Assembly (NCBI GenBank): GCA_965195345.1
Contig: OZ239628.1
Location: 387,940 to 419,939, forward strand
Direction: 5' to 3'
Source: an uncultured Thiomicrospira sp.
Lineage (GTDB): Bacteria; Pseudomonadota; Gammaproteobacteria; CAKMZV01
Length of the DNA stretch: 32,000 nucleotides
Part shown: one piece after another, positions 1-32,000 of the stretch
Layout of the letters: the number at the start of each line of letters is the position of its first letter
Position numbering within the stretch: position 1 is the first letter of the stretch
Translations under genes and position numbers: made by a program
Notes under the pieces: model-generated
What the model saw: only the letters and a program-made list of their open reading frames with translations
Database searches by the model: none
Told to the model about the DNA's origin: nothing

Positions 1-16988: not shown

Positions 16989-19172
16989 ATGAAAAGTTTT
17001 TTTGTAAAAATCATAGCAAATGTAGTCACTATTTTTGTGATTGCCGTTACGGGGGTACATGCACAAGAGATTGAACGAGCAGGGCAAGTAGATGCCATAA
17101 AGCAGAGTGTTTTTGAGCGGGATTTGGAAAATAATATTAGCAGTGCGCTCAGGTTACAGCTCGGTAGCATTCCTTTTTTGGTTCAAGTGAGTGCTGAATT
17201 GCGCTCGATAAAAACATACGCGATTGATACTGTCTCCATATATCAGCCGAGTTCTGTTGAAGCGCCTTCTCTTGAAAGTAAAAAAACAATTGTGAGACAA
17301 CAGCTGCAAGAAGTTGATGCTGGTAGAACGAATCAAAACATTGATCCTGCTGACGATGGAGGCCAAGGTATTTCAAATGCTTTGCCAGGAGCCCCAATTC
17401 TTTTGACGAATAGTGACGATGGATCTGAGCAAAATCAGCCGAGAAGAAGTCAACCTATAACTGAGGTCATTCAATCAACTGAGCCTATCAGTGAAGCGTC
17501 AGAAAGTCAACCGAGAAGTGTTGGTCGATTTGTGAATACCACCCGTGAAACGTTCATTGAAAGTCATGTGTTAATTGACAGAATTGACGTCAAGCTATGG
17601 CTTCCATCTGATTTGGAACCTAGTAGAATTCGTTTTCTCAAACACTTGGTTTCTGAAAAAGCAAGAATTAATTTAATAAGGGGCGATCAGTTTACAACTA
17701 TTTTAACAAATTTTCCAGAAACTGAAAAAAAGGAAGATACCCTAACAACTAACCAGAATAGCTCAACTGAGTCTATAAATATTGATAATATTGGTCGGAG
17801 AATAGGATTAGATAGAGTAGTAAGTGAGCTGAGTCAAAACAATTGGTTACCTTGGGCGCTTGCTGGGTTACTCTTTTTATGGTTATTGTTTTTGCTTTTC
17901 CGCAAAAAAAGAACCGCGCATCACCAACCGCCGATCGCAACGTACCATCACAGCGATGTTCCATTTAACCCTCCATCATTAACGAACATCAACCCTCCTG
18001 AATCCGCATCTCTTGAAGATAAACAACAAGATCACGAACATAAACAGCGATTGAAAATTCTTAATGAAGACATAGTGAGTAATATCATGCTGCATGAAGG
18101 GTTGTTGCTGAATGCGCTAAATAACCCTAACCTTGCAATAGAAAAAGTACGATTTACGGCTTGGTTGATTAAATTGCTTGGCACAGCCGTGGTTGCAAAG
18201 TATGCATATGATCAGCTTAATGAAAGCGAATTAAAAAACGCGAATGCGTTGCAAGAAGTTATTGAACAAAGCACATTGATAGAACAATGTGAATGGGCAG
18301 CAAAGGTGCATAGAAGCTTACGCGATAGTGAGTCGCTTTCTAATAAAAATATTTCCCAACCTTTTGATTTCTTAAATGAAATGAATGATCAGAAATTGAA
18401 ACGCTTGCTAAATGAAGAGCATGTGCAGGCAAAAGCACTGATACTTTCTCAAATTGATCAACGACGCTCGGCAGCAATCCTTGCTATGTTTTCTGCTGAG
18501 GAACAAGCAAGTATTGCCATAGCAATGGGGAAACTTACGACACTTCCAGTATCTTCATTTCATGACATAGCTAATCAATTAGCTCGTAAGGCTCAAAGCA
18601 TTCCAGAAGTAAATGAGCTTAACATTGATGGAACGGAAGCGCTAGTGCAGATGATAGAGTCCATGGATTTGGCGAATGGAACAGCGTTCCTGAATGAATT
18701 GAGAAAACAAAATCCTGATCAATATTATCGCATTAAGAAATTGTATATGGGCTTTGAGGATATTCCAAAAATTCCGAAGGCTATATTGAAAAACTTTTTG
18801 CGTGAAATTGAACGAGAAGAGTTGGTTACGGCACTGTACGATGAGGAAGATGCTTTTAGAGAACAGTTACTCAGTGCGCTTCCTGATCGAGCAAAGGCAT
18901 TAGTTCAGCAGTTATTGAGTGAAATACAAACACCAACTGCAGCAAAGATTATGCAATCGAAAAAAATGATTAGCACCAAAGCAAGGCAGTTATTGCGAGC
19001 TAAAGTATTTGAATTACCAACAGATGAAGAGACCTTCACAGCGTCTTCAACATCTGAAGCAGGGCTACAAGAAGAGTCTATAGTTCCCTCTATAGAGGTT
19101 GAGTCAAGGCTTTCGGAAGAGTCAAACACAGGGTCAAGAAGCTCCTCAAACCTTAATAACTTAGAAAAATGA
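16989..19172 (+). CDS. Membrane protein with a FliF-like periplasmic region fused to a FliG-like (N/M/C) cytoplasmic region
   Basis: 727-aa ORF. A hydrophobic N-terminus spans aa 5-24 and a second TM spans aa 286-304 (WLPWALAGLLFLWLLFLLF), followed by RKKR. The periplasmic aa 190-242 segment IDRIDVKLWLPSDLEPSRIRFLKHLVSEKARINLIRGDQFTTILTNF matches the FliF/YscJ C-terminal ring-domain pattern (i.rlsVaV...l..i..lv....g....RGD.v.v...F). The cytoplasmic part has FliG hallmarks: LLNEEHVQAKALILSQI (EHPQ-type motif), LYMGFEDI (MFxFEDl), and ILKNFLREIEREELVTALYDEEDAFREQLLSALPDRAKAL (iq.lLrev....La.ALkga.ee.re.il.nms.RAa). Confidence 0.7.
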   Translation: MKSFFVKIIANVVTIFVIAVTGVHAQEIERAGQVDAIKQSVFERDLENNISSALRLQLGSIPFLVQVSAELRSIKTYAIDTVSIYQPSSVEAPSLESKKTIVRQQLQEVDAGRTNQNIDPADDGGQGISNALPGAPILLTNSDDGSEQNQPRRSQPITEVIQSTEPISEASESQPRSVGRFVNTTRETFIESHVLIDRIDVKLWLPSDLEPSRIRFLKHLVSEKARINLIRGDQFTTILTNFPETEKKEDTLTTNQNSSTESINIDNIGRRIGLDRVVSELSQNNWLPWALAGLLFLWLLFLLFRKKRTAHHQPPIATYHHSDVPFNPPSLTNINPPESASLEDKQQDHEHKQRLKILNEDIVSNIMLHEGLLLNALNNPNLAIEKVRFTAWLIKLLGTAVVAKYAYDQLNESELKNANALQEVIEQSTLIEQCEWAAKVHRSLRDSESLSNKNISQPFDFLNEMNDQKLKRLLNEEHVQAKALILSQIDQRRSAAILAMFSAEEQASIAIAMGKLTTLPVSSFHDIANQLARKAQSIPEVNELNIDGTEALVQMIESMDLANGTAFLNELRKQNPDQYYRIKKLYMGFEDIPKIPKAILKNFLREIEREELVTALYDEEDAFREQLLSALPDRAKALVQQLLSEIQTPTAAKIMQSKKMISTKARQLLRAKVFELPTDEETFTASSTSEAGLQEESIVPSIEVESRLSEESNTGSRSSSNLNNLEK

Positions 19173-19948
19173 AAACACTAATTAGTCGATTAATAGCAAT
19201 GGCTTTGGTAGGGTACGCAGCTTACAGCATTATTGTTTTTCCAGAGCATACAGCTCTTTTTACGCATGCAGAATCAGTGATTTTGGTATTGGGTGGTACA
19301 TTCGCAGCAAGCCTGATGAGCTTTAATATTGAGACAATATTGAAGGCATTTTTAAGCTTTTTTAAAGGTCTTATTTATGCCTCAGACAATCAGTCAAAGA
19401 TCAGAGAAATAAAAGAAATCATTACAATTGCAGAACGCGTTAATGAAACAAACGGATTCGGATGTATTGATGATATGTTAGAACAAAAAAAAAAATATTC
19501 AGATTTTGTGCGATTAGGATTAGAGCTGATTTCTGCGGGTTACAGCGAAGTTGGACTTAGAGTACAGCTAACAAATTTTGCAGATGAACTAGATGAAGAA
19601 GAGCGTTTGATGGAAGACGTTTGGTTTCAATTTGCAAACTATGCTCCAGCTTTGGGAATGGTTGGAACAGTTATAGGGTTGATTCTTATGTTGGATAATC
19701 TTGATGTCAATAGTTTAAATATTGGAGCTGGACTTTCATTGGCACTGTTGACTACTTTGTACGGTGTTTGTATAGCGAACTTTATTTTCAAACCAACTGC
19801 TCGGTTTTTAGCTGAAGAACGATTGAAAAAATCCAGAAATTTAGCACTTTATTTAGAAGCAATGCTAATGGTACAAAAAAAAACAAGTCCAATTTTAATG
19901 AAAGATTACTTAAATAGTAGCTTGCCTATTAAATTGCAATTAAAGTAA
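19169..19948 (+). CDS. motA: MotA/PomA-type stator channel subunit (4 TM)
   Basis: 259-aa ORF whose ATG overlaps the upstream TGA (ATGA at 19169-19172). It has two N-terminal TMs, a ~100-aa cytoplasmic loop and two C-terminal TMs. Signatures are YAPALGMVGTVIGLILML and ALLTTLYGVCIANFIFKPTARFL. The two prolines align with E. coli MotA P173 and P222. Confidence 0.85.
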   Translation: MKTLISRLIAMALVGYAAYSIIVFPEHTALFTHAESVILVLGGTFAASLMSFNIETILKAFLSFFKGLIYASDNQSKIREIKEIITIAERVNETNGFGCIDDMLEQKKKYSDFVRLGLELISAGYSEVGLRVQLTNFADELDEEERLMEDVWFQFANYAPALGMVGTVIGLILMLDNLDVNSLNIGAGLSLALLTTLYGVCIANFIFKPTARFLAEERLKKSRNLALYLEAMLMVQKKTSPILMKDYLNSSLPIKLQLK

Positions 19949-19964
19949 TGTTAAGAATAAGCCT

Positions 19965-19993
19965 AAAATCAACTTCTGTGAAGATTGATTTTT
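19965..19993 (+). other. Stem-loop in the motA-motB intergenic spacer
   Basis: The arm aaaatcaacttc (19965-19976) pairs with gaagattgatttt (19980-19992), with a tgt loop. This gives a 12-bp stem with one bulged A, ending in a short T run. The motB-like RBS AAGGA follows at 20001-20005. Confidence 0.45.
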
Positions 19994-20014
19994 CGTAACT
20001 AAGGATACGGCTTC

Positions 20015-20734
20015 ATGAATTCAGTTTTACGCAAAAAAAAGTCTATCAATAGAACAGATAACCTTTGGTTAATAACCTATTCAGATGTTGTGACGTTACT
20101 GTTGGTTTTTTTTGTGCTAATCATCGCTTTTTCAGTCGTTGATCAATCTAAATTTGAAGTGATTGCTGAAGCCATAAAAGCAAATAAGTTCGATGGGAAA
20201 AAGACGCTTCCTTTTCAAAAATTTGAACAAGAATTGCAAAAAATTATCGAAAAAAATGATTTAGAAGAAAAGGTTGTTGTAAATAAACAACCTCTAGGCG
20301 TTAGTATTGAACTTTCTGGTGAAAGTCTATTCCAATCTGGAGAAGCTATTTTGAATGCAACGGGTAGCCTCGCAATAAAACAATTAGCGAAGGCTATAAA
20401 AAACATTGAATATCCTAACTATCAAGTAGAGATTGAAGGACATACCGATGATGTGCCAATAAATAATGAGAAATACTCTTCCAATTGGGAATTGTCTGTC
20501 TTTCGCGCCATTGATGTGCTTAAGCTGTTAACAGAGCAGGGAATACCCAATGATAAATTCAAAATAGCTGGTTACGGAGAAACAAAACCTAAATATTCAA
20601 ATGAAACGGCTGATGGTTTACCTAATGTCGCTAACAGAGCTAAAAACAGACGAATAGAGATTAATGTTTTTCGTAAGGAGCGGCGTTATAGGGAATCGTC
20701 AACAAAAGAGGAAAATCAAAACACAGAAAAGTAG
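20015..20734 (+). CDS. motB: MotB-type stator subunit with OmpA-like peptidoglycan-binding domain
   Basis: 239-aa ORF. It has a single N-terminal TM, NLWLITYSDVVTLLLVFFVLIIAF, carrying the conserved protonatable Asp (D24, nt 20084-20086). A plug-like segment follows the TM. The C-terminal OmpA-like motifs are IEGHTDDVPI, SNWELSVFRAIDV, GYGETKP and NRAKNRRIEI. Confidence 0.88.
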   Translation: MNSVLRKKKSINRTDNLWLITYSDVVTLLLVFFVLIIAFSVVDQSKFEVIAEAIKANKFDGKKTLPFQKFEQELQKIIEKNDLEEKVVVNKQPLGVSIELSGESLFQSGEAILNATGSLAIKQLAKAIKNIEYPNYQVEIEGHTDDVPINNEKYSSNWELSVFRAIDVLKLLTEQGIPNDKFKIAGYGETKPKYSNETADGLPNVANRAKNRRIEINVFRKERRYRESSTKEENQNTEK

Positions 20735-20854
20735 TTTTTATAATATTTTTTGATTTTTGGCACGCATTGAGACTATTTTTAAGCAGGTTCTAAAATGCAA
20801 AGAAAGGGTATGGGATTCATATTTAACCGAATAAATGCTCTTACTTTTTCTAGT

Positions 20855-22210
20855 ATGAGAAAAAAAAATCCAATTCTACTGGTCTGCTCTTTTGTGGTGT
20901 TTCTCTCCTTCCCTATAAAAGCAACGAGCAATTTTCAACCTTCCCAATTGAGAACTTTGTTTAATCCTGCCGCTGAGAATCCATCAGCAGCAGTTATCTA
21001 CAGTTACTTATTCAATGATAGTGATATCGGGTTGCAAGTATATGGAGAAGCGCAAGGACTAGTAGAAAACACCATAGATGAGAATCAACTTCTAATGGAG
21101 TTGAACGGTATTATAAATTCTAATATTGGCGTTAATTCTATTAATCAATTTGAAACACAAATAAATAATTTCCTTAGAACTACTCAACCTATTCTTCGTG
21201 GTAATGCAAACGCAATCCTCGCTTTTCGAAAAGGATCAAATACAAAAAAAACTGCTGTCACTCTTAGTTATGATGATAGTCTCTTGTACTATCAACAATT
21301 GCGATTTATCAATGGCGTTGATGTTGATGTGCCGGCAGTAACAGCCTTAATTGCGGGCAACACGACCATTGATTCTGCAGATTTTTTGAACGCTATTGAT
21401 ACTGATGTGGGCATTAATAATACATTGGCACGTATCAGAACGTTCAGCTTAGGATATAGCCATCGCTACACGATTAATCCAATAATTAAATTCAGCTATG
21501 GTGTGCGTTTTAAAGCACAATCGGCATCTATTTCTTCAAACTTGGTGGACTTTCGAACAGTTATATCCACGACCAATGAGGTAGTTCAGTTAGAAAGTGC
21601 TGATATATTTGGAAATTTTGACACAGCAAACGAGCATATATATGGTAATGTTGATTTAGCTCTAACATTGCATGGAAGACAATATTTTATAAGCATATAC
21701 TCACTGGATACCATACCGCAAAGGTTAGCATTACCAAGTTTTTCCGATACATGCGAGTCTGTAAATGATTGTGCTATATCAGCACTGTATCCAAATGGGA
21801 ATGAGTTTTTTTATATCGACCCTAAAGTGCGTTTTGAATACAGCTATCTGTCACGACGCAAGCAATTTCGCTTTAGCTTTTTGTACGATATACTCCCTTG
21901 GAGAGATGGAAGTACTGCCGAGCGCCAACTGCTAACTATCCATACTGAAATTGCGACGACTAAGCGAAACACTAATAGACCCTATTGGGGACATCCCTCC
22001 CCTTCGATAAGGCTATCTGCTTTTATAGATGATGCTTCTTCTTTCGTGAATGATACTCTTATTCAGACAGGGTTCAGTGCATGGTTTATAGATTTAAACT
22101 TCACATTTGGCTTTAGAAAACCAGGTATATTAGTCTCTAGACCATCTAGAATTGAGAACAGCAGGACACTTCTACGCGGCATTCAGTTGGGAGTTAACGT
22201 TGATTTTTAA
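20855..22210 (+). CDS. Probable outer-membrane beta-barrel protein; last gene of the rotor-stator cluster
   Basis: The ORF is open from 20795. I prefer the ATG at 20855, which gives a classical signal peptide MRKKNPILLVCSFVVFLSFPIKA|TSNF. The protein is strand-rich throughout and ends ...LRGIQLGVNVDF, with alternating hydrophobics and a terminal Phe (a BAM beta-signal-like C-terminus). Confidence 0.6.
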   Translation: MRKKNPILLVCSFVVFLSFPIKATSNFQPSQLRTLFNPAAENPSAAVIYSYLFNDSDIGLQVYGEAQGLVENTIDENQLLMELNGIINSNIGVNSINQFETQINNFLRTTQPILRGNANAILAFRKGSNTKKTAVTLSYDDSLLYYQQLRFINGVDVDVPAVTALIAGNTTIDSADFLNAIDTDVGINNTLARIRTFSLGYSHRYTINPIIKFSYGVRFKAQSASISSNLVDFRTVISTTNEVVQLESADIFGNFDTANEHIYGNVDLALTLHGRQYFISIYSLDTIPQRLALPSFSDTCESVNDCAISALYPNGNEFFYIDPKVRFEYSYLSRRKQFRFSFLYDILPWRDGSTAERQLLTIHTEIATTKRNTNRPYWGHPSPSIRLSAFIDDASSFVNDTLIQTGFSAWFIDLNFTFGFRKPGILVSRPSRIENSRTLLRGIQLGVNVDF

Positions 22211-22224
22211 AAGCGATATTCTTA

Positions 22225-22812
22225 TTATTTTACAGAATCGATTAATTCCATTAAATTGCCTTTATGCATTCTAATTTCATCTTCAGATAAGCCGACTAAT
22301 TCGTGAGGGAATACTAGCCAGTCGGTTGTTTTATGCACGTGAAAATCGGGTTCAATAACTGTTTGATTATTATTTGGTTTGTAATAAGCAGTGGCAATCT
22401 TTATTTTGGGAGTGTTTTTTCGGCAATGAAGTTTGATGTCATTTACCACCTGCTGGATACTCAAACCAGTATCAAAAACATCGTCAACGATGAGTAAAGA
22501 ATCGGTATCATTAACGTTTTCAATAATATAGTGTAGGCCATGAACGCGGATATTACGTTCACGCTCAGCAATACCAGTATAAGAAGAAGTACGTATGGCG
22601 ATGTGATCGGTTTTAATGCCAAGATATTGTAGCAACTCCTGTACGGCAATACCGACGGGTGTTCCTCCACGCCATATTCCGACAATGTAGTTTGGGACGA
22701 AGTTGCTTTTGTGGATTTCAATGGCTAGTTGGTAAGAAACATCAAGCAATTCTTGGCTGCTTAAGTATACTTTAGGGACGGTTTCCTTGTTGTCTGGGTG
22801 GTTAGTTGACAT
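22225..22812 (-). CDS. Purine phosphoribosyltransferase (Hpt/Gpt-like)
   Basis: It carries the PRPP-binding motif SLLIVDDVFDTGLSI, plus GIWRGGTPVG and DWLVFPHE. I prefer the ATG at 22812 (MSTNHPD...) with GGAG upstream. The track's longer start at 22875 lies inside the upstream gene. Confidence 0.8.
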   Translation of the reverse strand: MSTNHPDNKETVPKVYLSSQELLDVSYQLAIEIHKSNFVPNYIVGIWRGGTPVGIAVQELLQYLGIKTDHIAIRTSSYTGIAERERNIRVHGLHYIIENVNDTDSLLIVDDVFDTGLSIQQVVNDIKLHCRKNTPKIKIATAYYKPNNNQTVIEPDFHVHKTTDWLVFPHELVGLSEDEIRMHKGNLMELIDSVK

Positions 22813-22813
22813 A

Positions 22814-23425
22814 TTACTCCATGTTTTTTTTGTGCTGATTGTAAACAATAAGGCTATGAAAAATAATTTGGGCAAGTAAAGAAGTTATGATTTGTTGAGT
22901 AAAAGCAGAGATGATGCAAAATATAAGTCCACCGATTGCCGCACTCAACCATTCTTTGCTTGGGCAGAAACGCCAAAGAGACCAAGCTAAAGTACTGACT
23001 ATGATGACTTTCCAAGAGGGCAGTTCATAGAACCAATTAAAGATGCTTGCACGAAATAGTAATTCCTCACCAAGAGGAATTAAGGCAACAAATACAAAAA
23101 TTGCGATAGGGTTTTTACCGCCACAAAAAACAGGTAACTTGAAAAAGTGAAATGAAAGCATGAACAAAACCGCACCCAAGAAAATACCCAGCAGTAATGC
23201 TAATGGCATGCTCGAAGTGAATAAGTAATCTTCAAAGTCAAATACAAAGTCTTCGCGTGTGAAAAACCATGCAAAGTAAAACCCAATCAAAATGACGAAG
23301 CGCAAGCGCATGATAGAAACGGATAGAAGATCGCTTTTTTTACTAATTTTAGCCAACAAAAATATTGCTAATATAAGCATTCCAGGTGTAAAAAGCCAAA
23401 TTAGATTAAGAATTGTTTCGGTCAT
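22814..23425 (-). CDS. CPBP (CAAX/Abi)-family-like intramembrane protein, possibly degenerate
   Basis: 203-aa polytopic ORF. CPBP motif 1 is present (LGEELLFR). The second motif's His is not evident (WSLWRF). The third motif is atypically spaced (FHSLIVYN). Confidence 0.5.
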   Translation of the reverse strand: MTETILNLIWLFTPGMLILAIFLLAKISKKSDLLSVSIMRLRFVILIGFYFAWFFTREDFVFDFEDYLFTSSMPLALLLGIFLGAVLFMLSFHFFKLPVFCGGKNPIAIFVFVALIPLGEELLFRASIFNWFYELPSWKVIIVSTLAWSLWRFCPSKEWLSAAIGGLIFCIISAFTQQIITSLLAQIIFHSLIVYNQHKKNME

Positions 23426-23547
23426 GAAGAGTGCTCGTTTTTGTCAAAGTATATTTTAAGAAGCTTAGTTATGAGAACCATAAGCACGACACCTAACGCT
23501 ATTATGGTGATTGCTATGATGAATAGTGAACCGTGGGTGATAAGCAT
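23422..23547 (-). CDS. Possible 41-aa single-TM small protein
   Basis: It translates to MLITHGSLFIIAITIIALGVVLMVLITKLLKIYFDKNEHSS. Its TGA overlaps the ATG of the CPBP-like gene (ATGA). No Shine-Dalgarno is visible, and it is below the ORF-track size cutoff. Speculative. Confidence 0.3.
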   Translation of the reverse strand: MLITHGSLFIIAITIIALGVVLMVLITKLLKIYFDKNEHSS

Positions 23548-23558
23548 AGGAGTTAAAC

Positions 23559-24845
23559 TTACAAATAACGCGCTAACATGACAAATGGGCCGTTGATTTC
23601 GGGAAGTGGTAATTTTATAGTGACTCCGCCACCTTTTGCTTCCTCAATTTTTTGTCCCTTGTCCGTTTCAATGTGCTCTACATGAATATCAAAATTACCT
23701 TGCGGTTGGACTACTTCAAGGCGATCTCCAGTCTTTATTTTGTTTTTGGTGAGTACAGTTGCAATACCATTGTTGTAATCTGTAACTTCAGCACAAAATT
23801 GTTGCTGACGAGAGGTTGAATGTGAATCAACATAATTCTGATAGTCAGCGTTATGATGTCGCTGAAAAAAACCATCGGTATAACCTCTATTAGATAAGTT
23901 TTCTAAGTCGGAGATAAGGTTAGGGTCGAATGGCTTGTTTGAACAAGCATCATCGATAGCTTGACGGTAAGATTGGGCAGTACGGGCTACGTAGTAATGT
24001 GATTTAGTGCGTCCTTCAATTTTCAAACAATGCACACCAAGTTTGGCTAGTGCATGGACATGTTCGATTGCGCGCAAATCTTTGGAGTTCATGATGTATG
24101 TGCCATGATCATCTTCTTCAATTGGAAGGAATTCACCAGGACGGTTGCTCTCTTCCAATAACCACGTTTTCTGTGGAGGTGGACTAATTTCTTTGATGAT
24201 GGTGCCTTTTTGTTCATCATTGACGCCTTCATGGACCTGATAGTTCCAGCGACAAGCATTAGTACAAGTGCCTTGATTTGGATCGCGATGGTTAAAATAA
24301 CCTGATAAAAGGCACCGTCCTGAATAGGCAATACATAGGGCACCGTGGACAAAAACTTCCAGTTCAACTCCAGGACAGTGATCTTTAATAGATTCAATTT
24401 CGGTTAGTGAAAGTTCTCGAGAAAGAATGACACGTTCGATGTTTGCAACTTCATGCCAAAAGCGTACGCTTGCCCAGTTGACGGCATTGGCCTGTACTGA
24501 AAGGTGAATTGGAATGTCGGGCCAATTTTCTCTTGTAAGTGCTATCAATCCAGGGTCGGCCATGATTAGAGCATCTGGATTACAGTCAATGATTTCCTCT
24601 ATATCTTTAACAAACGTTTTAAGTTTAGAGTTGTGAGGTAAAAGATTAACGGTGCAGTAAAATTTCTTGCCTTGAGCATGCACTTCTTCAATGCCCTTTG
24701 CAAGATTAGGAATAGTAAATTCATTATTGCGGGCACGCAGTGAATACCGAGGAGGCCCAGCGTATACTGCATCTGCTCCAAAGGCCAATGCAAAGCGCAT
24801 GTTCTTTAAAGTTCCAGCGGGTGAGAGGAGTTCAGGTTTTTGCAT
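23559..24845 (-). CDS. yegQ: U32-family peptidase-like protein (YegQ/TrhP-type RNA hydroxylation factor)
   Basis: 428-aa ORF. The N-terminus MQKPELLSPAGTLKNMRFALAFGADAVYAGPPRYSLRARNNEF is nearly identical in pattern to E. coli YegQ as I recall it. The U32 core ELEVFVHGALCIAYSGRCLLS is present. Confidence 0.85.
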   Translation of the reverse strand: MQKPELLSPAGTLKNMRFALAFGADAVYAGPPRYSLRARNNEFTIPNLAKGIEEVHAQGKKFYCTVNLLPHNSKLKTFVKDIEEIIDCNPDALIMADPGLIALTRENWPDIPIHLSVQANAVNWASVRFWHEVANIERVILSRELSLTEIESIKDHCPGVELEVFVHGALCIAYSGRCLLSGYFNHRDPNQGTCTNACRWNYQVHEGVNDEQKGTIIKEISPPPQKTWLLEESNRPGEFLPIEEDDHGTYIMNSKDLRAIEHVHALAKLGVHCLKIEGRTKSHYYVARTAQSYRQAIDDACSNKPFDPNLISDLENLSNRGYTDGFFQRHHNADYQNYVDSHSTSRQQQFCAEVTDYNNGIATVLTKNKIKTGDRLEVVQPQGNFDIHVEHIETDKGQKIEEAKGGGVTIKLPLPEINGPFVMLARYL

Positions 24846-24884
24846 AGTAATGGTTAGAAGGGTAAGAGGGAAGCTATATGATTG

Positions 24885-25490
24885 CTATTTAAAACTATCC
24901 AAGATAGACTTCAACTCCTTTGGATTAGGGTTCGTATGTTTCAAATTATTAAAGATACCTTTTAGTTGATCGCAAGCACTTTTAAAATCGGCGTTAATTA
25001 TTAAGTAGTCGTATTTTGTATGGTTTTTAATCTCATTACGCGCTTCTTGTAAACGTCGTGATATGACATCAATCGCATCGGTAGAACGCGCACGTAGGCG
25101 AGTTGCTAAAGTTTGAAAATTAGGAGGGATGATGAAAATACTTTGGGTATCACTTTTCTTTGAGCGAATTTGATCCGCGCCCTGCCAGTCAATTTCAAGT
25201 ACAACATGCTTACCATTATCTAAGTTTTTTTCCACAGTGCTTCGTGCAGTGCCATAAAGATTACCAAACACATAAGCATATTCCAAAAAAGCATCTTGTT
25301 CGATGAGTTCTAAGAATTTTTGTTCATTAACAAAGTAGTAATTTTCGCCATCAGTCTCATTATTGCGAATAGGTCGAGTCGTGTGAGAAATAGACAAAAC
25401 CGTATTGTTCAACTCACTAAGAGCACTTGCAAGAAGGGAGGATTTGCCTGTTCCAGAAGGAGCAGATACTATAAAAAGTGTCCCTCGCAT
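24885..25490 (-). CDS. gmk: Guanylate kinase
   Basis: 201-aa ORF with the P-loop SAPSGTGKSS, plus SHTTRP.R..E..G..Y.F and the overall Gmk pattern. Confidence 0.95.
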   Translation of the reverse strand: MRGTLFIVSAPSGTGKSSLLASALSELNNTVLSISHTTRPIRNNETDGENYYFVNEQKFLELIEQDAFLEYAYVFGNLYGTARSTVEKNLDNGKHVVLEIDWQGADQIRSKKSDTQSIFIIPPNFQTLATRLRARSTDAIDVISRRLQEARNEIKNHTKYDYLIINADFKSACDQLKGIFNNLKHTNPNPKELKSILDSFK

Positions 25491-25504
25491 ATTCTAAAAA
25501 GGAG

Positions 25505-26629
25505 TTATATGGTCATCGGCATGATGACGTGCTGCAAGTGTACATCATCATCTTTTTCTTCAATAAGAACGCTGGCAGTGGGCGTGGATATTTTTATATT
25601 GATGATGGGTTGACTTAATGTGCTTATCGTTTGCTGTAGGTAGCCTTCATTAAAGGCAATTTCAAGATGTTCACCATCATAAGAAGCAGACATGACAACT
25701 TCGGACTTTTCCTGCTCGGCATTTAAGCAAGTTATCGTAGCAGTGTCGTCTTCTTTGGCTATTAAGCGCACCTGCCTCGTAGAATCTTTGTTAATAAGCG
25801 TCGCCTGTTTCAATGTTTTTGAGAAGCTGTCGCAATCAGCACTGAAGGTGTAATCATTATTTTGAGGGATAACACCGGCGTAGGAAGGAAAAGAACCAAC
25901 GATTAATTTGCTGGCAAACGTTAGGTTTTCTGTGCGCTTTAGCTGAAATGAAATGAAATTGTCACTGATTGAAAGAGTCAGGTCTCCTTTTTCATCTTCA
26001 AGCAATCTTTTAATTTCAGTGACTGCTTTGAGCGGAATAATAATACTACAATCGCTATCAATTTCTTTTTCTAAAGAAGATACCGCACTTGCTAAACGAT
26101 GACCATCGGTGGCGACTACTCGGATTTGAGTTCCTTGGGCTTCAAGTAACATGCCTCGCAAAGGCGCTCTGATATCCTTAGTTGAAATGGCAAAAGATAC
26201 TTTATTGATAAGTGTTTTTAGTGTTTTCTTAGAAACAGTTATTGATTGATCAAAGTTGGTAAGGTCTAGCTGCGGAAATCCTTCGGAAGGCAAGGTTGAA
26301 AGATTGTAGCGTGCGTAATCAGTATGAATGACCGCTTGTGTATCAGAAAATTCAATGGCGATGGTTTCTGCTGTGGTGCTTGACACGATGTCGAGAAGTT
26401 TTTGAGCTCCAAGTGTCGTATCAAATTTACCTCCAGCGATCTCTCCTTCAGGCATTGGTAGTTGAGCAACCATTTGCAATTCAGTATCTGTAGTGGTGAG
26501 GACCATTCCAGATTCATCAACTTGCAGTTTTACGTTGCCAAGGATCGGCAAAATTTTCACACGATCAATAACACTTGCTATATTTTGTAGCACTTGATAG
26601 AGTGGCTTTCTCTCAAATAATAGTTTCAT
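25505..26629 (-). CDS. dnaN: DNA polymerase III beta sliding clamp
   Basis: 374-aa ORF immediately downstream of dnaA. The N-terminus is typical (MKLLFERKPLYQVLQNIASVI...PILGNVKL) and the length fits three domains. Confidence 0.95.
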   Translation of the reverse strand: MKLLFERKPLYQVLQNIASVIDRVKILPILGNVKLQVDESGMVLTTTDTELQMVAQLPMPEGEIAGGKFDTTLGAQKLLDIVSSTTAETIAIEFSDTQAVIHTDYARYNLSTLPSEGFPQLDLTNFDQSITVSKKTLKTLINKVSFAISTKDIRAPLRGMLLEAQGTQIRVVATDGHRLASAVSSLEKEIDSDCSIIIPLKAVTEIKRLLEDEKGDLTLSISDNFISFQLKRTENLTFASKLIVGSFPSYAGVIPQNNDYTFSADCDSFSKTLKQATLINKDSTRQVRLIAKEDDTATITCLNAEQEKSEVVMSASYDGEHLEIAFNEGYLQQTISTLSQPIINIKISTPTASVLIEEKDDDVHLQHVIMPMTI

Positions 26630-26637
26630 GGGTTAGT

Positions 26638-27963
26638 CTAGTTGGACAAGGTTATAAAAAGATTGTTAAAGTCGTTCTCAAAATTGGTATTTTCTTTTCG
26701 CAATCGTTCAACATTACGACAAGCATGCAAAACAGTGGTATGGTCTCGAGCGAATGCATCTCCAATTTCTGACAAACTTAGATTGGTGAGTTGTTTTGCC
26801 ATAGCCATAGCCATATGGCGTGCACGAACAACAGGTTGACGGCGGACTTTACCAAGTAAGTCGGTTGAGCGTAAACGGAAGTAGGAGGCAACGGTTTTAA
26901 TGATTTGGTCCACTGATACAGCGCGCGAATGTGAAGCAAAAACATTATCCAATGCTTCATGAGTGCTAAGCAGTGTCATAGGTTTACCACTGAAGTCGTG
27001 GTAGGCTTTGAGTGTCGCAAGTGCGCTCTGAAGTTCGCGAACGTTCGAACGAATTTTTTGGGCGACTAAGAAAGCAATTTCTTCTGGTAGGTCAAGGGAA
27101 ACTTCGCGAGCTTTTGCCTTAAGTATGGCTACACGGAGTTCGAGCTCTGGTGGTTTAAGCTCAATAGCTAATCCAGCTCCAAAGCGCGAGCGCAACCGAT
27201 CACTAAATCCACTCAGATCTTTCGGATAGCGGTCACAAGTAAAGACTACTTGTTTATGACCTTCAAGCATAAGATTGACTATTTGAAAAAGCTCTTCTTG
27301 TGTGCTGGCTTTTTCTGCGAAAAAATGCACATCATCAATCAAAAGAACGTCAAAGCTACGATAAAACCTTTTGAACTGTGGCATTGTCTTCTCGTTTAGA
27401 GAAGCGATGAAGTTAGAAACAAAACGAGGAGCGTGCTGATAGAAAACTTTTGTGTTTGTATGGCGAATCATATGATTGCCAATTGAATAAAGTATGTGCG
27501 TTTTTCCTAGTCCAGAGCGACCATATATAAAGAAAGGGTTGTAAATGCTCGCTTGAGTGTTTTCGGCAATTTGTTTGGCAATAGATGACACCATAGTATT
27601 GGACTCGCCAGTAACAAAATTGCTAAATGAAAATTGTGGTTGCAATCCTGCTTCTTTAATGCGCTCATTGACATCGGCATGATTAGCGCGCGCTTGTAGT
27701 CGAGAAATTGAGTTTTCTTCAATATCTTCTTCGGCTTCTAGGTGTATGTGCAAAGTTTGGGGGCTTGCAGAGTCAATCGTGCTTTTTAGTATTTCCCAAT
27801 GAGCATTGGCATGTAAGCAATCTGCGAAATGTTCGTTTGGAGCTATGATGTGAAGTTTATTTCCATTAAGCTTTGCTCTTAAGGGAGCGACCCACCGCTC
27901 AAAGTCATGTTGCTCTAACGTATTCTCAAGTAGCCTAACACATCTGTTCCAGATGTCACTCAT
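26638..27963 (-). CDS. dnaA: Chromosomal replication initiator DnaA
   Basis: 441-aa ORF with Walker A GRSGLGKTH, Walker B LLIDDVHF, a sensor/box VII region, and a C-terminal DNA-binding domain (VRARHMAMAMAKQLTNLSLSEIGDAFARDHTTVLHA). Confidence 0.97.
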   Translation of the reverse strand: MSDIWNRCVRLLENTLEQHDFERWVAPLRAKLNGNKLHIIAPNEHFADCLHANAHWEILKSTIDSASPQTLHIHLEAEEDIEENSISRLQARANHADVNERIKEAGLQPQFSFSNFVTGESNTMVSSIAKQIAENTQASIYNPFFIYGRSGLGKTHILYSIGNHMIRHTNTKVFYQHAPRFVSNFIASLNEKTMPQFKRFYRSFDVLLIDDVHFFAEKASTQEELFQIVNLMLEGHKQVVFTCDRYPKDLSGFSDRLRSRFGAGLAIELKPPELELRVAILKAKAREVSLDLPEEIAFLVAQKIRSNVRELQSALATLKAYHDFSGKPMTLLSTHEALDNVFASHSRAVSVDQIIKTVASYFRLRSTDLLGKVRRQPVVRARHMAMAMAKQLTNLSLSEIGDAFARDHTTVLHACRNVERLRKENTNFENDFNNLFITLSN

Positions 27964-28207
27964 TCGTTCTCCTATTTGTTGGTCGGTTTTAAAAAAAGCC
28001 TCACGGTTTGCTTTTCTTTGAAAATATTATAGATGTCAAGTTATTTTTATATTTCTAAAACAGCATTCAAAAACAAGATTTTATTGATGGTTTTTATGCG
28101 TGACTATCAGGTCAGTATTTTGCATTATTTGCCGATGAAATGTTGTAAAAAATCACGTAAAAAAACTTTTCATTTCATCACAAATTGTTAAAAAAACGTT
28201 AATAATT

Positions 28208-28216
28208 TGTGCATAA
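28208..28216 (-). promoter_or_regulatory. DnaA box (TTATGCACA on the minus strand) upstream of dnaA
   Basis: The plus strand reads TGTGCATAA, whose reverse complement TTATGCACA matches the TTATNCACA consensus perfectly. It lies ~245 nt upstream of the dnaA ATG. It is the only good box I found in this spacer. Confidence 0.4.
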
Positions 28217-28240
28217 CTTGAAGAAAAGGAATAAAAGCGT

Positions 28241-28262
28241 ATCGTTGTACCTTTGCAACGAT
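28241..28262 (-). terminator. Putative intrinsic terminator after lipB
   Basis: The inverted repeat ATCGTTG...CAACGAT gives a 7-bp stem directly after the lipB stop. On the minus strand it is followed by ACGCTTTTATT. Confidence 0.4.
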
Positions 28263-28883
28263 TTATTTTTCCAGTGGAAAAATATTTTGAGATATTTTTA
28301 GTGCTAATTTATCTGCTATTACAGCAATCGATTCTGTGATTCCGAAATGATGCATGTCGATTACGTTCTGCTTTAACCCGCAAGGAGCAATGGAGCTGAA
28401 AGGGCTTAAATCCATAGAAACATTAAGACTGATACCATGATAGGTCCCTCGTTTTTTACAACTCAGTCCAAGTGCTGATATTTTCCCTGCCTCAGTATAC
28501 ACTCCCGGCAAATTGGCTTTGCGAAATCCCTCAATATTGTAGTGTGCTAGAGTGTCAATGGCTGAACCTTCCAAAGCGTTGATTAAGGTTTTAATGCCGA
28601 TATTTGCCCTAAAAATATCGATGAGTACGTAGATGATAATTTGACCGGGTCCATGATAGGTAACTTTTCCTCCACGGTCCGTTTGAATTACTGGAAGAGT
28701 AGTTTTCTTTAAAAAATGCTTTGGATCACCAATGCGACCCAAAGTGTAGACAGGATGATGGTCGGTTATCCAAAGTTGGTCGGAACTTTTTTCATCACGT
28801 GTAAGCGTGTATTCGCGCATTGATTTGAAGCAAGTTTCGTAATCAACTGTCCCTTTACGAATTATTTGAAGCGGGGGGTGCAT
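28263..28883 (-). CDS. lipB: Octanoyltransferase LipB
   Basis: LipB patterns are present: DQLWITDHHPVYTLG, RGGKVTYHGPGQII.Y, KISALG and HG.SLNV. I prefer the ATG at 28883 (MHPPLQII...). The track start at 28928 is a TTG inside the clpP 3' end. Confidence 0.88.
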   Translation of the reverse strand: MHPPLQIIRKGTVDYETCFKSMREYTLTRDEKSSDQLWITDHHPVYTLGRIGDPKHFLKKTTLPVIQTDRGGKVTYHGPGQIIIYVLIDIFRANIGIKTLINALEGSAIDTLAHYNIEGFRKANLPGVYTEAGKISALGLSCKKRGTYHGISLNVSMDLSPFSSIAPCGLKQNVIDMHHFGITESIAVIADKLALKISQNIFPLEK

Positions 28884-28899
28884 TTCTAAGGATGCTAAA

Positions 28900-29511
28900 T
28901 TACCGTCTTTTTGACAAAACTTCGTCAACCAATCCGTATTCTTTGGCTTCCTCTGCGCTTAAAAAGTTATCTCTATCAGTGTCTTTGCTCACTTGATTGA
29001 TGCTTTTCCCAGTATGGTGAGACATGATGTTATTCAAGGTTTCTCGGGCTTTTAATATTTCTTTCGCATGAATTTCTATGTCACTTGCTTGTCCGTGAAA
29101 TCCGCCCAAAGGTTGGTGGATCATCACGCGCGAGTTTGGTAAACAAAAACGTTTGCCAGTTGTACCAGCCGCTAATAGTAGAGCACCCATGCTGGCAGCC
29201 TGCCCTAAACACATTGTGTTAACTTCAGGTGTAATGTATTGCATGGTATCGTATATAGATAGACCAGCAGTGACTGAACCACCAGGAGAGTTTATGTAGA
29301 AGTGGATGTCTTTTTTTGAGTTTTCAGATTCGAGGAAAAGGAATTGAGCAACAATCAAATTTGCTGTTTCATCGGTGACTGGACCAACTAAAAAAATAAC
29401 ACGCTCACGCAGAAGTCTGGAATAAATATCAAATGAGCGCTCCCCTCTACCACTCTGTTCAATAACCATTGGTACAAGGGTATTGTTTTCAATTGGTCGA
29501 TTTTTGTTCAT
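28900..29511 (-). CDS. clpP: ATP-dependent Clp protease proteolytic subunit
   Basis: The sequence is ClpP-like throughout ([42 protein letters not shown]). I prefer the ATG at 29511, which has AAGGA 6 nt upstream and lies 34 nt after the tig stop. The track start at 29595 is a GTG inside tig. Confidence 0.95.
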
Positions 29512-29545
29512 ATCTGATCCTTGAGACACTACTGTTTTATTTGGT

Positions 29546-30850
29546 TTAATTCCTAAGCGAACTGAGAGGAATCTGTTCAAAAGTTGCTTTGACACTTTCC
29601 ATCAAAACGTTGATGATTTGTTTTTCAAGAACGGAATTTTCTAAATCAGCCCGCACATTTTTATTTTCAGTGAAGTATTTGCGAGCCTCTTCACGGTTTG
29701 GATAATGAACTATTTGCTCCTCAATGGTTTGGTTTAGCAAATCTTCGTCCAATTTAATGTCATGATGAACGATTAACTCACGTAATATCAATCCTAATTT
29801 CACGCGTTTGACTGCATCTTCTTTTGCCCCTTGCTCCTTTAAATCCTCATCGCTTGAAACGGGGGATTGAGACATTTTTTGGCGGTCCTGAATCTGTTTT
29901 ATTATGCTTTTTATTTCCTCATCAATCATATGCTGAGGAATGGGGAAGTCGTGTTTTTCAAGCAGCAGATCGAAAAGACTTTGTCTATTGTTGCGATAGC
30001 TGAGTTGTTCAGCTTCATTTTCAAGACGTTTTTTAATGTCTTCTCGTAATGCTTCAACAGTCCCTTCTTTAATTCCAATGGATTGGATATATTCTTCGTT
30101 AATCTCAAACGGCTTGGGGGCTTCGATGTTTTTAACGATGCAACGAAACTCAACGTTTTCTCCAGCCAAGTCCTTTGCATGATAGGTTTCGGGAAAGGTT
30201 AGTGAAAAGGTTTTATTGTCTCCTTTACTCTGACCAAGCAAAGCATCTTCAAAACCTGGAATCATTTGTCCTTTACCAAGGACAAGTTTAAAATCGGTTG
30301 CTTGCCCGCCTTCAAAAGGCTTGTCGTCTTTAAATCCTTCGAAATCAATTGTTATTTGATCGCCATCAATCGCCGCACGATCCACCTCACTCCAAGTGGT
30401 ATTGTTATCCTTAAGACTATCCATAGTGGCGTCAATGTCAGACTCCTCAACAACTGGTTTGACAAGCTTAATTTTGAGTGTTGCTGTTTTAGCGAGAGTA
30501 ATTTCTGGAAATACTTCAAATGTAACAACGAACTTAACGTTATCATCCTCAAGATTTTCGATGCTAGTAATTTTTGGTGCGCCAACAATACTTAGCTTGT
30601 TTTCTTGGATGGCTTTGTATGTGTTTTGATCAATTTGATCATGAATGATTTCGTCTCGAATTTCTTTCCCGTAGCGCTGTTGCAGGAATGAAAATGGAAC
30701 TTTACCCGGTCGAAATCCGTCAATACGAGTACGATTGCCGATTTTCTGCAAACGCTCTTTCATTAAAGCAGGCAGATTTTTTACAGGAAACTCAATCGTT
30801 AATGTTTTTTCAATGGGACTGTTAGGGGAATTTTCAACGTTTGCTTTCAT
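29546..30850 (-). CDS. tig: Trigger factor
   Basis: About 434 aa with the ribosome-binding-domain signature [11 protein letters not shown], a central FKBP-like region and a C-terminal arm. The ATG is at 30850; the track adds one TTG codon. Confidence 0.93.
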
Positions 30851-30980
30851 CAACTAGCTCAAAAGGGAGAGGGACTTAAATATTAAAGTGTGCCTTTTCG
30901 GTTTTTTTGATAAAAAACACCGTAAGACATGCGGAAATTGGAAATCAATAATCAGCTGAAACGATTAAGTTGTTTCGTGT

Positions 30981-31106
30981 TCAACGCTGACGCGCCTTAA
31001 ATCGAGGGTCAGACTTACAAATCACAAAAATCTTGCCACGGCGGCGTACAACTTGACAATCTTTGTGGCGTTTCTTTGCAGATTTCAATGAGGATACAAT
31101 TTTCAT
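30981..31106 (-). CDS. rpmJ: 50S ribosomal protein L36, type B (YkgO-like, lacking the full Cys3His zinc motif)
   Basis: 41-aa ORF below the track cutoff: [41 protein letters not shown]. It is very similar to E. coli YkgO as I recall it ([41 protein letters not shown]...). Confidence 0.85.
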
Positions 31107-31203
31107 AATGCAACTAATGTGTTGGTAAAATTAGAACGGCGTGCATTATACGGTGCGAACACGATGAAAATTTGTTTTTTTTAGCTTAGATTACAGATAA
31201 GAG

Positions 31204-31232
31204 TTGAAACTTGGTACATTCTGTCGTAATAT
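31204..31232 (+). promoter_or_regulatory. Putative sigma70 promoter for phoH
   Basis: TTGAAA (31204-31209), a 17-nt spacer, then TAATAT (31227-31232), about 110 nt upstream of the phoH ATG. This is a pattern match only. Confidence 0.3.
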
Positions 31233-31340
31233 TTGCACATTGATATGCTAATTAGTTCACTTTGAAAATTTTTTCCCATTCTGTCTTGGCAGACTTTCTG
31301 TTCATTCGAATAGCTTTGCTATACATTTTACATACTGCGT

Positions 31341-32000
31341 ATGCTCGATCATAAAATCCAACTTCTCCCCGAGAATAATGATTATTTGCGGTGTTTAGGG
31401 GGTGTTGAGAATAATCGAATTTCTTTTTTGGAAGTGCATTATGACGTTCGTATTTCTCAAAGAGGCTTTAAAATGCGCATACAAGGGAATGATATTGACT
31501 GCATACGTGCTGGAAAAGTTATATTAGGGTTGTATGAAGAAGCAAAAAAGGGAGAGATTGATGATAAGAGCATGTTCAGTATGTTAAATCAATTTGATAA
31601 AAAAGGAAATCAAATTTTGCCAATTGTATATGCAACGTTTCAAGCCGGAGATAAGACTATTAAGGCGCGAAATACTTCTCAACAGCGCTTTATTGAGCTA
31701 ATGAACGAAAAAGATGTTGTATTTGGCATCGGACCTGCGGGAACAGGTAAGACCTATTTGGCGGTGGCTAAAGCAGTGGAGTCTTTAGAGCGTCGAGACA
31801 TAAAGCGCATTGTGTTGACACGCCCTGCCGTTGAAGCTGGGGAGAAATTGGGTTTTTTGCCTGGAGATTTAAGTCAAAAAATTGACCCGTACCTGCGCCC
31901 CTTATATGATGCATTGTTTGAAATGTTGGGTTCGAGGAAAGTTGAAAAATTGATCGCTAAAAATATAATTGAAATAGCACCATTGGCTTTTATGCGTGGT
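31341..32000 (+). CDS. phoH: PhoH-family ATPase (YbeZ-like), 5' part, runs off the right edge
   Basis: The frame is open from the ATG at 31341 to the window end (220 codons) and is not in the track because there is no stop. It has Walker A GPAGTGKTYLAVA and the PhoH signature RIVLTRPAVEAGEKLGFLPGDLSQKIDPYLRPLYDAL. Confidence 0.92.
   Translation, partial: MLDHKIQLLPENNDYLRCLGGVENNRISFLEVHYDVRISQRGFKMRIQGNDIDCIRAGKVILGLYEEAKKGEIDDKSMFSMLNQFDKKGNQILPIVYATFQAGDKTIKARNTSQQRFIELMNEKDVVFGIGPAGTGKTYLAVAKAVESLERRDIKRIVLTRPAVEAGEKLGFLPGDLSQKIDPYLRPLYDALFEMLGSRKVEKLIAKNIIEIAPLAFMRG

Follow-up and report, generated by a model that had tools for sequence, protein, structure and literature searches.

A natural FliF-FliG fusion protein encoded beside MotA/MotB-like stator genes: a candidate switchless rotor-stator module

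The stretch of DNA analyzed here (the window) comprises 32,000 nucleotides from an uncultured Thiomicrospira sp. It encodes a 727-aa protein that joins parts of FliF and FliG, flanked by genes for a secreted protein (X1) and a TPR lipoprotein on one side and for MotA/PomA-like and MotB-like proteins and a second secreted protein (X2) on the other (Table 1). X1 ends within the GTG start codon of the TPR gene (GTGA), and the start codon of the MotA-like gene overlaps the fusion stop codon (ATGA). Such overlaps point to coupled translation of X1 with the TPR protein and of the fusion with MotA. Promoter and terminator scans gave matches no commoner than in shuffled sequence, and the Rfam and tRNA scans of the window gave nothing. 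No FliPQR, FlhAB, rod, hook or FliM/FliN genes were found in the 32-kb window.

Table 1. Genes and protein features of the locus, with positions in the window.
Feature	Position	Strand	Basis or remark
X1, secreted, 409 aa, putative outer-membrane protein	15165..16394	+	ORF; adjoins fusion in related loci
TPR lipoprotein, 189 aa, lipobox LSGC	16391..16960	+	Pfam TPR_2 E 2.5e-6, LPAM_1 E 0.005
FliF(RBM3/collar)-TM-FliG fusion protein, 727 aa	16989..19172	+	ATG start; central finding
N-terminal hydrophobic segment, aa 5-24: signal peptide (possible VHA/QE site) or first TM helix	17001..17060	+	Hydropathy
RBM3-like domain, first half, aa 27-86: beta strand, helix, long beta strand	17067..17246	+	AlphaFold pLDDT 97-98
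Low-complexity loop, predicted disordered, aa 87-179, tip of long hairpin	17247..17525	+	pLDDT about 50
RBM3-like domain, second half, aa 180-240: long beta strand, helix, beta strand	17526..17708	+	pLDDT 94-98
TM helix, aa 286-304, followed by RKKR	17844..17900	+	Hydropathy; aligned to FliF TM2
Helix similar to the C-terminal FliF helix that binds FliG, aa 355-383	18051..18137	+	Family consensus alignment, weak
FliG_N-like domain, start, aa 384-431	18138..18281	+	hhalign vs canonical FliG residues 4-50
FliG middle domain, aa 468-539, EHVQ replacing EHPQ	18390..18605	+	Pfam FliG_M E 6e-12
FliG C-terminal (torque) domain, aa 570-671, with MGFEDI	18696..19001	+	Pfam FliG_C E 1e-16
Acidic Ser-rich C-terminal tail, aa 678-727, unconserved in family	19020..19169	+	Alignment A2
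MotA/PomA-like stator A subunit, 259 aa	19169..19948	+	Pfam MotA_ExbB E 2e-17
MotB-like stator B subunit, 239 aa: plug, channel Asp (TYSD), OmpA-type peptidoglycan-binding domain	20015..20734	+	Pfam
X2, secreted, 471 aa, ends ...GVNVDF, putative outer-membrane barrel (inference), lineage-specific	20795..22210	+	

The sequence-only reading of this DNA had described the 727-aa protein as a natural FliF-FliG fusion, and this description is upheld by the presence of a FliF-type periplasmic part, a FliG_N-like domain and the FliG M and C domains on one chain. Hydropathy gave the topology that had been proposed, i.e., a hydrophobic segment at aa ~5-24 and a second one at aa 286-304 with RKKR after it. 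The motifs RGD (aa 231-233, nt 17679-17687), EHVQ (aa 477-480, nt 18417-18428) and MGFEDI (aa 587-592) were also where they had been described, and the FliF string chosen for comparison, ...RLSVAVVVN...REAMGFSEKRGDSLNVVNSPF, does occur in E. coli FliF. Because the first hydrophobic segment begins at residue 5 and is followed by VHA/QE, it resembles a signal peptide. A comparable segment was counted in 105/110 family members, mostly after a short N-terminal region, by a crude script that is unreliable in detail.

The relation of the periplasmic part to FliF was apparent both from profile searches and from the predicted fold. Against the PDB, the N-terminal family profile matched residues 225-493 of Vibrio and Salmonella FliF, covering RBM3, collar and TM2, with E 3e-7 to 2e-6, as well as SpoIIIAG with E 2e-3. 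In the RBM3-like domain, the initial part (aa 27-86) aligned with FliF starting at about residue 225 or 252. The Pfam model YscJ_FliF_C (PF08345) was matched by 14/55 family members (best E 7e-8), and the fusion protein alone remained below its threshold. A single-sequence AlphaFold prediction of the whole 727-aa protein was of no use (pLDDT 36). The model of the periplasmic region contained a single RBM, with a core of pLDDT >94 and the topology alpha-beta-beta-alpha-beta with two long strands, like RBM3 plus collar. When this model was compared to the PDB with Foldseek, the best 18 matches were all FliF MS-ring chains (E 1e-7 to 8e-6, probability 1.0, target-normalized TM about 0.5). SpoIIIAG came next and the remainder included none with E <0.3. 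A FliF-type ring-building fold in this part of the protein, as had been predicted, thus agrees with both the Foldseek ranking and the RBM3-like topology of the model.

Two motifs tie the domain more closely to FliF. In the predicted loop, LPG (aa 132-134, nt 17382-17390; L132, P133 and G134 (nearly) invariant in alignments A1 and A4) lines up with IPGAL of the Vibrio FliF collar loop, and the invariant RGD lines up with KRGD of FliF. The RBM1/RBM2 model YscJ_FliF (PF01514) found no match in the fusion protein or in the 55 members scanned (E<=0.01), in line with the shortened periplasmic ring domain that the first reading had noted. Judged by sequence and by model, the homology of aa 27-240 to FliF is confined to the RBM3/beta-collar region. 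With only RBM3 and collar kept, the protein represents about half of a FliF.

A FliG-like cytoplasmic region had been proposed, and the scores bear this out. FliG_M (PF14841) reached 46.0 bits against a cut-off of 25 and FliG_C (PF01706) 61.6 bits against 23.3. Both models matched 55/55 family members scanned, PDB FliG chains matched the M domain at E 5e-13, and profile-profile alignment (hhalign) spanned E. coli FliG 4-324 with a probability of 100%. The Pfam FliG_N model gave 21.7 bits, under its cut-off of 25, and was placed on the M domain. Alignment of aa 335-455 with canonical FliG 1-105 by hhalign, spanning FliG residues 4-50 only, had a probability of 95.6% (E 1e-8), and here the proposed ARM-like string EKVRFTAWLIKLLG... 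aligned with the first FliG_N helices. An MgtE or generic ARM protein was rejected, since MgtE_N scored 20 bits, under its cut-off, whereas FliG_M and FliG_C pass theirs. The cut-off of the FliG equivalog model (NCBIfam TIGR00207) was missed, at 75.1 bits vs 226.7.

The residues that mediate FliG interactions are unevenly kept. The surface that binds FliM in canonical FliG (EHPQ/R160) reads EHVQ in the fusion, with A512 at the R160 position. Of these five positions, the E alone is kept among 118 family members, and the other four (H, P, Q and R160) vary. The counterpart of torque-helix residue R281 (E. coli) is R634, which is R or K in 102/118 family members. In the fusion, Q641/L642 take the place of D288/D289, and family-wide these two positions are acidic only in part. 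Also conserved with FliG are the MFxFEDL-type motif and the Gly in the M-C linker. Between the membrane helix and FliG_N, the family linker consensus 'lrq.iv...ig.P......l..Wi' aligned weakly with E. coli FliF 521-549 (hhalign against this single sequence, E 2e-4, probability 45%), and its P and W are replaced in the fusion under study (E370, P380).

The family was found by an exhaustive search of cluster representatives (50% identity). A word-indexed homolog search returned only the 98% twin with the single protein and almost nothing with a 55-sequence profile. A search of genome contigs gave no match with the protein alone and one Gammaproteobacteria metagenome-assembled genome only with alignment A3. 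The fusion architecture was present in most of the best 150 cluster representatives (>100). According to source names and DnaA neighbors, the hosts include Gammaproteobacteria, among them cultured Vibrio, and metagenome-assembled genomes of Deltaproteobacteria. In a rough neighbor-joining tree, which is indicative only, the FliG domains of the fusions grouped away from sampled canonical FliGs. Three ~300-aa 'canonical' FliG sequences that begin at the FliF-tail-like helix fell within the fusion clade of the same tree.

These relatives also bear on whether the gene is real. The organism apparently has a small genome (1.9 Mb contig), and fragments of lost systems often persist in reduced genomes, so the ORF might be a decaying relic of a lost flagellum, or else an assembly or frameshift artefact. 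However, an ORF that is likewise of 727 aa, with 98% identity and matching synteny, is present in an independent metagenome assembly (ERZ25059891, locus L001), and the two copies differ by 20 synonymous and 12 non-synonymous codons. Together with the >100 representatives of like architecture, this copy rules out an artificial joining of two genes by a frameshift, which the sequence-only reading had kept in mind. The diverged representatives have moreover kept LPG, RGD, PFxFL and the MotB Asp invariant, and the module as a whole has relocated from one genomic setting to another. The conservation data effectively refute a pseudogene or frameshift artefact, and we regard the relic or artefact explanation as a whole as highly improbable.

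The neighboring genes are conserved along with the fusion. In a census of 29 loci, MotA/MotB adjoined the fusion in 24/28 assessable cases, the TPR gene in 25/26 and X1 in 22/25, figures to be read with the fact that many of the loci come from one subfamily and are hence non-independent. The X1-TPR-fusion-MotA-MotB module was found in about 24 of the 28 assessable related loci, amid unrelated chromosomal neighborhoods; in four (L010, L014, L033, L034) MotA/MotB were not adjacent. The stator, TPR and putative outer-membrane-protein neighbors turn an odd protein into a system. The first reading had stated that the fusion has no partner switch genes. Its statement holds for FliM and FliN, the genes of which are absent, but it overlooked the MotA/PomA-like and MotB-like genes directly downstream.

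Most related loci examined with Pfam labels contained no flagellar genes. The exception is Vibrio agarivorans, in which the module lies directly beside flgT, flgO, flgN, flgM, flgA, cheV, cheR and flgBCDE, and this location could mean a flagellum-associated role. The fusion might thus be an accessory or alternative rotor part of a true flagellum encoded elsewhere, serving as a second rotor-stator set for particular conditions. The annotation of family members as FliG by automated pipelines in several sources fits this explanation, as does the fact that only 32 kb of the genome is in view. The polar flagellum of V. agarivorans already needs a normal FliF and FliG. In FliF, RBM1 and RBM2 surround the export gate, and exactly these domains are missing from 55/55 members scanned. 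The unconserved EHPQ/R160 surface for FliM, the failed FliG equivalog cut-off (75 vs 227 bits) and the position of the module amid unrelated housekeeping genes in other loci also argue against an accessory flagellar rotor, which we consider rather improbable.

The two stator proteins are divergent members of their families, since both score below every equivalog cut-off. On NCBIfam models, the A subunit gave 115 bits with PomA (cut-off 341) and 16-18 bits with TolQ/ExbB. The residues equivalent to channel prolines P173 and P222 do not vary among the MotA-like protein and its homologs, and those equivalent to MotA R90/E98 are conserved only in part. The B subunit matched Pfam MotB_plug (E 2e-15) and OmpA (E 3e-19) and scored 133-166 bits with the NCBIfam MotD/MotB models; its channel Asp is invariant in 8 homologs. 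A Zorya (ZorAB) system was rejected: the A subunit has 259 aa and scored 16.5 bits with ZorA, the cluster has no further PADLOC match, and the matches of MotB to ZorB models reflect shared MotB homology alone.

X1 has a periplasmic domain at its N-terminus and a C-terminal half rich in beta structure, and no family was found for it in Pfam, NCBIfam, PADLOC or PDB sequences. Its homologs mostly end in ...GYRF or ...GIRF, like the C-terminus of an outer-membrane barrel, and we infer that X1 is a putative protein of this type. X2 likewise had no relatives in Pfam, NCBIfam, PADLOC or PDB sequences; its homologs are limited to locus L002 and to L001, the near-identical copy of the locus under study.

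An inner-membrane motor, a TPR lipoprotein, an outer-membrane protein and a peptidoglycan-binding domain together recall Tol-Pal/CpoB. The locus could accordingly encode a force-transducing envelope system lacking continuous rotation, modeled on TolQR-TolA-Pal or ExbBD-TonB, in which MotA/MotB would act on the FliG ring and mechanical energy would reach the outer membrane via the collar loop, the TPR protein and X1. It could serve to tether the envelope, export polysaccharide or move surface proteins. One relative adjoins Wza/Wzc/Wzy-type polysaccharide export genes and has a Sel1/SPOR protein before its MotA, and a PilZ protein adjoins another. On the other hand, these polysaccharide, PilZ and SPOR neighbors each occur once and are unconserved, and a ring-building FliF domain with a full FliG is known only in a rotating structure. 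By their scores the stators are of the flagellar PomA/MotB type and distant from TolQ/ExbB (115 vs 16-18 bits); a Tol/Exb-type motor was rejected. We find a force-transducing envelope system unlikely.

With homologous domains, conserved catalytic stator residues and a conserved five-gene module at hand, we consider it probable that the fusion is a single-chain, minimal flagellar-type rotor subunit of an autonomous, switchless rotor-stator machine. By analogy with FliF, its RBM3 domains would oligomerize to an inner-membrane ring with one FliG per subunit beneath. The co-translated MotA/MotB would be peptidoglycan-anchored, ion-conducting stators whose push against the FliG C-domain makes the ring rotate. 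Because a FliM/FliN binding site, RBM1/RBM2, export gate, rod and hook are all lacking, the machine would be switchless and build no filament. Coupling to a load likely proceeds via the LPG loop atop the collar, the always-adjacent TPR lipoprotein and X1. A further role of the TPR protein may be to scaffold the stator, as the flagellar TPR/Sel1 proteins MotX and PflA/PflB do. One argument against such a machine is that Q641/L642 in the torque helix and the only partly kept counterparts of MotA R90/E98 indicate a rotor-stator interface unlike the canonical one. Ring formation, rotation, the coupling partners and the cellular output are proposals on this basis. More widely, the module may be a widespread, free-standing rotary nanomachine made from the flagellum's torque-generating core alone, in which an RBM3 ring, FliG and a MotAB stator turn a periplasmic or outer-membrane load of TPR lipoprotein and X1 without secretion apparatus, rod or switch. 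We put this wider proposal forward tentatively, as a possibility to which we would give somewhat less than an even chance.

If it rotates, the module would be the simplest flagellar-type motor known and a new kind of envelope machine, with a FliF:FliG ratio of 1:1 through covalent linkage, which makes it tractable for the study of torque without a switch complex. Rotation would also bear on the origin of the flagellum, since a rotor-stator core separate from type III secretion would then be shown to exist and to persist. Should the lineages of FliG, RBM3 and MotAB fall outside the flagellar clades, the module could be the long-hypothesized rotor-stator module independent of type III secretion. 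The occurrence of the family in cultured Vibrio species makes genetics and cryo-tomography feasible. Literature searches turned up engineered fusions and a chlamydial fusion and no description of the five-gene module. The parts are all known from flagella, and their combination is new relative to the literature searched.

Compared to FliF, the fusion has a homologous periplasmic part, by sequence (E 3e-7) and by fold (Foldseek E 1e-7), in which the RGD and the loop motif (L/I)PG can be matched, followed by a TM helix and a helix weakly resembling the FliG-binding tail. Whereas FliF has RBM1-RBM3 and a cytoplasmic N-terminus, the fusion lacks RBM1/RBM2, begins with a segment that looks like a signal peptide and runs on into FliG. 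In place of the FliF collar insertion it has a linker that varies and is predicted to be disordered. The M and C domains, and in part an N domain, can be aligned to canonical FliG; the differences are the covalent tether to the membrane, the unconserved FliM-binding surface and the non-acidic counterparts of D288/D289.

Another natural FliF-FliG fusion, of about 330 aa, occurs in Chlamydiaceae (Bergeron 2016, PMC4768692). It contains RBM2 and an RBM-like element, no SpoIIIAG-like RBM3 and only the M region of FliG, and was proposed to work with the injectisome (PMC4768692). Both proteins have a signal sequence (putative in the 727-aa fusion), a shortened FliF-like periplasmic part, a TM helix and a FliG-like cytoplasmic part, and no full flagellum accompanies either. 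The 727-aa fusion differs by its RBM3/collar, its apparently complete FliG and its own MotA/MotB. A natural FliF-FliG fusion, which the first reading thought would be a new rotor architecture when joined to a truncated ring and no switch genes, is as such already known from Chlamydiaceae (PMC4768692).

Engineered FliF-FliG fusions of Salmonella and Vibrio form rings (PDB 8z4d/8z4g; PMC11481574, PMC10941966). They share the end-to-end join in unchanged order, and the Vibrio fusion chain was the best PDB match to the N-terminal profile, but they are laboratory constructs with full-length FliF (RBM1-3) inside a complete flagellar system. The stator proteins share with PomAB/MotAB the MotA/ExbB domain, channel prolines, plug, channel Asp and OmpA-like peptidoglycan-binding domain. 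They differ in that the charged cytoplasmic residues are partly kept and that their genes sit with the rotor fusion rather than in a flagellar/chemotaxis operon.

The 727-aa open reading frame that the sequence-only reading had interpreted as a FliF-FliG fusion is present, and its topology and motifs were confirmed: hydropathy gives hydrophobic segments at aa ~5-24 and aa 286-304, the second followed by RKKR, and RGD (aa 231-233), EHVQ (aa 477-480) and MGFEDI (aa 587-592) lie where they had been placed. An independent metagenome assembly (ERZ25059891) contains a 727-aa ORF that is 98% identical to the fusion, in the same gene order. Since the codon changes between the two copies, 20 synonymous and 12 non-synonymous, are scattered along the gene, the frame is real and under selection. 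A frameshift joining two genes was rejected on the basis of this second ORF and its substitution pattern, and that the gene is a relic or artefact of any kind is barely conceivable.

As judged from its sequence, the cytoplasmic half of the fusion is FliG. The FliG-like region suspected there gives Pfam matches above the curated cut-offs (FliG_M, E 6e-12; FliG_C, E 1e-16), and every one of the best sequence matches among solved structures is a FliG chain (E 5e-13 or weaker). An MgtE identity was rejected, with MgtE_N below its Pfam cut-off and FliG_M and FliG_C above theirs. Local alignment of a profile of ~100 members of the fusion's homologous family with a canonical FliG profile paired aa 384-677 with E. 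coli FliG 4-324 (probability 100%, E 1e-56). For the proposed N-domain string EKVRFTAWLIKLLG..., aa 384-431 alone match FliG_N residues 4-50 (probability 95.6%). With 75 bits on TIGR00207 against a cut-off of 227, the fusion is not an ordinary FliG orthologue. Only the Glu of the FliM-binding EHPQ/R160 surface is kept across the family, and this surface has been lost. In the torque helix the Arg is kept (R634, equivalent to R281) and the acidic pair D288/D289 is replaced by Q641/L642 in the window's fusion.

By profiles and a structural model, the periplasmic half is the part of FliF that comprises ring-building motif 3 (RBM3) and the collar. Taken singly, the periplasmic half of the window's fusion had no Pfam match. 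When 1.84 billion cluster representatives were searched exhaustively, 2227 matched, and most of the best 150 of these share a common plan of 550-780 aa with an N-terminal hydrophobic segment, LPG, RGD, a transmembrane helix and FliG. In a 55-member alignment L132, P133, G134, G232 and D233 are near-invariant; 14 of the 55 members match Pfam YscJ_FliF_C (best E 7e-8) and none matches the Pfam model for RBM1/RBM2, domains that are absent from the fusion. A profile of the first 315 residues (52 sequences) was run against PDB sequences and matched Vibrio FliF at residues 252-493 (E 3e-7) and Salmonella FliF at residues 225-479 (E 1.6e-6), exactly RBM3, the beta-collar and TM2, followed by SpoIIIAG (E 2e-3). 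In these alignments the family RGD falls on the FliF KRGD and the LPG on the collar-loop IPGAL of Vibrio FliF.

An AlphaFold model of the periplasmic part, built from the family alignment, has pLDDT values of 94-98 for aa 31-85 and aa 180-245. Along the chain a strand, a helix and a long strand precede ~90 disordered residues, after which come a second long strand, a helix and a final strand; the modelled fold is that of an RBM with its two central strands extended as in the FliF collar. A Foldseek search of the PDB placed FliF MS-ring chains in the top 18 positions (E 1e-7 to 8e-6, probability 1.0, target-normalised TM ~0.5), followed by SpoIIIAG (E 0.05), with no other match below E 0.3. Profiles, model and Foldseek thus bear out the FliF-type ring-building fold that had been proposed.

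Also conserved in the family is a helix that connects the membrane helix with FliG_N (consensus lrq.iv...ig.P......l..Wi) and that aligned weakly to the FliG-binding C-terminal helix of E. coli FliF (521-549; E 2e-4, probability 45% against the single sequence). If this likeness is real, the protein would be a FliF devoid of RBM1-2 joined head-to-tail to a whole FliG. Three proteins of ~300-346 aa (P0065, P0148 and P0150), initially taken as canonical FliG, begin at a FliF-tail-like helix (e.g., ...NPSLASEIFKRWIDADQED...) and cluster with the fusion clade. Either their genes were called too short, or they represent the cytoplasmic half in unfused form. In two loci (L007:5285-6886 and L034:2585-3949) an extra FliG-less protein matching the RBM3-like N-terminal profile adjoins the fusion, that of L007 being a 532-aa lipoprotein with C-terminal TPRs. 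These extra proteins may form a second ring.

It is the gene neighbourhood that makes a system of the fusion protein. The fusion stop codon overlaps the start of a MotA/PomA-like gene (ATGA), and upstream the stop codon of X1 overlaps the start of the TPR lipoprotein gene.

Features of the window in and around the fusion module
Feature	Coordinates	Strand	Description
ORF	725-2683	-	652 aa; no Pfam or NCBIfam match
pntA/fdhD intergenic region	8375-8771		divergent genes
NAD-dependent formate dehydrogenase cluster	8771-15019	+	complete; directly upstream of module
X1	15165-16394	+	409 aa, secreted, no known family; upstream of fusion
TPR lipoprotein	16391-16960	+	lipobox LSGC; upstream of fusion
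Fusion	16989-19172	+	727 aa
MotA/PomA-like	19169-19948	+	259 aa
MotB-like	20015-20734	+	239 aa
X2	20795-22210	+	471 aa, secreted, C-terminus ...VDF; downstream
dnaA region	24885-27963	-	dnaA, dnaN, then guanylate kinase and trhP instead of the usual recF and gyrB
dnaA	26638-27963	-	
Region upstream of tig	30854-32000		~460 bp with no ORF, tRNA or Rfam match; beyond it, a + strand open frame of at least 229 codons that exits the window end

The MotB-like protein has a plug, the channel Asp and an OmpA-type peptidoglycan-binding domain. Across eight homologues both MotA channel prolines and the MotB Asp are invariant, so that the catalytic residues of the stator are intact; the cytoplasmic R90/E98 positions of MotA are only partially conserved. 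The MotA-like protein matches Pfam MotA_ExbB (E 2e-17). A non-rotating, Tol/Ton-like force transducer is a reading that we consider unlikely: NCBIfam scores of the MotA-like protein are 115 bits for PomA versus 16-18 bits for TolQ/ExbB.

A 43%-identical relative has the same six genes in chromosomal surroundings entirely unlike the window's formate dehydrogenase neighbourhood (fdhD, DUF7009, 2Fe-2S subunit, 51-kDa-type subunit, molybdopterin alpha subunit and fdsD), and more distant relatives retain X1, TPR, fusion, MotA and MotB, sometimes in permuted order. With an HMM for each component, a census of 29 non-duplicate loci (19 from a metagenome scan) found MotA/MotB adjoining the fusion in 24 of 28 assessable loci, the TPR gene in 25 of 26 and X1 in 22 of 25, counts that overstate independence because many loci come from one subfamily. 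Exceptions are L010, L014, L033 and L034, and X2 is restricted to the window's own lineage. The operon-like module is thus conserved. In a gammaproteobacterial metagenome-assembled genome (GCA_029884425.1, L005:10614-17415) it is reordered to MotA-MotB-X1-TPR-fusion, with a Sel1/SPOR protein before it and, after it, a BBP2_2 barrel and polysaccharide export genes of the Wza/Wzc/Wzy type, a single case.

We infer that the module probably encodes an autonomous rotor-stator machine. By analogy with what is established for FliF, FliG and MotAB, the RBM3 domains would assemble into an inner-membrane ring with one FliG per subunit, and ion flow through peptidoglycan-anchored MotAB units would turn it. 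Lacking FliM/FliN, the motor would be incapable of switching, and it would make no filament, having neither export gate nor rod. Output or scaffold could be provided by the TPR lipoprotein, by X1 or by the LPG loop, which is invariant and sits at the tip of the collar. The TPR/Sel1 proteins MotX and PflA/B act as stator scaffolds in known flagella.

Named sources of the family include metagenome-assembled genomes of Saccharospirillaceae/Pseudomonadales, other Gammaproteobacteria and Deltaproteobacteria, and the cultured Vibrio agarivorans and Vibrio sp. SCSIO 43136; existing annotations read just "hypothetical", "FliG" or "FliG C-terminal domain-containing protein". V. agarivorans is a cultured, flagellated species. 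Its X1-TPR-fusion-MotA-MotB module (L013:1-13127, GCA_965139855.1) adjoins the polar flagellar genes flgT, flgO, flgN, flgM, flgA, cheV, cheR and flgB-E, which may be a coincidence or may reflect an origin or role tied to the flagellum. That the module is an accessory part of a true flagellum seems very unlikely to us.

A 1.92 Mb contig encodes a protein identical to the window's DnaA. The nearest relatives of this DnaA (65% and 56% identity) lie on contigs of 2.08 Mb and 1.56 Mb that likewise bear fusion homologues, and all others are gammaproteobacterial at 46% identity or less. Given these identities and contigs, the host belongs to a deep gammaproteobacterial lineage that is uncultured and has small genomes. 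The cumulative GC skew of the window has its minimum at ~8 kb, in the pntA/fdhD intergenic region and ~18 kb from dnaA, and climbs steeply past it (skew 0.25-0.27 over 9-12 kb). Another family locus (L012) likewise has a guanylate kinase gene, placed just downstream of the module.

Full-text searches of literature with few subscription journals turned up no account of an RBM3-FliG fusion accompanied by MotAB, TPR and putative outer-membrane genes of its own. The module appears to be a flagellar rotor-stator core in a new, minimal and seemingly non-flagellar arrangement. Full-length engineered FliF-FliG fusions work and assemble rings (PMC11481574, PMC10941966). A natural FliF-FliG fusion is on record in Chlamydiaceae (PMC4768692), but that protein is ~330 aa long, keeps RBM2, lacks RBM3 and contains only the M region of FliG (PMC4768692).

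Follow-up and report, generated by a model that had tools for sequence, protein, structure and literature searches.

A flagellar-type stator pair adjoining a FliF-FliG fusion in a genome without flagellar marker matches

What does a flagellar-type stator drive in a genome in which flagellar marker families go unmatched? Such stators are treated as specialised for flagellar rotation in the classification of PMC12505986, and according to a 2025 survey 11% of non-motile species have rotor proteins but lack filament proteins (PMC12199754). The question is raised by a MotA/MotB-like gene pair in a 32,000-nt stretch of DNA, called the window here (Table 1). By sequence and in phylogenetic trees the pair is flagellar-type, yet its genomic context is non-flagellar, and together with the FliF-FliG fusion encoded upstream it points towards an envelope machine, so far undescribed, that is made of flagellar motor parts. 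Our literature search found no published description of a FliF-FliG-fusion/MotAB cassette.

Table 1. Cassette genes and associated sequence features, in window positions
Feature	Position	Strand	Description	Basis
First cassette gene	15165..16394	+	409 aa; signal peptide, periplasmic alpha/beta domain, C-terminal small beta-barrel (predicted)	AF2 model, homology
TPR lipoprotein	16391..16960	+	189 aa	Pfam TPR_2, E=2.5e-6
FliF(RBM3/beta-collar)-TM-FliG fusion	16989..19172	+	727 aa; presumed rotor and stator partner	Pfam FliG_M 6e-12, FliG_C 1e-16
ATGA start/stop overlap, fusion gene/motA	19169..19172	+	motA ATG 19169-19171; upstream TGA 19170-19172	
MotA-like stator A subunit	19169..19948	+	259 aa	ORF; Pfam MotA_ExbB 2.4e-17
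11-A run inside motA	19485..19495	+	codons EQKKKY, cytoplasmic loop	sequence
motA-motB spacer	19949..20014	+	66 nt; AU-rich hairpin (about 19965-19993), short T run, AAGGA at 20001-20005	sequence, folding
MotB-like stator B subunit	20015..20734	+	239 aa; TM with Asp24, plug helix, OmpA-type peptidoglycan-binding domain	ORF; Pfam
Last gene of local operon	20795..22210	+	471 aa; signal peptide, strand-rich	ORF

Class of the stator pair

An earlier note on this DNA had assigned the pair to the MotAB/PomAB class rather than to ExbBD/TolQR or ZorAB, and the hallmarks on which it relied are borne out. Hydropathy places four transmembrane (TM) segments in the MotA-like protein (residues 5-23, 36-54, about 155-180 and 185-207) with a TM2-TM3 loop of ~100 residues. 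Full-length phmmer alignment to Vibrio PomA (8brd/8bri, E=1.2e-24) sets P160 in YAPALGM (residues 158-164) and P209 in FKPTA (residues 207-211) against PomA P151 and P199, the positions of MotA P173 and P222, so that the four TMs, large loop and both prolines of a MotAB/PomAB-class A subunit are all present. Thr167, Thr195 and Thr196 correspond to PomA T158, T185 and T186, a PomA-like triad by which Na+ coupling is only hinted at, and the 15-residue insert of E. coli MotA is missing, as in PomA-like stators. The MotB-like protein likewise has what the class expects of a B subunit, namely a single TM with Asp, a plug and an OmpA-like domain. Its D24 (YSD) aligns to the channel Asp of Clostridium sporogenes MotB (6ysf/8ucs; E=3e-31 against the PDB MotB of this species), its Pfam matches to MotB_plug (2.3e-15, residues 14-55) and OmpA (3.4e-19, residues 105-201) are both above cut-offs, and the peptidoglycan-binding motif NWELSVFRA begins at residue 157. 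Misalignment of the Asp or Pro positions, which the earlier note had allowed for, is not seen in these alignments to the PomA and MotB structures.

Assignment to the class is supported by PDB matches, tree position and MotA length. Pfam and PDB matches of the two proteins extend over their full length and are confined to flagellar stators, and in the PDB search with the MotA-like protein no ExbB, TolQ, GldL or ZorA chain reached E<0.01. An ExbBD/TolQR identity was rejected on this result, on NCBIfam TolQ and ExbB scores of 16-18 bits, on a tree in which the window MotA lies inside the flagellar-type group with E. coli TolQ and ExbB as outgroup, and on the presence of a true TolQ-TolR pair elsewhere in the same genome. 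ZorAB was rejected as well, the MotA-like protein having no long tail and scoring 16.5 bits for ZorA in PADLOC and 14.8 bits against a cut-off of 500 in NCBIfam. Within the flagellar-type stators the pair falls below every NCBIfam equivalog cut-off (PomA, MotA, MotP; MotB, MotD, MotS), the top matches being PomA for the MotA-like protein (115 bits, cut-off 341) and MotD for the MotB-like protein (166 bits, cut-off 283). Cassette MotBs, at 220-241 aa, are also short compared with the 268-386 aa of flagellar relatives in the same class.

Genomic context and distribution of the cassette

Profile searches of the complete genome (a single 1.92-Mb contig, 99.7% completeness) gave zero matches to FHIPEP (FlhA), Flagellin_N, YscJ_FliF, Flg_bb_rod and FliMN_C, and positive controls in 4 flagellated genomes matched each time. 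The only FliG_C match genome-wide is the 727-aa gene directly upstream of motA. By these marker searches the basal body, export apparatus and filament that a flagellar stator would serve are missing, and the canonical flagellar system elsewhere in the genome that the earlier note had counted against its reading was not found. The locus lies in the core chromosome, with fdh genes on one side and dnaA-dnaN on the other, and a second strain shares its synteny.

The cassette has a conserved order of barrel protein, TPR lipoprotein, FliF-FliG fusion, MotA and MotB, to which the window conforms in synteny, first-gene homology, trees and fusion fold. The fusion adjoins MotA-MotB in the window and nine other genomes (L057, G004, G033, G071, G301, L043, L053, L054, L055); in two more (L005, L056) the fusion is likewise followed by MotA, and the contig stops before motB or inside it. 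Different families of Gammaproteobacteria keep the gene set together, at 23-48% identity, and its partner genes are non-flagellar. In the MotA tree all seven of the seven cassette MotAs tested form one clade with the nearest metagenomic matches (99/99 support), separate from same-class flagellar MotAs and E. coli MotA, and the MotB tree agrees, the window protein grouping with cassette MotBs (87/90). Both proteins thus sit in clades of their own and not in ordinary flagellar motAB, an identity rejected on the separate clade and on the failure to find a flagellar system in the genome. One genome (G071) has the cassette stator plus a separate flagellar stator with a canonical FliG. Linkage is not universal. 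Three genomes (G001, G002, G375) encode the fusion with no cassette-type MotA anywhere, and in G130 the cassette-type MotA is unlinked, so the fusion can exist without the cassette stator; the MotAB pairs of two clade members (L006, L009) stand alone, without a fusion in their neighbourhood.

Both stator genes are under purifying selection. Relative to the close strain L057, motA differs at 7 synonymous and 1 non-synonymous sites (pN/pS 0.04) and motB at 15 synonymous and 0 non-synonymous sites, a constraint as tight as that on fdhA (pN/pS 0.02). The 11-A run in motA has equal length in the two strains, and the frame is intact in both.

The 727-aa protein, with TM segments at residues 5-23 and 286-304, models as three parts: a periplasmic domain like the RBM3/collar of FliF, a TM helix, and a cytoplasmic region resembling FliG. 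The AF2 model (pLDDT 83-94 at residues 30-88 and 180-240) matches full-length FliG in Foldseek (3hjl, E=8e-12) and, modestly, the FliF S-ring/RBM3 (7cg7, 6sd3, 8zdt; E about 5e-4, TMt about 0.5), and one relative has a Pfam YscJ_FliF_C match. The AF2 models were built on shallow alignments of 10 and 8 sequences, with mean pLDDT 66-68. The first cassette gene gave no Pfam or NCBIfam match, and in other cassettes the first gene, of 350-390 aa, is its homologue (hhalign 97%, E=1.1e-10). It has a conserved CxxxC pair (C168, C172) in the alpha/beta domain, and in its model (mean pLDDT 68) the C-terminal strands match the 8-stranded outer-membrane barrels OmpA-TM, Ail and OmpX (Foldseek E about 1e-4, TMt about 0.5). 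The 189-aa TPR gene overlaps it by 4 nt; a TPR protein lies upstream of the fusion in every cassette examined, and the lipobox match of the window protein (LPAM_1, E=0.005) is weaker, below cut-off. It is likely that the cassette spans the envelope.

What the stator may drive

We consider it probable that the pair is a working flagellar-type stator acting on the upstream fusion, as the core of a flagellum-independent cassette. The analysis establishes the family of both stator proteins, the integrity of their catalytic and structural residues, purifying selection on the two genes, a clade of cassette stators apart from others, conserved linkage with the fusion, and the lack of matches to six flagellar marker families in a complete genome. 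The MotA-like and MotB-like proteins would form a stator unit, presumably MotA5:MotB2, in which ions pass MotB Asp24 and the MotA TM3/TM4 helices. The plug helix would hold the channel closed until the OmpA-like domain anchors on peptidoglycan, and the cytoplasmic MotA loop could then push the FliG C-terminal domain, here part of the 727-aa protein and not of a flagellum. The fusion may form a ring and the stator may turn it; passage of force or rotation to the outer-membrane partners would be a guess at the output.

Charges at the stator-rotor interface bear on this proposal. The position of FliG R281 is basic in 11/11 fusions, and that of MotA E98 is acidic in 10 of 11 cassette MotAs (Asp101 in the window). 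The position of MotA R90 holds Arg in 8/11 cassette MotAs and Glu93 in the window, where the acidic pair FliG D288/D289 is replaced by Gln-Leu; this lineage therefore lacks half of the canonical electrostatic interface. Both sides of the R90-D288/D289 pair are present in six cassettes and both are missing in the window, G004 and L005, a charge co-variation that rests on about two independent events.

A more ambitious reading is that the cassette is a free-standing ion-driven rotary motor, a fusion ring turned by MotAB and linked via the TPR lipoprotein and the barrel to the outer membrane, without a flagellum. We regard this as possible, though on balance doubtful. If true, the machine would represent a side branch that survives from the ancestor of the flagellar motor, or else a torque core re-used for a new envelope task. 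Alternatively, the pair could be a general ion-motive-force energiser, acting as TolQR and ExbBD act on TolA and TonB, with the FliG-like part serving as a membrane adaptor that takes up a pulling or gating motion and relays it to periplasmic and outer-membrane partners, and with no closed rotating ring. The TPR lipoprotein and barrel give an envelope-spanning layout like that of Tol-Pal, Ton and Glt/Agl, the window retains only half of the canonical torque charge pairs, and a ring is suggested solely by a modest fold match. However, it is the ring-forming RBM3/collar of FliF in particular that the periplasmic domain resembles, and the similarity of the cytoplasmic part extends over the whole of FliG. 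MotB retains the plug and the peptidoglycan anchor that are typical where stator units dock around a rotor, and nearly the whole family keeps the R281/E98-type pair. We judge the energiser unlikely. A decaying remnant of a lost flagellum, without present function, would fit the unmatched marker families and is one explanation discussed in the survey of rotor proteins (PMC12199754). It is already disfavoured and very improbable, given that all frames are intact, selection is strong and key residues are kept, that the gene set is held together with non-flagellar partners across families, and that in G071 a member of the separate clade occurs alongside a true flagellar stator. A Zorya-like anti-phage system or other defence module with a MotAB-like sensor is barely credible, as the PADLOC matches of the MotB-like protein to ZorB models (best E=5.6e-23) are generic, ZorB itself being MotB-like, that of the MotA-like protein to ZorA is faint (E=7e-4), the syntenic locus is in the core chromosome, and PADLOC found no ZorC/D/E-like or other defence matches among neighbour genes.

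Comparison with known systems places the proposed stator-fusion unit among several partial precedents. With PomAB/MotPS-type stators (the 'FIT, TGI4' group of PMC12505986) the pair shares the TM topology, long loop and prolines of the A subunit, the Asp, plug and OmpA-like domain of the B subunit, the Thr triad and the lack of an E. coli-type loop insert, and its two proteins align over their full length with Vibrio PomA and Clostridium MotB. It differs in its genome without flagellum gene matches, separate clade, short MotB, sub-cut-off equivalog scores, the replaced charge at the R90 equivalent, and a partner that is a membrane-anchored FliF-FliG fusion and not a C-ring. Flagellar-type stators with another job have a precedent, likened here by description, in MotA2B2 of Vibrio fischeri, a second MotAB pair dispensable for swimming and outside FlrA control (Brennan et al. 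2013, PMC3948606), although V. fischeri is flagellated. Engineered Salmonella and Vibrio FliF-FliG fusions are reported to form rings, and motors built with them go on rotating (PMC10941966, PMC11481574, PMC4768692); a natural fusion occurs in Chlamydiaceae (PMC4768692). As in these proteins, a single chain in the window combines a periplasmic ring motif of FliF type with a cytoplasmic part of FliG type. At about 330 aa, the chlamydial protein has parts that are RBM2-like and not RBM3/collar-like, with a FliG-M-like region only, and the chlamydial flagellar genes listed in PMC4768692 are FliF, FliL and FlhA only, with no stator named; the window fusion, in contrast, is 727 aa long and comes with a FliG_C torque domain and a stator of its own. 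TolQR-TolA-Pal, ExbBD-TonB, AglRQS-Glt and GldLM are comparable as ion-driven 5:2-type inner-membrane motors with partners in the periplasm and the outer membrane, TPR proteins and barrels among them. Their A subunits, however, are TolQ/ExbB-type and their B subunits are without plug and OmpA domain, whereas the window motor is flagellar-type and its receiver is FliG-like, not TonB- or TolA-like.

What merits attention is a stator under housekeeping-level constraint in a complete genome where six flagellar marker families went unmatched, linked to outer-membrane partners and to a minimal rotor made of one chain. Should the machine turn, it would add a new output to the 5:2 motor family. With five genes it is a very small system of rotor and stator, suited to structural and single-molecule studies, and it provides a concrete object on which to test how a flagellar motor core could work before, or apart from, export apparatus, rod and filament.

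Gene junctions and an accessory gene

The earlier note had also drawn attention to the junctions of motA. The ATGA overlap can be read directly in the sequence and is identical in L057, and it is absent from relatives in other genera, where the gap from fusion to motA is 8-45 nt by gene coordinates. The 66-nt spacer before motB, described as structured, has the stated length and contains an AU-rich hairpin, but the hairpin (MFE -12.3 kcal/mol, z = -1.48) folds no better than shuffled sequence, 17 of 200 shuffles doing equally well or better, and it drew neither a terminator call nor an Rfam family match. Compared with L057 the spacer has 3/66 substitutions, which equals the synonymous rate, and one of them disrupts a C-G stem pair and is uncompensated. 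An AAGGA Shine-Dalgarno sequence lies 9 nt upstream of the motB ATG. Elsewhere among the cassettes motA and motB lie -1 to 6 nt apart, and 51 nt apart in one. Overlap and spacer recur only in L057, ~98-99% identical in DNA, and are local features; with an unremarkable hairpin, they do not bear the weight placed on them as unusual.

The 471-aa product of the last gene gave no Pfam, NCBIfam or PADLOC match. Only G004 has a homologue downstream of motB (34% identity), which other cassettes lack, and the gene, with pN/pS 0.21 relative to L057, is an accessory confined to this family of genomes.

Stator class and flagellar context

The MotA-like and MotB-like proteins of the window are best explained as a dedicated, selected stator of a putative non-flagellar FliF-FliG fusion rotor encoded in a conserved envelope cassette. 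Their recognition as a stator pair in the earlier note is confirmed, and its factual statements all hold. The four transmembrane segments and long loop described for the MotA-like protein are present, as four hydrophobic segments of which the second and third are ~100 aa apart. When the protein is aligned over its full length with Vibrio PomA (phmmer, 8brd/8bri, E=1.2e-24), the two prolines that had been singled out, P160 in YAPALGM and P209 in FKPTA, fall at PomA P151/P199, the positions of MotA P173/P222. In the MotB-like protein the proposed essential Asp24 aligns with the channel Asp of Clostridium sporogenes MotB, the plug segment matches MotB_plug (2.3e-15), and the peptidoglycan-binding domain matches OmpA (3.4e-19) with the peptidoglycan motif NWELSVFRA present.

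The argument for a flagellar-type stator rather than an Exb, Tol or Zor protein is likewise upheld. All PDB chains matched by MotA are flagellar stator subunits (PomA and the MotA proteins of Clostridium, Aquifex, Bacillus and Campylobacter), with no ExbB, TolQ, GldL or ZorA chain at E<0.01, and TolQ/ExbB form the outgroup in the MotA tree. Zorya or another defence module is also rejected, a PADLOC search having given only a faint ZorA score for MotA and no defence match among the neighbours. The top NCBIfam ranks are PomA, MotP and MotA for the A subunit and MotD, MotB and MotS for the B subunit, at scores far under the curated equivalog cut-offs (115 vs 341 and 166 vs 283, respectively). The 15-residue loop insert of E. 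coli MotA is absent here, as it is in PomA-like proteins, and the window MotA, judged by alignment only, fits the flagellar group with a shorter torque interface in the stator classification of PMC12505986, one of the nearest published items. Na+ conduction by PomA requires T158, T185 and T186 (PMC6677748). These residues align with Thr167, Thr195 and Thr196 of the window MotA, and Ala occupies two of the three positions in flagellar MotAs from related Gammaproteobacteria; this alignment gives a hint, and no more, that the stator may be Na+-coupled.

The genome that holds the window is a single contig of 1,920,693 bases and 99.7% complete. Six-frame searches of the whole genome for FHIPEP (FlhA), Flagellin_N, YscJ_FliF, Flg_bb_rod and FliMN_C returned no match, and the same five-family searches were positive in four flagellated control genomes. 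The pair is therefore rejected, for this genome, as an accessory stator of a flagellum encoded elsewhere. The earlier note had named ordinary flagellar motAB accompanied by a canonical flagellar system as one finding that would overturn its reading; the pair instead belongs to a separate clade, and no flagellar set was found. The sole FliG_C match in the genome is the gene directly upstream of motA. Nor is the MotAB pair a replacement for tolQ-tolR, because an ordinary tolQ-tolR pair, 43% and 41% identical to the E. coli counterparts, is present elsewhere.

The FliF-FliG fusion and the cassette in other genomes

The presumed partner is a 727-aa protein with a signal-anchor, ~260 periplasmic residues and a second transmembrane segment at 286-304, followed by FliG_M and FliG_C. 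An AlphaFold model built from ten sequences has a mean pLDDT of 66, rising to 83-94 over residues 30-88, 180-240 and most of the cytoplasmic part, and contains a beta-alpha-beta unit whose two strands, both very long, flank a disordered insert. As modelled, the protein is a natural fusion of a ring-forming FliF part with FliG, since Foldseek matches its cytoplasmic part to full-length FliG (3hjl, E=8e-12) and locally to FliG_C of the MotAB-FliG complex 8ucs (TMt 0.85), and its periplasmic part to the RBM3/collar S-ring of FliF (7cg7, 6sd3, 8zdt, 8z4g; E ~5e-4 to 1e-3, TMt ~0.5), and a Pfam YscJ_FliF_C match is precomputed for one relative. The nearest published items include the natural FliF-FliG fusion in Chlamydiaceae (PMC4768692) and engineered fusions that are reported still to rotate or form rings (PMC4768692; PMC10941966, PMC11481574). 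The V. fischeri motA2B2 genes, not required for swimming and not part of the FlrA regulon (PMC3948606), are also among them. Our searches found no description of the cassette in the literature covered.

A word-based search with the fusion gave only a 98% twin; the family was seen by full HMMER search. In a profile search of 1.84 billion representatives, 58 proteins passed a threshold of E<=1e-30 and 962 one of E<=1e-10, and most of the top 150 matches are 560-800 aa and covered from the periplasmic domain to the FliG end, annotated at source as hypothetical or as FliG. Among 401 genomes sampled evenly across the class, seven, from at least six families, carry long fusions, and only one of the seven (G071) also has a canonical FliG (~340 aa). 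Carriers with and carriers without a flagellar system both occur in our sample; the present genome is a clear example of the latter, as no flagellar gene set was detected in it. The nearest public MotA (44% identity) comes from a contig that reads 402-aa protein, TPR protein, 744-aa fusion, MotA, as in the window. All six genes of the window block recur in G004, a genome from a different genus of the same family, and the order ~350-390-aa protein, TPR, fusion, MotA, MotB is found in genomes G033 and G301 and loci L043, L054, L055 and L056, with the first protein unseen in G033 and the L056 contig stopping within motB. Genome G071 and locus L053 have the order Sel1/SPOR protein, MotA, MotB, X, TPR, fusion. 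Homology links the first gene of the window block to this 350-390-aa family (hhalign 97%, E=1.1e-10); a Cys pair is common to both, and the terminal strands of the gene product's model resemble 8-stranded outer-membrane barrels by Foldseek.

A maximum likelihood tree of 44 MotA homologues, with E. coli TolQ/ExbB as the root, unites the seven cassette MotAs and the metagenomic sequences closest to them in a single clade (99/99 support), apart from the flagellar MotAs of five same-class genomes, an actinobacterial flagellar group and E. coli MotA; the last is a long branch, and only the cassette clade is relied on. The MotB tree is concordant (87/90), and cassette MotBs are short, at 220-241 aa. 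In G071 a cassette stator (36% identity to the window MotA) coexists with a flagellar stator (26-27%). Linkage of stator and fusion is not absolute: in genome G130 the cassette-type MotA lies ~650 kb from the fusion, in G001, G002 and G375 the fusion is present and a cassette-type MotA was not found, and the marine pairs on contigs L006 and L009 belong to the same clade with no fusion nearby.

Several neighbourhoods are recorded as side observations. In G002 and G001 (locus L022), of the same genus, a 771-778-aa fusion, only 27-30% identical to that of the window, is followed by a KAP-family P-loop NTPase, and in G375 a 789-aa fusion is followed by a Sel1 protein without MotA. A second protein of the same topology (642 aa; signal-anchor, ~300 periplasmic residues, transmembrane segment at 323-341, FliG_M) lacks FliG_C and adjoins a Sel1-repeat protein at locus L025, a pair that is syntenic in G002. 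Across its entire length, the Sel1-repeat protein shows homology (26% identity, E=1e-34) to the Sel1/SPOR proteins flanking the G071 and L053 cassettes. Immediately after the L053 cassette come genes for a BBP2_2 barrel, a Wza-like Poly_export/SLBB protein and a Wzz/GNVR tyrosine-kinase-type protein, a possible hint of polysaccharide export as output. In G033 the cassette runs directly into MoxR AAA, DUF58 and VWA genes, a Bat-like set.

Selection, the putative rotor-stator interface and gene junctions

The close second strain, L057, carries the whole block at the same place, with synonymous divergence of ~4-10% per gene. By the pN/pS counts against this strain, the stator genes are as constrained as the adjacent housekeeping genes. 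This selection, together with the synteny, leads us to reject a flagellar remnant.

Positions in the window and in related loci, with substitution counts against the second strain L057
Feature	Location	Synonymous	Non-synonymous	pN/pS
pntAB transhydrogenase genes	5351-8375 (-)			
First gene (ORF 1)	15165-16394	12	8	0.18
TPR gene (ORF 2)	16391-16960	7	2	0.08
Fusion gene (ORF 3)	16989-19172	20	12	0.17
motA (ORF 4, 259 aa)	19169-19948	7	1	0.04
Poly(A) run inside motA	19485-19495			
TAA upstream of motB	20000-20002			
motB (ORF 5, 239 aa)	20015-20734	15	0	0
Last gene (ORF 6)	20795-22210	14	10	0.21
dnaN and dnaA	25505-27963 (-)			
fdhA		29	2	0.02
U32 peptidase gene		17	2	0.03
tolQ-tolR, same genome	~1.694 Mb			
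642-aa FliG_M protein	L025:5916-7844 (-)			
Adjoining Sel1-repeat protein	L025:7863-9341 (-)			
Region of the FliG_M/Sel1 pair	G000:C1:1257984-1258502			
G002 fusion and KAP NTPase	L021 8861-12569			
L053 cassette neighbourhood	L053:7614-11646			
G033 cassette neighbourhood	L023:11829-14906			

At the interface, the position of FliG R281 is Arg or Lys in all 11 fusions and that of MotA E98 is Asp or Glu in 10/11. The MotA R90 position is Arg in 8/11, with an acidic residue at D288/D289 in six of the eight corresponding fusions. In the window, G004 and locus L005 it is Glu, Thr and Lys, and the D288/D289 position reads Gln-Leu, Arg-Leu and Gln-Leu, so that the acidic pair is lost. Loss on both sides, seen in about two independent events, is as a real contact would predict; G071 and L053 break the pairing pattern.

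The six ORFs lie on the same strand between formate dehydrogenase genes and a convergent gene, with successive gaps of -4, 28, -4, 66 and 60 nt. The ATGA overlap of the motA start with the fusion gene stop and the 66-nt motA-motB spacer are as first described, but the weight placed on these junctions is unsupported. Both have an identical layout in L057, and gene coordinates in other cassettes give gaps of 8-45 nt between fusion and motA and of -1 to 6 nt between motA and motB, with a single 51-nt case (L054); the two features are not family traits. In the window motA lacks a visible ribosome-binding site, which makes its translational coupling to the fusion gene plausible. For motB, a separate AAGGA lies 9 nt upstream of the gene, and a TAA prevents extension of the frame in that direction. 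A hairpin in the spacer (-12.3 kcal/mol) as an attenuator or processing site is rejected as unsupported, given its z of -1.48, the lack of a terminator call or Rfam family match, and 3 changes in 66 nt relative to L057, equal to the synonymous rate, which include one in the loop and an uncompensated G-to-A that destroys a C-G pair. We saw no evidence for the spacer as a regulatory element.

Within motA, loop codons EQKKKY contain an 11-nt poly(A) run, of the same length in the second strain, at which a one-base slip would truncate MotA. The dnaN and dnaA genes are ~3-6 kb downstream of the cassette, and so the block lies near the likely replication origin. The pntAB genes are ~11 kb from the stator and also adjoin the stand-alone cassette-clade MotAB pairs of L006 and L009, a proximity that is probably coincidental or a vestige of common ancestry.
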